This document shows positions 1 to 64,000 of a stretch of 64,000 nucleotides of DNA, one piece after another (the stretch's first letter is position 1; each line of letters opens with the position of its first letter). Under the pieces are notes generated by a model. It had not been told where the DNA came from. It saw only the letters and a program-made list of their open reading frames with translations, and searched no databases. The position numbers and the translations under genes were made by a program. The DNA lies in assembly GCA_038728965.1 (NCBI GenBank), contig JAVYSX010000004.1, positions 1,309-65,308 of the forward strand. The letters run 5' to 3'. Origin of the DNA: Thermoplasmatales archaeon (lineage in GTDB: Archaea; Thermoplasmatota; Thermoplasmata; Thermoplasmatales; GCA-001856825).

Positions 1-1090
1 GCGGCGGAATGAACCATACGATCACCAGCAGGAGAGCTAAAATTAACAGGAAAACGGAGAGGGCTGGAACCAATCTAAAACTCCTGATGAGACCCTTTAT
101 TATGATGTAGAATACGAAACCATCCAGAATCATCAACATCATCATTCCGAAAAGGAAAATGGGGTTCCTTTCAAGGCCAAAGACGACGCCGAGGACCTCT
201 ATTATTTGCCCTCCTATTAGCCAGGTGGCGGAAATGGGAAAGATAAATTTGGATCCTCGGCCAAATCTTATCCTTGGGATTCTGCTCCTTGTGTAAAATC
301 TTGAAACTAGTAGGTACGTGGCTAAAAGGAGGGTAACACTGAGGCCGAAGAATGGCAGCAGCAGTGAGTTTAAGATCAGGAAAGATGCAGCTGGGAATAT
401 CCCTATTGCACTCTCACACTGACATCCCAATGCACTGAGTACGCTATAACCTGCAGATGCGAGGCCGCCCACCTTTTTATTCTTATTCAAAAGAGGGACG
501 ATCAGGTGATAATTCTCCACAAGGAGAACTGAAGTAATTAGGTATAGAAAGAACTGAAATGGGGAAATAATAATGTCGGTGCTTTTTGTAGAGAGAAACA
601 GACCGGCAGATTCTGTTATCGGGATTTGCTCCCCTATCGCACCCATCTTGTCAGCTAAAAGCTCAACAGTTAGTGGTGCAGGAACTGGCTGAGTAACCAG
701 GAGTATAGATTTGCTTATGAAGAACATAAAAGTCAGGACTAGTATGAAAGAGGTGACCCTCGTAGTTTTATGTTCCACCTCTATTCTAAACATAGCCAGC
801 ACGGCAGCGGAAGCTGAGGGAATTAAGAATAGTGCTAGAAATACGTTCTGGGCTAGCAGTAATAATGCGAATTCATAAAATAGTATGTAGGAGAGTGCAT
901 AGAGTTCTATAAGTTCTTTCCTGGCCAATATTGGAAATATAACAACGGCATTAATCGCTATTGAAAAAAGGAGGAGTAAAAGTGATGAATCTGAAGAGTA
1001 AATTATTAAATTAAACCCTGCCCCTAAAAAAATTAAGAGATCAAGAAAAAATAAAGAAATTATAGCTAAAATGTAAATCCATCTATTCAT
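1..1090 (-). CDS. Multipass membrane protein, 3' end outside the window; last visible gene of the respiratory operon
   Basis: Not in the ORF track. Manual translation from the ATG at 1090 (overlapping the cytochrome b stop) is open to position 1: MNRWIYILAIISLFFLDLLIFLGAG...LSALGCQCESAIGIFP...VIVWFIPP, with many hydrophobic segments. Confidence 0.8.
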   Translation of the reverse strand, partial: MNRWIYILAIISLFFLDLLIFLGAGFNLIIYSSDSSLLLLLFSIAINAVVIFPILARKELIELYALSYILFYEFALLLLAQNVFLALFLIPSASAAVLAMFRIEVEHKTTRVTSFILVLTFMFFISKSILLVTQPVPAPLTVELLADKMGAIGEQIPITESAGLFLSTKSTDIIISPFQFFLYLITSVLLVENYHLIVPLLNKNKKVGGLASAGYSVLSALGCQCESAIGIFPAASFLILNSLLLPFFGLSVTLLLATYLLVSRFYTRSRIPRIRFGRGSKFIFPISATWLIGGQIIEVLGVVFGLERNPIFLFGMMMLMILDGFVFYIIIKGLIRSFRLVPALSVFLLILALLLVIVWFIPP

Positions 1091-2681
1091 TATATACTAG
1101 CGACCTGTAGAGCATTACAAATGAACCAGCGATGAGAAAAAGGATACCCATCCCGACGCCGTATAATGACTGGTTAAAGGAGTTTGTCGGAGGTATAACT
1201 GTTATGATGGATATAACAGCCACTGCCAGAAATCCGAAGATACCCCCAAATACAATATGACCTCTGGGAGACAACTTCTTCACCGCATGTTCCCTTCGCA
1301 ACCCGTAAATGAGCGCGTACGTTTCCAAGCCAGCTATTGCGAGGAGAACTAAAAGGAGTATTGCCGATATTGAGGAGAATAGAGATGTTGAAGTAATGGA
1401 AGAATAAATGGCCATACCGGCAAGGACGGAGAGAAGACCGTCTATGACTATCATTATGTATATCTTCCACGAATTTTGAAATTTTGTCCGCTCATTTTCG
1501 ATGATGCTGGAAATATACCAAACCAGTGGAATCACTATAATCATTGGTATGACGAAGAAAAGTAGGCCGACAGTATTGCTGACTGGAATCCCGGGATAGA
1601 GGGCGCCCCAGGCTGAGAGCCCAATCAGGTAGATCACACCTATCACGCCCGTTGAAACGAAAAGATGCCTATTTGTAGTCTTGAGCGTGCCAGATTTATC
1701 AATGTAGGGGATGGCAAATAGGTAGACAACGGGAAGACCTATGAAGAGAACAGATGCCCAAAAGGGTCCAATCGTGCCCGAGACTGCAAAATCTAGCTCC
1801 TTGTACACGAAGAGGAGAAACCAAGGAGGATAGGGGGGTACAAGTGAAGCAAGAGGACTCGTAGCTGATACCTGAGGGAACGGTGAGAAAAGTGCTGGAA
1901 CGTGAGGGGCTATAGCTATTACAGACGGAATTATGAAGATCAAGGCGAGGGTGAAGAGAGCTATCTGGGCCATATAATAAAGGTTGTATGGGTACCACGG
2001 TTTGTAGCCTTTATCATCTGAGTCTAAGGCAGGAACTTTGTAATTCACCCTTCTTGGGTCTGGCATTATGGTGTTAAATTCCGCTAGGAAAAAGTGCATG
2101 GCAAAAATGACAAGTATGAGCCCTGCTAATATTATGTGCCATCCCTCATACCTCGTGAAGAGTGAGATAGATTCTCCGTTTCCAAGGACTATCAGAGAAA
2201 GATAGGAACCAATGAATGGGAACCCGTTTATTATTCCTTTTGCAACATCTGTAGCGTCCGATGAAAGGACATCTCCAGAAAGAGAGTAACCGAAATAGGC
2301 AACGGCAACAGTGAGAATCAGAAGAATTACACCTGATACCCACTGCATCTCTCTCGGCTGTTTATATGCACCCACGAATAGGTTCCTTAAGAGATGAACA
2401 TATACTAGCGCTATCATTATGTAGGCACCGTAAAGATGCGTTGTAAGTATGACTGAACCGTACGGGATTCCAAGGATGGCCTCCGTGCTTGCGTAGGCGT
2501 TTGAAGGTTGATAGTAAAGAAACAATATGAGACCCGTCGCTACCTCGTAGAAAAAGGCGATCATAACCATGGCGCCAGTCCAGTACCATATTCCACCCCT
2601 GCTTCTCATGTAGTCTGGAACCTTTCGTGGTACTGGCCTTGGTTCATTCATCACCAATTCAAGCAAACTTTTATCTGACAT
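1083..2681 (-). CDS. Cytochrome b of a Rieske/cytochrome b complex (SoxC/SoxG-like, C-terminally extended)
   Basis: Paired heme His in THLYGAYIMIALVYVHLLR and WHIILAGLILVIFAMHFF; REMQWVSG; PPWF at the PEWY position; next to a Rieske gene. Confidence 0.93.
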   Translation of the reverse strand: MSDKSLLELVMNEPRPVPRKVPDYMRSRGGIWYWTGAMVMIAFFYEVATGLILFLYYQPSNAYASTEAILGIPYGSVILTTHLYGAYIMIALVYVHLLRNLFVGAYKQPREMQWVSGVILLILTVAVAYFGYSLSGDVLSSDATDVAKGIINGFPFIGSYLSLIVLGNGESISLFTRYEGWHIILAGLILVIFAMHFFLAEFNTIMPDPRRVNYKVPALDSDDKGYKPWYPYNLYYMAQIALFTLALIFIIPSVIAIAPHVPALFSPFPQVSATSPLASLVPPYPPWFLLFVYKELDFAVSGTIGPFWASVLFIGLPVVYLFAIPYIDKSGTLKTTNRHLFVSTGVIGVIYLIGLSAWGALYPGIPVSNTVGLLFFVIPMIIVIPLVWYISSIIENERTKFQNSWKIYIMIVIDGLLSVLAGMAIYSSITSTSLFSSISAILLLVLLAIAGLETYALIYGLRREHAVKKLSPRGHIVFGGIFGFLAVAVISIITVIPPTNSFNQSLYGVGMGILFLIAGSFVMLYRSLVYNE

Positions 2682-2685
2682 TACA

Positions 2686-3390
2686 TCACCCGGGTATTGT
2701 TGATACTGATGTGGTAGTGGTGGTTATTGCTTGACCGCCGGAAAGATCCGAAGTGTGACCGTATACTGTTGGCCCTACCATCATGGTGGCACTATACATA
2801 TCTTTGGACGAATCATATGAAAGAACGAGGCTCGGAAGGGGATGCGTAGTTGGACCGGTTACCACAGAAAACCCTGCATACGGATCGTACGTGCTCCCGT
2901 GACAGTCGCAGTGTATTTTCCCAGGAAAAGTACCCGAGGACGGCGGATGGTATCTTATCTCCGGCGGAATGCACCCCAGATGCTGGCATATCGCCGAGGA
3001 TGCTACAACAGATCCGTACGGACCAACTCCGGCCGGTGATTTGTAGGTTTGTCCTGTTGCAGGAATCCTAACCAATGTTGAATCGATCTTCACGTCCTTT
3101 CCTGATGAATCTCCGAGCCTGAGCAAGAAATTAGGTTCGTTCTTCAAAGGATAATAAAACTCCACTATCTGGGGGTTATTCACAACAAGGTCAGTAGTGT
3201 GAACAGGATTCCCGTTGGGAAGAGTTAGCAAAAGGGTTGGAAATGAAGTCTCAGACTGGACGGGCGCCGGTAACACATTCTGTACAACACTCCTCAGTGT
3301 TCCTGCGATTCCTGCACCTATGATCAGGATACCCATAATCTTCAAAAAATTTCTCTTCTGCTCGTCCTTAGGATTACTTTGCTCCCCCAA
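2686..3390 (-). CDS. Rieske [2Fe-2S] protein (SoxL/SoxF-like), Tat substrate
   Basis: CQHLGC and CDCHGS motifs; N-terminal KRNFLK plus a hydrophobic anchor. Confidence 0.95.
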   Translation of the reverse strand: MGEQSNPKDEQKRNFLKIMGILIIGAGIAGTLRSVVQNVLPAPVQSETSFPTLLLTLPNGNPVHTTDLVVNNPQIVEFYYPLKNEPNFLLRLGDSSGKDVKIDSTLVRIPATGQTYKSPAGVGPYGSVVASSAICQHLGCIPPEIRYHPPSSGTFPGKIHCDCHGSTYDPYAGFSVVTGPTTHPLPSLVLSYDSSKDMYSATMMVGPTVYGHTSDLSGGQAITTTTTSVSTIPG

Positions 3391-3401
3391 ATCTTCCCAC
3401 C

Positions 3402-4148
3402 TTACGAAACCACATCAACTACGCCAGTCATCCATCCTGCCGTGGCCATTGCTCCGCCCCATCCATCTAGCTCATTCCCGCACGGAACGAAACATTGCCA
3501 AGTATAGGTACCCGTGTTGTTCAGATAGAAATGGGCAACTGTTATTGCACCCCCCGACGGGTTAGAACCAGCGTACGTAGGTATGTTCAGAAGAATTGAG
3601 CCGTCATTGAGGATTGTGAACGTATGTGTAACCTCCCATCCGCCCAGCGTAGCATTCCACGGAAGAGAAGATACAGCCCACCCTTGACCGTGTGATATCG
3701 TTATATTATCTGAGGAATTTCCCGAAAGAGTTGCATTTATGTATTGCGAAGAGCCATTGTAAATGTACTCAACGCCTCCGACCGTGCCTATGACCTTTGC
3801 GTAAGTGGAATTATTTGAAGTTCCATTAGGCCCAATATTGCTGGTAACCCCGGAATCGTAATCTGTAATGACAATAGTAATTAGCTCGTGAGCCGGTAGC
3901 TTGATGAGGGCAGATGACTCTAGCTCTCCATTGGGACCGACAACGAAATAAGCAGGTTGCCTGTGGTGTATCGTTGAATTGTTGAACCAGTTATTCGGTG
4001 AGATCACTAGGAATAATGTTGTGCTTGGCTGGGTTGTTTTTGCGGTGGAAGGTGATGATACTTCCTTGTAGTAAGCAGCTCCAATTCCGATACCTCCAAT
4101 GATCACAATTGCGGCTATAATAGAATAAAGAGCTTTCTCTGATAACAT
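3402..4148 (-). CDS. Membrane-anchored cupredoxin-fold protein (sulfocyanin/CuA-like position)
   Basis: N-terminal TM helix; HTFTI and GTYTWQCFVPCG...M...M at the C-terminus; many N-x-S/T sequons; first gene of the Rieske/cytochrome b operon. Confidence 0.75.
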   Translation of the reverse strand: MLSEKALYSIIAAIVIIGGIGIGAAYYKEVSSPSTAKTTQPSTTLFLVISPNNWFNNSTIHHRQPAYFVVGPNGELESSALIKLPAHELITIVITDYDSGVTSNIGPNGTSNNSTYAKVIGTVGGVEYIYNGSSQYINATLSGNSSDNITISHGQGWAVSSLPWNATLGGWEVTHTFTILNDGSILLNIPTYAGSNPSGGAITVAHFYLNNTGTYTWQCFVPCGNELDGWGGAMATAGWMTGVVDVVS

Positions 4149-4267
4149 ACGTGCTTTAGTTATACCTCTAGTATAAATTTTGCTTTAATTTAAGCATAAT
4201 TAATATAATTCAATGAAATTAGTTAAACGAAACGTACTAATTTTAATGCGACTATAGAAAAAAGATG

Positions 4268-4939
4268 TTACCTTTCACATCCCTCGCACCATAAATAAAA
4301 ATCCAGAAATGAAATCTCTTCCCTCAGCAGTATAACTTCAATGTTTGAGAGAGCTCCCTTTCTCCTCTTATCATATGGGATATTCTGGATATCGGTCACC
4401 TTCTTGATGACCTCACCCATCGCATTATCTGCACCTACCTTTATGCCGACTGGCTCTAAGCGCTCTCCCGTCACATTCAGCTTTGCCGGAATATTAACAG
4501 AACCAAGAAATAGAACAGGTTCTTCATCATTGAGGACAAGTTTTGTATTTTCAGAGTAAAAAACAACGTCTGCGAGCAGTGAAAGTGACACACCGTTATT
4601 AATGGCAGAGCCATTTATAGCTGAAAATACAGGTTTTTCCAGAGATGCCCAGAAGAGAACCAGGCTCATTATCCTTTTGAAGTAGTCCCTGAGGTCGGCA
4701 TATGATCGATTTTGCGGAAGTGATAGCCCCTTCGAAAAAATGTAATTTGTGCCAGTGAGCAGTATAGATTTGATATTATCGTCTACAGCCGCGATCGAAA
4801 GTATCCTTATGAGTTCATCCAAGAGATCGTTGTCAATTAAACCTGGAGACAGGATGGTTATTATACCTGTGTTCCTCTCCCTCCAAAACGATGTTTTTTT
4901 GAATCCGTCAACAGTCGGCGCAGAAGCTATGTTAGGCAT
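4268..4939 (-). CDS. Enoyl-CoA hydratase/crotonase-fold protein, divergent
   Basis: ILLTG..FSKG and KPVFSAING.A..G..L.L.AD motifs. Confidence 0.75.
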   Translation of the reverse strand: MPNIASAPTVDGFKKTSFWRERNTGIITILSPGLIDNDLLDELIRILSIAAVDDNIKSILLTGTNYIFSKGLSLPQNRSYADLRDYFKRIMSLVLFWASLEKPVFSAINGSAINNGVSLSLLADVVFYSENTKLVLNDEEPVLFLGSVNIPAKLNVTGERLEPVGIKVGADNAMGEVIKKVTDIQNIPYDKRRKGALSNIEVILLREEISFLDFYLWCEGCER

Positions 4940-5070
4940 GGCTCAATACTCCCCCAGTTCCTGATATCTATTTGCCTAAAGCGTTTTCTGTGCCTGTTGT
5001 CTTTAACATACGAATGTGTTAAGTTTCAATTACGCGGTGTAAAAATTATATGTCGGTATCCGGTTTTTGA

Positions 5071-5871
5071 TCAATCCTCACGTACCAGAATCTTTGCGGC
5101 AACTACCCCTGAGAAGTAGAGAGCGATTATTATTAATGCAATAGTTGTCTCCATTATACCACCAGTTGCACCTGGAGAGATGATCAGTGCGATAAAAAAT
5201 GCGGCTATAACTGCATATCTCCAATTTCTAACCCAGGTTGAAACCGGCACAATCTTGAGGTACGAAAGTGAAAAAACAACAACGGGTGTTTCGAAGACAG
5301 CTCCCATTCCTATGGTTATAAGGAGTATTATTGAGACAAACTGCGCTATTCCAATGGTAGGTTCGACGCCCAGGTCTAAAGCAAATTTGTAAATAACATC
5401 CATCAGAAGTGGCACAACTAACTTCAGAGAGAATGTAGCACCTGCAGCGAATAACAGCAACACGGGTATGACAGACGAGACGATTACCTTCTTCTCTTTT
5501 CCGTACAGTCCAGGTTCGGAGAACTTTATCAATTGATATACCAATATTGGAATCACGATGGCAGCAGAAACTGATAGCGAAACGTAAACAACGCTAACTA
5601 CTATATCGAAAGGCGATACGTTGATCAGTATGAGTTTAGAAGGGATAAGATTACTTTCCATATACCTCAGGAGATGTACTGAAAAACTACCGTAAAATGA
5701 TGGGAATGGATAGTAGAATCTGAATCCTATGAATTCAAAAGGCATGGGGCCGAAGATGAACATGAAGAAAAATATAATTATGAATAAAATGAGCGTAATT
5801 CGTATTCTTGCTAGAAGTTCATCTATATACTGAAACAACTTCCCCCCGAGACGTCCTTCAGATTGAGTCAT
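5071..5871 (-). CDS. tatC: Twin-arginine translocase subunit TatC
   Basis: ELLARI, PGLY.KEK, G..FETPV and WRYAVI...A.IISP motifs; 6 TM segments. Confidence 0.93.
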   Translation of the reverse strand: MTQSEGRLGGKLFQYIDELLARIRITLILFIIIFFFMFIFGPMPFEFIGFRFYYPFPSFYGSFSVHLLRYMESNLIPSKLILINVSPFDIVVSVVYVSLSVSAAIVIPILVYQLIKFSEPGLYGKEKKVIVSSVIPVLLLFAAGATFSLKLVVPLLMDVIYKFALDLGVEPTIGIAQFVSIILLITIGMGAVFETPVVVFSLSYLKIVPVSTWVRNWRYAVIAAFFIALIISPGATGGIMETTIALIIIALYFSGVVAAKILVRED

Positions 5872-6045
5872 CCGTTTATGCCTGATTCTCTTTCATATTA
5901 AAATGTTCTCTCGTAGCACGTCGCAAGCTAACGATCTCGAACCATTCGAAAAATTGTACCGTTGACAACCATTCGGAGCACGTTGAAGCTAACCTCCAAC
6001 CAAACGTTTTGATAAACCTTAAGTTTAGTTCGCTATGTTAGCTTA

Positions 6046-6660
6046 ATGGAGAAAAAAATTATAGTGGCTCTGGATGTCAATATAAAAAAGGCTGTAGAAA
6101 TCGCTTCCGAAGTTCGGGAAGATGTATACGCGTTCAAAGTTGGTTATCCTTTAATTCTGGAACGGGGAGTAGATGCCCTGAAAGAAATATCTTCATATGG
6201 AAAAGTTATTGCAGACTTGAAGATTTCTGATATCCCTGATGTATCTGCAAGGATCGCGAGTGAGCTTACTTCTAATGGTGCTGCCGGAGTGATTGTTCAC
6301 GGATTTGTGGGAAGAGATGTTGTTAGGGCATGCAGGAAGGTTAGCAGGGAGATCTACGTAGTTGCAGAGATGAGCCACAACGGTAGCCTCGAATTTATGT
6401 CAGTTCACGCTGAGGAAATAGCGAGGATGGCAAAGGAAGAGGGGGCAGATGGAATTGTGGCACCAGCGACACGGTCAGAGAGAATAAGAATCCTCAAGGA
6501 AATATCTGGACTAAAGGTAATTTCCCCCGGGGTTGGAGCACAAGGGGGGAGCTATAGGGATGCAATTGAAAACGGTGCAGATTATGTTATAATAGGCAGA
6601 AGCATTACCATGGCTGATAACCCAAGAGATATCATAGGAATGATTAACGCAGGAACGTGA
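6046..6660 (+). CDS. pyrF: Orotidine 5'-phosphate decarboxylase
   Basis: IVALD, DLKISDIP, SPGVGAQGG and IIGRSI motifs. Confidence 0.96.
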   Translation: MEKKIIVALDVNIKKAVEIASEVREDVYAFKVGYPLILERGVDALKEISSYGKVIADLKISDIPDVSARIASELTSNGAAGVIVHGFVGRDVVRACRKVSREIYVVAEMSHNGSLEFMSVHAEEIARMAKEEGADGIVAPATRSERIRILKEISGLKVISPGVGAQGGSYRDAIENGADYVIIGRSITMADNPRDIIGMINAGT

Positions 6661-7838
6661 AATATATGTATCTCACGAAAGAGGAAGAGAAGATATACGA
6701 AGGTGAGGCCGGGGAGGCAAGGAAAGTATCAATTAGACTTCTTGCCGCCCTAGGCGAGCTCGGTGGCGCTGAGAGACTTATACCTATTAAATCCGCTCAT
6801 ATATCGGGTGTCTCCTACAAGAATATTGGTGACGGAGGAATACAGTTTCTTAAAAGAATTAAAGAGAGGGTCTCAGTACCTACTACACTGAATCCGCTTG
6901 GCTTTGATATTGAGAACGGTGGTCCCGTAGATATAGATGAAAAATTTAGGGCGAAACAGATGGAGATTGTTGATTTATATAGGAATATGGGCATCATAGA
7001 GAGCTTCACATGCACACCTTATTATTTCTACAACGAGCCATCGTTCGGAGATCACTTAGCCTGGGCAGAAAGCTCGGCAATAATTTACGCGAATTCCCTA
7101 ATAGGTGCCAGAACTAATAGAGAGTCTGGCCCATCGGCGCTGGCTTCCGCTATATTAGGAAAAACACCTAACCATGGACTTCACAGGACGGAAAACAGGA
7201 AGCCACAGGTTATCGTCAACGTGACCACTCAGCTCGATTATACTGGCTTTGCCGCACTAGGCCTATATCTGGGTCCAATTCTGAGAACAAAAATACCATT
7301 CATAAAGGTACCAAACGGCGCTAAGCCCGCTGAAGTCAAGGCTCTATCGGCTGCGCTTTCGGCGACGTCCTCTATACCTATGTTCCATATGGATGGAGTT
7401 ACGCCGGAATCTTCTATTCCTTTTGAAACAGGTGAAACAATGGATATTGACAGTTCTGTTATAGATGAGACATTGGAGAGGAATTCATCACAGACGGAAC
7501 CAGATCTCATAGCTATAGGGTGCCCCCACCTGTCCCCAGAAGAGATAGAGTTCATAGCAAGCAAGGTAAAGGGAAAAAAGAAAACAGGACCCGATTTCTT
7601 TCTTTTCACGTCGAGGGAGGTTAAGAAGAGGGAGGCTGATTCAGTGAAAATCATAGAGGACTTCGGAGGCAAGGTCCTAACTGATACCTGCATGGTAGTG
7701 TCGCCCCTCAGCAATAAATATTCGAGTACCGGAACGAACTCAGGTAAAGCAAGCTTCTATCTTCCATTGAAGGGATACGGAAATCAGAAGGTGACGTTCA
7801 TGGCAATCATCGACCTCCTTAAATGGGTGATCGCGTGA
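6657..7838 (+). CDS. Aconitase X large subunit (DUF521; phosphomevalonate dehydratase large subunit family)
   Basis: AHISGVSYKNIG, FTCTPY, AWAESSA...NS..GARTNRE, IGCPH, DTCMVVSP and TNSGKA motifs. Confidence 0.92.
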   Translation: MKYMYLTKEEEKIYEGEAGEARKVSIRLLAALGELGGAERLIPIKSAHISGVSYKNIGDGGIQFLKRIKERVSVPTTLNPLGFDIENGGPVDIDEKFRAKQMEIVDLYRNMGIIESFTCTPYYFYNEPSFGDHLAWAESSAIIYANSLIGARTNRESGPSALASAILGKTPNHGLHRTENRKPQVIVNVTTQLDYTGFAALGLYLGPILRTKIPFIKVPNGAKPAEVKALSAALSATSSIPMFHMDGVTPESSIPFETGETMDIDSSVIDETLERNSSQTEPDLIAIGCPHLSPEEIEFIASKVKGKKKTGPDFFLFTSREVKKREADSVKIIEDFGGKVLTDTCMVVSPLSNKYSSTGTNSGKASFYLPLKGYGNQKVTFMAIIDLLKWVIA

Positions 7839-8614
7839 TAAAGGGCAGGGGCCTATCACCTGGATTTGCGTCTGCGAAGGCTGTAGTGTGCGATCAATAC
7901 ATTTCACCTCTAGGCGAGCTTGGTCTGGACGGCTGCATCACTGCAGGTCCGTGCGAGGGTAGTCTGGTATCAGGTAAGATCTTCGTGTTCCGGGGAGGAA
8001 GGGGGTCGACTGTTGGCTCTTATATTTTTCTGCAGCTGAAGGAAAGCGGGAAAGCACCCGCGGGAATAATAAATGAGGTCGGTGAACAGATCGTAGTGAC
8101 GGGGGCAATCATTTCTAATCTGCCCATGGTTGATTTAATGCCAATCGACATATTTGTAGATGGAGATAAGGTTACTTTAAACGGTTCCACCGGTGAAGTA
8201 ACGATAGAAAATGTAGAGGAGAAAATGGTCGCAACTGCATATGTGGTCAGAAATGGAAGGCTCCTTTTAATGAGAAGATCTGATTCAGCACCGTCATATG
8301 CAGGTATGTACGGCGGGGTCTCTGGATATATCGAGGAGGGAGAGCGACCCGAGGACGCAGCTCGAAGGGAAGTTGCGGAGGAAACATTGCTACCCGACCT
8401 AAAGCTGCTGAAGATAGGAAAGGAAGTTCAGGTAAGATACGGCCAGACTCTATTCAGGATCACACCGGTTCTTATGAGCTCCGTCTCTGGTGATGTCAAG
8501 CTTAACTATGAAAATTCGTCTTACTCTTGGGTAACTCGCGATGAGCTACAGGGACTGGAAACAGTACCAAAATTCAAGGAGGTATTTGATTCGCTCCTCA
8601 ATTCAAATCCCTAA
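7823..8614 (+). CDS. Aconitase X small/swivel subunit (DUF126) fused to a C-terminal Nudix hydrolase domain
   Basis: N-half has GRGSTVGSY and KAPAGII (DUF126); C-half has the Nudix box GYIEEGERPEDAARREVAEETLL. Confidence 0.88.
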   Translation: MGDRVIKGRGLSPGFASAKAVVCDQYISPLGELGLDGCITAGPCEGSLVSGKIFVFRGGRGSTVGSYIFLQLKESGKAPAGIINEVGEQIVVTGAIISNLPMVDLMPIDIFVDGDKVTLNGSTGEVTIENVEEKMVATAYVVRNGRLLLMRRSDSAPSYAGMYGGVSGYIEEGERPEDAARREVAEETLLPDLKLLKIGKEVQVRYGQTLFRITPVLMSSVSGDVKLNYENSSYSWVTRDELQGLETVPKFKEVFDSLLNSNP

Positions 8615-8622
8615 GGTAAAAT

Positions 8623-9930
8623 ATGATGAAAAATTACCTCTCTATGCATATCAGGGAGGTTCTTGACGATAAATATGTCTCAAAATCAGTAACAGTCAGG
8701 GGCTGGATTTACAGGGCAAGAGAATCAGGAAGCCTTGTCTTCCTCGTGGTAAGGGATTCAACTGACATAATTCAGGTTGTTGTAGAAAAAGGATCTGTCA
8801 CACCTGAGGAATTTGATAACGCAAAGAAGGCAACCGTAGAAAGTTCTCTTGAGGTAACCGGTATCTGTGTTAAAGAAAAGAAAGCAGTGACTGGTTACGA
8901 AATTCACGCTTCTAAGCTAGTTTTTTATCAAATTGCCGACGTATTTCCCATAACGAAGGACAAGAGCGATGAGTTCCTCTTAGATATCAGACATCTGTGG
9001 CTTAGAAGCAGAGAGATGACCGCCACGTTAAAGGTGAGGGAAGCTGTGCTTGACCTTATAAGGTCTTTCATGAAGGAGAAGGGCTATCATGAGGTCCAAC
9101 CTCCAATGTTCGTCGGGGCATCTGTCGAGGGCGGCTCTACTCTGTTCGAGGTTCCGTATTTTGGGGAGAAGGCATACCTTACGCAGTCATCGCAGTTCTA
9201 CCTTGAAGCATTCATATTCTCCCTTGAAGACGTATATACCATATCCCCATCATTCAGGGCTGAAAAATCAAGAACAAGGAGACATGTTACCGAATTTACG
9301 CACTATGAAGCTGAGGCTGCCTGGGTTAATAACAGCGGTATGATGGATCTAGAGGAGGAGCTCGTAGTTTACATAGCAGAGAACCTAGTTACAAGTGTTA
9401 GAGATGAGCTCGAAATTCTGAAGAGAGATATCAGTAAACTTAAGGCGATAGAGAAACCTTTTTATAAATACAGATACGAGAAAGTGCTGGAAATAGGTAG
9501 AGAGAAAGGCCTCGACCTTGGGGAGTATGTGGATCTTGGTGAGAAGGAGGAGAGGATAATAACTCAGGAGTTTGATAAGCCCATATTCATCTACAATTTC
9601 CCGACATCCCTGAAACCCTTCTACCACAGACCTGATCCTGAAGACAGGAGCCACGTCCTAAATCATGATCTCCTGGCTCCTGAGGGTTATGGGGAAATAA
9701 TAGGAGGAGGGGAGAGGATATGGAAAAAGGATGAGTTGATCTCTAGGATTAAGGAGGAGAATCTGAGGGCAGAGGATTATCAGTGGTACATAGATCTTAG
9801 AAGCTACGGAAGTGTCCCGCATTCCGGGTTCGGACTTGGTATAGACAGGATGGTAACATGGCTAACCGGCTTAGATCACATAAATAAAGTGATAGCGTTC
9901 CCACGGACCATTAGGAGGCTGAGGCCTTGA
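8623..9930 (+). CDS. asnS: Asparaginyl-tRNA synthetase
   Basis: OB-fold RGWIY, YLTQSSQFYLE, SFRAEKSRTRRH and PHSGFGLGIDR motifs. Confidence 0.92.
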   Translation: MMKNYLSMHIREVLDDKYVSKSVTVRGWIYRARESGSLVFLVVRDSTDIIQVVVEKGSVTPEEFDNAKKATVESSLEVTGICVKEKKAVTGYEIHASKLVFYQIADVFPITKDKSDEFLLDIRHLWLRSREMTATLKVREAVLDLIRSFMKEKGYHEVQPPMFVGASVEGGSTLFEVPYFGEKAYLTQSSQFYLEAFIFSLEDVYTISPSFRAEKSRTRRHVTEFTHYEAEAAWVNNSGMMDLEEELVVYIAENLVTSVRDELEILKRDISKLKAIEKPFYKYRYEKVLEIGREKGLDLGEYVDLGEKEERIITQEFDKPIFIYNFPTSLKPFYHRPDPEDRSHVLNHDLLAPEGYGEIIGGGERIWKKDELISRIKEENLRAEDYQWYIDLRSYGSVPHSGFGLGIDRMVTWLTGLDHINKVIAFPRTIRRLRP

Positions 9931-9977
9931 TTAGCTACCTGGTTTAAAATTATTTTTATCACAGTTAAGCATGGTGA

Positions 9978-10229
9978 GTGGTGAGGTGTGTCTTCTCAGA
10001 CCTTAGGGGGGTATGCCATTATAAGTACCCTGGTTACAGATGCATAGAGGAAGAATGTGAGGTTTGGGGTATTTTCAACGCGATGGAAAATGAATGCGTA
10101 TATCTAGATAACAAAGGGTGCTGGAAGCTAAATCTCCTTGCGTGTAAGGGAAGGGAAAACTGCGTGTACTTCAGGGAACACTTTGATAATCCCAATGAGG
10201 TTATAAGATCGAGAGAAAATGAAAAATGA
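9978..10229 (+). CDS. Small cysteine-rich hypothetical protein (two 4-Cys units)
   Basis: 8 Cys in two similarly spaced groups; fills the gap between asnS and nmd3. Confidence 0.6.
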   Translation: MVRCVFSDLRGVCHYKYPGYRCIEEECEVWGIFNAMENECVYLDNKGCWKLNLLACKGRENCVYFREHFDNPNEVIRSRENEK

Positions 10230-10255
10230 TTTAACTCTTAATTGAATAAGAGACC

Positions 10256-11224
10256 ACGAAATGCATTGTATGTGGTAATGAAACGACCGACGGGAACTAC
10301 ATATGTGAAGAATGCCGGCGGCCGAAGAGCAAAAACACCGGTCCGGTAAAGGTTAAAATTAAAAAGTGCCCCAACTGTGGAAGGGTGATGCATGTTAACT
10401 GGGACGATATAGACAAATTAGATGTTCCAAAATCAGTTTTGGAAAAGGTCGTCGGCCTTTCGGTTGAGGGAATTACTACGTCTGGGGACGAGAGAAATAT
10501 TAGGGTGTCATACTCAGGCAGATTAATTGAGAACGATGAGAATGTTACGGGAGAACTTATTATTCAAGTTTCATCAGTTACTTGCCCAACCTGCGCGAGG
10601 AAGCTCGGCAACTATTACGAGGCAACGGTACAGATAAGGGGCAGATCCGGGGAGGAAAAGAAAGCGATTGATTATTTGAGCTCTCTTGTTGAAGCCTCTA
10701 AGTCTGAGGGCGTTTTTATAACCAGGGTAGAGCAGAAGAAAGAGGGTTATGATGTTCTACTCTCTGACAAAAAGTTTGCAAGAGCTGCCGCTAAGAAGGT
10801 GATAGAAAAATTTGGTGGGACAACTAAGGAAACTTCTCACCTTGTTGGACTAAAGGATGGCAATGAACTCTATAGGGTCACAATTTCAATCAGAATCCCG
10901 ACCTTTAAAAGAGGGGATGTGATACAACTAGAAAACGAGCTGTTCATGGTGAAGCTTATCAAGGGAGAAACATTGGTACTCCTCAACCTGAAGAGCGGCT
11001 CTGCGCGAAATGTGAAATTCAGGGATCTGAAAGGTTATTCCGTATTCACCGCTAAAGAGCACATAAGGGAGGCAAGGGTGCTTTACAGGCAGGGAAACAC
11101 AGCGTACATTATGGACCCGTTTGATTTTAAGGAGAAAGCCATAATAAATGATGGAAAATCGGACTCAATAAAGGTGGTAAAGGTTGGTGAAGAGCTTATA
11201 GGAATACGTGACTCACTCCTTTAA
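10256..11224 (+). CDS. nmd3: NMD3 family ribosome biogenesis protein; probable ACG start
   Basis: CPTC...GNYYEATVQIRG and LYRVTISIR motifs. The frame is open upstream of the called GTG (10385) to a TAA at 10247 and encodes KCIVCG..ICEEC..KCPNCG. Confidence 0.85.
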   Translation, partial: TKCIVCGNETTDGNYICEECRRPKSKNTGPVKVKIKKCPNCGRVMHVNWDDIDKLDVPKSVLEKVVGLSVEGITTSGDERNIRVSYSGRLIENDENVTGELIIQVSSVTCPTCARKLGNYYEATVQIRGRSGEEKKAIDYLSSLVEASKSEGVFITRVEQKKEGYDVLLSDKKFARAAAKKVIEKFGGTTKETSHLVGLKDGNELYRVTISIRIPTFKRGDVIQLENELFMVKLIKGETLVLLNLKSGSARNVKFRDLKGYSVFTAKEHIREARVLYRQGNTAYIMDPFDFKEKAIINDGKSDSIKVVKVGEELIGIRDSLL

Positions 11225-14200
11225 GATTTCCTCATCATTTTGACCTTCATGTTCATGCCGGAGATTTCCCACTCAGATTCGAGCCCATCATCAACATTTC
11301 CCATCTCACCCTGGGTGTTATCCAGAACATAGCTTGAATATTCGTTGAATGCCCTGATCAAAAGCGGATCGCCAGATACTTCAAAAATAACCTTATCCGT
11401 GTACTCTAGATTCATTTGCCTCCTCATGCTCTGAATCCTTCTAACTATCTCTCTAGCCAGCCCCTCCAGCATCAGCTTTTCATCAGTTTCCTTGTTGACC
11501 AAGAGGATTAGATTTGAAGCCTCGTCTGAAACATAACTTTCTCTAAGCTCCCTGACGACATCAACGTCCTCGATCTTGATTGTATTATTTAGTATTGTAA
11601 CGATCCCGTTTCTCCTCAAGGACTCCTGATTTTCTGGCCGGGACAGTTCCTCCCCAGCATCATTAAGATGTCTTCCGAATATCTTTCCTGCAACGCTTTT
11701 CTTTAAAATGAAACGTTCGTTTACGTAATCATTCAGTTGACCAATCTTAAGTTCCTTGGTGTTCAGTTCCTTCTTGATGATATCTTTGAACTCGTCTACT
11801 ATTCGTGAATATTTACTATCCGTGATAACGATCTCTTTCACTGGCCTCCTAAGGGTGAGACCGTTCTTTTGTCTTACCCTCCTGCCAGTCTCTACTATCT
11901 CCTTGACGATGTCCATCTCCTCTATTAAATTTTCATCAATTTCCCCAGCTGATGGAAACCGGGTTAGGTGAACTGATCTTTCGCCTGTCATCTTCATGAA
12001 CACATAGTCTGAGAAATAAGGTGTAAATGGTGCAAGAAGAGCGAGAGAAGCTTTGATGGCGTAATATGAAGCGTAGTAGGCTGACCTCTTCCCGGATGTA
12101 ACCTCATTTTCCCAGAATAAATCCCTCGATAGTCGGAGATACCACTGACTTAAATCAAGGATTAAGCCTTTGATCTCCTCCAAGGCAAGATGGGGCTCGT
12201 AGTTGTCCATGTAATTCGTTACAAGAGCAATGCACTTGTTTGTTCTTGAGATCAGCCATCTGTCAAGCGATGATATTATCTTCTCCTCTGCCGGGATCCA
12301 TTTATCAAGACTTGCATTTGTAGAGAATAAGAAGTACGAGTTGTACAGTGTTCCCAGCATTTTCCAGGATAGCTCGCGGGCGCTATCTTCGGTGAATCTC
12401 TTCGGTTTCCACGGCGGACCCTGGAAGAAAAAGAGGCGAAGGGAGTCTGTGCCAATACGATCTATTATCTCCAGAGGGTTTACAGTATCCCCCCTAGACT
12501 TGCTCATCTTCTCTCCCTTGGAATTTAGAATGAATTCCATGACCACTACATTTCTGAACGCGTTTCTGCCGAACAGTAGCGACGATATAACATGTAGCGA
12601 ATAGAACCATCCCCTTGTCTGGTCCATCGCTTCGCTGATAAAATCTATCGGGTTATTTTCTTCGAATAGCTGGGAGTTCTCAAAAGGGTAATGAAACTGG
12701 GCAAAGAACGCAGACCCGGAGTCGAACCAAGTATCTATGGGGTATGGTTCTCTCTTCATATTTTCCCCGCAATTACCGCACTTCACAACTATCTGATCCA
12801 CCTTGGGGCGATGGAGCTCGAAATCCTCCGGAACAAATGATGCGTGTTCAAGCAGCTCTTTCTTGCTACCGGGGACGAAAACGTGACCATTCCTGCAAAC
12901 CCAAACGGGGAGCGGCGTCCCCCAAAACCTGTTCCGCGACAGAGCCCAGTCCTTCCCCTCGCCAAGGAAGTTTCCAAATCTTCCTGAACCGATGTAATCG
13001 GGTTTCCAGTTGACGTTTCTGTTGTATTCCACTATCTTGTCTTTTACCCTCGAGACTCCAATGAACCACGACTCAACTGGATAATAAATTAACCTAGTAT
13101 CACATCGCCAGCAAAACGGATACGTGTGAACAGCCTTCTCAGTTTTCAGAAGCTTTCCGTCCTCTTTCAGTAGGGAGATGATACCCTCACTTGCAGTCTG
13201 TACGTCCATACCCTTCCAAGGGCAATCCAGCGATATCTTCCCCGATTCATCGACCGTTATGTACAGTTCTCCCCTTTCTCTCTTCATTACTGCATAGTCG
13301 TCCGCACCGAATGCCGGAGCAACGTGCACTATACCTGAACCTTCATCCTTAGTGACAAAATCCGCAGAAACAACGTACAGCCCTTTTTTAATCTTGAGAT
13401 AAGGCAGTAGCTGTTCGTACCTAGTTCCGGATAGCTGGCTGCCAATTCTTCTATCTATGATCTCAGCGCTTGGGAACAATACCTTCGCGCGATCCTCCTG
13501 AATCCATACCTTCTTGCCATTGATCACTATTAGAGAATATATGAAATCAGGATTTACAGCCAGATATTCGTTCGCTGGAAGGGTCCACGGGGTTGTCGTC
13601 CAAACAAGAAAATATTCGTCATTCCCTGCCGCCTTAAAGAGCACATATATCGAAAAATCCTCCACATCTTTATAACCCTGGGCAACTTCGTGAGAACTAA
13701 GTGTTGTTCCGCACCTAGGGCAGTAGGGTGATACCCTAAAATCCTTGAATAGGAGACCATCTTCATACAGTTTCTTTAAAGCCCACCACTCACTTTCTAT
13801 GTACTCGTCCCTCATAGTTACGTACGCGTCCTTATAATCTACCCAGTACGCAAGCCTCTTCGATGCCTCTTCCCAGAGCTTAACATATTCAAATACGCTC
13901 CTTTTGCATAGGCTGTTGAACTTCTCTATTCCCATCTTCTCGATTTCTGATTTGTTCTTTATCCCCAGTTTCTTTTCGATCTCGATCTCAACAGGGAGAC
14001 CGTGACAGTCCCACCCGGCAATCCTCGGATAGATGTAATATCCTTTCATTGTCTTATACCTGAGGAAGAGGTCTTTCATTGCCCTTGTCTCTGCGTGACC
14101 TATGTGAGGCGGGCCGTTAGCGGTAGGAGGCCCTTCGAGAAACGAAAACCTTTCCTTCCCCCTATTTATTGAGAATGATTCTTCCATTATATTCTCTCTT

Positions 14201-14316
14201 TCCCAGTAAGCAAGTATTTCCTTCTCAATGGCTAAGAGATCGAATGTTGGGGGAACCTTTTCTAGCATGGGCTCCGTTATATTCATCTTATTCATATCAA
14301 TTTCTGTTGCAACCAC
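11221..14316 (-). CDS. ileS: Isoleucyl-tRNA synthetase
   Basis: EGPPTANG.PHIGH, GWDCHGLP, WTTTPWTLP and KMSKS motifs. The true start may be a downstream ATG. Confidence 0.96.
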   Translation of the reverse strand: MVATEIDMNKMNITEPMLEKVPPTFDLLAIEKEILAYWERENIMEESFSINRGKERFSFLEGPPTANGPPHIGHAETRAMKDLFLRYKTMKGYYIYPRIAGWDCHGLPVEIEIEKKLGIKNKSEIEKMGIEKFNSLCKRSVFEYVKLWEEASKRLAYWVDYKDAYVTMRDEYIESEWWALKKLYEDGLLFKDFRVSPYCPRCGTTLSSHEVAQGYKDVEDFSIYVLFKAAGNDEYFLVWTTTPWTLPANEYLAVNPDFIYSLIVINGKKVWIQEDRAKVLFPSAEIIDRRIGSQLSGTRYEQLLPYLKIKKGLYVVSADFVTKDEGSGIVHVAPAFGADDYAVMKRERGELYITVDESGKISLDCPWKGMDVQTASEGIISLLKEDGKLLKTEKAVHTYPFCWRCDTRLIYYPVESWFIGVSRVKDKIVEYNRNVNWKPDYIGSGRFGNFLGEGKDWALSRNRFWGTPLPVWVCRNGHVFVPGSKKELLEHASFVPEDFELHRPKVDQIVVKCGNCGENMKREPYPIDTWFDSGSAFFAQFHYPFENSQLFEENNPIDFISEAMDQTRGWFYSLHVISSLLFGRNAFRNVVVMEFILNSKGEKMSKSRGDTVNPLEIIDRIGTDSLRLFFFQGPPWKPKRFTEDSARELSWKMLGTLYNSYFLFSTNASLDKWIPAEEKIISSLDRWLISRTNKCIALVTNYMDNYEPHLALEEIKGLILDLSQWYLRLSRDLFWENEVTSGKRSAYYASYYAIKASLALLAPFTPYFSDYVFMKMTGERSVHLTRFPSAGEIDENLIEEMDIVKEIVETGRRVRQKNGLTLRRPVKEIVITDSKYSRIVDEFKDIIKKELNTKELKIGQLNDYVNERFILKKSVAGKIFGRHLNDAGEELSRPENQESLRRNGIVTILNNTIKIEDVDVVRELRESYVSDEASNLILLVNKETDEKLMLEGLAREIVRRIQSMRRQMNLEYTDKVIFEVSGDPLLIRAFNEYSSYVLDNTQGEMGNVDDGLESEWEISGMNMKVKMMRKS

Positions 14317-14494
14317 AATTTTGAAACACTGATCATTTCCTTTTTCAGTTTTCTCACTTCACGCATACTTGAAATGACGCTCTGAAACTAAAAAAGTTTA
14401 CTAGGAGCATAGCCTTCGGATCTACTGAAAATTTACAGGTAGGGACGCCCCGTTTTGAACGCCCAGATAAAAATATGAATTCAGGGAAACTCAA

Positions 14495-14777
14495 TGCTGT
14501 GTTTAATGAATAACTAAGCTGTCCGGAGTCCTAGGCTCCTCAGTTCTTCCCTTTTGGGTACAACTTCCCACTCAAACACCTGGCACCCTTCCTCTTCAGG
14601 AATGTCAGCACCTTCATCTCGTCTTCCCTCCTTATCATGAACAGACCCTTGTAATACCTGATGTGCTTTATCCCGTCAAGGAAGCCCTTCTTTAAATGTG
14701 TAACAAATAGCCAGAAATCAATTTTAATTCACAGAAACAGCAGTCAACACACATAGGGCTATTCATTAAATACAGCA
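14495..14777. mobile_element. Non-autonomous, internally deleted IS (MITE-like), 283 bp
   Basis: 18-bp TIRs TGCTGTGTTTAATGAATA / TATTCATTAAATACAGCA (1 mismatch), flanked by the 9-bp direct repeat GAAACTCAA at 14486-14494 and 14778-14786. Confidence 0.88.
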
Positions 14778-14828
14778 GAAACTCAATAAATGCTTAAATA
14801 TAGCATTCCGATTTAGTGCGCATCACCG

Positions 14829-15125
14829 GTGATACAATTGAAGTTACCTAGGAAAGTTAAAAGATATTGCCCGTTCTGCAAGAGGCATACCCTTCAGGAA
14901 GTGGAGAGAGTAAAGAAGAGGAAAGCTAGCGAACTGAGGAAGGGGCAGAGGAGATTCAGGCGGGTTACATCCGGTTATGGCGGTTTCCCGAGACCTGTAT
15001 ACGAAGGCAGGGAAAAGCCGACGAAGAGGATAAACATAAGGTACAGATGCCTCGAATGCAAAAAGGCATATCACACACCAACTTGGAGGGCTAAAAAGTT
15101 CGAACTTGAGGAGGTTGAAGCTTGA
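14829..15125 (+). CDS. rpl44e: 50S ribosomal protein L44e (eL42)
   Basis: [17 protein letters not shown] and RCLECKK motifs. Confidence 0.96.
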
Positions 15126-15314
15126 ATGCCGACGAAGTTAAAAGGTATTGAGAAATCGTTCGTTAAAATAAAGTGCCCTGACTGTGGGTCTGAGACTATA
15201 ACGTATTCCCGCGGATCTACAGAGGTAAAGTGTCTGGTGTGCGGTACGGTACTGGCTAAACCCACAGGTGGCAAATACCTGGTAAACGGCGAAATTGTGG
15301 GAGAATTCAAATGA
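15126..15314 (+). CDS. rps27e: 30S ribosomal protein S27e
   Basis: KCPDCG...CLVCGTVLAKPTGGK. Confidence 0.96.
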   Translation: MPTKLKGIEKSFVKIKCPDCGSETITYSRGSTEVKCLVCGTVLAKPTGGKYLVNGEIVGEFK

Positions 15315-16069
15315 AAAAAGAAGACCCTGAAGTGGGGGATGTTGTCGTTTGCACAGTCAAAGAGGTAAGGGATTTCGGCGTCGTATGTACCTTGGATGAA
15401 TTTAGCGGCAAAGAGGGTTTTATTCATATTTCGGAAATCACGTCAGGGTGGATAAAATATATCAGGGACTACGTGAGAGAAGGCCAAAGGATAGTCTGCA
15501 AAGTTCTGGACGCAAACCCATCTAGGGGTAGATTCGATCTTTCCCTCAGAAGGGTTAACGATCATCAGAAGAGAGAGAAGCTCAAGGAATGGAAGAATGA
15601 GCAGAGATCTAAGAAAATCCTCGAGAATATAGCCGTCCAGAACAAGGGTAAACTTGATGCAGAAAAGGTTATGGATGAACTTGAAGACAAGTTCGGTTCG
15701 CTATCCTACGCACTCGAGGTTGCATCGACAGACCCGCAACAGTTTGCAGAGGCAACTAAGGGGGCTGAATGGGCAAAAATGATCCTTGAATACGCTAGAG
15801 AGAATCTTAAACCGCCGGTTGCTGTGGTAAAAGGGACGATAACTTTAAGAGATGGGTCTGGCAGGGGGATAAGCGTTATAAAGGAAGCGCTCAGGGCAGG
15901 GGAGAATGATAGCGTACAGATATCATACATAGGCGCCCCCCATTATAGGATAGTGGCCAAAGCGCCTGATGTAAAGCAGGCCGAGGAACTTATGAGGAAA
16001 ACAGCTGAAACTATTATTTCTACGATTAAGAAAAACGGCGGAACTGGGGAGGGACCGGTGAAACAATGA
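15311..16069 (+). CDS. eif2a: Translation initiation factor aIF2 alpha
   Basis: S1 domain GFIHISEI..GWIK, DLSLRRV, IGAPHYRI; conserved synteny. Confidence 0.96.
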   Translation: MKKEDPEVGDVVVCTVKEVRDFGVVCTLDEFSGKEGFIHISEITSGWIKYIRDYVREGQRIVCKVLDANPSRGRFDLSLRRVNDHQKREKLKEWKNEQRSKKILENIAVQNKGKLDAEKVMDELEDKFGSLSYALEVASTDPQQFAEATKGAEWAKMILEYARENLKPPVAVVKGTITLRDGSGRGISVIKEALRAGENDSVQISYIGAPHYRIVAKAPDVKQAEELMRKTAETIISTIKKNGGTGEGPVKQ

Positions 16070-16227
16070 AAACCCTTATTCTTAAGTGCCCAAAATGCGG
16101 TAATTACACAATGAATGCCAGATGCCCGGTGTGCGGCTCCGCTACCATTTCTTCTCTCCCCCCAAGATTCTCCCCCCAAGATAGGTTTGGCAAGTACAGA
16201 ATGAGGATTTTGTATGGAAAGGAGTGA
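16066..16227 (+). CDS. nop10: H/ACA RNP protein Nop10
   Basis: Not in the ORF track. Manual translation: MKTLILKCPKCGNYTMNARCPVCGSATISSLPPRFSPQDRFGKYR. Confidence 0.95.
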   Translation: MKTLILKCPKCGNYTMNARCPVCGSATISSLPPRFSPQDRFGKYRMRILYGKE

Positions 16228-16232
16228 TTTGA

Positions 16233-16982
16233 ATGGATGATGTGATCATAAGGCTGGTCGAGGATGTAAAATTGAAGAATTCGGTTCTTCTGGTAGGATT
16301 ACCAGGAATAGGGAATGTGGGGAAGATATCGGCAGATTTCCTGATAGAAAACATAAAGGCAAAGAAGCTGGTGGACGTTTTCTCGGTGCATTTGCCCCCA
16401 CAGGTACTGATCAATGAGGAATCTTCAGCTAGACTGGTAAGGAACGAACTCTATTACAAAAAGAGGAAGGAAGGAGACCTGATAATATTCACCGGTGACT
16501 TCCAGGGCCTAACATCGCAGGGTCAGTACGAGATCTGCTACAAGGTCCTCGAATTAAGCAAGAAACTTGACGTGAAGAAGATCGTTACACTTGGGGGGTA
16601 TCAGATCGGGAAACTTATGGAGATACCTAGGGTCCTGGGAGCCTACACTTCAGAGGATATGAAGAATGAGGTTGAGAAACTGGGTGTTATCTTTTCAAAA
16701 AATGAGCCGGGGGGCGGGATTGTCGGTGGAGCAGGGCTGATCCTTGGACTTGGCTATGAACTGTTCGACATACCTGGGGTGTGCCTCATGGGCGAGACTT
16801 CGGGCTATTTTACAGATCCAAAATCGGCGAAGCAGGTGACGAAGGTCGTGGTTGATTACCTCGGATTGAACGCAGATGTTTCTATCTTCGACGAGAAGAT
16901 AAAGGAGATAGAGGACATTACAAACAGGATGATGGAGGCCCCAACCGAGGAGAAAAGAGAAGACCTTGGGTACTTTGGGTAA
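16233..16982 (+). CDS. PAC2 family proteasome assembly chaperone-like protein
   Basis: GLPGIGNVGK, TLGG and CLMGETSG...DPKSA motifs; usual position after nop10. Confidence 0.9.
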   Translation: MDDVIIRLVEDVKLKNSVLLVGLPGIGNVGKISADFLIENIKAKKLVDVFSVHLPPQVLINEESSARLVRNELYYKKRKEGDLIIFTGDFQGLTSQGQYEICYKVLELSKKLDVKKIVTLGGYQIGKLMEIPRVLGAYTSEDMKNEVEKLGVIFSKNEPGGGIVGGAGLILGLGYELFDIPGVCLMGETSGYFTDPKSAKQVTKVVVDYLGLNADVSIFDEKIKEIEDITNRMMEAPTEEKREDLGYFG

Positions 16983-17044
16983 AACCTGGTTGTAACTATT
17001 TCTGCCCCAGTTAAGGATTTATATTACTTTTTTTATCCCCAAGT

Positions 17045-17209
17045 ATGGAGGAATTGCTTGTCCATTTTGATATTTTCAAAGATGGGTCTAAGTTTATCGC
17101 AAAGGTTAAGAGCGAAATGGGAGGGTTAAGAGAATTCTCGGCTAGGAACATGGACAAACTCATGGAAGAGGTAATCATAGATATAAGCCAGGAGTTTGAG
17201 AACGTATAA
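17045..17209 (+). CDS. Small hypothetical protein (54 aa)
   Basis: Not in the ORF track: MEELLVHFDIFKDGSKFIAKVKSEMGGLREFSARNMDKLMEEVIIDISQEFENV. TATA-like TTTATATT at 17018, 27 nt upstream; fills the gap exactly. Confidence 0.7.
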   Translation: MEELLVHFDIFKDGSKFIAKVKSEMGGLREFSARNMDKLMEEVIIDISQEFENV

Positions 17210-17211
17210 GC

Positions 17212-18441
17212 CTATTTCCTCTTTATTAAAGCCTTATAGAGGCGTTTCATTAGTAGAGGCTGGACTGTGAGTGAAACGAATATCACTATCAGTGTTATCG
17301 CCTCAATAGCCTTTCCCCAGAAAGTGAAAAGGGGATTCCCTGTCTCAATTCCGAGTATCAGGATTGTCGGGGATAGTATTGCAGGAAATACGCCCCTTGT
17401 TCCCTCGAGGCCCACAAACAGCAGGTCTCCTTTATTCATATCTCTGTCAAGTGAGCCAGCGACCATAACAGCCATAGGTCTTACTAAAAATATCAGCGCG
17501 AACGCGATAATTATGCCCGCTACTGCGTAAGACCCGAGGATGGAAAGATCTATGGAAGCGCCTAGGAACACAAATATTAATATTGAAGCAAATGAAGATA
17601 CGTTGTCCATGAATATAGAGTAGTTCTCAAATTCAGGATCGCGCGGCATGAAATTGCCAGACAGAACACCGAATATGGCTGCCGACATGTATCCTGAACC
17701 TCCGGCAACCAATGCTAGTGTGTATGATGAAAGACCAAACAGGAGAAGCATGGCAGTGTAATAGTCCCTGAACGTTCTCGGCAACTTAGCTCGCAGCAGG
17801 TATATAAGACCGAAAAGAGAAACCGATATGGTTACAGGGAGCAGCCCCTGCGTGAATATTACATACAGGGGAATGTTGCTGAACTTGAATGGCGATGATT
17901 GAATGAACCCTATGTTTGATGGAAAGAAGATCAGGACAACCACAATCAGGAAAAGGTAGGAAAAGGGATCATTGAAGACTGATTCCGATACTAGAAGCGT
18001 GGACGGAACTTCCGGTATCTTACTCTTTTTGAGCGATGTGATGACAGATGCCGGATCGGTGGAGGATATTATCGCACCTATTACAAACCCCACCCATATC
18101 GGGGCCCTTATTACCAGAATCACGACTATGCCGGTAGCAATGCCGGTCACGAAGAGGACAAACGTTAGAAGGAGGGAGAGCGGTTTTATGACCCTCCTCA
18201 GGACAAACCGATTAATCTTGCTTGATTCAGCTAAGATGATGAAAGCGGCACCGATCGGACCAACATAATTGTAGAAGAGCAAAGCGGCCTCATTTGGTTT
18301 TATGAAAAAGAAAACTGGACCAACAAGTATCCCTAGGAGGAGGAGGTAAGGGATATAAACTGTTCCCGTGACCCTGGCTATTAGCGTTGCAAGATACCCT
18401 ACAGTTAATGCTATAAGTACAGGGCCCAGTACATTATACAT
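17212..18441 (-). CDS. CPA1 family cation/H+ antiporter
   Basis: SSTDPASV and ESVFND motifs; about 12 TM segments. Confidence 0.9.
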   Translation of the reverse strand: MYNVLGPVLIALTVGYLATLIARVTGTVYIPYLLLLGILVGPVFFFIKPNEAALLFYNYVGPIGAAFIILAESSKINRFVLRRVIKPLSLLLTFVLFVTGIATGIVVILVIRAPIWVGFVIGAIISSTDPASVITSLKKSKIPEVPSTLLVSESVFNDPFSYLFLIVVVLIFFPSNIGFIQSSPFKFSNIPLYVIFTQGLLPVTISVSLFGLIYLLRAKLPRTFRDYYTAMLLLFGLSSYTLALVAGGSGYMSAAIFGVLSGNFMPRDPEFENYSIFMDNVSSFASILIFVFLGASIDLSILGSYAVAGIIIAFALIFLVRPMAVMVAGSLDRDMNKGDLLFVGLEGTRGVFPAILSPTILILGIETGNPLFTFWGKAIEAITLIVIFVSLTVQPLLMKRLYKALIKRK

Positions 18442-18467
18442 GCTTTCTTAATATCCATTCCATTAAT

Positions 18468-19364
18468 TTATTTTCCACTACCTTTCTTCCAGCCCCTCGG
18501 ATATACACCTTTATCTATGAGGACGACCACAGGTTTGATATTCTCCCCCACCCGGACCCCCATCCCGAGCAGTTCGCCCCTCGGGCTCATTATCCTGACT
18601 GTTTTGCCCTCTCCGTCATCCTGAATTATACCAGTCCTAAATATTGAGGCACCGTGTGCCATCGCGTCGATCGCACTCTCCTTCACCACTACGGTTTTGT
18701 AATCTTTTGTGACCACTTCAGGATCGATTATGATTGAGGAAAGCATTGTCGAATCTCCTTCCCTGTATAACGTTACAGCATCCTTAAGCTTCTGGAGAGT
18801 GACCATAGAAGACTCGTCAAGTGGCCCGCTCCGAGTACGTCTTAGCTCCACAAGGTTGGCTCCAATGAGGAGGGCGTCTCCTATGTCTCGGCACAGTGTC
18901 CTTATGTATACCCCTGATTCAACCTCTGCCCTGAAAAGGACGTAGCGACCGTTCATCTCTAAGAGCTTTAGGGAGTAAATATTTCTCCTTCTAAGATTCC
19001 TCGAGACAGCGGACCTCAGGGGCGGAAACTGATAAATCTCTCCGGTAAATTCCTTCATCATCTCTTGTACGGATTCTCTCCCAATGCTCTGGTGAAAAAT
19101 CATCAGGGCAACATACTCCTTACCCTGCTCGTGCAAGAAATCCGCGAGCCTTGTTGCCTTCTCAAGGCCGACAGGGAGGACACCCGTTGCATTGGGATCT
19201 AATGTTCCGACGTGGCCGGCCTTGGAAACACCCGTTATACTCCTTACCCAAGAAGAAACCTGATGGGATGTTGGCCCCCTGGGTTTGTCAATAACTATGA
19301 AACCGTACGACAGCCTTTCCTCAATGCTCCGTTCCTCCGGACTTTTGCCAAATACCCAGGGCAG
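18468..19364 (-). CDS. cbf5: H/ACA pseudouridine synthase Cbf5; probable CTG start
   Basis: IDKPRGPTSHQV and the catalytic GHVGTLDP lie upstream of the called TTG (19136). The frame closes at a TGA inside GGAGGTGA, and a CTG follows 6 nt after that SD. Confidence 0.92.
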   Translation of the reverse strand: MPWVFGKSPEERSIEERLSYGFIVIDKPRGPTSHQVSSWVRSITGVSKAGHVGTLDPNATGVLPVGLEKATRLADFLHEQGKEYVALMIFHQSIGRESVQEMMKEFTGEIYQFPPLRSAVSRNLRRRNIYSLKLLEMNGRYVLFRAEVESGVYIRTLCRDIGDALLIGANLVELRRTRSGPLDESSMVTLQKLKDAVTLYREGDSTMLSSIIIDPEVVTKDYKTVVVKESAIDAMAHGASIFRTGIIQDDGEGKTVRIMSPRGELLGMGVRVGENIKPVVVLIDKGVYPRGWKKGSGK

Positions 19365-19887
19365 AGATAATCACCTCCACGACGTCCTGAGCACTTATGT
19401 CGCTCGAATCAACAATACTGTTGTAGATAGATTTGTCTGAATAATCTATGCCGTAATACTTGCGATACCTCTCCGCCTCGCTCCTTTCCCTCTCCCTAGT
19501 TTCATTCAGTACGTTCCTCCCCTTTTCACCCGATCTTTCGCTCATGGATGCAATTATCCTTGCAATACGTACATCTTCCCTCGCATCAATAAACACCTTG
19601 AATGCCTCTATTCCGTTGAGGTAGCAAAGCCAACCGGCAAGTCTCGATTCAACGATTATGTTATCCTTCTGCCTCAGGACAGTGAGGAGATAGTCATCCA
19701 TTGATCTGTCTATTTTATCTTGTTCTTCCGCAATTGAGCCTAGCTCCGAAAGACTAATGTTCATTCTTTCTGCCCATTCCCTGAATATCCTACCCCCAAC
19801 AACTAGATCCATCGAGAGCCTGCTGCTGAGTATTTCTGCCACCGTTGTCTTACCGCTACCCGGAGGACCCGATATAGTTATCCTCAT
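19321..19887 (-). CDS. cmk: Cytidylate kinase
   Basis: ITISGPPGSGKTT, ESRLAGW and RYRKYYGID motifs. Confidence 0.94.
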   Translation of the reverse strand: MRITISGPPGSGKTTVAEILSSRLSMDLVVGGRIFREWAERMNISLSELGSIAEEQDKIDRSMDDYLLTVLRQKDNIIVESRLAGWLCYLNGIEAFKVFIDAREDVRIARIIASMSERSGEKGRNVLNETRERERSEAERYRKYYGIDYSDKSIYNSIVDSSDISAQDVVEVIISALGIWQKSGGTEH

Positions 19888-20578
19888 TCCTAACCCTTCT
19901 TCTCAGGTAAAACATCTTAAGACCGTACTGAAAAGGATATGTAAAAACGATGGAAAAAAGGGAATACAGACCAATCCAGGCGTAAAAGCCGAAATAGAGG
20001 TGCATCAAGCTTCCTGTTCCAAAAGGTGATCTTGCCATTATACTCGGGAGCGTTTCTGCGTGGGCCATGAATCCGATGAGCCAGGCAAAAATAAACACCG
20101 TGAGTATAAGCGTTGCGAATGTCGGCTTCATCTGCTGGGTTGTGTACTTCATAGATTGTTGCATGTAGCGCTGCTGCTCTAGCCTAATCGCATCAAGCTC
20201 TTTCTTGTTCCTTGTCCTCATTGCTTCCCTGTATCTTTCGGAAAGTTTCCTGTTCCTGAACTGCATTTCAGCCATTCCAAAATAATCCGTATAGAAGTGC
20301 CTCGCTATTGTGTTCACGAAACCAGTCACGAGAGAAGCTATCAGTATGGTGAATATAGGTTCGGAGTAGTTAAAGCCTATCACCGGCTGGAGAATGTAAG
20401 TCATGGGAATGGCGAATATATCCCTCAGACCTTTTACAGTGTATACGAAAAGGAGGAGTATCATAATTACAAAGTAGAGCATCTGCGTCCTCATCGTAGA
20501 CTGCATTGCCTGGCGCTCTTCTTCAGTCTGCTGGGGTCTCTGTGGAACATTTGCGCGGGATGCTGGTTTTTCGCTCAT
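19856..20578 (-). CDS. DUF106 / EMC3-TMCO1 (Oxa1 superfamily) membrane insertase
   Basis: TM, coiled coil, then QMKP...; conserved position after adk. Confidence 0.85.
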   Translation of the reverse strand: MSEKPASRANVPQRPQQTEEERQAMQSTMRTQMLYFVIMILLLFVYTVKGLRDIFAIPMTYILQPVIGFNYSEPIFTILIASLVTGFVNTIARHFYTDYFGMAEMQFRNRKLSERYREAMRTRNKKELDAIRLEQQRYMQQSMKYTTQQMKPTFATLILTVFIFAWLIGFMAHAETLPSIMARSPFGTGSLMHLYFGFYAWIGLYSLFSIVFTYPFQYGLKMFYLRRRVRNEDNYIGSSG

Positions 20579-21132
20579 TTCACACCCTCTCCCGCTATTG
20601 CTTCAATGATTCGCCTAGTGGCTTCGTCAGCCTTTCCGTCCTCGTTAAGCACTATAAGAAGTGGTGCTCCTGTGAGGGCGGAATAGGAAAAACCGTAATT
20701 CCTATTGGCTTCGAGGTGCTGTCTTATCTTTTCAAGGGTATCTTTATCCCTGTTCCTTCCTGTGTCCTTCCTTCTCCTCTCGAATATCTCCAGAGGATCC
20801 GCCTCTATCGATATCAGTAGGTCGGGATTCAGAATGCTCAGAACGCTGTACGGAAGACCTGGAAGATAGCCTGAATTTGTGACTATAGAAAAATGTGTGT
20901 CTACGACAATATCCTTAAATGATGAAATCTTTCTTGCAGCCAGAAATTGTATTTCTTTCTGCAAATCTACAGAGAGCTTCCTTATATCGTCCCTGGATGA
21001 TACAAATCCCCTTTCCTTTGCCTCAAGAAACATTATGTCGCCATAATTCTCAACAGTGATCCCAGAACCCTTGAGGCCTTTAAGAACCGTCGTCTTTCCC
21101 ACGCCAGGTATACCACCTATGATAACTTTCAA
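20575..21132 (-). CDS. adk: Adenylate kinase, archaeal type
   Basis: GIPGVGKTTV, NYGD, VDTH and GYLPGLP motifs. Confidence 0.95.
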   Translation of the reverse strand: MKVIIGGIPGVGKTTVLKGLKGSGITVENYGDIMFLEAKERGFVSSRDDIRKLSVDLQKEIQFLAARKISSFKDIVVDTHFSIVTNSGYLPGLPYSVLSILNPDLLISIEADPLEIFERRRKDTGRNRDKDTLEKIRQHLEANRNYGFSYSALTGAPLLIVLNEDGKADEATRRIIEAIAGEGVK

Positions 21133-22887
21133 CTACAACCCCCCGAAGAAGTCCCTCATGAATGGATACATTTCAGTAAGCTGCTCCTTACCCATCGCCT
21201 GGTATAGCTGTATAACAATACCTACTGTAAGGAGGACGCCCGTCCCGGAGGCGTTGCCAACAGTACCTATAAGATCAGCTGAGGCAGCCAATGCTCCCAC
21301 TGCAGCCCCGCTGAATATTGTTATCGCAGGTATATATTTATCAAGGACACGCTTCAAAACTCTTGGATCCCTTCTGAAGCCAGGGATTTGCATGCCGGAG
21401 CTCTGTATCTGCCTGGCCACCCCCTCTGAGTTCATATTCGTCGTTTCTATCCAGAATTTGGCGAACATTACCGAGGCACCCACCATGAAAGCAACGTAAG
21501 CAAGAACGTGAACACCCATTTCCCACGGGGTATGATTTATCAGCTCTGGCTGGTAGGCCGAAGGTTGAAGCATGGGAAAGAGCCAGTTTGCAATCCCGTT
21601 TGGATTGGCGAGGTACCAGGCAAGACCCCCTATGGGGGTTGTTTGCTGTATGTTGAGTGACTGCGCAAGAGATGCGGAAGGATAAGCACCGAAGAAGAAG
21701 TCGTGGCCGAGAATCGGTATCTTGGCCAGTGTTGGGTTTGTCCAGAATAGAAGAGACCACATAGATAGGTTTGCAAGTACTGCTGCAGCAAGAATAACTG
21801 GGATGTTAGACGCGTACATTAGCTGTATCGGATACCTCCCCCTCGCCCCTCTTGCCCTTTCATGAGCGAGTGGAAGTTCCACTTTTACCGACTGGGCCCA
21901 GACGACAAGGAAGAATATGAAAATAGTACCTATCAGGGCTATCAGTGGATTCGGCGGTGAGAATATTATACGCTCGAGACCTCCTGAAAAGAGCTGGGCA
22001 GAACTGAACTGATGCAGAAGGTAGAACGTCTTAGGGAGAGCTCCGGATGGCGGGTTTAAAATTGAGAGTGCTTGACCGGATGTTATAGGAACCCAATTAA
22101 GAGTTCCAAGTACGAGCGCCTGAGAAACCCCGGCTGCAATGAACAGTGATACTCCGGAACCTATCCCCCATTTAGACACGACCTCGTCCATCAGGAAGAG
22201 TAGGTAAGAACCCATAAAGACCTGAAGAACTATTATGATCCTCGCAAGCATCAGACCATACCCCGGTATCGCTGAATTGAAAGCGGAAACTATAGCTGGA
22301 TCAGGAGGTAGATAACCGAATACCTGCGGTATCGCTTCTATGAATATCATCACAATTACGAGAAGCTTCTGTGCTCCCTGGTACAGGGCTTTATCCTCCG
22401 ACTTCGTCAGATCTATATTGATAATCTTAGCACCAACGAAGAGCTGCATGACTATGCTAGCCGTGACTATAGGCCCTATACCAAGGTCAAGAATTGAACC
22501 GGCTTGTCCAGCAAAAATCGATCTGAATGAGGCGAAAACGTCAACAATCTGTGATTTTTCGAGGCCGTATATGAATATATTTGACAGGATGAAATATATT
22601 ATGAGGATGAGGGCAGTCCACAAGAACTTCTCCTTAAACCTTACGTGCCTCCCAGGTTTCCTCACAGCTGGAAGCCTCTCAACAAGGTTCTTCCACCCAT
22701 AAAGTTTTGATCCTTCCCCCCTGTATGACACAAGGAGGTATATCAGGTAATACAGAGGAGCAAAGAAGAGAGACTCAATTACTGTGACTCCAACAGAGTA
22801 ATGAGAATATCTGTAGAGGATGTATACATTCAGAGCGTAGAGTAAGATAAGGGGAAGAGCTGTGAACTTATTCCTCTTTATCTCCAT
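21133..22887 (-). CDS. secY: Preprotein translocase SecY with N-terminal extension
   Basis: LGIGPIVTASI, GIGSGVSLFI, YASNIPVIL and IPGFRRDP motifs. Confidence 0.97.
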   Translation of the reverse strand: MEIKRNKFTALPLILLYALNVYILYRYSHYSVGVTVIESLFFAPLYYLIYLLVSYRGEGSKLYGWKNLVERLPAVRKPGRHVRFKEKFLWTALILIIYFILSNIFIYGLEKSQIVDVFASFRSIFAGQAGSILDLGIGPIVTASIVMQLFVGAKIINIDLTKSEDKALYQGAQKLLVIVMIFIEAIPQVFGYLPPDPAIVSAFNSAIPGYGLMLARIIIVLQVFMGSYLLFLMDEVVSKWGIGSGVSLFIAAGVSQALVLGTLNWVPITSGQALSILNPPSGALPKTFYLLHQFSSAQLFSGGLERIIFSPPNPLIALIGTIFIFFLVVWAQSVKVELPLAHERARGARGRYPIQLMYASNIPVILAAAVLANLSMWSLLFWTNPTLAKIPILGHDFFFGAYPSASLAQSLNIQQTTPIGGLAWYLANPNGIANWLFPMLQPSAYQPELINHTPWEMGVHVLAYVAFMVGASVMFAKFWIETTNMNSEGVARQIQSSGMQIPGFRRDPRVLKRVLDKYIPAITIFSGAAVGALAASADLIGTVGNASGTGVLLTVGIVIQLYQAMGKEQLTEMYPFMRDFFGGL

Positions 22888-23314
22888 CTATTTCTACCTC
22901 TCCCCCGGCGCTCCTTATTTTTTCGATAGCGCGATCAGTGGCCCTATTCACTAATATATAAAAAGGCCTGCCAACCTGCCCCCCTCCCAATAGGACCCCG
23001 TAACCCATTTTTCTTAGATCCAGGATAATCTTATCGTTCTCCACCTTTATGTCCCCGTTCTGGACCAATCTATTAAATGACCTATCCAATTCCCCAACGT
23101 TTATAGCGTCAATCTCCCTTTTTTGAGAGTGCCTAACGAAACCGTGAGAACCGTAGTGTTCTGGCTCGTACTTGACCATCCATATCCACCTGTGCTTCCC
23201 GAGACCGGCCATGCCTTTTCCGCCCCTCTTGCCTTTGCCCCTGCCTGCCTTCTTCCCCCTTCCGTAAAGGGTACCCCTATACTTCTTAGTCTTTGGCTTT
23301 ACCAATTTCACCAC
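22868..23314 (-). CDS. rpl15: 50S ribosomal protein L15 (uL15)
   Basis: GKRGGKGMAG and AINVGEL motifs. The start is probably the TTG after GGAGGTGA. Confidence 0.95.
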   Translation of the reverse strand: MVKLVKPKTKKYRGTLYGRGKKAGRGKGKRGGKGMAGLGKHRWIWMVKYEPEHYGSHGFVRHSQKREIDAINVGELDRSFNRLVQNGDIKVENDKIILDLRKMGYGVLLGGGQVGRPFYILVNRATDRAIEKIRSAGGEVEIDGDKEE

Positions 23315-23768
23315 CTGCCAGCATTCTATCTATGAGGCTGTTTATCGCGTTCCCCCTGTACCCAAGGTCCCCCCGCATTGAATACGGCTTCTTTGTTGAT
23401 CTATAACCACCCTTTGGTGGATTCATCCTGAACACTGGTTTTATCTCGGGAATATCTCTGATCCTTAAGTTACCGTCCATCAACCTGGATGCCATTTCTT
23501 CGAACGAACCGAATCCAAGTTCCTTTAAAATACTATCGGAGATTGGCTTACCGCCTGCAAGTTCACCGCGCTCCTTTAGAAGCTTTACAAGGTGCTCCTC
23601 GTCAATCTCTCCCCAAGTTATATAATCCTTGGCCTTCTTCAGCTGACCTAGCTGGGACTGGTCTACTAGGACGAGGTGGTTGTTCCTGTTTAGGCGCAAC
23701 TCCTTGAATGCCTTCTTTATTCCAATTTCAGTCTTATTGCTTCCCCTGATTTTGATTGCCGCTAACAC
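23286..23768 (-). CDS. rpl30: 50S ribosomal protein L30 (uL30)
   Basis: [20 protein letters not shown] and LGYRG motifs. Confidence 0.95.
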
Positions 23769-24420
23769 TCATAACACCTCCTTTATAAATGGGGGTACTT
23801 AACACCAACTTGCTGTTGATCTTGAATCTTACAGTTTCTTTTAACGCGTTGAATGTTGCGTACGCAAAGTTAACTGTGCTCTTTGTATGACCTTCTGAGA
23901 ATCCCCAAGTATCCTGAATACCGGCCATAGCAAGTACCTTTTTTGGTATGTCCCCTATTGCCAGTCCCACACCCTGGGGGGCCGGTTTCAGGTAAATTCT
24001 GACTGACCCCGACTTCCCCATGACTTCAAATGGGAGTGTATGGCTTCTGCCGCACCCGCACTCCCAGGAGCCGCAACCCCTCTTTATCTCTATGATGTTT
24101 AATTTGGCGTTCTCTATTGCCTTCTCAATGGCATCCCCTGTTTCCCTCGCCTTGGCGTGTCCCATGCCAACATACCCATCCCTGTTACCAACCACGACAG
24201 TTGCAGCGAACTTCACCTTCCTCCCAGAATCAGACATCTTCTGTACCATCTTTATTTCAATTACTTCGTCCTCCAGATTCGGGAGGAGGGTATCTACGAT
24301 GCCGGGTTCCCTTATTGGAACGTGCATCGCAATTACTTCAGCTATTGATTTCAACTGCCCTTCCTTCACCATCTTGCCCAGCCTAGTTCTCGGAACCCAC
24401 TCAATTGCTTCTTTCGTCAC
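23734..24420 (-). CDS. rps5: 30S ribosomal protein S5
   Basis: WVPRTRLG and [11 protein letters not shown] motifs. Confidence 0.97.
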
Positions 24421-24911
24421 AGTGATCCCTCCATCATTTTTTTAACCTCTTCAACTCCCTTCTCGTCCACGGTCCTTAGATGTTTCCCGAGTATTCTTGA
24501 TTCATCTGGAAACAGTTTTTCATCAAATGGAACTGTAAGGCCCGCATCTCTCAGTCCCTTGACGCAGCTCACTAACCTTGAGCCTTCAACAACGTTCTGC
24601 AATCCCAGATCAACAATTACCCTTTGTATCCCCTTCTTCTTTGCGCGGAGACCAGCCAGGTATCCAGCGAGATAAGCTGCGGGTGTGTTGCCGGTGGGGG
24701 CCTTCCACCCGAATTTCTTCAGTTCAGCGGTTGATGCATGGATCAGTACCCTGTCACCGCCCTCGTTGAATTCCGTTATATCTATGAGTGAATGCTGAAG
24801 TGACCTCCTTATGACGGCCCGCGGAATACCGCTCTTAATGAATGCGAGTCTCTTGGAATAGTCTGTTTTCAAAAGGCGTCTCCTTTTCAAAGGCATCACG
24901 TATCTGGTCAT
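24417..24911 (-). CDS. rpl18: 50S ribosomal protein L18
   Basis: RRR..KTDY.KR and [10 protein letters not shown] motifs. Confidence 0.96.
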
Positions 24912-25369
24912 GTGGAACCACCTTTCAGGACACCTGCATCTTTCATGTGGAGGAGCATGTCACCCTTGCTCCTGAATATTCCCCCCTTAATTCTCCTGTA
25001 ATAGCTTCTGTAGTCCTCTTTCGATATTTTTCCTGAGTCCCGGAGTTCCCTAAGAGCTGTCCTCATTCCCCTTACTGTCTTCACCCACCTTTTCTTTCTC
25101 GGCTCCCTTGCATTTCTCGTACCTTTCCTGGAACCTTGCCCCTTCCTTCTTCCCTTTTTCCTCTGTGCATTGGTTGCCCTGATCCTCCCCCTAGAATTCC
25201 CTTTCTTCTGTTTTCTCTGTATAACTTTTCTTTTTATCAGGCGCCTGACATCATCTTTAGTGACGGCTTCTGAAATTTCTTCTATACTTTTCGTATCCAT
25301 CCATACCCTACTCATTCCGACCTTCATAATCTCCGCAGCCATTCTCTTCTGACCCAGCAAGGTCACCAT
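24908..25369 (-). CDS. rpl19e: 50S ribosomal protein L19e
   Basis: QKRMAA..MKVG..RVW and GQGSRKG motifs. Confidence 0.97.
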   Translation of the reverse strand: MVTLLGQKRMAAEIMKVGMSRVWMDTKSIEEISEAVTKDDVRRLIKRKVIQRKQKKGNSRGRIRATNAQRKKGRRKGQGSRKGTRNAREPRKKRWVKTVRGMRTALRELRDSGKISKEDYRSYYRRIKGGIFRSKGDMLLHMKDAGVLKGGST

Positions 25370-25765
25370 TTATTTCACCTCGTTGAGAACTCTTATTCTT
25401 TTCTGTTTAGCCTCTTCCTGTATCTCGATCCTCTTTCTTCTCCCCACCGCTGAGCTTATCCTAACTGCCTGCGTGGTCCCGTCGATCCCCTCCAGATCTT
25501 TAATGTTGGTAACGTACCTCTCTTCAAAACCTGACGGGTGGAGTCCTCTGACCTTTCTAGGGCCCCGGTAGCCGGAATCAACGAATGCCTGCCTGTAACC
25601 TCTCTTTTCCCTCAACTTAGAATGCTTCCCTCTGGGTTTTCTCCAGCTATCGCCTAACTTCCTATATCTGAACCATTCCTGCCTGTGGAATTCTGGCCTT
25701 TTCCTGTTCATCCTATTCCTGATATTCAGGAGTCTCTGAGTGTCCTTATCCAGATTAGCCTTCAA
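25370..25765 (-). CDS. rpl32e: 50S ribosomal protein L32e
   Basis: WRKPRGKHSK and RGLHPSG motifs. Confidence 0.97.
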   Translation of the reverse strand: MKANLDKDTQRLLNIRNRMNRKRPEFHRQEWFRYRKLGDSWRKPRGKHSKLREKRGYRQAFVDSGYRGPRKVRGLHPSGFEERYVTNIKDLEGIDGTTQAVRISSAVGRRKRIEIQEEAKQKRIRVLNEVK

Positions 25766-26315
25766 TTATATCACCTTTCTTAACGATGTATATTCCATCC
25801 TGGAATACCCTGGGGTCAAATCCCTTTATCTTGCTCATCCTCTCTATCTTGGCTGCAGCATTTCCAAGGATTTCGAGATTGCACCCCTCTATGGTTACTA
25901 TGTCCCCCTTAACGGATACTTTCACGTCACTAGGTACGGAAATAACCCTAGCGCTCTTCTCCCCCAAAAAGTTATCGAGCATTACCTGATTCCCCTTAAC
26001 AGTAACTTTGACGGGGAAGTGGGCATATACTATCTTCATCGTATACACAAATCCCTTGGTTACGCCAATGAGAGCACTTTCTATGATACTCCTCCAGGTT
26101 CCGACGATTGCGAGATCAGGCCTTTTGTCCCTCAGGAGGTATATGTTGATCTTACTGTCCTTTATATCAAGCTTCGCGTATTCGTACTTGAAATTTTTGA
26201 GCACCTGACCTTTTTTACCTTTTATCTCGAGCGAATAGTTATGGAGAGCGACGCTAACACCTTCAGGTATATCCAGGGGGATCACCCTAATTGGTGTTTC
26301 AGTAGACGAACGCAA
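25755..26315 (-). CDS. rpl6: 50S ribosomal protein L6 (start uncertain)
   Basis: IPEGV, YAHFPV, NFLGEK and DPRVFQDGIY motifs. Confidence 0.95.
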   Translation of the reverse strand: MRSSTETPIRVIPLDIPEGVSVALHNYSLEIKGKKGQVLKNFKYEYAKLDIKDSKINIYLLRDKRPDLAIVGTWRSIIESALIGVTKGFVYTMKIVYAHFPVKVTVKGNQVMLDNFLGEKSARVISVPSDVKVSVKGDIVTIEGCNLEILGNAAAKIERMSKIKGFDPRVFQDGIYIVKKGDIIEG

Positions 26316-26682
26316 GTGCCCTCCCCCCTATGCCTTTTTTCTTAGCCTCTGAATTGCTAACGACCCCTGCTGTGGTTGTAATTACCAGTATACCTATATC
26401 TTGCGCTGGAAGGTACCTCGATTCCCATTTTTCCATTTCATCCTTCTTTATTGAAAACCTTGGCTTTATTACACCGCAGTTGTTTATGGTCCTTGATATC
26501 CTCACACGGAACAGACCACCCCTTCCATTTTCTTCATACTCAAATTCCTCGATGTAACCGTACTTCTGGAATATTTTCAGCACGTGCCCTACTAGGTTGG
26601 ATGCCTTGACATCGACCTCTTCCCTTCCTAGTTTGCTTGCGTTACGTATTGCCACCAGTGCCTCGTTCAATGTATCTCCCAT
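26299..26682 (-). CDS. rps8: 30S ribosomal protein S8
   Basis: INNCGVIKPRF, YLPA and GIGGRALAFVY motifs. Confidence 0.96.
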   Translation of the reverse strand: MGDTLNEALVAIRNASKLGREEVDVKASNLVGHVLKIFQKYGYIEEFEYEENGRGGLFRVRISRTINNCGVIKPRFSIKKDEMEKWESRYLPAQDIGILVITTTAGVVSNSEAKKKGIGGRALAFVY

Positions 26683-26692
26683 TTCAACACCC

Positions 26693-26854
26693 TCACGAAA
26701 ATTTCCTGAAACCCAGTTCCGGTGCTATCTCCCTGAAACACTGCCTGCACAGGTGCAGTCCGTAGCGCCTTATGATTCCCCTCTTCCTACCACACCTGTC
26801 GCATCCGTCCTTCCTGCCGTATTTCTTCTTCGGACTGAGTTTATTCTGAGTCAT
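26693..26854 (-). CDS. rps14: 30S ribosomal protein S14 (Zn-binding)
   Basis: Not in the ORF track. Manual translation: [53 protein letters not shown]. Confidence 0.96.
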
Positions 26855-27414
26855 CAGGATACCTCCACAATTTCTACCCCGTAGTTCTTCCTCATAAAAT
26901 CCATAATTTCATCTCTTGTCACCCTGAACTTTACTGGAATCGGATGTCGTCGGAGCCTCCTTCTGGATACTCTGTAACCACCCCTCCTCTTGAACGTGAT
27001 TACGACGTCCATACCGAATATTCCAATTTCAGGATTGTATTTCATGCCCTTGAAATCTGTGTAATCTGATATCCCAAAACTGTAGCTGCCCTGGCTAGAG
27101 AATGAATAGCTGAGACACCTGTTATTCTTGACCCAGAGTGCCGCCCTTAGAAATTTGTCCATCTTATCACCTCTCAATGTAACTTTTACCCCGATATCCT
27201 GCCCCTTCCTTATACCGAACTCCCTGTTTGTCCTCTTTGCATAAGTGACTATCGGTTCAGCACCGGTGAGCAGCTTCAGCACACTCTTCGCCTTTTCTAG
27301 CTTTTCACCCGCTTCCCCTACGCCTATGTTCACGGTTACCTTATCTATAACGATATCTCTCATATCCATCTCACTCACCACCTGGAATAACGATATCGGC
27401 CCTAGATTTTCCAA
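26854..27414 (-). CDS. rpl5: 50S ribosomal protein L5 (true start probably near 27370)
   Basis: [17 protein letters not shown] and IGIFGMDV motifs. Confidence 0.96.
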
Positions 27415-28075
27415 GGACGAAGACGTTGGAGATAGTCGTCATAAAATTGTCCACGCTTTCGACCGTGTTCTCCTGGTAGCTCCTTGAGACGTTCACATCC
27501 CTGATCGTTGTGATAGTACCCATATGAGAGCCACCAGTCACGTAAATAGCTGTATCCTTTGCAAGGGGGTAAATTTCCAGCACCTTTTCATCGGGAATTG
27601 ATATCTTTAGGGTGTCACCCCTTCTTATTCCGGTGCTTTGTGTGAGTAAGACCCTGCCGTCGTGAGTAGCCATCTGTACCCTGCCACCCTTTATTATCTT
27701 TTTTCCTGTGACCTTGACAAGCTTCCATCCCGCGCTATCCGGCTGTATATCCGCGAGGACCATTAACCCCTTTCTGTTTAGAAGAACCCTCTTGTATGCA
27801 CCTAACTCCTTCACTGCAATGACATCCATGAAACCGACCGGCCTCTGATAATCTCTTACAACTTTTCCGTCGATCTCCACCTTCCCCCTGGATATTATAT
27901 TTCTAGCCTCCTTTGAGGTGTCTGCGATCTTCATTATATCCCTTATTATCACCATAAGTGGTACACTTTCGTCCTTCGGATGCGGGCCGGACCTGGCCAT
28001 GACAGACCATACAAATTTCTTCCTAGGCTGTTTCCACGTCGTCGGGGCAGCTAGCCTCTTCAGATGCTTACTCAT
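27371..28075 (-). CDS. rps4e: 30S ribosomal protein S4e
   Basis: HLKRLAAP, GPH and PVGFMDVI motifs. Confidence 0.96.
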   Translation of the reverse strand: MSKHLKRLAAPTTWKQPRKKFVWSVMARSGPHPKDESVPLMVIIRDIMKIADTSKEARNIISRGKVEIDGKVVRDYQRPVGFMDVIAVKELGAYKRVLLNRKGLMVLADIQPDSAGWKLVKVTGKKIIKGGRVQMATHDGRVLLTQSTGIRRGDTLKISIPDEKVLEIYPLAKDTAIYVTGGSHMGTITTIRDVNVSRSYQENTVESVDNFMTTISNVFVLGKSRADIVIPGGE

Positions 28076-28499
28076 TCGATTTCACCTCTTGATCCTCGCT
28101 GGAATTTTGAGTGTCTTCTGTCTTCTCTTCACTTCTATTTGATGATTCGGGTTCCTCTTCAACAGTCTTATTCCTTATCGAAGCCAGTCTGGCAAGCCTG
28201 TCCTTTCTCCTCTTATCCTCAAGATCAACTTTTGTGATAACCAGCGCGGACGGGTCTATTTTCCTTGGCTTCATCTTTCCATCTGCTTTTGAAATATTTA
28301 TGTTCTCTACTACTACCTTTTTTTCATTCTTGAGTACCTTTATTACCTTCCCTTCCTTTCCCATTACATTCAGCTTCTCGTCCTTATCTCCGTCCCCCTT
28401 AACTATCCTCACCAGGTCCCCCTTTCTGACAGGGAACCTTTTAATACCGTAACGGGAAGTCAGATCCTTTGATAAATGAATAACAATATCCTTCATCAT
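28068..28499 (-). CDS. rpl24: 50S ribosomal protein L24 (uL24)
   Basis: PVRKGDLVRIVKG and KADG motifs; operon position. Confidence 0.93.
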   Translation of the reverse strand: MMKDIVIHLSKDLTSRYGIKRFPVRKGDLVRIVKGDGDKDEKLNVMGKEGKVIKVLKNEKKVVVENINISKADGKMKPRKIDPSALVITKVDLEDKRRKDRLARLASIRNKTVEEEPESSNRSEEKTEDTQNSSEDQEVKSNE

Positions 28500-28505
28500 T
28501 CCACC

Positions 28506-28904
28506 TCAAACTATAGAGCTGGCCAAGGCCGCTACTCTGGGCCACCTCTCTGCCGCCTCCTTCGCTACAGGACCCTTGATCTCGGTCCCTCTGGTTTCCC
28601 CGTTGTCTTGAACTAGCACCGCAGCATTATCTTCAAATTCCACCATCAATCCATCCTGCCGTCTAAAAGTTTTCCTCTGTCTTATGACAACAGCATATAC
28701 AACCTTCCTTCTCATCTCTGGTGAGCCCTTCTTTACAGATGCAATTATCATATCGCCTACGGATGCCGCGGGAACGCGCCTCTTCGTGTTGTGGTACGCC
28801 TTAACATTGATGAGCGACAACACCTTCGCACCGGAGTTATCTGCGCACTCAAGCCTTGCACCAAGTGGGAGACCCCTAATTTGCTTACCAGCCAGCCCCT
28901 TCAT
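28506..28904 (-). CDS. rpl14: 50S ribosomal protein L14
   Basis: CADNSGAK, FEDNAAV and GPVAKEAAERWP motifs. Confidence 0.97.
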   Translation of the reverse strand: MKGLAGKQIRGLPLGARLECADNSGAKVLSLINVKAYHNTKRRVPAASVGDMIIASVKKGSPEMRRKVVYAVVIRQRKTFRRQDGLMVEFEDNAAVLVQDNGETRGTEIKGPVAKEAAERWPRVAALASSIV

Positions 28905-28908
28905 ATTT

Positions 28909-29229
28909 TCACACCACCTTCTCCACGACTACGAATGAAACTGACTTTGCTATTGGCCTGGCATAAGCAATCTTGACCCTGTCCCCCAACGATACGTGAA
29001 TACACGGCGGCATGTGAGCGTGATATTTCCTTCTTCTTTTCTCGTACCTCTCATATTTCTCGTTCTTTTTCAAATACTCCCTAAGGATCGTGACTGTATT
29101 TTTCATGGAGATAGAAATTATCTTCCCCTCTATTATTGGGGATTTAACATTTAGCTCGCCGTGGAACGGGCAGTTTCTGTCCGTGCACTCTTCATCTGGC
29201 TCCTTAACCTCAATTCCTATGTTTCTCAT
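28909..29229 (-). CDS. rps17: 30S ribosomal protein S17
   Basis: CPFHG, KYERYEKRR and HAHMPPC motifs. Confidence 0.96.
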   Translation of the reverse strand: MRNIGIEVKEPDEECTDRNCPFHGELNVKSPIIEGKIISISMKNTVTILREYLKKNEKYERYEKRRRKYHAHMPPCIHVSLGDRVKIAYARPIAKSVSFVVVEKVV

Positions 29230-29483
29230 CTGTGTCCTCTCCTCCTCGCTTTCTTCATCTTTTCTTCAGGTCTAATCTTGATCTTTTCAATAAGCACCTC
29301 TCGTCCAGAGATTAGCAATATCCCTCGTGTCTTTGGAACGACCTTGTCCCCCCTCTCTGTTGAAATTACCAGAATATTCTTCCTCTCGTCCAGGCAGGTC
29401 CCTCTTAGACCAATGAACGTTCTATCGGTATGTTTCAGAATTTCAACATTCGCGCCTATGATATCTGTCAAATACGGATTCAC
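29226..29483 (-). CDS. rnp1: RNase P protein component 1 (Rpp29/Pop4)
   Basis: IG..VEI.......G.RG...DE.KN and RPEE motifs; operon position. Confidence 0.88.
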   Translation of the reverse strand: MNPYLTDIIGANVEILKHTDRTFIGLRGTCLDERKNILVISTERGDKVVPKTRGILLISGREVLIEKIKIRPEEKMKKARRRGHR

Positions 29484-29770
29484 TTTTCCACCTCAACCTT
29501 AAATCCAAGTTCCTCCAGTACCTTCTTTACCCTCTCCCTCTGGTCTCCTTGCAGCTCTATCTTTTCATCCTTCACCGTTCCCCCCGTTGCCGTTTTCTTC
29601 TTTAGAGTTTTCGCGAGCTCCTTTATGTCCTCAGTGTGCGAATCAAATCCAGATACAATGGTAACAAACTTTCCGTACCGTCTCTTGTCAGTCTCGATCT
29701 TGATGACCTGAGACTCTCTTGCTATCTCATCTAGAGGTGTGAGTTCCTTGAAAATCTTGTCGTCCCTCAT
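29480..29770 (-). CDS. sui1: Translation initiation factor aIF1 (SUI1)
   Basis: KRRYGKFVTIVSG, GGTVKD and IELQGDQRERV motifs. Confidence 0.95.
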   Translation of the reverse strand: MRDDKIFKELTPLDEIARESQVIKIETDKRRYGKFVTIVSGFDSHTEDIKELAKTLKKKTATGGTVKDEKIELQGDQRERVKKVLEELGFKVEVEK

Positions 29771-29967
29771 CTTTGCGTCTCCCTCATAACAGTCTCAACT
29801 CTTGCTATCTGTCTCTTCAATGATTCAATCTTACCTGGGCTAGGTGGCGCGCCCCCCATCGCAGAAATACCCCTTTCCCTCATTAGTTCCTCCTTCATCT
29901 CTAAATACTTCTTCCAGAGTTCATCTTTATTCATTTTCCTTATGTCCTTCGCCTTCAGCTCCTCCAG
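29767..29967 (-). CDS. rpl29: 50S ribosomal protein L29; probable CTG start
   Basis: Not in the ORF track: (L/M)EELKAKDIRKMNKDEL...GGAPPSPGKIESLKRQIARVETV. GGAGGTGA, then 6 nt, then CTG; in-frame TGA inside the SD. Confidence 0.93.
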   Translation of the reverse strand: MEELKAKDIRKMNKDELWKKYLEMKEELMRERGISAMGGAPPSPGKIESLKRQIARVETVMRETQR

Positions 29968-30577
29968 GGTTGCTCACCTCCTTAAGTTGAATCCTAGAAA
30001 CATTTATGTCGTCAGGCAACTTGATGTCGTTTCTCAGGATCTTCACTGAGACACCAATAATCCCGGGCTTGGTCGTGGCGATAGCGTAGCCCTTATCAAT
30101 ATATTCCGAGGGGTTTCCTGAAGATATGACCTTACCGGCAGTGTATTTCACGCTTCTGGCTCTCTCTCCCGTCAGCTTTCCTCCCATTCTAATCTGACCC
30201 CCTCTAGCGCCCGCATCCATTATCCTCTTGAGGATGCTATGGCCTGCTCTTCTAAAGTGCCATCCCTTCTCGATCGATCTGGCAAGCTTCTGCGCCATGA
30301 TCTGGGCGCTAAGTCCGGGCTCTTGCATTCCCTCAACCTTAATGAGAGGGCTGGCAAGATTGAATTTCTTTTCCAATGTTATTTCCATGTTCTTTATCTT
30401 TGAACCTTTCCTTCCTATAACGAGGCCTGGCCTTTCCACCCTCAGGAGAACTATAGTATTCTGGGGTGTCCTCTGTATCTCCACCCCTCCGAAGCCGGCA
30501 TCCCATATTTCTTGAACAAGGTACTCCTTTATGAGCTGTCTCCTTATATTCTCCTGCAGAAACTTCAGTTCCTTCAT
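29927..30577 (-). CDS. rps3: 30S ribosomal protein S3
   Basis: RPGLVIGRKG, FRRAGH and GKLTGERA motifs. Confidence 0.96.
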   Translation of the reverse strand: MKELKFLQENIRRQLIKEYLVQEIWDAGFGGVEIQRTPQNTIVLLRVERPGLVIGRKGSKIKNMEITLEKKFNLASPLIKVEGMQEPGLSAQIMAQKLARSIEKGWHFRRAGHSILKRIMDAGARGGQIRMGGKLTGERARSVKYTAGKVISSGNPSEYIDKGYAIATTKPGIIGVSVKILRNDIKLPDDINVSRIQLKEVSNPGGAEGEGHKENE

Positions 30578-31017
30578 TCCATCTCCTCCAATATTATCTG
30601 GATATGAACGCGCTCCCTGTAGAACTTTCCACTTGACCCATAGGCTTTAAAGGTGTAATATTTGATTGGCGGTGCTGGTTGAGCAACTGCACTCTTAACA
30701 AACAGCTTATCGGTGTCGAGCTGTTTAAATTCGGCATTATTTTCAGCATTTTGCAGTGTTTCAAGGACATACTTTACCGCCTTGGCGGGATACCTTCCGG
30801 GTCCGACACCCCGCTTGTGAGATACGGAGTCTAGATATTTTCTGTATGGAATGGCCCTTGTCTTAGACATTACGTCTTCGAGATAACTCTTGGCACGTTC
30901 AAGTTTCATACCTTTGATCGTTCTAACAACTTCCAAAGCATCCCTCGGTGAGATAGGGGTGTTTATAGAAGTGGCACGAGCGCTCTTTTTCCCGTCAGTC
31001 TCCTGTACATACCTCAT
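30574..31017 (-). CDS. rpl22: 50S ribosomal protein L22
   Basis: GPGRYPAKA and NAENNAE motifs. Confidence 0.96.
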   Translation of the reverse strand: MRYVQETDGKKSARATSINTPISPRDALEVVRTIKGMKLERAKSYLEDVMSKTRAIPYRKYLDSVSHKRGVGPGRYPAKAVKYVLETLQNAENNAEFKQLDTDKLFVKSAVAQPAPPIKYYTFKAYGSSGKFYRERVHIQIILEEME

Positions 31018-31027
31018 TTTAAAAACC

Positions 31028-31483
31028 TCACTTAAGCGGGAGGAATTTGGACCCCCTCGTTGCTCCTACTCCAGGACCTGAGTGCTTTACTTCCTTGCGA
31101 GTCTGTGAAAACTCGCCGAGGTAGTGACCTATCATCTCTTCCTTAATCGTGAACGTTTGATAGCTGTTCCCGTTGTGTACCGAAACTGTCTTGCCAACAT
31201 ACTGCGGCAAAATTACGAGGTCCCTAACCCTCGTCTTTACTGAGCCATTTTCAAGGAGCCTGCTGTGCAGCCTCTGCTGTTCTATATTGTACCCACGCAT
31301 CAGCGATCTCCTTGCCCTGGCTGGCATCAGCTTTAGTAGTTCAGGCATATCCATGTCCAAGAGTTCCTCTATGGTTTTCCCTTTAAAGAGTATCTCCTTT
31401 CCTCTCTCTATTATTGCCTTAGTCGCCTTCCTCTTAGACCTCATTATTGCTTTTTTTGATCTCTGTCTCTTATCTTCAGGCAT
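31028..31483 (-). CDS. rps19: 30S ribosomal protein S19
   Basis: MIGHYLGEF and HSGPGVGATRGSKF motifs. Confidence 0.97.
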   Translation of the reverse strand: MPEDKRQRSKKAIMRSKRKATKAIIERGKEILFKGKTIEELLDMDMPELLKLMPARARRSLMRGYNIEQQRLHSRLLENGSVKTRVRDLVILPQYVGKTVSVHNGNSYQTFTIKEEMIGHYLGEFSQTRKEVKHSGPGVGATRGSKFLPLK

Positions 31484-32183
31484 TCTTCCTCACCTTTCTT
31501 TTCGGGGAAAGTCTCCCAACTTTTCTACCTGGCGGTGCGTTTCTCCCAACAGTAGATGGCCTCCCAACGTGTTGATGGTTCCCACCACCGTGTGGATGAT
31601 TTACTGCATTCATGGCAACACCCCTGACACTGAATGGCCTCTTGGCCCTGCTCCGGTAGGCGTGTATCTTCTTGCCAGCCTTCAGGAAGGGTTTGGCATT
31701 TCTCCCCCCTCCGCCGACAACTCCTATTGTGGCAAGACACGATGGTTTAATATCCATGAGCTTTCCAGATGGAAGCTTAATGGTGACACTCTCACCATGG
31801 GAGACAACAGTACAAAAAGCGCCCGGGGTTCTTGACAGGTTTCCGCCGGAGCCGGGCCTAACTTCCACGTTGTACACCAACGCACCATCAGGAATTAGGC
31901 CTAGAGGTAGCGTATTCCCTTCTACGGGAACTGCATCCCTGCCACCCTGTATTTTTTGACCTACAAACATCCCATTGTGTGCAATGAAATTCACTATTTT
32001 ATCATCATTCATCCTTACCTGGGCTACGGGTGCGTAGTGTCCGGGATCACGGAGCAGTTTTACAACACGCCCTTCCCAGGAGTTCGTGTTTGGGTACCTT
32101 ATATCCCCATAATGTCTGTGGCTTGGGCTCTTATACATCAACCCGCCGCGACCTCTTCTCTGAACCAGCAACTTTTTACCCAT
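31476..32183 (-). CDS. rpl2: 50S ribosomal protein L2
   Basis: VRGVAMNAVNHPHGGG and PPGRKVG motifs. Confidence 0.97.
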   Translation of the reverse strand: MGKKLLVQRRGRGGLMYKSPSHRHYGDIRYPNTNSWEGRVVKLLRDPGHYAPVAQVRMNDDKIVNFIAHNGMFVGQKIQGGRDAVPVEGNTLPLGLIPDGALVYNVEVRPGSGGNLSRTPGAFCTVVSHGESVTIKLPSGKLMDIKPSCLATIGVVGGGGRNAKPFLKAGKKIHAYRSRAKRPFSVRGVAMNAVNHPHGGGNHQHVGRPSTVGRNAPPGRKVGRLSPKRKVRKNA

Positions 32184-32192
32184 AAGATCACC

Positions 32193-32462
32193 TCAGAATA
32201 TACCAAGCTTAGTGGCTAGCTCTTCCGCAGAAAAATCCTTTGAAATCCTGACAATTGCCTTCTTTCCTTCTTTGTCCCTTAGTATATTCACGTTGCTCAC
32301 CTTCATACCGGAAATTTCTTCTACGGCCTTCCTTACATCTAATCTGGTCGCGGATTCATTTACTATGAACCAGATTGTATTATTTTTTTCAATCTGGAGC
32401 ATCGATTTTTCTGTGACGAAGGGCTTGATTATTACGTCGTACGGACTTCTCATATCTTCCAC
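32193..32462 (-). CDS. rpl23: 50S ribosomal protein L23
   Basis: PFVTEKS, KKAIV and ATKLGIF motifs. Confidence 0.95.
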   Translation of the reverse strand: MEDMRSPYDVIIKPFVTEKSMLQIEKNNTIWFIVNESATRLDVRKAVEEISGMKVSNVNILRDKEGKKAIVRISKDFSAEELATKLGIF

Positions 32463-33214
32463 CCCCTGATCTGTTCAAGTGCACCCTCCGTCACTACGAG
32501 GAGCCTACCGGGGTGACCCCCGGGGGCCAGAGCGTAAGCGTTTATCTCCCTTGGTATTAGCACATCTGTACCGGGGAGATTTTCGATGGCCTTTGAGATG
32601 TTGCTTTTGTCCTTAACTACGAATAGAATGCTTTTGGGGGTAGTATACCTCCTCCCTCTGCTCTTACCCCTACCTGCTCTAATCTTCGTCCCCTCTTTTG
32701 ATCTCAAAATATCTCCATACAGCCCAACTTTCTTCAGAACTTCAACGACTTCACTGGTCTTGGAAATCTTTTCAAAATCATCCTCCAAAATAACGGGGAG
32801 GGAGCTAGCATTGAATCTGTGCCCCCTCTCTCTTACTATGTCGGGATCTGCCGCCGAGGAGAGAGCAGATAGCTTCGCAATCATTTTCTCCTTCTTATTG
32901 ACTTTTACATACCAATTCTTCTCTTTTACGGGGTGAAATGCAGAGCGCCCTCCCTTCGCATTGCTCAGTAAAACGCCCCTGGAAGTCCCCTGTACTCTGG
33001 GATACCTAGATATACCGTGGTTTGGGCCAAGATTGTGACCAACCCTCCTGTTACCCGCAAAATAGTAGGAACCATAGGGTGTTCTACCATTAGAAAGATA
33101 TGCGTTAACAAATCTTTGAATTAAATCCCGCCTGATTGGGAACCTGAAAGCCTCCGGAAGATCCAATGTTCTTAGAACCCTACCATCAAGAGAGAGAATG
33201 TTTGCCAAGGTCAT
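32450..33214 (-). CDS. rpl4: 50S ribosomal protein L4
   Basis: IRAGRGKSRGRRY and LAPGGHPGRL motifs. Confidence 0.96.
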   Translation of the reverse strand: MTLANILSLDGRVLRTLDLPEAFRFPIRRDLIQRFVNAYLSNGRTPYGSYYFAGNRRVGHNLGPNHGISRYPRVQGTSRGVLLSNAKGGRSAFHPVKEKNWYVKVNKKEKMIAKLSALSSAADPDIVRERGHRFNASSLPVILEDDFEKISKTSEVVEVLKKVGLYGDILRSKEGTKIRAGRGKSRGRRYTTPKSILFVVKDKSNISKAIENLPGTDVLIPREINAYALAPGGHPGRLLVVTEGALEQIRGWKI

Positions 33215-34200
33215 ACCCCCTGCTTACTCTCAAGCGACAAATATGTAAGCGAAACTTTATCCACATCTGGTACAACCTGCCTGATCGGATCCCTTAGCTT
33301 AATTATCCTCTTTGCAGGCCCAGGCACACTTCCGTGGATTACGATATAATCATTAGTTACTTCCCCGTACCTGAGGAATCCACCTTTAGGATCTATGGGA
33401 TTATCTTGTGGTTTGCCGTAATATAGAACCCTCTTATTGAATTCGGTCCTCTGATGGAATCCCACCTGCCCTGCCTGAGGAACGGTGTTTCTGACCCAGT
33501 CAGGGTGCCAGGGGCCGAGGGTACCGATCATCCTCCTGTGCTTTCGATTCTTCCTAGGAAGAAGTTTGACCCCCCACCTTTTCACGTGACCCTGAAATCC
33601 CTTACCTTTCGTCACAGCTACCACATCAACGAATTTTCCAGGAGAGGAGAAAGAGTTGAATGAAACCTCCTTTCCCAGGATTGATTTGGCATAATTTATC
33701 CTCTCACTTATTGTACCCCCTCCCACCCTTATCTCCGTAATGTCTGGCTTCTTCTTTGATAGTGCCTTGACTCTGCCGTTCTGGATCATCGCAACTATTC
33801 TAACATCGAATACATCATTCTCAGTGATGTCCTTTGCCTTGTACTCTTTAGAAATAGGCGTTATCTTACGGAGTTCGTTAATCGATGATTGATCGTATGT
33901 TTCTGACAAGACGTATTCTCCGTACGGACCGTTTCCGTATGTCCTTATTCCTACTACCTTAATCGGAGGAACCTCAATGACCGTCACGGAAGATGCTACC
34001 TCGGAGCCAGCAGTTGTGCTACTCTTCCTGTAATCTACAAAGAGGGCATGAGTCATTCCGGCCTTGAAACCCACGAATCCTTGCAGCCTTGGACCGTCCT
34101 TTATTTCGGGCCAGGACCTAATGTGGGGTATCAGTGAGCTCGCCCTCTTCCTGGGATAGTATCCCATAGAGCCATGTCTCGAATGGTTTGGAGTTGCCAT
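33211..34200 (-). CDS. rpl3: 50S ribosomal protein L3
   Basis: GFKAGMTH, TKGKGFQG and QAGQVGFHQRTE motifs. Confidence 0.97.
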   Translation of the reverse strand: MATPNHSRHGSMGYYPRKRASSLIPHIRSWPEIKDGPRLQGFVGFKAGMTHALFVDYRKSSTTAGSEVASSVTVIEVPPIKVVGIRTYGNGPYGEYVLSETYDQSSINELRKITPISKEYKAKDITENDVFDVRIVAMIQNGRVKALSKKKPDITEIRVGGGTISERINYAKSILGKEVSFNSFSSPGKFVDVVAVTKGKGFQGHVKRWGVKLLPRKNRKHRRMIGTLGPWHPDWVRNTVPQAGQVGFHQRTEFNKRVLYYGKPQDNPIDPKGGFLRYGEVTNDYIVIHGSVPGPAKRIIKLRDPIRQVVPDVDKVSLTYLSLESKQGV

Positions 34201-34213
34201 CTATACCACTTTA

Positions 34214-34291
34214 GCAAAGCCGTTGCGTCTTGATGTTTACGGAATCACTTGAACATCACCGGCACTAACGCCAAAGACGTGTGGCTTCTGC
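34214..34291 (-). promoter_or_regulatory. Candidate structured 5' leader of the rpl3 operon
   Basis: Nested complementary segments between a TATA box (TTTAAATA on minus, 34313-34320) and the rpl3 ATG. Confidence 0.55.
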
Positions 34292-34343
34292 TCTTTCGAC
34301 AAGGCATGTTTATATTTAAATAAATCGCCCCTTCCTCTAAATG

Positions 34344-34712
34344 TCATTTCTTGTTCAGCGCATCTTTGATTTTTTCATATTCTTCCCTGGTGATTGAACC
34401 GTTTGCTAACCTTTCATCAAGTATATCTATGGCTGATTTTTCTTTAAATTCTGAATGACCCTTACCCCTACCGGAAGCTATATCAACTATCCATATAACG
34501 AATAGCACGAGAAGCACGAAGGGGACGATCATCATCAAGCTCATCCAAAGAATCCCGCTGTACCCCCACCCAGGGCCCATCATCCAGTACCAGCCATAGT
34601 TAGGACCAGCGGCAGACCTTACAACAAAGGCTGCGCTTAGAATCACAGACAGAACTACCAAGAAAACAATGAGTCCCACAAAGATCCAGAATACTTTCAT
34701 GATGTTTTTCAT
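34344..34712 (-). CDS. SHOCT-domain membrane protein
   Basis: 2 TM segments, a WMMGPGWG loop, and C-terminal AIDILDERLANGSITREEYEKIK. Confidence 0.85.
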   Translation of the reverse strand: MKNIMKVFWIFVGLIVFLVVLSVILSAAFVVRSAAGPNYGWYWMMGPGWGYSGILWMSLMMIVPFVLLVLFVIWIVDIASGRGKGHSEFKEKSAIDILDERLANGSITREEYEKIKDALNKK

Positions 34713-34758
34713 GGAATATCGTTATTCCTTATAGATGAAAAGAGATTTAAATCTATGT

Positions 34759-34772
34759 TGAAACACGTTTCA
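34759..34772. promoter_or_regulatory. Palindromic operator candidate TGAAAC-AC-GTTTCA
   Basis: Perfect 6-2-6 inverted repeat just upstream of the TATA (TTTAAAT, about 34746-34752) of the SHOCT gene. Confidence 0.45.
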
Positions 34773-34775
34773 CTG

Positions 34776-35288
34776 TCACTTTGAAAATCTTTTCAGCACG
34801 ACCTTATTGGTGGAGCCGCGCCTCAGTCTCACAATGAGCCCTTTGGATTCCAGACGGTTCAATATCCTCGTAACCGTTGCCTTGGAATAGTTACCTGATC
34901 TGGCTATGTCGCGCTGGAGCATAGAACCACCGGCATTGACGAGCATTTCAATCAATTCCCTCTCCCCCTCGTCCAAGAAATTTAGGCCTTCTGTTATTTC
35001 ATTTTCTGCATCATCGCTAGATCCCCTGTTTACCAGACCAAGATTCCCAATACGGGAAAACATATTCAGGATGGAAAATACTAGGAGGGTTCCCGTAATA
35101 CCAATCCCGATGTAGACGAAAAGAGTAAAAGGAGTACCTATGAAGCTGCTGAGCACAGAGGTATAGTGGAGGAGAAACAATATGAACGAGAGTAGGAATA
35201 GTAGGATTACAGAGGAAACAGCTAGGATTGCTAAGAATATTATGGTTAGGACAGAGCGATCAATCTTGTCCCTGGCTCTTCGGATCAT
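34776..35288 (-). CDS. Membrane-anchored winged-helix transcriptional regulator
   Basis: 2 N-terminal TM segments; C-terminal GGSMLQRDI...SKATVTRILNRLESKGLI.R.R.G.TN.V. Confidence 0.85.
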   Translation of the reverse strand: MIRRARDKIDRSVLTIIFLAILAVSSVILLFLLSFILFLLHYTSVLSSFIGTPFTLFVYIGIGITGTLLVFSILNMFSRIGNLGLVNRGSSDDAENEITEGLNFLDEGERELIEMLVNAGGSMLQRDIARSGNYSKATVTRILNRLESKGLIVRLRRGSTNKVVLKRFSK

Positions 35289-35414
35289 ATCGCCTCTTAA
35301 TTAGCTTCTCGGTAACAACAGTTGCGCCTGCATTCTATTACCGGGATGCTTCGCAGATGGGTTAGTCCCGATTATCTTTAATTACCAGCTCCTACCAGCA
35401 GCGATCTTATTACC

Positions 35415-37724
35415 TCATTCACACTTTGAATAACCGCAGGTCTTGCAAGTGAAGCATCCGTTCTCTAAGACTAGGGTCTCGTTCCCACACTGTGGACACA
35501 TCAGGAATGAGGCTTCCTTCTTCCTGTTAGCTTCCATAGAAACGAGAAACTCCCCCGTAAGCGTTGATTGAGGGTGTTCTCCCTTTAGTGCCAGCTCGAT
35601 AGCTTTGGCTACTCCATCGGGCACTGAAGTTATCTTCGTACCGTTAGAGAATGTCGTTGTTCTACCCTTGATACCAGAAAGCGCTTTGATCACACGGGAT
35701 ATATCCCCACCCTGCTGCAGGTATAGAGATATCAACCGCCCAATCGCCTCTGAGTATGCCTTCTCCTCAGATCCTGATTTCCCAACGTTAACGAAAACTT
35801 CCACTGGATTCCCATCAGAGTCGAAATTAATCGTAGTGTAGAGTTTACCAGTTTCTAGGAGAGGAAACACTATTGTTCTGCCAGATAGAATCATCGACCT
35901 TTCAAATTCCTTCTTTTCCTTTTTTTGCATAGCTTCCTCAGTGAGAAGAATCCCCTCCCTCGATCCTTCTCTATAAACTGTTATACCCTTGCACCCGGCC
36001 TTCCAAGCGGCCATATATATGTTTCCTACCTCCTCAGAGGTGGCTGTTGATGGTAAGTTAACAGTAGAAGAGATGGAATGATCCACGTAGCGCTGTATAG
36101 TCGCCTGCAGCTTAACCCTGAACATAGGATCGATCCTGTGTGCTTCGATGAAGTACTCAGGAAGATCTTTCTCGTCCTTTATCCCATATAGCTCCATATA
36201 CTCTCTGACTAGAGGATGGTAGACCTTGAATACCTGTTTAGACAGCGATTCGCTCCTCCTTGTATAAGAGAACGCAAAAACTGGTTCTATACCGCTTGAA
36301 GTGCCGGCTAAAGCAGATCCGCTCCCAACAGGAGGCACGGTTATCAGGGCAACGTTTCTCAGACCGGAGTTTTTTATCTTATCGAGAACATCCTGATCAA
36401 GCCTCTGGATAAACGGCGATCTTAGATGACTCTCTAGATCAAATGCAGGGAATGTACCCTTTTCAGCAGCGATATTTGCACTCTCCTCGTATATGGTATT
36501 CATAATTTTCTTGAAGAGCGATCCTACAAACTCTATTGATTCCTGCGTATCGTACTTTATCTTCATTTTTATAAGCATATCTGCGAGACCGGTAAAGCCG
36601 ACACCGATCCTCCTGCTCTTGGCAGCTTCCTCGGTCTGCTGCTTAAGGGGGTGCTTGTAAAGGTTGTAGTCAACCACGTCGTCAAGGAATCTCACCGTGT
36701 ATCTCGTGGCCTTCATCAGGTCTTCCCAATTCACCTCTGGGGCTTCGAAAGGATTTTTCACGAATTCGGAAAGGTTAATATTTCCCAGATTGCACGCACC
36801 GTAGGACTCTAGGGGAATCTCAGAACAGGGATTCGTGGTCAGTATCTCCATGCCGTTGTATTCTGACGTACTTTCCCTCTTCATCGTGTCCCAGAATATC
36901 AATCCGGGTTCTGCCCAGTTTCTGGCAGAATCTACCAGTTCCTTCCAGAGCGCCCTGGCTCTAACTGTCTCCTCTATCCTCTTGACCTTTTCACTCTCAT
37001 AGTAAAGTGTGAAGTCCTCATCGTTCTCCACCTTTTTCATGAATTCATCCGTTATCCGCACGGAAATGTTTGCATATCTGACCCTGTTAAGATCCCGCTT
37101 GACCTTTATGAAATCTAGTATGTCTGGGTGGTCTACCCTTATTGTTATCATCAGCGCCCCCCTTCGTCCGGCTTGTCCAATTGTGCCCGTGGTTTCAGAC
37201 ATTATATTCATGAAAGAAACGCTACCTGTTGACCTCAGCGCCGCATTGTTCACCGGTGCTCCCCTAGGCCTGAGTACAGATATGTCCGTCCCCACGCCTC
37301 CCCCAAGGGAATATGTTCTGGCAGCTTCCTTTGTCCATTCAAATATTGACTCGAGGGAATCATCCTTTATCGGGATGACGTAGCAGTTGTTCAGTGTAAC
37401 ACGCCTCTTGTATTTCTCCTGACCCGCACCAAAAAGTATCCTTCCCCCAGGAATCATCCTAAAATTTTCTAGCAACCAATAGAACTTGTTTTCCCACTCA
37501 GATATTTTCGACGAACTCTCAACAGATGCTACCTCCCTAGCTACTCGCCTCCACATTTCTTCAGGAACCTTTTCGACGAGACTCCCATCCAAGTCCCTCA
37601 TAGCATATTTATCAATAAAAACGCGTGCCCTTAACTCATCGTTCCCGAATCTGGCGAGAGTTTCAGGAGGAATTTCCTCCAACTGCCTATCGACCACTTC
37701 ATCATCTGCATTCATTTGTACCAC
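35415..37724 (-). CDS. nrdJ: Adenosylcobalamin-dependent (class II) ribonucleotide reductase
   Basis: PGGRIL, NCYVI, TNPCSE, SSGIEP and KGITVYREGSR motifs; C-terminal TSCPD-like and Zn-ribbon region. Confidence 0.94.
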   Translation of the reverse strand: MVQMNADDEVVDRQLEEIPPETLARFGNDELRARVFIDKYAMRDLDGSLVEKVPEEMWRRVAREVASVESSSKISEWENKFYWLLENFRMIPGGRILFGAGQEKYKRRVTLNNCYVIPIKDDSLESIFEWTKEAARTYSLGGGVGTDISVLRPRGAPVNNAALRSTGSVSFMNIMSETTGTIGQAGRRGALMITIRVDHPDILDFIKVKRDLNRVRYANISVRITDEFMKKVENDEDFTLYYESEKVKRIEETVRARALWKELVDSARNWAEPGLIFWDTMKRESTSEYNGMEILTTNPCSEIPLESYGACNLGNINLSEFVKNPFEAPEVNWEDLMKATRYTVRFLDDVVDYNLYKHPLKQQTEEAAKSRRIGVGFTGLADMLIKMKIKYDTQESIEFVGSLFKKIMNTIYEESANIAAEKGTFPAFDLESHLRSPFIQRLDQDVLDKIKNSGLRNVALITVPPVGSGSALAGTSSGIEPVFAFSYTRRSESLSKQVFKVYHPLVREYMELYGIKDEKDLPEYFIEAHRIDPMFRVKLQATIQRYVDHSISSTVNLPSTATSEEVGNIYMAAWKAGCKGITVYREGSREGILLTEEAMQKKEKKEFERSMILSGRTIVFPLLETGKLYTTINFDSDGNPVEVFVNVGKSGSEEKAYSEAIGRLISLYLQQGGDISRVIKALSGIKGRTTTFSNGTKITSVPDGVAKAIELALKGEHPQSTLTGEFLVSMEANRKKEASFLMCPQCGNETLVLENGCFTCKTCGYSKCE

Positions 37725-38008
37725 TGTAGCTTATTACTACATCATTTTGTACTTAATTTTTTTTTATAATGGATCTGGTATCTTTGATTTAAGCGATAAA
37801 CAGTCACTAATGGACTAAATGATCTATTCATGTAAAACATACAGCAACACAAACTCCTTAAGGTTTCAAGTGTTAATATTTGCCGAGAGATTGAATATAA
37901 ATTTCCTCCATTAGAACCTTAAGAGGTGATATATACCCAATCCTCTAATTTTCATAAAACTCATAAGCTAACTAAATAAATTTGATAAAATATAAATATT
38001 GAATTTTT

Positions 38009-38383
38009 ATGAACCATGGTATGGCTGAAGCATTCACACCAGAGGACGAGAAACTTGCGGGTCTACTCATCCAGATGGGGGTCCCAAGAAATGTTTCCAA
38101 GGCTCTGGTATATATGAAAAGCAGGCAGGAGACTACATCGGTGGAAATTGAGAAAAATGCCAACCTTAGGCAACCGGAGGTCTCGATAGCGATGAGAATT
38201 CTAAAAGAGCACGGGTGGATTATGAAGAGAGACATTAAAAAGGAGGGGAAGGGAAGACCTGTACACGGTTATAGGTTGGCAAAACCCTTCAACGAAATAG
38301 TCAAGGAACTCGAGGAGGAACAGAGAAAGAAAATTTCAGACATGCAAAATGTTCTCGGGCAGATTCAAGAGTTAGTTTTCTAA
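38009..38383 (+). CDS. Archaeal winged-helix transcriptional regulator
   Basis: LRQPEVSIAMR.L...GW and GKGRP.H.Y.L motifs; divergent from nrdJ. Confidence 0.85.
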   Translation: MNHGMAEAFTPEDEKLAGLLIQMGVPRNVSKALVYMKSRQETTSVEIEKNANLRQPEVSIAMRILKEHGWIMKRDIKKEGKGRPVHGYRLAKPFNEIVKELEEEQRKKISDMQNVLGQIQELVF

Positions 38384-38678
38384 CGGCACCGTAAGAAATT
38401 TCATCACCCTGCGGGTGAGCAGAGGGCACCGCATTCATAGTTTCGCTAACGCATCATTTAAAGCGAGTTTAATGGAAAGCAAAAAGGAATTACTTTGCTC
38501 ATTTAGAATGGAACTTAGACTTACCACGGGACCGCCCGCCTATCGTTGTCACGTTCTGATGCATGAGAACAGTTTGCCTGTGAACTTATATAAACTTAAA
38601 ATGGAAGCCCCGAATAAATTGACGCAGCACAGGTCTAGTCAGTTAGAGCTATAATGTTTTCCTTAGTTAAAGGAGATC

Positions 38679-39332
38679 CTAGACGCCAATTTCCCTTACG
38701 CCGCTTTCTCCTGCAACAAGTACAATTTTCTTGCCGCCTAGAAATAGACCAGACTCAACAACACCTGTAATTGCCTTTATCTTTCCTTCAAGTGATAATA
38801 GGTCAAATGGGCCCGCTACTAGGCAGTCACAGATCAGGTTTCCATTATCCGTTACGAAACCCTCCCTGAGCTGGCAGTGAAGACCTAGAAGCTCAAGATT
38901 CTTCATTGTCGTATGATGACCAAAATGAATTATTTCAACTGGTATGCCCCTCTTATCTGCTATCCTTGCTACAAGCTTTTCAGCAGTTACGATAACAAGA
39001 TATTTTTTCGATTTCTTCCACACCATCTTTTCCCTCGTCAGTTGCCCTCCACCGCCTTTTAGGATGTTTAGACCTCCGTCGATCTCATCAGCTCCGTCCA
39101 CCGTTATGTCGATCCAATCAACGTCATCAATATCTACAGTTTTTATTCCAAGTTCTCTTGCGAGATTTTCTGAAGATGTAGAGGTTGCAACTCCTACGAT
39201 CTTCTCCTTTATGGCACTTTTACCAAGTTCCCTTATAAATTCAGATGCTGTAGTCCCCGATCCAAGACCCACCACGTTTCCTTCCCTTATATATTTCAAT
39301 GCCTCCAGAGCAACCTGATGTTTCCCATCCAT
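38679..39332 (-). CDS. rpiA: Ribose-5-phosphate isomerase A
   Basis: GLGSGTT, DGADE, KGGGG..TREK and TDNGN motifs. Confidence 0.96.
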   Translation of the reverse strand: MDGKHQVALEALKYIREGNVVGLGSGTTASEFIRELGKSAIKEKIVGVATSTSSENLARELGIKTVDIDDVDWIDITVDGADEIDGGLNILKGGGGQLTREKMVWKKSKKYLVIVTAEKLVARIADKRGIPVEIIHFGHHTTMKNLELLGLHCQLREGFVTDNGNLICDCLVAGPFDLLSLEGKIKAITGVVESGLFLGGKKIVLVAGESGVREIGV

Positions 39333-39559
39333 CTTGGCACCTTCTGTTTATGCGAATGCATGTGTAAGTTATAATTTTATTCAATGAACAATTTCAACCT
39401 CATATAGGTTCCACCGTACCCCAATCTTCAAAGATAATTCGTTATTCAAGCACCTAAGTAAGCTTATTCGGGGAATTATTTGATGGTATGAAATTTGTTG
39501 AACCTAAAACATTCCCAATTTTCCAGATTTTATTGCAAACAGTCGATCAATTATAGATA

Positions 39560-40420
39560 TCAGTACTTTGGCACGAATTTCTCGTAACCCATTTTCAAGG
39601 TTGTATCGTCTATATGCGTGTATATTTGTGTCGTGCTTATGCTAGAATGCCCCAGAAGAATCTGGATCATTCTGAGGTCCGCACCGTTCCTGAGGAGTGA
39701 AGTTGCAAAAGTATGCCTGAAGGTGTGCGGGGTAATCTTCTTCTGAATTCCGGATCTCCCCCCAATGGATCTAACGATCCTCTCTACCGTGACAGGGGAA
39801 ATTCTCTTGCTTCTTGCAGTAGAAAAGAGAAATTCCCCCTTCTGACCATTCTTTTGGTATGCCAAGTAGGATTTCAGATCCTGGACAACGTCGGTGCTGA
39901 ATACTACTAGTCGATCCTTGTCTCCTTTTCCGTTCCTCACCCTTATGGTCCTTGCGGCTATGTCAACATCACTGAGCTTGAGTGAGCATAGTTCGGATAC
40001 CCTGAGACCTGTGTAAACTAGGAGTTTCACGATAAGTCTTTCCCTTAGATCCTTGCAACTGCCCAGTACAGCTTTCACCTCGTCAACGGTCAGATAATTC
40101 GGAACCTTTTGTGGTCGCTTGGGTGCTTTCAGGCGACCGACACCTTCAATGTTAAGATAATCGATGAGGGACTGGAGCGCCCGGACGTAGAGATAGATCG
40201 TGTTCTTAGAGTACCCCTTCTCGATAGCTAAGTGTTCCTTGAATTTTTCTATATTCTCGATATCCATCCTGCTTATATCGTAATTCACGTACTCAAAAAA
40301 TTGCCTCGCGATATAACTATACATCTTTACAGTATTCCTACTCTTGCCGTTTCCATAGAGCCTGTTCCTAAAATTGTCTGTCATTTCTGAACTTAATATC
40401 AATGCACTTTTTTGGCCCAT
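39560..40420 (-). CDS. xerA: Tyrosine recombinase XerA
   Basis: TGLRVSEL, GKGDKDR, TPHTFRHTFAT and LLGHSSISTTQIYTH motifs; housekeeping context. Confidence 0.9.
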   Translation of the reverse strand: MGQKSALILSSEMTDNFRNRLYGNGKSRNTVKMYSYIARQFFEYVNYDISRMDIENIEKFKEHLAIEKGYSKNTIYLYVRALQSLIDYLNIEGVGRLKAPKRPQKVPNYLTVDEVKAVLGSCKDLRERLIVKLLVYTGLRVSELCSLKLSDVDIAARTIRVRNGKGDKDRLVVFSTDVVQDLKSYLAYQKNGQKGEFLFSTARSKRISPVTVERIVRSIGGRSGIQKKITPHTFRHTFATSLLRNGADLRMIQILLGHSSISTTQIYTHIDDTTLKMGYEKFVPKY

Positions 40421-40471
40421 TGATTTAATAATAATTAAGACAAATATAAGACTTTTGTCCGAAAGAAAAAA

Positions 40472-41644
40472 ATGTTAAGGTTAATGTTTCTCTTAATATT
40501 AGAGAATACAATGGAACTAGATCCTGAGGAACGTCGAAAATTGGATGAGATTCGCAGATTTGCAAGATCTGAGATAAGAGAAGAGGCTGAGATGATAGAT
40601 CTGGATTCGAGATATCCAGAGGAGCTTATCAAAAAGCTTGTTGATATTGGCCTATTCGCATTTTACATACCCAAAGGATACGGTGGTTTTGGATTCTCTC
40701 TGTTTTCGCTGATGGAGTCGATAAGGATCATTTCCCGAGAGTGCGGCTCCACAGCACTTATTCCTGATGTGACAGTCTCGTTATTCGGGGAGCCCATAAT
40801 AAGATACGGCAGCGATTTTCTCAAGAAAAGATATCTGCATAGAATTGCACGGGGCTCTATCGGAGCGCTTGCCATCACTGAACCGGGCGCAGGTTCTGAT
40901 GCGGCTGGTATAAAGACGCAGGCCAGGCGTACTGACGGAGGATATATTTTGAATGGCACAAAAACCTTCATAACAAATGGACTTCAGGCTGAGTTTTTTA
41001 TAGTGTCAGCTATAACGGACAGCAGCAGGAAACACTCAGGGATGACCCTCTTCGTCGTGGATAGGGATAGCGACGGCCTTTCAATAGGTAGGGAGTTTAA
41101 GAAGATGGGAATAAGGGGTACTAGTACAACTGAGGTTATTCTGGAAAATGTCGAGGTAAGAGATAGTCAGGTTCTTGGGCAGGTTAATAGTGGATTCAAG
41201 ATAGAGATGGAAACTCTCGACGTTGGAAGGATTGGGATAGCTGCCCAGGCAATTGGCATTTCGGAAGGTGCATTGATGGATGTCCTGAAGTACGTACGGT
41301 CAACAGGCTCAACCTTGAATGAGGGGTACAGATTTATTTTGGCAGACATGGTCAATCAGCTTCACTCCTCCGTGACGAAGTTCTACCAGGCTGTAGATCA
41401 GGTTATGAAAATGACGGAATCAACGCTTTCTAGCTCTCTGTCAAAACTTCAGGCAGGCGATACTGCTGTCAGCATAACTGAAAGGGCAATAGAGATTTTA
41501 GGTTATAACGCTTTCACAGCTGAATACCCTGTAGAAAGGAGGTTCAGGGAAGCCAAAATAACACAGATCTATGAGGGAACAAATGAGATTCAAAGGGTCA
41601 TTATATCCAGAGAAGTGCTCAGGAACGGCCTTCCGGAATTCTAG
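40472..41644 (+). CDS. Acyl-CoA dehydrogenase (start probably 40511)
   Basis: TEPGAGSD, NGTKTFITNG, KMGIRG and IYEGTNEIQR motifs. Confidence 0.93.
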   Translation: MLRLMFLLILENTMELDPEERRKLDEIRRFARSEIREEAEMIDLDSRYPEELIKKLVDIGLFAFYIPKGYGGFGFSLFSLMESIRIISRECGSTALIPDVTVSLFGEPIIRYGSDFLKKRYLHRIARGSIGALAITEPGAGSDAAGIKTQARRTDGGYILNGTKTFITNGLQAEFFIVSAITDSSRKHSGMTLFVVDRDSDGLSIGREFKKMGIRGTSTTEVILENVEVRDSQVLGQVNSGFKIEMETLDVGRIGIAAQAIGISEGALMDVLKYVRSTGSTLNEGYRFILADMVNQLHSSVTKFYQAVDQVMKMTESTLSSSLSKLQAGDTAVSITERAIEILGYNAFTAEYPVERRFREAKITQIYEGTNEIQRVIISREVLRNGLPEF

Positions 41645-42471
41645 AAGGATTCCTTTATCAATTCATACCTTTCAGTATCTTTCAATTTTGCGACTGGCAT
41701 TTTCGGATCGTGCTCAAATATGAGCGTCCAGGATTCATTCGCCGCTTTGCTCAACAGCTCTTTCTTCTTCTGAAATGATTCCATGGGATAGAGATCGTAG
41801 GCCATTATGTAGGAAGGTTTTACGTGGGCGGATGTCGGTATAAGGTCTCCGAAGTGGCATAGTGTTCTGTTTCCAGCCCTCAGGATCAAGATCTGGTGAC
41901 CTCTAGTGTGCCCTCCTGATTTTATGAGTTCGAGGCCAGGAAATATTTCTTCGTCGCCGTTGACAAGTTCTACCCTGTCATCTAAGTTGACGAAGTTCAG
42001 GTAGTTATAATTTGGTCTCGTCTTCTCATTTGCATTGCGTATTTCATCCATAGTATCGCTCTGCATGTAATATTTGGCGTTTGGGAATGAGGGCACTATC
42101 GCTCCGTGCTGATACATGGTGGACCATCCCGTGTGATCGAGATGCCCGTGAGTTATGATTACGTGGGTAACGTCCTCTCTTTTCACGCGAAGCCTTTCAA
42201 GGTCTTCTATGAGGTTCCGCTCCCTCCTTATTTCATATATATCGAGGAGCTTTGGATCGAACTTGTCTCCCATGCCTAAATCGACAACAGCCGTGTACTT
42301 TCCATATTTTATGAGGAGGACATTCGTCGCAAGAGTTATCCTGTTCCTCTCGTCCGCCTTGAAGAATCTCTCCCAAATGGGTTTCGGTACTACCCCGAAC
42401 ATGGCGCCCCCATCAAGCTTGAAAGTCCCGTCACTGGCCACGCCTATCTTGTAACCGTCAAACTCCATCAA
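41641..42471 (-). CDS. MBL-fold metallo-hydrolase (YtnP-like)
   Basis: LDGGAMFGVVPK, THGHLDH and GGHT.GH motifs. Confidence 0.9.
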   Translation of the reverse strand: MMEFDGYKIGVASDGTFKLDGGAMFGVVPKPIWERFFKADERNRITLATNVLLIKYGKYTAVVDLGMGDKFDPKLLDIYEIRRERNLIEDLERLRVKREDVTHVIITHGHLDHTGWSTMYQHGAIVPSFPNAKYYMQSDTMDEIRNANEKTRPNYNYLNFVNLDDRVELVNGDEEIFPGLELIKSGGHTRGHQILILRAGNRTLCHFGDLIPTSAHVKPSYIMAYDLYPMESFQKKKELLSKAANESWTLIFEHDPKMPVAKLKDTERYELIKESF

Positions 42472-42503
42472 CCTGTCATAGAAGAATTGTATTTATGGGT
42501 ATC

Positions 42504-43427
42504 TCAGCCTACAACATTAGAAAACGCATCCCTTGAACGTACCCTCTTTCCGTCTATCCTCACACCATTTCCGCGTCGCCTGATTTGCGCATAATTCCAG
42601 ACTTTTTTCCTCGCTATGTCCTCAAATTTCTCCTTAAATTTTGGATCCAGCGCAACCACTATTGATCCTGAGGAGCTCGCTGAGAGTCTGACAGATTTTC
42701 CGCCTACGACCCCATCGGCAATGAGATGCATAACGGAACTGTAACTCACATCGAAGCCGCCGCCTATGAGGTAAGATATCTCTTCTAGTCCCCTTATGAG
42801 ACCTCCTTCAGATAGATCGTGAATGTAGTGAACATTTCTTCTGTAAGGTAGCAGGGACTTTACATATTTCTCAATGGAAAGGCCTTCCAGCCCGATCCCG
42901 GATCTGGTGTGTTTCAACCTTTCTTCAAAAAACATCATCTCCTTTCCGATCGTTCCAACGACATAGAAGGCGTCTTGGTTTCCTATCTTAGCGTAACTGA
43001 ACTCCGGTTCTTGAAACCCTATTAGCGCGATGGACCCTGCCACACCAGACCTAATGTTCCTGTATCTTCCTGTATGACCAGACGCTATTCTGACTCCGGC
43101 CTTACTGAGGGCAAGAATCAGAAAATCCACGTATTTCCAGTATTCATCCGCCACATCTGAAGGTTTCTCCAGATCTATCATGGCAAGGTTCGGCATTGTG
43201 CCGGAGGTTAGATAGTCATTCATAGGAAATATTATTGAGAGCCTTGCGTTTTCCAGTGGAGTTAGAAATGAGTAATACACCATAGGTTCAATTTTGAAAA
43301 CGACCGTTTTCCCTCCAAAATTTCCAAACGAAAAATCAGAACCGATGACGTTGGATTCTAGCATCGCGTTCCTGTGAGAGCTGATTATATTTTTCAACCT
43401 ATCGATCTCTATCTTACCGAAACTCAT
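42504..43427 (-). CDS. AIR synthase-related (PurM-like) protein, divergent
   Basis: ND...SG..P, SGHTG.Y and HDLSEGGL motifs. Confidence 0.7.
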   Translation of the reverse strand: MSFGKIEIDRLKNIISSHRNAMLESNVIGSDFSFGNFGGKTVVFKIEPMVYYSFLTPLENARLSIIFPMNDYLTSGTMPNLAMIDLEKPSDVADEYWKYVDFLILALSKAGVRIASGHTGRYRNIRSGVAGSIALIGFQEPEFSYAKIGNQDAFYVVGTIGKEMMFFEERLKHTRSGIGLEGLSIEKYVKSLLPYRRNVHYIHDLSEGGLIRGLEEISYLIGGGFDVSYSSVMHLIADGVVGGKSVRLSASSSGSIVVALDPKFKEKFEDIARKKVWNYAQIRRRGNGVRIDGKRVRSRDAFSNVVG

Positions 43428-43463
43428 CTTTACAAAGTTTATTTTTAATAGGATTTAAATATT

Positions 43464-44459
43464 GTGAGCTGCATGATTGTGAGTCTTGAACCTCCGGACC
43501 GGGGGTCTGCGGTTTCATCTTTAAGGGTTGGGATATCTGATGCCGCTACTCTGGATCGATGGATTTCTAACGGATTCAATGCGGCTATGAGCTATATCTC
43601 GAAGACTGATAGGCTTATGAAAATCCGAGATTCTTCTCTGTTGATGAGGGATGCCAGATCCATAATATTATTCCTATTTAGGTACGGGAGCGGTGCAGCT
43701 CCGACTGAGGGATATGGCAGGATAGCAGCGTATGCCCAGTGGTTTGATTACCACCGGACCCTCAAGGATGGGATCACGAGATATGTAATAGAGAATAGTC
43801 TTTACATTAACAATTTTAAGGTCTATGTGGATACCGGTCCCCTCGAGGAACGTGAGGTCAGCAGGCTGAGCGGACTTGGATGGATAGGGAAAAATTCCAT
43901 GCTAATTAACAGGGTACTTGGTTCATTCACGTTCATAGGGGCTGCTGTGACAGATATAGTAGCTGATACACAAATGTTCCCCCAGCCTGATCTATGCGGC
44001 AGATGCACGAGATGCATTGATAGCTGTCCTACCCATGCAATAATGCAAGACAGGACTGTTGACTCAAACAAGTGTATTTCTTACCATACAATCGAGAATA
44101 GGGGAATCATTCCCGCGAACATCGCCTTAAGGATGAACGATATGATTTTTGGCTGCGATATATGCAATGATGTGTGTCCCTGGAATTCCAATAAAGAAAT
44201 TAAGTCCAATCTCCTCCGTTACGGTAACTTTTCAATGAGGATGAAACTTGAGGAGATGGCATATATAGATCAGGATAGATTCCTAGAAGAGTTCAGGTAC
44301 TCCGCCATAAAGAGGGCAAGGGCAAGAGGGCTGGCTAGGAATGCAGTAGTGGCACTTTTCAACGCCGGAAGATACGACATCGTGAAGGATATTGCTAATA
44401 ATTTTAATGATTTACGGGGGATTCAAGCACGCTTACTTCTAGAGTCTGGTGACGAGTGA
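43464..44459 (+). CDS. queG: Epoxyqueuosine reductase QueG-like protein (cobalamin, 2x[4Fe-4S])
   Basis: GRIAAYA..DYH, VDTGP..ER, GLGWIGKN, CGRCTRCIDSCPT, CISYHTIE and FGCDICNDVCPWN motifs. Confidence 0.88.
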   Translation: MSCMIVSLEPPDRGSAVSSLRVGISDAATLDRWISNGFNAAMSYISKTDRLMKIRDSSLLMRDARSIILFLFRYGSGAAPTEGYGRIAAYAQWFDYHRTLKDGITRYVIENSLYINNFKVYVDTGPLEEREVSRLSGLGWIGKNSMLINRVLGSFTFIGAAVTDIVADTQMFPQPDLCGRCTRCIDSCPTHAIMQDRTVDSNKCISYHTIENRGIIPANIALRMNDMIFGCDICNDVCPWNSNKEIKSNLLRYGNFSMRMKLEEMAYIDQDRFLEEFRYSAIKRARARGLARNAVVALFNAGRYDIVKDIANNFNDLRGIQARLLLESGDE

Positions 44460-44492
44460 CATACAAATAGGTATAAGTGATAAAGATAAGGC

Positions 44493-44819
44493 ATGTACAG
44501 CAGAAAGGTTATAGTCACGAACATCTCCTCGTACAATGACCAGAATTCCAGAACGAGGGGGAGAGAGATTTACCTGGATGAATATGAGCAGGAAAAGGGA
44601 GGAAATGTACAGACATTTACATTCGGCCCTGATTTTATAAACGAGCTTATGAAGGGAATATCACAGGGGATGGGCATACAGACAAGGCCTTTGCAAAAGA
44701 TAATTCTCCGCCTGACGGATGAAGAGTATGAGTCCCTCGGAATAAAGTTCGAAGTGAATGATGTATATTCACTCACATTCGAAGACGGAAAAATAGAGTT
44801 CAAAAGGGAAGGCATATAA
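44493..44819 (+). CDS. Arcadin-1-like protein
   Basis: The C-terminus KIILRLTDEEYESLGIKFEVNDVYSLTFEDGKIEF resembles the arcadin-1 family pattern as recalled; size is similar. Confidence 0.6.
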   Translation: MYSRKVIVTNISSYNDQNSRTRGREIYLDEYEQEKGGNVQTFTFGPDFINELMKGISQGMGIQTRPLQKIILRLTDEEYESLGIKFEVNDVYSLTFEDGKIEFKREGI

Positions 44820-44884
44820 GTGGGGTAATGAGTGCGCGATGATAGTACAAAATGTTTTAATATCCAGTTTTTCATAATTCTGCA

Positions 44885-45430
44885 ATGAAAGACGAAGATC
44901 TGAATAAGCTCGCAACAGCGTTGAATCCGGAGCGTCTGGAAAAGGTTCTGGAGAGAGACAGGGAAGAAGTTGAACTCGAAAAGATGACTGACGAAATCCT
45001 GAGAGAGAAAGAATTTAAGGGCTCTGTAACAAAAGAAATTAGGGAAAGGGCGAGGGAAATTTCCAAAAAATACTATGAAATTGGCAATAAATTGGTGGAG
45101 GACGCACAGTATCCAGAGGCCATAGATATCTACACAAAATCAATAAACATACTCAGGAGAATAAACAGGAGGAAGGCAGTGGACTCTTATTTCAATAGGG
45201 CTATAACACTTGCTATGATGGGATACCCGAAGATGGCTCTGGGCGATCTGAACGAGATTGTAAAGGCAGGAACTCCAAAGCCAGATATATTCTTCGTAAA
45301 GGGGCAAATATTCGAGAGTGCAGGAAGATATAAACTCGCGGAGAAGATGTATGAAAGATGCCTAAAGATAGATCCGGAGTATCGTCGTGCATCTTACAGT
45401 CTTGAGAGACTCAGAGCAACGAGGACGTGA
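44885..45430 (+). CDS. Tetratricopeptide repeat protein
   Basis: About 3 TPR-like units (YYEIGN..., YFNRA..., FFVKG...). Confidence 0.8.
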   Translation: MKDEDLNKLATALNPERLEKVLERDREEVELEKMTDEILREKEFKGSVTKEIRERAREISKKYYEIGNKLVEDAQYPEAIDIYTKSINILRRINRRKAVDSYFNRAITLAMMGYPKMALGDLNEIVKAGTPKPDIFFVKGQIFESAGRYKLAEKMYERCLKIDPEYRRASYSLERLRATRT

Positions 45431-45510
45431 TCTTATTCTGTTTCCCTAGATTGTATGAAGGTGATTTTTAGATTACGTCTTCAATACAGAAATTTTTCCG
45501 TTCAAATAGG

Positions 45511-46713
45511 CTAATAATTTGACATTTCCTCCACTCTCATTATCTCTCTCATCACCGAGGTTGCGTAACTGCCCGGAGGAAGAGTGAAGCTTATTCTTTC
45601 ATCTAGGCACTGAAGGTCTGAAGCCCTTATGTATATGTCCCGCCTCTCGCCTGCTGATTTTAGGCCGAATGGGAGCTTAAAATCCGTCGGTGTAACGTCC
45701 TCTTCCTCCAGTATCTTTTTCTCGATCTCCCCCATCATTCCTGATGAGAATTCCGAATCGTAACCGATGACTGTCCCCGTTGGCGAACCGATCCCTTGAT
45801 TAAATGCGCTTCTTATCCTATCTATGTTCAGGTTACTAACCCTCACGAGCTGCCCGTCCATCCTGTAGATGTCTCCAACTTCTATGCCCCTTGAGAGCCT
45901 GATCCTTTCACTTACCATTTTGTTGAATAGGTAGCCCTGATACGCGTGAACGAACATCGAAACCAAATTCCTAGGGAGCTGCTTCAACGCACCCACGTAA
46001 TTTCCCTCGTTCTCTCTGAGGAACCTTAGAACTTTTATCTCCAGATCCAGGGATTCTGGAAATTCCTCTAGAGCCTTATCTAGGTCCATAGTCTCATAGA
46101 AATCCACCCTGACCCGTGAGAATCTATCATTCCCGGGGTAGCCTACGAACAGCCTTACAGCTTCCATGTAATTCCTTTTCACTATTTCCCTCCCGACTAG
46201 ATGAGTTACGGGCCTAAGCGGCCCAAATCTCTGAGGTCCGTAGAAATTTGGGACTATGCCCGTTTCCTTTAAGCGCAGACAGTTAAGCTTCAACCGATCT
46301 GCGTTGCAATCCCTCACTACTATGGTAAACCTGTTGTAAAGATGAGACCCCAGGAAGAGCGGCTTATCCAGATAGAAATGCTCCAAAATCTCAAAATCAT
46401 CAAGATGTACTTCCCTGTAACTTTTGCCAGGTAAGGAGAAATACTGTATCTTGACGCTTCTCTTATCCTTGGTACCTGAAAAATATACCCTGTCCGGAGA
46501 AACGTGGTATATCCTAGCCAGAAATTTAACCAATCTATTGTGTTCCCAGTTTTTTGCTCTTACCTTTAAGACAAGAACGCTTCCTTCTTCCTTCTTTTCT
46601 ATTGAATCTAGAACCTCCTCAACCGCAAAATCCTCGGGGAAGGCCCTCAGCTTTCCGCCAGAAGGTTCGAGATCATGGTAGAATCCAGATATTCCAACTA
46701 CTGAGAACTCCAT
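45511..46713 (-). CDS. truD: tRNA pseudouridine(13) synthase TruD
   Basis: GTKDKRS, PNFYGPQRFG and F.LPPGSYAT motifs. Confidence 0.95.
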   Translation of the reverse strand: MEFSVVGISGFYHDLEPSGGKLRAFPEDFAVEEVLDSIEKKEEGSVLVLKVRAKNWEHNRLVKFLARIYHVSPDRVYFSGTKDKRSVKIQYFSLPGKSYREVHLDDFEILEHFYLDKPLFLGSHLYNRFTIVVRDCNADRLKLNCLRLKETGIVPNFYGPQRFGPLRPVTHLVGREIVKRNYMEAVRLFVGYPGNDRFSRVRVDFYETMDLDKALEEFPESLDLEIKVLRFLRENEGNYVGALKQLPRNLVSMFVHAYQGYLFNKMVSERIRLSRGIEVGDIYRMDGQLVRVSNLNIDRIRSAFNQGIGSPTGTVIGYDSEFSSGMMGEIEKKILEEEDVTPTDFKLPFGLKSAGERRDIYIRASDLQCLDERISFTLPPGSYATSVMREIMRVEEMSNY

Positions 46714-46761
46714 CTTACTTTTAACGTTATATTAATTAACTTATTTATTCTATCCTATAAA

Positions 46762-47541
46762 ATGTGGGATGGCCTTAAAGGAAACAGAAGGCGCAACGGG
46801 ATCTACGGAACACTCATCGGGATAATAGTAGGTTCGATACTCCTCTATCTTTCCTTTTACATTTCATTTCTCTATCTTCTAATACCTATAATAATTCTCG
46901 TAATATTCCACTACACAAAGCTCTGGAGATTCTCTGACAGAACGTTCTACGGATTCATCACCATAGTGGTTGCATTCTTCATTGCTGTGGCAGGTATATC
47001 CACATCAATAACTGGAGCACCCCACCAGTCCACATTCGTGGTTTCCCAGTCATCATCGACGTACGACGTACATTTCTCCTACGAGAAGGTTAACGGGGAT
47101 TACATATTCAATTTCTCCCTACCTTTGAAAAACGTAACAAACAGCTCCTCTCTTGCACTCCTAGATCTATTTACAAACAAGACTATCATTACGAAAAATA
47201 CAACCCTTTCAACGAACAGCAGCTCTCATTATTATTCGTGGAACGTGGGTCAATTAACCCCGCGGGCATATGTTGTCATTATCAAATTTAACATTCTCCA
47301 GAACAATACGTCCCTGGGAAAGCAGGCTGAATTTCTTGGACCAGTGCTAGTATCCGCAGGCACAGTAATATTATTCCTTTCTGAGAGCCTCATACTCACA
47401 TACCTTCTTGTTACGTTCCTATTTTTCCTAGCATTCGCATTTTTCGCCAGGGCAATAACCACGTCCAGGCAGAGGAAGGGAAAACAGGACGGGGGGAATT
47501 CCCCGCCCTTGGAATCACAGGAGATTCAGAAAAAGAACTAG
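46762..47541 (+). CDS. Hypothetical membrane protein with an extracellular domain
   Basis: 3 N-terminal TM segments, a domain rich in N-x-S/T, and a C-terminal TM. Confidence 0.7.
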
Positions 47542-47987
47542 GTTGATGACTCCAGTTCGCTTATCTTGTCAAGTATTTCATTGGCATGGCCTTTTGGACT
47601 GACCTTTGGAAATTTAAATAAGATTTTCCCGTCCTTCCCTATGATGAATGTGACTCTCTTTGCGGACGAATCTCCTAGGACTCCGTATCTGTTCGCAATT
47701 TCCTTTGACTTGTCGGGGACAAGCGGAAAAGGGAGCTTGTACCTTTCGGCGAATTTTTTATGGGAGTCCTCAGAATCAACACTTATCCCGAATACCTCTA
47801 TCCCCTTGCGCTTGAACTCAGCATAGCTATCTCTAAATTCGCAGGCTTCTGTGGTGCATCCTGGCGTGAAATCTTTCGGGTAGAAATAGACTACAACCAT
47901 TTTTCCCCTGTAATCTAATAGCTTCTTGCCGCTCGTACCTGGGATTTCGAAATCTGGTGCAAGATCGCCTTCTTTTATTTCTGCCAT
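47538..47987 (-). CDS. bcp: Peroxiredoxin, BCP/PrxQ family
   Basis: [16 protein letters not shown] motif. Confidence 0.94.
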
Positions 47988-48033
47988 GGCGATTTAATTC
48001 CGCTAAACTTAAAAACTTTTCCGAGCAATTCCT

Positions 48034-49995
48034 TTATTTCACACCGCCGTCTATGGGTATCATTGTGCCAGTCGTCGCGCCAAAAACAGCATCTTTAATA
48101 AGCTCTAGCGCAACATTTGCAACGTGCTCTGGCAACACCTCTACATGGAGGAGATTCGCTTTTTTGTATTCATCCACGCTGATCCCCTTGGCCTTAGCTC
48201 TGTTTTCCAAAACACCGCCTTCCCATATTCTCGATTCCCTAAATACTTTGTCGGGGTTCAAGACATTGCTTCTTATCCCGTATTTCCCCCCTTCAATTGC
48301 AACGTATCTGGCCAGCTGTGCGGCAAAAGCCTTCGATGAACCATAAGCTACCATCCCCTCCCCCGGATGCGTCACATTTTTTGTAGCATTAAATATGAAA
48401 ATTCCGCCGGAACCTTGGGCTTTCATAATCCTGAACGCCTCCCTTGTCACCAAGAACGTTCCGATGGAATTAACATCTAAGTGTTTCCTCATATCTTCGA
48501 GAGAAGTTTCCTCCAGGAGAGAAGGTTTGAGGTAGCCGGCATTGTTGAATACGACATCGATGCCTCCGTACATTTTCACAATCTCCCTAAAGGCCTTCTT
48601 CACTTCTCCTTCATTTGAAATGTCGAAGATCAGGCCAGTTTCATTAACATCGTTCGATACTTCCCTTATTTTGCTGTCGATATCACATCCTACAGCTGCA
48701 ATTCCCTCCTCAGAAAACCTCTGCAATGTCACTTTTCCTATTCCACTTGCCGCCCCGGTTACTACCGCAATATACCCTTCCAATGCCCTCCTTTTCTGTT
48801 TCCTGAGCTTTGCCTCCTGGGGTGGCCAGTACTCCATCTCAAACGATTCCTTTTCTGTTATGAACCTATTCCTTCCGATCGAGGAGCTGGCTGAAGCAAC
48901 CCTTAAGGAGTGAACTGCAAAGTCCATCGCAATTCTTGATTCCGCGACAGTATCGGAAGCGGTTATGACACCGTAACCTTTGATGACTATCACGTTTGGG
49001 TTGGGATCGTGCATCTCATATTTCCCCCCTATATACCGCTCGTAATTTTTCTCATATCTCGCTACGTACTCGCTTATCCGTTCTTCGGCCTCATCGATTG
49101 AATTCAGAAACAGGTAATCCTTTTTGGTCCTCACAAGCATATCTGGCGTCGCGGGGCCGAGTGTCTGAAGATTTTCCGCAAGATCCGTGAGTGAATAACC
49201 CACTGCCTCAGGCTCGTGATTCCAGGTAATAATTTTTTTCCTCCGCCTCGACAGAATACCTCTAATCTGTGGAAGGAATTCAACGAACTTCATAACATCC
49301 ACATCGTCAATTGCCTTAGGGCCTATGCCTTTCCAGGTAGACTTTATAAACGATTCTGCCTTATTAACGAGGGCCAAGTGTTTGCTGTAGCTCTCTTCTG
49401 CGGTGTGACCCCAAGTCAGCAGGCCATGATTCCTTAGGATGGCACCATCGTAGTTTTCAAAATTACGGTCCCGAAGAATGTTTATGAACTTTTTTGCAAG
49501 CTTAAATCCTGGATGAACGTACGGTAAAACTACGACCCCGCCTCCGAAAATGCTCTTGATTTGATTGTCAGAGAAATCAGTGTTAGTAATTGCAACAACG
49601 TAATCAGCATGTGAATGATCCACGTATTCGAATGGAATAAAAGCGTGAAGAAATGTTTCGACAGAAGGGGCAGACTGACTTGGATCGAGCATTTGTGCTC
49701 TGAAAAAAGATATCATATCCTCATCATTCATTTCATCAAGCCCCTTTGCTTCAAGAAGCCCTTCCAGGTCAAGGGTCGTAAAACCATCTGTATCTATTCT
49801 GGAAAGATCTGAGCCGGACCCCTTCACAAAAAGCGCCTCGATCTTCTTTCCCGTTATGGAAACGATGTTTGACTTTACACTCGTATTGCCCCCTCCGTGA
49901 AGTACAAGATCCGGATTACCGCCTAGAAGACGCGATGTTCTTATCCTATCCTCCAGTCGGGACTTTGTTTCGTGTGGAAGTGTGTACAACATCAC
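48034..49995 (-). CDS. Bifunctional class II aldolase / short-chain dehydrogenase (RhaD-YuxG-like)
   Basis: HGGGNTSVK, PSVET.LH, VDHSH and NHGL motifs; C-terminal TGAASGIG, NNAG and YGSSK. Confidence 0.9.
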   Translation of the reverse strand: MMLYTLPHETKSRLEDRIRTSRLLGGNPDLVLHGGGNTSVKSNIVSITGKKIEALFVKGSGSDLSRIDTDGFTTLDLEGLLEAKGLDEMNDEDMISFFRAQMLDPSQSAPSVETFLHAFIPFEYVDHSHADYVVAITNTDFSDNQIKSIFGGGVVVLPYVHPGFKLAKKFINILRDRNFENYDGAILRNHGLLTWGHTAEESYSKHLALVNKAESFIKSTWKGIGPKAIDDVDVMKFVEFLPQIRGILSRRRKKIITWNHEPEAVGYSLTDLAENLQTLGPATPDMLVRTKKDYLFLNSIDEAEERISEYVARYEKNYERYIGGKYEMHDPNPNVIVIKGYGVITASDTVAESRIAMDFAVHSLRVASASSSIGRNRFITEKESFEMEYWPPQEAKLRKQKRRALEGYIAVVTGAASGIGKVTLQRFSEEGIAAVGCDIDSKIREVSNDVNETGLIFDISNEGEVKKAFREIVKMYGGIDVVFNNAGYLKPSLLEETSLEDMRKHLDVNSIGTFLVTREAFRIMKAQGSGGIFIFNATKNVTHPGEGMVAYGSSKAFAAQLARYVAIEGGKYGIRSNVLNPDKVFRESRIWEGGVLENRAKAKGISVDEYKKANLLHVEVLPEHVANVALELIKDAVFGATTGTMIPIDGGVK

Positions 49996-50027
49996 ACGTT
50001 AATGCGTAGTGATAGAAGAGATTTATC

Positions 50028-51641
50028 TTGAGGGGAACAAAAGGATTTATTGCGGTCGAGGATATTCAGGCGATGGATGAATTTTCCAACAGAGACAAAG
50101 ACGTTTTCTTGATAAATTGTGAAAAGATGGTGGACAGGGGAGCCCTTATGTCTCGATATAGCAGGACTCGGGAACTGGATATCAGGAACCTTTGGGATAA
50201 AGAGTTCAAGAACGATGCGATGCGGGGTGAAAGCTTTTATGAGCGCGTGTTCGTTGAATACGGAGATGAATCTGTCGCTGAACTTGTGACAGCCCAGATG
50301 GGCATACAGAACGTTAGCAATGTGCTCTCGAAGGTAATAGAAGATGGCAGGATAGGGCTTTCCTATCTGGAAAAGAGTTCGCGCTATGTCTCGTACAGAG
50401 AAAAGAGAAACGGAAAATATCTATATTTGGATGCTGAGTTTACTGGTATACCAAAGCAGTATTATTCCCCGTATCAACAGCTTTCGGATACGCTCTTTGA
50501 CCTATATGTTGAAACCATCGATCGTGTAATGGATTACATTAAAGAAGAGATCCCAATTGAAAAAACTGTGTTCCAGCTGTCAGATGGTTCTGAGGTTTCA
50601 TACCCTTCAGGTAATGTATCGGATTCAGCCATGAGGAAGGCCTACGAATCATCCGTGAGGAGCAGGGGCTTGGATGAGGCTAGATTCATACTTCCCTCTT
50701 CAACCCTCACCAATCTTGGGATCAGTGGAAATGCGAGGGGCTTCAGTCGGCTGCTTGAAAGGCTCAAGGTAAGCGGGTTGAAAGAGGCTGAGAAGATATA
50801 CTATAATGTTATGAGCGAGCTGAAATCTGTTTTCCCGAAGCTCGTTGACAATGTGGAATCGCCGCACGGGAAGGAGAATATAAAATACCAGATTGAGATG
50901 AAAGAGCTCACTCCCTTGGATTTAAATGTGGATAAACACTCTGACGCAGGGCTGAAACTCATCTCCTACGAAGACGAGGCAACAGCCATCAGCAAGATTC
51001 TGACAGCCTTCACATTCGAAAGGGGAGAGAACACAGTTCTCGATACGATGGAGAGCATCTCAAAAATATCGGCTGAGGATAAGGCTAATGCGATTAGAAG
51101 GATAATATCTTTGAGGAGGAATAGAAGACAAAAACTCGACAGAAGCTTCGAGCATACAGCTTACACGTTTCAAATAGTCATAAATTTTGGCGCATTTCGT
51201 GACCTCCAGAGGCATAGAATTGTGACGCTTCAGAGGCCGAGAATCTCAACTGAATACGGATACGATATACCCCCCATAATTGCCAGGATTGACGATCTTA
51301 GAGAAAAATACATGACTGTTATGAATCGGGCAAGTGAACTCTACAGGCAGATAAGGAAGGAGGATAAAACAGGTGCCCAGTACGTTGTTCCGTTCGCGTA
51401 TAGGTACCCAGTGTTACTGACTGCAAACTTGAGGGAACTTGTCTATCTGACTGAGCTCCGGTCAACACCCCAGGCACATTTTGACCTGAGGAACCTTTCA
51501 AAGGAGATTGTTAACCAAATAAGGAATGCACACCCAACACTCTCATATGCGTTCAAATTCGTAAATACGAAAGAAGAGGAGCTCGGCAGACTTTCCGCGG
51601 AGCTCAGGAAAGAGATGAAGAAGGAGTCATTAAATTTATAA
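50028..51641 (+). CDS. thyX: FAD-dependent thymidylate synthase, tandem double-domain type (start probably 50073)
   Basis: SRYSR, YGDESVAEL, EKSSRY, FRDLQRHR and ELRSTPQAH motifs. Confidence 0.88.
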   Translation: MRGTKGFIAVEDIQAMDEFSNRDKDVFLINCEKMVDRGALMSRYSRTRELDIRNLWDKEFKNDAMRGESFYERVFVEYGDESVAELVTAQMGIQNVSNVLSKVIEDGRIGLSYLEKSSRYVSYREKRNGKYLYLDAEFTGIPKQYYSPYQQLSDTLFDLYVETIDRVMDYIKEEIPIEKTVFQLSDGSEVSYPSGNVSDSAMRKAYESSVRSRGLDEARFILPSSTLTNLGISGNARGFSRLLERLKVSGLKEAEKIYYNVMSELKSVFPKLVDNVESPHGKENIKYQIEMKELTPLDLNVDKHSDAGLKLISYEDEATAISKILTAFTFERGENTVLDTMESISKISAEDKANAIRRIISLRRNRRQKLDRSFEHTAYTFQIVINFGAFRDLQRHRIVTLQRPRISTEYGYDIPPIIARIDDLREKYMTVMNRASELYRQIRKEDKTGAQYVVPFAYRYPVLLTANLRELVYLTELRSTPQAHFDLRNLSKEIVNQIRNAHPTLSYAFKFVNTKEEELGRLSAELRKEMKKESLNL

Positions 51642-51643
51642 AA

Positions 51644-52459
51644 TCAGTGGGCTTCGGCCCTCACCTTAGCGCTACCCTTATTTTCAGACAGGACATCCAT
51701 TGCTTCCTTAACCGTTGCGTTCTCGTGTACTATGGCCCTAATTGCTTTTATCATCGCAACTGGGTAGTCGCTTTGCCATATGTTTCTTCCCATATCGACG
51801 CCAACTGCACCCTCCTGTATCGCATTGTACACAAGGTTCAGGACATCCTCATCTGAGTTTAGTTTTGGACCCCCTGCAACAACAACCGGTACCGGAGTTC
51901 CCTCCGCAACCTTGTGGAAATTTTCGCAGTAATAGGTCTTGACGATGTGCGCACCAATTTCCGCTGAGATCCTTGAGGCGAGTGACAGGTATCTCGCATC
52001 CCTCTTCTCAAGCTCTTTCCCAACTGCAGTAATAGCCATGACGGGCATCCCGTACTCCTCCCCCTCATCAACTAACCTTGAAAGGTTTACCAGTGATTGC
52101 TTCTCGTGATTTGTTCCCACAAACACTGAGAGGGCGACGGCTGATACATTGAGCCTCACGGCGTCCTTAATCGAAGTGGTAATTTCCTCATCACTAAGGT
52201 CGTCCTTCAGTATGCTTGCCCCACCAGAGACCCTCAAAAGTATAGGGATGTCCCACTTTGGATCAATTGATGTCCTGAGCACGCCGCGGGTTACGGCAAT
52301 CGTATCTGCGTACGGCAAGAGAGGCTCAATTGTCTTCCTTGGAACCTCTAATCTTCTGGTTGGGCCCATAAAGTAGCCATGATCACAAGCCAGCATTACG
52401 GTCCTTCCTGTTGAAGGGTCAATCATTCTTGATAGCCTGTTACTCAATCCCCAATCCAT
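51644..52459 (-). CDS. lsrF: LsrF family thiolase / class I aldolase
   Basis: MDWGLSNRL, MLACDHGYFMGPT, VKTYYC, AGGPK and GVDMGRNIWQS motifs. Confidence 0.88.
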   Translation of the reverse strand: MDWGLSNRLSRMIDPSTGRTVMLACDHGYFMGPTRRLEVPRKTIEPLLPYADTIAVTRGVLRTSIDPKWDIPILLRVSGGASILKDDLSDEEITTSIKDAVRLNVSAVALSVFVGTNHEKQSLVNLSRLVDEGEEYGMPVMAITAVGKELEKRDARYLSLASRISAEIGAHIVKTYYCENFHKVAEGTPVPVVVAGGPKLNSDEDVLNLVYNAIQEGAVGVDMGRNIWQSDYPVAMIKAIRAIVHENATVKEAMDVLSENKGSAKVRAEAH

Positions 52460-52643
52460 TTTTCCCCATCCTTAGTAGTGGTTGATTCAATTCTGCTCTA
52501 ATAATTTTTTGCCGGCACAGCTTCACTGATTGGACAAGTGACGAAATTCAGTGATCACCAGTTCAGGAGACACTATTTTCTGGGTTTACGAAATAAACGA
52601 AACCTTAAGGAAGCACTCAGGAGGGGCTTTGGGACATAAGTGA

Positions 52644-52808
52644 CTAGTCTTCTTCTTTCTTTATGATCAGGAGGGCCCTTTTTCCCAGGAACTCCTTTGG
52701 ACAGTCTACCTTGGCACCGGATCCAAATTTCGTGACTGTCCTCTCCATGTATGCCTGGATGTTCTTTACTGTGATGTGGTTGCCTTCCTTGATATGGACC
52801 TTACGCAC
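52644..52808 (-). CDS. DUF2080 transposase-associated protein
   Basis: ERTVTKFGSGAKVDCPKEFLGKRALLII; probable GTG start at 52808; lies inside the IS. Confidence 0.8.
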   Translation of the reverse strand: MRKVHIKEGNHITVKNIQAYMERTVTKFGSGAKVDCPKEFLGKRALLIIKKEED

Positions 52809-52836
52809 AAATGTATATTCGCACAGCACTCTCGTA

Positions 52837-53776
52837 ATGAGGATCACCCAGCGGGACTATGAGTATTTCCGTGACTCCATCGATTATATGGCAAGCTACA
52901 GGGGGGAATTCTCTTTACCAGTTACCACTGACTGGAAGGAATATGAGTTCCTCTATAAGAGGATGAAGAACATGGCACTGGAGCTGAGATCCATGGTAAA
53001 TGATGCATGAATTTTTGTTGATGAATTTGGCAGGCATCCACTTCTTGAAGCAAAAGAGAAGGTATTCATAATCCTGGTAAAGGAGATATTCCGTCTGAGC
53101 AACAGGAAGGCAGCATACCTTCTTCCACTCCTGGGAATAGAGAAGGATATAAGTTACAAAACTGTAGAGAGGCTGTATTCAGACCCTCTTTTAATATGCT
53201 CAACAACCTGTTCGTCACTTCCTAAAAAGAAGAATATCTTCCGTAGATGCATCCGGTGATGGAACAGGCTATTCCATCACTGTAACGAAGCACCACTATT
53301 CAATAAGAGGGACGGCGAATCATCGAAGGAAGGCAGGTTCGTCTATTCCTTCGCTTCATGGATATTAATACGAGGATGTATGTCTGTTATAAGTGACTAT
53401 AAGATCTGAGATGCGTATCACAAGGCTCTCGATATGATAGGTAGGATGCGTTTGGATCTCAAAAGCGTCAGACTGGACAAATACTACTCAGGACAGAGCA
53501 TTCTTAAATGTTTCAATGAGAACACGAGGATATTCATAATCCCTAAGAGCAACTCAAGGATAAGGGGAAAAAGGTGTGGAGGGATATCATAAGAAAGTTC
53601 ATCGATGACCCGATGAACTATCTGAGGGAATACTTCAAGAGGAATGCTTCTGAGTCAGGATTCTCATCCGATAAGAGAACAACTGGAGGTCTTATATATC
53701 AGAGAAGGAAAGACAGAAGAGAATCGTAAGGATTTTGCAAGGGACGCCTTCACAATCTTATGCTTTTACATGGCTA
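52837..53776 (+). pseudogene. Transposase pseudogene (in-frame stop plus several frameshifts)
   Basis: Fragments MRITQRDYE..., ISYKTVERLYSDP, DASGDGTGYS, VRLDKYYSGQS and YFKRNASESGFSSDKR across more than one frame; TGA at 53008. Confidence 0.88.
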
Positions 53777-53834
53777 GAGGGACTTTTGTCCCAATGCCAC
53801 TCAGGAGGCAAATCTATTTATCGACAACTAGGTT

Positions 53835-55691
53835 TTGAAGATCATGAGCAGATTGACCGTTAATGATTTTTATAGAATTCATTTCCTAGGAAATATTAAT
53901 GCCGTGGGAGATCGAATTTTCTTTGAAATTTTCAGACCGTCAAAAGAAAAAAATGATTATGATTCTCAGATAGCTGAACTGAAAGGAAATGATGTAGTTC
54001 CATTCACCAGGGGAAATGGGGACAGGAATTCAACCTTTGATTCTAAAGGCAACCTGATGGCCTACGTGGCTAAGAACGGAGACAAGAACGTAGTTTACTT
54101 CAGAAACTTAAAGACAAGTGAGGAGAGAAAACTTTGGGAAACTGACATGAAAATCAAGGAAATGTCCTGGGATAGGTTGTCGAAGGGGCTATTCATTGTT
54201 GCCAAGGAAAACATAAAAGAAGAAGATTTCAGGATAATAGAAAAATACCCAATTTATTTCAACGGCCAGGGATTTTATCCGTCCGTAGGCTACAACTTAA
54301 TCCATCTAAACCTTTCCGGTAGAATAAGGAAATTGTTGAAGGGAGATGATGAGATCAGGTATATTGCCGTCAATCCCCAATTGGATCAGCTAGCAATGGT
54401 CATCAGACCTGACGGGTGGGACATTTATGATTCGAAACTGTCCCTTATTAATACCGCTACATCAGAGTTGAGCGACGTAGAAGGTGTGGTAGGTGGAATA
54501 GAAAACATCACTTATGACAGCGACGGGAGCCTTTACTTCCTGTTCTCCAAACACGAGAGGAGCGTATTTGAGAGTTTAAAACTCTTCTCATACAGAAGGT
54601 CAGAGACTGTCAACCTCTCACAGAATTTTGACATATCTCTTGAGAATTCGGTTAACTCGGATTCCAGGATGGGTAAACTCCGTTCTATGAAGGCTATTGA
54701 CGGTGAGGTATTCGTCATTGCTACTGTCTCGGGGAGGGCAGGAATTTATAAAATAAGGGAGGGAGAGCTCAAAGACGTTGTGAAGGGCAACTTTTCTGTT
54801 GACTCGTTTGACATATCCGGTGGTAACGTATACTTCATAGCTCAATCTTTAACTAACCCCCAGGAGATATACGCTTATGATGGCAAGGTCAGAAGGCTAA
54901 CGAATATCAATTACGGCATAACTAAGAAGATTGCAACTAAACCCATCAATTTTAAGATGAGGGCAAGCGATGGAGTGGTTATAGAGGGGTGGTTCCTCAA
55001 GGGGAAAGGGAAGGGAACAATAATGGAGATCCACGGAGGACCGAGAACATCCTACGGGGAGGCCTTCATGTTTGAGTTCCACCTGCTGAATTCAAGCGGT
55101 TTCAGCGTTATATTCTCTAACCCAAGGGGGAGTGACAGCTACGGTGATGATTTCGCTCTGGAAATAAAGGGGAAGTATGGTGAGAGGGATTTCAGGGACA
55201 TAATGGAGGTGGCGGACTATTCCATCAAGGAACTTGGGGTAAGGGGTAGCATGGGAGTCATAGGCGGTTCTTACGGCGGATTTATGGTAAACTGGATAAT
55301 AGGACACACAGACAGATTCAAGGCAGCTGTTACCGACAGATCAATAAGCGATCAGATATCCTTCTATTTCTCTAGCGACATTGGGCCCAGATTCAACTAT
55401 GATCAGATAGGTGGAAACCCGCTCACTAACCTTGAGCACTACTGGAACAAATCTCCAATAAAGTACCTTGGAGACGCGAAAACACCTCTCCTCATCGTTC
55501 ATTCTAATGAGGATTTCAGGTGCCCTGTGTGGCAGGCATATGAAATGTTCACTCAGCTCAAAAGGCAGGGTGCCAGGGTCAGAATGATAGAGTTCAAGGG
55601 AGAAAATCACGATCTTTCGAGGGAAGGAAAGCCTAGGAATAGGGTGAAGCGCCTGGAGGAAGTAGTCGGCTGGTTTTCAGAGAATCTCTGA
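53835..55691 (+). CDS. S9 family peptidase (acylaminoacyl peptidase-like)
   Basis: IHGGP, NPRGS, GGSYGG, D.RCP and ENH motifs; beta-propeller N-terminus. Confidence 0.93.
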   Translation: MKIMSRLTVNDFYRIHFLGNINAVGDRIFFEIFRPSKEKNDYDSQIAELKGNDVVPFTRGNGDRNSTFDSKGNLMAYVAKNGDKNVVYFRNLKTSEERKLWETDMKIKEMSWDRLSKGLFIVAKENIKEEDFRIIEKYPIYFNGQGFYPSVGYNLIHLNLSGRIRKLLKGDDEIRYIAVNPQLDQLAMVIRPDGWDIYDSKLSLINTATSELSDVEGVVGGIENITYDSDGSLYFLFSKHERSVFESLKLFSYRRSETVNLSQNFDISLENSVNSDSRMGKLRSMKAIDGEVFVIATVSGRAGIYKIREGELKDVVKGNFSVDSFDISGGNVYFIAQSLTNPQEIYAYDGKVRRLTNINYGITKKIATKPINFKMRASDGVVIEGWFLKGKGKGTIMEIHGGPRTSYGEAFMFEFHLLNSSGFSVIFSNPRGSDSYGDDFALEIKGKYGERDFRDIMEVADYSIKELGVRGSMGVIGGSYGGFMVNWIIGHTDRFKAAVTDRSISDQISFYFSSDIGPRFNYDQIGGNPLTNLEHYWNKSPIKYLGDAKTPLLIVHSNEDFRCPVWQAYEMFTQLKRQGARVRMIEFKGENHDLSREGKPRNRVKRLEEVVGWFSENL

Positions 55692-55693
55692 AT

Positions 55694-57148
55694 TCATTTA
55701 AACGGGGTACTGTATGGGCCATTTTCGAAATTGATCAGCCTAGCGGGTATTTTTTGAATTTTTCCAAGATCCTTGAGGTAAAACAGAATACCCATGCATG
55801 CTCTCTGAGCATCTGCAACCCCGCTTATTATATCCTTCCTTCTGTTCGTCACATCCCCGCCAGCGAATACGCCGGGGTACGATGTCATGTTATATTGATT
55901 GACTACAATGTCACCGGATGGGGAAATTTCTATCTTCTCCTTTAATTCTTCGGGGAAAAAACTTAGATCGCCCTTCTGCCCCGTAGCCTCAATAACTGTA
56001 TCCACGTTTATAATAAACTCAGCATCCTTTAACGGCTGAGGTTCCCTTCTGCCCTTCCCTGTATCGACCATCTTATTCCTCCAGTACTTTATGGCTTTGA
56101 CTTCGCCCCCCTCACCCACGAATTCGAATGGGGTAACCTCCCACATGAATTCAATCTTTTCCTCTTCGGCCTCTTCAAGTTCTTCTTCTGCATTGCTTGA
56201 GGGATAGCCAGGCCTATCAGTCGCTGAACGACGGTACATCACGACAACGCGCTTCGCTCCGAGCCTTAGAGACACCCTCGCCGCGTCAAATGCTGTGAAG
56301 CCACCCCCTATTATTGCAACATTCTCTCCAACGTCTATAGCTTCTCCCGCATTGATCCTTCCAAGAAAGTCTATAGCATGATAAACGCCTTTAAGATCCT
56401 CGCCCTTGGTTTTCGTCATCGATGGTTTCCAATTTCCAACTGCTATGTAAACGGCATCGTATTTTTTTAGTATTTCGTCGAAACTAACGTCCCGTCCTAC
56501 CTTGCAATTGTAAAATATTCTCGCTCCGTACGAGAGTACGTGTTCCGTTTCCTTCCTGACGACGTCCCTCGACAACCTGAAACTGGGGATCCCGTGAACC
56601 ATCATTCCACCCGGCTTGCCGGTTGCCTCATATATGTCCACCCTTATGCCATTTATAGAGAGGTAGAAGGCTGCAGTGAGGCCAGATGGGCCCCCTCCGA
56701 TTATCGCGACGCTTGGGTGACCCCCAAGGTCATTCTGCACAATCCCAAGTTTTGAGTAATCACCAGAGTTCTCCGAGACAAATCTCTTTATATGTCTGGT
56801 TGCGACAGGAGCTTTGTTATCGTCCAGAACGCAATGATCTTCACAGGGGTGAGGGCAAACATTTCCACATACGCCCACGAAAGGCAGCTTCTCTAAGTTT
56901 ATCTTCAGCGCCTCCATTAGGTCACCGTTCGCGACGGCTATCTGATATCCCGGGATATCTATTCTTGCAGGGCATCCTTCCACGCACAGACCACATCCTA
57001 TACACCTGGAGGCCTCAGCAATCACTTCCTCTAAAGTATAGGGTACCAGTGTCTGCTCATCGAGACTCCTCACCCTTTCGTTTGGGTCCTTATGTTTGAC
57101 GGGAACCCTCTCGTAATTCAAATAGTTCAAATAGGTCCACCGATCCAT
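55694..57148 (-). CDS. GltD/SudA-like Fe-S flavoprotein oxidoreductase
   Basis: RCIGCG.CVEGCP, CGNVCPHPCE..C, GGGPSG, GGGFTAFD and FAGGD motifs. Confidence 0.9.
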   Translation of the reverse strand: MDRWTYLNYLNYERVPVKHKDPNERVRSLDEQTLVPYTLEEVIAEASRCIGCGLCVEGCPARIDIPGYQIAVANGDLMEALKINLEKLPFVGVCGNVCPHPCEDHCVLDDNKAPVATRHIKRFVSENSGDYSKLGIVQNDLGGHPSVAIIGGGPSGLTAAFYLSINGIRVDIYEATGKPGGMMVHGIPSFRLSRDVVRKETEHVLSYGARIFYNCKVGRDVSFDEILKKYDAVYIAVGNWKPSMTKTKGEDLKGVYHAIDFLGRINAGEAIDVGENVAIIGGGFTAFDAARVSLRLGAKRVVVMYRRSATDRPGYPSSNAEEELEEAEEEKIEFMWEVTPFEFVGEGGEVKAIKYWRNKMVDTGKGRREPQPLKDAEFIINVDTVIEATGQKGDLSFFPEELKEKIEISPSGDIVVNQYNMTSYPGVFAGGDVTNRRKDIISGVADAQRACMGILFYLKDLGKIQKIPARLINFENGPYSTPFK

Positions 57149-57185
57149 AATCTATCACGGAATAATAAGAATTTTCTATTTACCA

Positions 57186-57221
57186 CAGGGAATACGTGAA
57201 CCATAATTAACGTATTCCCTG
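57186..57221. repeat. Inverted repeat with dif-like 11-6-11 geometry
   Basis: CAGGGAATACGTGAA-CCATAA-TTAACGTATTCCCTG: 15-bp arms with 1 mismatch and a 6-bp spacer; intergenic. Confidence 0.6.
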
Positions 57222-57297
57222 CTACCCCCTTTCCTGAAATTTTGAATTTGTGCAATTGGTTTCCGTGTTATATTTTTATGAACTACGCAAATTCTAG

Positions 57298-58272
57298 CTA
57301 TCTCAGTCCTGCCCTTTGAGACATTAGGATAACGATGTCATTTAGTACGGCTGATGAGGATTCCAGCGGACCATCGTGTTCAGTGAAAATTGTTAAATTG
57401 TCGAAAGAATCCGTATTGAACCGTATTATCATAGACGGACCTGTTACGAGCGATAGGTACCCTTTCTCATCCGTTTTCCTCAAAGATACCGTAACTCCCT
57501 CTTCCGTGACTTCTGTAACCTGCCTTACCCCTGGTACCATTTCTTCCTCTTCAACATATATTTTGGCGTCACCTATCTTGAGCTTTGAACCGAATATAGT
57601 TCTATGCAGGATTAAGCCTTTTCTAGCTGAATCTATGCCCTTTAGGTCATCAGATGGATCGTGCTCTGCCAACCCAATTCGTACTGCTTCAGAAATGGCC
57701 GCGGACCTGTTTTTCCCCTTCTCCATCTCGGAAAGTACTAGACTCGAGGTGGCATTAAAAACGCCTTCTACAGACTTTACCCTAGCTACCTTTATTGAGT
57801 GATCCATAAGACTGAATACAGGTAGCCCCCCGCAGACAGTTGCCTCATACCTTATTTTAACACCATTACCGGCGGCTTTCTCATGAACATCCACGTCAGA
57901 AATCATTATGCTCTTATTTGCGGTTACAACATCTTTGCCGCGACTGAACGCCTGAAGCACATGATCCACTCCCGGCCTTCCATCCCTAGTACTCTGTGTT
58001 ACCTCGACGACGATGTCTGCATCTATTTGTGCTATTGATTCCAAAGAGTTAATTTTCTCAAATGTGGAAAAGTCCCTTAATCTCCCTTCTTCTTTAGCTC
58101 TGACGATCTGACCTAGTGGGATACCGCTTGATAACAATGTTCCTGTTGAATCGCTAACTGAGGCTACTTCCAATCTATCTCCGGTCAGTTTTTTAATCAG
58201 ATCCTGTTTTTCTTCTATTAACTTCAGAAGATTTCTTCCGATTGCACCGAGCCCTATAATCTGAATTCTCAT
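57298..58272 (-). CDS. hom: Homoserine dehydrogenase
   Basis: GLGAIG, VVTANK, YEATVCGGLP and AEHDPSDDLKGIDSARK motifs. Confidence 0.92.
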   Translation of the reverse strand: MRIQIIGLGAIGRNLLKLIEEKQDLIKKLTGDRLEVASVSDSTGTLLSSGIPLGQIVRAKEEGRLRDFSTFEKINSLESIAQIDADIVVEVTQSTRDGRPGVDHVLQAFSRGKDVVTANKSIMISDVDVHEKAAGNGVKIRYEATVCGGLPVFSLMDHSIKVARVKSVEGVFNATSSLVLSEMEKGKNRSAAISEAVRIGLAEHDPSDDLKGIDSARKGLILHRTIFGSKLKIGDAKIYVEEEEMVPGVRQVTEVTEEGVTVSLRKTDEKGYLSLVTGPSMIIRFNTDSFDNLTIFTEHDGPLESSSAVLNDIVILMSQRAGLR

Positions 58273-58380
58273 AGCCTGTTATGCGTCGCGATGTTAAACT
58301 TTTATCTTTCCTTTAAATTGAATTCATGTTTAAAGCACCTAGGAGGTAAGAAAGGTTAAATCTGCGAAAAAGAATATTAT

Positions 58381-59046
58381 ATGATGAGTGACGACAGGGT
58401 TCTGCCTTCAATCGCAAAGAGTATTGACGAATATATGGCAGCCGTAGAACTTGAACAGGACGGGTACCTAGAGGAGGCAGAGAAACACGCCAGGAAGTCA
58501 CTGGAGATAAAGAGGAACATAGACGCGATGATAGTCCTGATCGATATTCTGGAGAAGCAGAGGAAGGATTCATCAGAATGGAGAAAGGCCCTGTTGGAAG
58601 AGTATCCCACAAATCCAGAAACGTACAGGCGCCTCTTTCTCTCTAGTTTTGATTCAGATAAGGAAGCTGCCCTTACGTTCATAAATAAGGCCATAACATT
58701 ACTGAAAAAACCTCAATACTATTACGATAAGGCACTACTTCTGTACTCCATGGGAAGGTACATTGAAGCGATCGCATCAATTGATATCGCGATAAAGTCG
58801 GAACAGAAGAATCCATTATTCTGGGGTTTAAGGGCAAAGATCCTGTATTCTATGGGAAAGATGAGCGAGAGTCTGGAGGCATGTGAGGCATCCCTTCGGC
58901 TCAACGCGCGAGACAGGGATGCCCTTCTAATTTCGGCAAAGATTTATCTTGAACTAGGGGAGAAAGAGAAAGCCAGGGAGAGGCTCCTCAGGATAGATAG
59001 CGTGGACGAGGAAGTAAAAAAACTGATAGAAAGGAGCCTATCTTAA
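58381..59046 (+). CDS. Tetratricopeptide repeat protein
   Basis: Repeated TPR patterns (YYYDKA.L...GRY.EA). Confidence 0.8.
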   Translation: MMSDDRVLPSIAKSIDEYMAAVELEQDGYLEEAEKHARKSLEIKRNIDAMIVLIDILEKQRKDSSEWRKALLEEYPTNPETYRRLFLSSFDSDKEAALTFINKAITLLKKPQYYYDKALLLYSMGRYIEAIASIDIAIKSEQKNPLFWGLRAKILYSMGKMSESLEACEASLRLNARDRDALLISAKIYLELGEKEKARERLLRIDSVDEEVKKLIERSLS

Positions 59047-60254
59047 GCTCCGTACTTCTGGGACAGGTTCGCCGAGCTTAGAAGCACGCTCATGAGATCG
59101 CTGCCCCTGAGCCTCAGAGAACCCTTAGAGGATGAGGATTCGTCGAGATGTTTCACGCCATCCCTCCTGCACCCTGGAAAATGAATCATTATCGGAACAG
59201 GATCAGAGGTATGTTCTTTAGAGCTTGTGGGAGTAGAGTGATCACCTGTGAAACAGAAAACAAGCTCATCCTTCATTTCAACCACGTAAGATAACGCACC
59301 GTCAATTTTCTCAATGAATTGCTTTTTGGCCACCGCATTTCCGTCGTGACCGGCTATGTCAGTGCCCTTTATGTTCACGAGTACAAAATCTACCTCCCCA
59401 AGGGCGCCAATCGCTGCTTTAATCTTTTTATGTACTGGTGTATCCAGGGATCCCGTTACACCGGGTGGAGTGAAGTCTTTGAGACCTGAGAGCTGGCATA
59501 TTCCCGAAACAAGGGCGACCGCGGAAATGTATCCACCTTTTATTTTGAATCTATCGTTAAAGAGCGGAAGTTCCGGTACCATTCCTCCTCCTCTGAAAAG
59601 AATTGCGTTTGCCTCCGGTAGACCGTTTCGTGCCCGTTCCCTGTTCACAGGGTGATTCGAAAGAATCTCTCGGGATTTTGAGTAAAATTCATTCAATATC
59701 CGCGCAGTTTTTTCCCCCCTTGCATCGGTTGGTATTATTTCGTTCGGGGGGCTGTTATCTGAGTGTGGATCATTGTCCGTGACAAAAATATTTATCCCCT
59801 CGCCCCTGAGTACCAGTGCACCCCGGTGTTCAGTCCCTTCCTTGAACATTACGTAAACATCCTCAATTTTCATATTTAGCGAGGCTGCCAGTTCCCTGGT
59901 ACCGTCACGGATCCTTCCGGCTCTCCTGTCGACAACTATTCCCTTCTCATCCACCGTGGCAAAATTAGCCCTGAAGGCAATGTCACCGGCCTTGAGCCTC
60001 AGACCTGTTCCGAGAGCTTCAAAAGGCCCTCGACCTGTATAGTATTTTTCCGGATCGTAACCGAGATAGTTCAAGTGAGACGTGTCTGAACCTGGGATAA
60101 TACCTGGTCTGATTGGATCTATAAGCCCGACCATTGCATCTTTCGTAAGTTCATCAAGATTTTTTGTAATAGCTACTTCGAGCGGTGTTTTCCCGCCTAG
60201 CTGAACGGAAGGCCTATCGCCAAGACCATCAGCGATAACCAGAAGTATCTTCAT
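59043..60254 (-). CDS. apgM: 2,3-bisphosphoglycerate-independent phosphoglycerate mutase
   Basis: DGLGDRP, GSDTSHL, GRGPFEA, D.AGHDG and TGDHSTP motifs. Confidence 0.95.
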   Translation of the reverse strand: MKILLVIADGLGDRPSVQLGGKTPLEVAITKNLDELTKDAMVGLIDPIRPGIIPGSDTSHLNYLGYDPEKYYTGRGPFEALGTGLRLKAGDIAFRANFATVDEKGIVVDRRAGRIRDGTRELAASLNMKIEDVYVMFKEGTEHRGALVLRGEGINIFVTDNDPHSDNSPPNEIIPTDARGEKTARILNEFYSKSREILSNHPVNRERARNGLPEANAILFRGGGMVPELPLFNDRFKIKGGYISAVALVSGICQLSGLKDFTPPGVTGSLDTPVHKKIKAAIGALGEVDFVLVNIKGTDIAGHDGNAVAKKQFIEKIDGALSYVVEMKDELVFCFTGDHSTPTSSKEHTSDPVPIMIHFPGCRRDGVKHLDESSSSKGSLRLRGSDLMSVLLSSANLSQKYGA

Positions 60255-60284
60255 TCATCCCTATATCCTCTTAATTAGAATAAT

Positions 60285-61016
60285 TTATCTGAACATCAGG
60301 AAGGAAGCTATAGAGAATGAGAAAAGTGTAGCGAAGAAATTTACACCGTACTTTGTCAGATAACCTCTGTTTTCCAGGATCTCGCCCAGGATCGAGTCGA
60401 ATATAGAACCGGCGAATGATAACAGTGAGGCCAGGATTATGAAGTAAATAAGATCCTGAAAAGGAATGAAGCTTGAGATGCCGAATATTGTGTAACCGAT
60501 GAAAGAGAACAGGAGAGGGAATATTAAGGAAACAGTGGTTCCCAGAACAGAGATCCCACCGTTTATCCCGGTTTCCACTGGTTTCAAAGTTAATATCAAG
60601 TACGTATTTTCTTGTAGGGACCCTATCTCTGATGCAGCTGTATCTGCCAGGATCACTCCCAGTGCGACCATGTAAATGAAGAAAACAGTTCTGTTGCTCA
60701 CCCCCCACAGGAGGAGCAGAGAGGCAGCCGCGGGTATCAGTCCTGCAGCCAAAACGTTCCTTGCCCCCCTCTCCCCCCTTATTCCCTCCTGTAATTTTCT
60801 CCTATTTTTCTTTTCAAACCCTGCAAGGGTAGATATGTATGAAAGACCCAAGAAGAGGAACAACATCACGAAATATAGCCAGCCCCCGCCAATAATGATG
60901 ATGGCTCCCACGGCGGCGGATGCTATGGCACCAGTTCTGCTGAATGCCTTTAATTTCAGACCCGTGTAAAAGAGGATAGGTATTAAAATGAGGAGCCACA
61001 GGTTACTTTCATTCAT
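60285..61016 (-). CDS. DUF92 (TMEM19/VTE6-like) membrane protein
   Basis: RGARNVLA, ADTAASEIG, G.NGGIS..G and DSILG motifs. Confidence 0.9.
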   Translation of the reverse strand: MNESNLWLLILIPILFYTGLKLKAFSRTGAIASAAVGAIIIIGGGWLYFVMLFLFLGLSYISTLAGFEKKNRRKLQEGIRGERGARNVLAAGLIPAAASLLLLWGVSNRTVFFIYMVALGVILADTAASEIGSLQENTYLILTLKPVETGINGGISVLGTTVSLIFPLLFSFIGYTIFGISSFIPFQDLIYFIILASLLSFAGSIFDSILGEILENRGYLTKYGVNFFATLFSFSIASFLMFR

Positions 61017-61097
61017 ATCTCAAGTCCGATTCTAAAATGTTATAAATCCTTTGAGCCTGATTTACATAAAAGATTATTAGTTATTTCACAATTCTCA

Positions 61098-61841
61098 TTG
61101 GTGCCCAGAGAACAGATCAGGAAATGCCCTGTCCACGGGTATTACAGGGGAATTAACTGCCCCCAATGCGGGGAGGAGGGGAAATTCATCCTCTCTGAGG
61201 AGGAGGTAGACCTATTGGGCAGAACAATAACTAAGATATTAAGGCACAGACCTGAAAAATACCATCTGGAAGTGAATGATAGGGGTTATGTGAGCATTGA
61301 CGAGATGGTTCAGGAGATCAGGTTTTATAACAGAAGGCTACACTTCGTAGGATCATCTCATATATTTGCTGTGGTTCTAACGGATGATAAGGGTAGGTAT
61401 CAGATTTCGGAAAACAAGAGATACATTAGGGCAACGTATGGGCATACCATAGAAGTTGATCTCTCTGATCTCCCGACAGACGGAATACCTGAAATTCTGT
61501 ACTATCCTACTAACAGGGAGGAATACGAGATTCTGAAAGAGAATGGAATATTGCCATCCGACAGGAGATGGGTACACCTATCAAACTCTAAAGAGAAAGC
61601 TTATATAGCGGGACTTTACCATTTCGACGCCCCTCTCCTGGTCCCTATAAGGAGTGAAGTTGTGAATGAGATGGGTGAAAAGATCTACCGGGCAGGCCAG
61701 CAGGTATTCATATGCAAATTTGTCCCCCCAGAGAGCATGCTAGAACCTGAGGAATTTGAGGGGACGATAGACGGTGAGACAATAGAAGAGATCAAGATTT
61801 CAAAGGGGAAGAGAATAAGGGGAAAACAAGAGGGCTGGTAG
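61098..61841 (+). CDS. kptA: RNA 2'-phosphotransferase Tpt1/KptA with N-terminal Zn ribbon
   Basis: ILRH.P, DDKGRY, IRATYGHT and R.WVHLS motifs. Confidence 0.92.
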   Translation: MVPREQIRKCPVHGYYRGINCPQCGEEGKFILSEEEVDLLGRTITKILRHRPEKYHLEVNDRGYVSIDEMVQEIRFYNRRLHFVGSSHIFAVVLTDDKGRYQISENKRYIRATYGHTIEVDLSDLPTDGIPEILYYPTNREEYEILKENGILPSDRRWVHLSNSKEKAYIAGLYHFDAPLLVPIRSEVVNEMGEKIYRAGQQVFICKFVPPESMLEPEEFEGTIDGETIEEIKISKGKRIRGKQEGW

Positions 61842-61903
61842 ATCAGCGGAAGATCGCCTGCTTTGCAAGCAGGAGGCCCGGGGTTCAAATCCCCGCCAGT
61901 CCA
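61832..61903 (+). tRNA. tRNA-Ala(TGC)
   Basis: Acceptor stem GGGCTGG/CCAGTCC with G3:U70; anticodon arm CCTGC-TTTGCAA-GCAGG; T loop TTCAAAT; discriminator A. Confidence 0.96.
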
Positions 61904-61911
61904 TCCTTTAA

Positions 61912-62988
61912 CTAAGTTCGGGATAATGAAAATTCCCTGAATTCCTTCCTGACAGAGGGGGAAAGCATCAACCTCAGAACGCTCTGATATCCCGGAACAA
62001 ACTCAACTATAGAGCCTGATTCGTATCTAAACTCACTGTCTTGAATATCAAGTATTAGGTGATCCCCGCTTCCTCCCAGTACTTCAATACCGGGATCCAC
62101 GGGCTTCAAGCTCCCAATTTCAACATCCTGTTTACCTATAGCAACTATTGCCCGAAGCCTGCTACCACGGTCCTCTACGATTGGGACATTTCCAAATGCA
62201 TCACGCCCTATCTCACCGTATGGGAGAGAGGGCTTTTTCCTTATTTCTATTATTTCGGCTCTCAGTAGCATGGTGTCCCTTTTTAAATAAGGTATTTCCC
62301 TGTTCCTGGTGGTATCGTTACCAAACATGATAGCTTCCCCTATACGGAGCTGGTTTATTCCAGCTACAGCGCCATTTTCAAATAGCATCAGCGTGTCCGT
62401 CGCCCCACCAGAAACTACGGGAACGTCGAATCCACTATCCATTAATGTATCTTTGATTGAAACTAATAATTCCATCTTTTCCCTAGTTGGTATAACCCCC
62501 CCATAGCATCCAAGATTCGTACCTATTCCAAAGAATTCTACCCCGCTCCTCACCAGATCACGCACAAATCCGACCGCGTCTTCTGGCATTATCCCCTCCC
62601 TAAGATCTCCGAGCTCTATCATCACTATCACTCCGAACTTCTTTGAGATATTTCGCGCCTCATTCGCCAGAGCTTTTGCTATTTTGCCGTCGCTTATCAA
62701 GGCTGCATCAGCGTACCTAGCGGACAGCCCAGCCTGCGAGATCTGCGGCGACCTGATCTGGAGCAGTTTGGCCTGAACTCCAGACTCCCTAATCCTGGAG
62801 ATATTTTCGACTCTTGAATCCCCAATCCACGAGAGCCCTGCCTCTAGCAGTATCCTAGCTATCAAGGGTTCTCCCTGAACCACTTTTGTTACCCCTACGA
62901 TATCTATACCCTTTGCCTTTAGTAGCTCTCGGAGTTTCACTGCATTATTTTTTATTTTAGATGTATCTATTATCAGGAGGGGATTCAT
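61912..62988 (-). CDS. Alanine/ornithine racemase family PLP enzyme (YhfX/Orr-like)
   Basis: GVTK (PLP Lys), DSRVENI, GDLREG, GTNLGCYGG, LRIGEAI and DAFG motifs. Confidence 0.88.
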   Translation of the reverse strand: MNPLLIIDTSKIKNNAVKLRELLKAKGIDIVGVTKVVQGEPLIARILLEAGLSWIGDSRVENISRIRESGVQAKLLQIRSPQISQAGLSARYADAALISDGKIAKALANEARNISKKFGVIVMIELGDLREGIMPEDAVGFVRDLVRSGVEFFGIGTNLGCYGGVIPTREKMELLVSIKDTLMDSGFDVPVVSGGATDTLMLFENGAVAGINQLRIGEAIMFGNDTTRNREIPYLKRDTMLLRAEIIEIRKKPSLPYGEIGRDAFGNVPIVEDRGSRLRAIVAIGKQDVEIGSLKPVDPGIEVLGGSGDHLILDIQDSEFRYESGSIVEFVPGYQSVLRLMLSPSVRKEFREFSLSRT

Positions 62989-63093
62989 CGATACCTATTT
63001 TATAACGCTATTTTATTATTTTGGCAAATTCAAAATTTGTTTCATTCCAGCTTGAATCGGCAGGCGGATATTTGGAAATTCAAAGGAAAAACA

Positions 63094-63648
63094 TTAGAAT
63101 TCCAATTTACTTGAGCTAATGACGCTTGCAAATTCGCCATTAATCGATGCAAGATTAACTCTATGAACCTCTTCTGCCGGTATTATCTTACCTGAAATGT
63201 CATATCTGTCGAAGGTTGCGCAAGCGTCCTCGATCACATAACTCTCAAATCCGAGATTTCCGGACATTCTGGCAGTTGTACTGACACAATGATCCGTTGT
63301 CAGGCCAACATAAAATATCTTGTCTGATCCTTCATCTCTCAACATTAGTTCAAGATCCGTACCTATGAATGCACTGTTCACTCTCTTCGTTATTACAGTT
63401 TCGCCCTCTAGAGGCCTGACTTCCTCCTTGAACTCGAACGTCTTTTTTCCAGGGATGAACAGTGAATTCGGGTTCCGGGAGTGGTGCCTCACGTGCACCA
63501 ATTTCCCCCCTTTCCCCCTGAAATTTGCTATCAAGGAAGATATTACCTTTTCCGCATTTGGATTGTTCCTATTTCCTAGAGCAGGATCCGACCACGCTTC
63601 CTGTACATCGATCACAACAAGTGCTGAACTACTGGTTACTTTCACCAT
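63094..63648 (-). CDS. Isochorismatase family cysteine hydrolase
   Basis: VIDVQ, K.VNSAFIGT and TDHCVSTTAR motifs. Confidence 0.92.
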   Translation of the reverse strand: MVKVTSSSALVVIDVQEAWSDPALGNRNNPNAEKVISSLIANFRGKGGKLVHVRHHSRNPNSLFIPGKKTFEFKEEVRPLEGETVITKRVNSAFIGTDLELMLRDEGSDKIFYVGLTTDHCVSTTARMSGNLGFESYVIEDACATFDRYDISGKIIPAEEVHRVNLASINGEFASVISSSKLEF

Positions 63649-63758
63649 ATCTGCACGTATTGAAATTCACCGCTAAATATATTGCCCACCGCAATGGCAC
63701 ATCTGAGGATTTCCACAAATTATAATATCCGTATATCCCTTCAAGACTGCAAACGGTT

Positions 63759-63843
63759 GCCAGGGTAGCCTAGTCCGGCCAAGGCGATAGATTCGAGATC
63801 TATTGCTCTCAAGAGCTCGGGAGTTCAAATCTCCCCCCTGGCG
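63759..63843 (+). tRNA. tRNA-Ser(CGA)
   Basis: Acceptor stem GCCAGGG/CCCTGGC, discriminator G; anticodon arm ATAGA-TTCGAGA-TCTAT; long variable arm GCTCTCAAGAGC. Confidence 0.95.
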
Positions 63844-64000
63844 CTTCCTGAATAGTAAATCTATTGAAGGAACCACAATTGGTTGCCTGTAAGTCAATTT
63901 CCCGCCAGAGTATTGTTGTATGTCTTTTGCAACAGAACTATGTTCTCAACGCATTAAAAGAAATCAGAACCTTTGGAAACAGACGTCCTATAATAAGGAA

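Follow-up and report, generated by a model that had tools for sequence, protein, structure and literature searches.

The locus considered here lies on the minus strand of the window, that is, the whole 64,000-nt stretch of Thermoplasmatales DNA that was analysed. It begins with rps3 (uS3; 29927–30577; Pfam KH_2 and Ribosomal_S3_C), which ends in a TAA (29929–29927) and whose 3'-terminal 41 nt also contain, in a different frame, the start of rpl29. The open frame of rpl29 (uL29; PF00831) occupies 29767–29973, from the codon that follows an in-frame TGA (29976–29974) to its stop TGA (29769–29767). This stop overlaps the ATG (29770–29768) of sui1 as ATGA. The sui1 gene (29480–29770) encodes the 96-aa initiation factor aIF1 (PF01253 SUI1, 84.9 bits), and its own Shine–Dalgarno (SD) sequence is merely GGAG (29782–29779), 8 nt ahead of the ATG. 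The next gene, joined to sui1 by a GTGA overlap, encodes the RNase P protein component (Rpp29/Pop4 family; 29226–29483; PF01868).

The start region of rpl29 contains the SD sequence GGAGGTGA (29981–29974), which with the preceding A reads AGGAGGTGA (29982–29974) and which includes the in-frame TGA that opens the frame. A 6-nt spacer, GCAACC (29973–29968), separates it from a CTG (29967–29965) that occupies the start position of the orthologs; another CTG in frame follows at 29958–29956. There is no ATG, GTG or TTG in the rpl29 frame upstream of the ATG at 29934–29932, which is 11 codons past the first CTG and codon 14 of the open frame. The stop of rps3 lies 5 nt further on from this internal ATG, as ATGAATAA. 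The 3' end of 16S rRNA in the sister genome G001 is ...GGAUCACCUCCU, complementary to AGGAGGTGA, so that 9 nt of the SD sequence are able to pair. The elements that the first-pass annotation had described (the SD–GCAACC–CTG series with a TGA inside the SD, the ATGA at 29767–29770 and the weak SD of sui1) were thus all found again.

The identity of uL29 is secure (Pfam Ribosomal_L29, 58.4 bits; cut-off 24.5), with the match covering profile positions 1–56 of 57. Profile position 1 aligns five residues upstream of the internal Met, in agreement with the earlier claim that the conserved L29 N-terminus precedes the first ATG. A product started at the CTG would have 66 aa, and its residues 4–64 align with residues 4–64 of the solved archaeal uL29 chain 9nri_BW. 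Similar matches were obtained to the uL29 chains 1s72_V and 6skf_BZ, and both length and register agree.

The rpl29 start codon among relatives

Across 24 family loci, the start codon of rpl29 is ATG in 16, TTG in four, GTG in two and CTG in two. The codon that stands 6 nt past the SD, in register, is CTG (2), TTG (4), GTG (2) or ATG (11); in the five remaining loci the upstream region is rearranged and the start is ATG, and these are counted within the 16. The CTG therefore occupies the same register as the ATG, TTG or GTG of 17 other family loci, an agreement beyond chance. The first-pass annotation had proposed this tabulation as a check, with conserved near-cognate codons as the supporting outcome, and such conservation was not found (ATG 16/24 versus CTG 2/24).

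The two genomes with a CTG are the one studied here (G000) and that of its sister species (G001). The tree places TTG in the clade (G011,(G016,(G000,G001))), and CTG is restricted to G000 and G001. Judged by this distribution, the rpl29 CTG arose recently, by a single TTG-to-CTG substitution (T to C) in the common ancestor of the two species. Between G000 and G001, none of the 50 nt from the SD to the internal ATG differ, a comparison of one species pair over a short stretch. The flanks differ at 23 of 150 nt in upstream rps3 and at 11 of 160 nt in downstream rpl29. Genus-wide, the N-terminus of L29 is conserved and the overlapping tail of S3 is not.

The junction between rpl29 and sui1 is overlapping in all 24 family loci, as ATGA in 21 and as an 11-nt overlap in three, independently of the rpl29 start codon. 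Neither the rpl29 SD nor that of sui1 is strengthened in the CTG species. In aIF1 of Pyrococcus abyssi, the basic loop-1 residues R31, Y32 and K34 are reported to bind the 30S subunit and mRNA (PMC6237735). The corresponding loop here, matched by motif only and without structural alignment, reads DKRRYGK in 29 of 30 aligned sequences and DRRRYGK in G026. Alignment of the loop motifs of the family with those of outgroups revealed no change that could be linked to relaxed stringency.

Near-cognate codons at the start positions of cbf5, nmd3 and PAN

Near-cognate codons also stand at the starts of other genes. On the minus strand, cbf5 (18468–19378) has the same geometry as rpl29, GGAGGTGA–N6, with the SD at 19378–19371, the spacer TTATCT and a CTG at 19364–19362. 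Its first canonical start is codon 79, inside the TruB_N domain. Among 18 genus loci, the cbf5 start is CTG in 12, ACG in three, ATG in two and GTG in one, and is thus near-cognate in 15. Upstream of the first canonical codon, cbf5 of G000 and G013 differ at 14, 10 and 48 sites at codon positions 1, 2 and 3, respectively, which is a coding-like pattern.

For nmd3 (plus strand, 10230–11224), an ACG (10256–10258) occupies the position at which outgroups have ATG, and the first canonical start is codon 46. All 23 family loci carry ACG, versus ATG in all six outgroup loci. No SD precedes this codon; instead, a promoter-like hexamer, TTTAAC (10230–10235), lies at –26, so the nmd3 mRNA looks leaderless, as judged from these letters. 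The gene for PAN, the proteasome ATPase, has ACG at each of the 24 family loci, of which 21 have no canonical codon within two codons, and ATG at the six outgroup loci. Its SD is GGTGA with N6 spacing, and its first canonical codon is codon 18.

In rpl29, cbf5, nmd3 and PAN alike, the near-cognate codon sits at the canonical start position of orthologs, and there is no in-frame canonical start ahead of the conserved protein sequence. An SD at working distance precedes rpl29 and cbf5 (8–9 nt, N6) as well as PAN, but not nmd3. By the same measure, canonical starts in this genome have SD spacings of 3–8. The CTG of cbf5 and the ACG of nmd3, to which the first-pass annotation had pointed, are therefore real, and both are conserved far more widely than the CTG of rpl29. 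Its proposal of a set of ribosome genes with non-AUG starts holds as regards conservation on nmd3 and cbf5, but not as regards restriction to ribosome genes, because PAN carries ACG and so does a zinc-ribbon protein in a sister species.

When 685 ortholog pairs were compared in a census, near-cognate starts turned up on only four genes of this genome, not all of them ribosome genes. Scans of the genome for an SD followed by any codon proved too noisy, since most SD-like words fall inside genes, and were replaced by ortholog comparison; their 37 filtered spacing/codon entries, in which several sites appear at two spacings, include three CTG and three ATT and are not decisive. The census initially flagged 143 of 456 pairs, and later 40 and 42 among the 685. 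Most flags had one of three explanations: overlap with an upstream gene, where differences are concentrated at codon position 1; conserved promoter or untranslated sequence ahead of a shared ATG; or a canonical codon no more than two codons off. The seeming non-canonical start of rpl6 (25755–26327) resolves to TTG or GTG, and the apparent CTG starts of G018 in orthologues of 2686–3414 and 60987–61841 have an adjacent ATG or GTG. ACG codons in three G013 genes, which from their N-terminal sequences we take to be RecJ-like, HemB-like and NifU-like, are ambiguous, as a canonical codon lies three to six codons off. A Cgi121-like gene has AGGTGA–N6 followed by ATC in G000 or ATT in G013.

The initiator tRNA is ordinary, with a CAU anticodon, an A1:U72 pair and three G:C pairs. 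No initiator-like tRNA with a CAG or CGU anticodon was seen among the 29 tRNAs found in this genome, which is 61% complete.

Interpretation of the rpl29 CTG

The explanation that we favour, with reasonable though far from complete confidence, is that the rpl29 CTG is a mutated ancestral start that is most likely still read, with any effect on sui1 a by-product, in a family that uses near-cognate codons on a few genes. An ancestral TTG would have become CTG by one T-to-C change in the ancestor of G000 and G001, with retention of the 9-nt SD 6 nt upstream. Since this is the geometry from which the genome must start cbf5, the CTG most likely remains a start for the initiator Met-tRNA, at lower efficiency. 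The family as a whole would tolerate or use starts with a single mismatch, namely ACG on nmd3 and PAN, CTG or ACG on cbf5 and, in two species, CTG on rpl29. Such starts probably set low translation rates. We infer initiation at CTG and ACG from the homology of start positions, the conservation of codons and the SD geometry. Points against this explanation are the internal ATG of rpl29 and the poor performance of CUG in E. coli, both taken up below, and the ACG of the leaderless-looking nmd3. A far stronger preference for AUG is reported for leaderless mRNAs (PMC8459731, as far as its text was available), and simple near-cognate pairing is thus no obvious explanation for that ACG.

A rival that we regard as unlikely, yet worth serious attention, is that the CTG is a dead start and that synthesis of L29 starts from the internal ATG (29934), without 11 N-terminal residues, through reinitiation after termination of rps3. 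Together with the rps3 stop, this ATG forms the typical termination–reinitiation layout. Its place 5 nt before the stop is a classic position for reinitiation, so that a 55-aa L29 is possible. Tight coupling is consistent with the behaviour of short overlaps, as described in the accessible text of two studies (PMC6728339, PMC10666635). CUG is, moreover, a poor start in E. coli, where it is put at about 1–2% of AUG in reporters (preprint 10.1101/063800, accessible portion), an efficiency that is hard to square with a stoichiometric ribosomal protein. However, relatives with a canonical upstream start have the identical ATG and rps3 stop, and nothing new therefore marks this ATG as a start. The Pfam profile and the solved archaeal chains start upstream of the internal Met, the identity of G000 and G001 over the 50 nt upstream of the ATG likewise argues against a dead codon, and cbf5 indicates that SD–N6–CTG is usable in this genome.

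A broader and quite unlikely possibility is a family-wide regulon tuned by start-codon stringency, in which ACG or CUG would have been selected on nmd3, cbf5, PAN and a few others, aIF1 would set their output, the rpl29 CUG would draw aIF1 itself into the circuit, and nmd3 would start on a leaderless ACG. If this were true, initiation fidelity, through the level or activity of aIF1, would govern how much is made of the factors for ribosome biogenesis and proteostasis. We know of no organism in which initiation on a leaderless ACG has been described.

The reading given in the first-pass annotation is narrower and, in our assessment, very unlikely. It holds that aIF1 rejects CUG and that sui1 is made by ribosomes finishing CUG-started rpl29, so that high aIF1 would reduce its own synthesis, and that cbf5 and nmd3 join rpl29 in a ribosome regulon tuned by stringency. 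The architecture it calls for is present, with a CTG start, an ATGA overlap and a weak sui1 SD, and the near-cognate starts of cbf5 and nmd3 are conserved. ATGA pairs are reported to be translationally coupled in Haloferax volcanii (PMC6728339), and archaeal aIF1 is reported to tell AUU from AUG and to destabilise wrong initiation complexes (PMC4705826, PMC6237735), in the parts of these papers that were accessible. Nevertheless, the annotation itself had counted the use of AUG by orthologs as evidence against the loop, and this is what the family shows, with ATG at most rpl29 loci, CTG at two, and the sui1 overlap in every locus whatever the start codon. The SD sequences are unaltered in the CTG species, sui1 carries its own GGAG at a usable spacing, non-ATG starts are ordinary in the operon (8 of 26 other genes), and ACG is also found on PAN and the zinc-ribbon gene. 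As a selected circuit the loop is therefore not upheld. Because the overlap is constant, any dependence of aIF1 on CUG would be a by-product of the arrangement, and in the two species is at best a species-level one rather than a conserved stringency circuit. Appealing as the feedback idea is, conservation does not support it.

C-to-U editing of mRNA, by which CUG would become UUG and ACG would become AUG, is extremely improbable. Start codons are created in this way in plant organelles. In nearly all of the odd starts, one position varies between C and T among sister species, as with CTG/TTG in rpl29 and with ACG/ATG both in cbf5 and in several G013/G000 pairs, and editing would account for ACG on the leaderless-looking nmd3. 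The ATC/ATT codons of the Cgi121-like gene are, however, beyond repair by C-to-U, the C/T pattern is equally expected from single transitions between canonical and near-cognate codons, and no mRNA editing is known to us in archaea. That the assembly or its consensus is wrong, or that the gene is decaying in a metagenome-assembled genome that is incomplete, has a close to negligible probability: the genome comprises 33 contigs at 61% completeness and one gene in the window is broken, but the rpl29 CTG is common to two separately assembled species genomes with the frame intact, and the codons of cbf5, nmd3 and PAN recur in 15 to 24 genomes.

Comparison with known systems

The family-wide occurrence of ACG and CTG on a few conserved genes is a more interesting point than the rpl29 loop. 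Gene callers assume that archaea use AUG, GUG and UUG only. If the favoured explanation is correct, cbf5, nmd3 and PAN in this family, and rpl29 in the present genome, would be annotated as truncated genes or as pseudogenes. CUG and ACG, the pair that eukaryotic ribosomes take most readily, would then be accepted by archaeal ribosomes whose initiator tRNA and aIF1 are both ordinary. These genes would provide natural substrates with which to probe proofreading by aIF1, and would raise the question of how ACG works on a leaderless-looking mRNA. Start-codon reporter work has reportedly been carried out in Haloferax.

Reviews of archaeal initiation give only AUG, GUG and UUG in their accessible text (PMC4705826, PMC7531240), and CUG or ACG starts were nowhere found described for archaea in the openly accessible literature searched, of which PMC4705826, PMC7531240, PMC7261190 and PMC5622118 were covered in part. 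In ribosome profiling of H. volcanii, about 30% of putative alternative starts are near-cognate (PMC7261190), suggesting that archaeal ribosomes may use such codons. In the available portion of that study, however, the authors set these sites aside as possible false positives, and none is reported as the only, conserved start of a core gene. Eukaryotes are described as initiating at near-cognate CUG and ACG codons (PMC3105428, accessible part). The same two codons dominate here, and the evidence is likewise their conservation at orthologous starts, but the context is instead of the prokaryotic type, SD-led or leaderless.

Bacterial IF3 is autoregulated via the AUU start of infC. The likeness to this system lies in a fidelity factor whose synthesis would drop as fidelity rises, by way of a non-canonical start. 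The differences are that the odd codon here is on the upstream gene and not on that of the factor, that it is found in 2 of 24 relatives, and that aIF1 is unrelated to IF3.

Eukaryotic eIF1 and eIF5 are reported to autoregulate by start-site stringency (PMC3326321, accessible part). Their archaeal counterpart aIF1 is homologous to eIF1, and both cases share the notion of a loop that senses stringency. In contrast to eIF1, which has a poor context at its own AUG, sui1 starts with an ATG, and this codon, the 4-nt SD and the overlap with rpl29 recur throughout the 24 family loci. Huber et al. (2019; PMC6728339, in the text available) described termination–reinitiation coupling for ATGA overlaps, and the ATGA of rpl29/sui1 and the GTGA of sui1/Rpp29 resemble these, as judged by their letters. 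Those short overlaps differ from the overlaps of rps3/rpl29 and cmk/cbf5, which are about 41–44 nt long.

Near-cognate start codons in the genome

Start codons other than ATG, GTG and TTG that differ from AUG by a single mismatch (near-cognate codons) are rare in this genome. Every stop-to-stop frame 50 codons or longer was set against about 1.63 Mb of the same-genus genome G013; frames running off a contig end, the lower-scoring of overlapping frames, and pairs below 40% identity or 60% coverage were discarded. Among the 685 pairs, the conserved start of four genes here (about 0.6% of those examined) offers only a near-cognate codon: cbf5 and rpl29 (CTG), and nmd3 and the gene for the proteasome-activating ATPase, PAN (ACG). 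Because each differs from AUG at one position, such codons are not random. This set is too small for a test of functional enrichment, and the census misses genes in which a canonical codon (ATG, GTG or TTG) happens to fall within about five codons.

The first-pass annotation had suggested that rpl29, cbf5 and nmd3 form a set of ribosome genes tuned by non-AUG initiation. The near-cognate codons of cbf5 and nmd3 are indeed real and conserved, but such codons are not confined to ribosome genes, as PAN and a zinc-ribbon gene of G013 indicate. PAN, which came out of the ortholog census, lies outside the window (contig C15, 9060-10241, minus strand), and GGTGA followed by 6 nt and ACG is its only plausible start. 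The arrangement GGTGA, 6 nt, ACG AAG ACN GAY GAY is found in 24/24 loci of the family. No canonical codon occurs within two codons of the ACG in 21 of these, and the first one downstream lies between codon 9 and codon 83, depending on the locus. All six outgroup loci (same order, outside the family) have ATG. In this genome the PAN ACG is preceded, at about 38 nt, by a TAAATAA word.

In G013, ACG occurs in both cbf5 and PAN, and its zinc-ribbon gene has AAGGTGA, 6 nt and ACG (L225-L243 region), as against ATG in the orthologue here (contig C3, 3707-4682). A Cgi121-family gene (KEOPS subunit, PF08617; contig C13, 2656-3064 in minus-strand scan coordinates, outside the window) has AGGTGA, 6 nt and ATC, which is ambiguous because GTG and ATG follow 8-9 codons later; its G013 counterpart has AGGTGA, 6 nt and ATT, with the first canonical start at codon 38. 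Three further near-cognate cases in G013 are ambiguous. In several genes, sister species differ by an exchange of ACG and ATG. Separately, three short open reading frames in different frames at 53011-53729 (plus strand) match one 351-codon G013 frame at about 82-85% identity; a Pfam search of the three pieces gave no match, and the stretch resembles a gene that is frameshifted or decaying.

Conservation of the cbf5 and nmd3 starts

At the codon positioned by the Shine-Dalgarno (SD) sequence of cbf5, the 18 loci of the genus have CTG (12), ACG (3), ATG (2) or GTG (1), and six loci of the family's other genera have CTG (1), GTG (2) or ATG (3). The outgroup start is clearly canonical in five of six loci, L060 being less clear-cut. 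On a FastTree phylogeny of concatenated Cbf5 and Nmd3 proteins from 26 genomes, the CTG looks ancestral to two genera, and ACG arose twice, each time beside an ATG or GTG lineage. Only single-mismatch codons ever occur at this site, which argues that the near-cognate codon is read as a start.

For nmd3, ACG AAR TGY ATH is present in all 23 family loci with an N-terminus (one more is cut by a contig end). The ACG lies exactly at the ATG position of the six outgroup loci, two codons before the first zinc-knuckle cysteine; a GTG lies two codons upstream in 4/23 loci and is absent from the other 19. No SD was found before nmd3. Instead, in 19/19 genus loci (window 10230-10258; L064-L082) the stop of the upstream gene is directly followed by a TTTWAN hexamer at a constant 26 nt from the ACG, and the 20 nt between hexamer and ACG are variable. 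Given this fixed distance and the usual position of archaeal TATA boxes, we infer that the hexamer is a promoter and the nmd3 mRNA leaderless or nearly so. Such an mRNA would begin at a non-AUG codon. As leaderless mRNAs reportedly discriminate much more strictly in favour of AUG (PMC8459731), nmd3 is the least explained near-cognate case. In three relatives (G001, G013 and G016; L255-L257), nmd3 has a 16S rRNA gene about 11-13 kb upstream; contig C4 of this genome ends about where it would lie, and the 16S gene seems unassembled.

A lineage-specific cause was sought in the initiator tRNA and aIF1, and none was found: the former is ordinary, and the loop motifs of aIF1 are identical in family and outgroups. 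Initiation at near-cognate codons is in itself familiar from bacteria and eukaryotes. The excerpts available from reviews of archaeal initiation list AUG, GUG and UUG only (PMC4705826, PMC7531240), and ribosome profiling in Haloferax detected near-cognate alternative sites that were set aside (PMC7261190). A survey of 36 prokaryote groups reported switches to CUG in 2 of 61,358 AUG starts and 1 of 2,468 UUG starts (PMC5622118). Conserved CUG or ACG starts in archaea did not turn up in our literature search; those described here, supported by comparison of uncultured genomes, would be new, and are of more interest than the aIF1 feedback loop that headed the first-pass annotation.

The rpl29 start and its probable use

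The rps3, rpl29 and sui1 genes lie on the minus strand, and Pfam matches at the locus confirm uS3, uL29, SUI1 and an Rpp29-family RNase P protein. The initial description of the rpl29 sequence (SD, in-frame TGA, 6-nt spacer, CTG and ATGA overlap) was right in every detail. The SD, GGAGGTGA (29981-29974), contains the TGA after which the frame opens as GCA ACC CTG GAG GAG CTG AAG GCG AAG GAC ATA AGG AAA ATG. In the sister genome, 16S rRNA terminates in ...GGAUCACCUCCU, so pairing with AGGAGGUGA is possible over 9 nt. The first CTG (29967-29965) lies 6 nt 3' of the SD; no ATG, GTG or TTG occurs in frame 5' of the ATG at 29934-29932. The rps3 stop (TAA, 29929-29927) gives a 41-nt overlap. The cmk/cbf5 (19321-19364, minus strand) and rps3/rpl29 (29927-29967, minus strand) overlaps are about 44 and 41 nt, respectively, with the SD and start of the downstream gene inside the upstream coding sequence in both.

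The Pfam L29 match starts five residues upstream of the ATG. Counted from the CTG, residues 4-64 of the 66-residue product align with residues 4-64 of a solved archaeal uL29 chain, and other archaeal uL29 chains match in the same register. We consider it fairly probable that the CTG is used. Against this, the internal ATG, 5 nt before the rps3 stop, has a reinitiation-type arrangement, and CUG initiation in E. coli reporters reached about 1-2% of the AUG level according to a preprint (10.1101/063800), which seems too low for a ribosomal protein. However, cbf5 provides a control in the same genome: it has GGAGGTGA, 6 nt and CTG, its first canonical start comes only at codon 79, and its TruB_N match begins at codon 43, so the organism must initiate from this geometry. 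Moreover, the stretch from SD to internal ATG is strongly constrained, being identical in this genome and G001 (0/50 nt differ), while 23/150 nt differ in rps3 just upstream and 11/160 in rpl29 downstream. The L29 residues that the overlap encodes are conserved across the genus but the S3 C-terminal tail is variable, so the constraint comes mainly from the L29 frame.

Matching genomes of the same order numbered 40; the rpl29 locus was fetched from 30 of them (the other ten matches were without the locus), and start codons were then read in 24 family and six outgroup loci. At the start register, the family has CTG in two loci (this genome and G001), TTG in four, GTG in two and ATG in 11; five more have ATG with a rearranged upstream region. 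All six outgroup loci have ATG at or near the equivalent position. TTG characterises the clade (G011,(G016,(G000,G001))) on the tree and CTG is confined to G000 (this genome) and G001, so the CTG arose from a TTG by one T-to-C change. The change has survived the divergence of these two species, whose Nmd3 proteins share 90% identity.

sui1 and the proposed aIF1 loop

The proposal that aIF1, encoded by sui1, controls its own synthesis through a coupled, CUG-initiated rpl29 is refuted as a conserved device by the criterion that the first-pass annotation itself set, orthologs with AUG: rpl29 starts with ATG in 16/24 family loci and CTG in 2/24, and a near-cognate start upstream of sui1 is not conserved. 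The loop may be an accidental property of two species. Its components have precedents in coupling through ATGA overlaps in Haloferax (PMC6728339) and aIF1 proofreading in vitro (PMC4705826, PMC6237735); no report of an aIF1 feedback loop in archaea was found in our literature search. Non-ATG starts are ordinary in the rpl29 operon (GTG in five and TTG in three of 26 other cluster genes in this genome), and in 22 of the 68 window gene families the start codon varies between the five species of the genus that were compared.

Among the 24 family loci, no feature sets the two CTG species apart at rpl29/sui1. They share their 9-nt rpl29 SD with TTG and GTG relatives, and the sui1 leader is unchanged. 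Throughout, sui1 lies directly 3' of rpl29 and starts with ATG; the overlap is ATGA in 21 loci (29770-29767 here), and in the other three the rpl29 stop falls within sui1, 7 nt further on. The GGAG upstream of sui1 comes from an AGGGAG or AAGGAG word and lies 8 nt from the ATG in 21 loci and 7 nt in three (G020, G022 and G024). Beyond the family, sui1 adjoins rpl29 in two outgroup families with a gap of about 30-40 nt, in place of the family's overlap, and lies far from it on the chromosome in another; in one outgroup family sui1 is present in a second copy.
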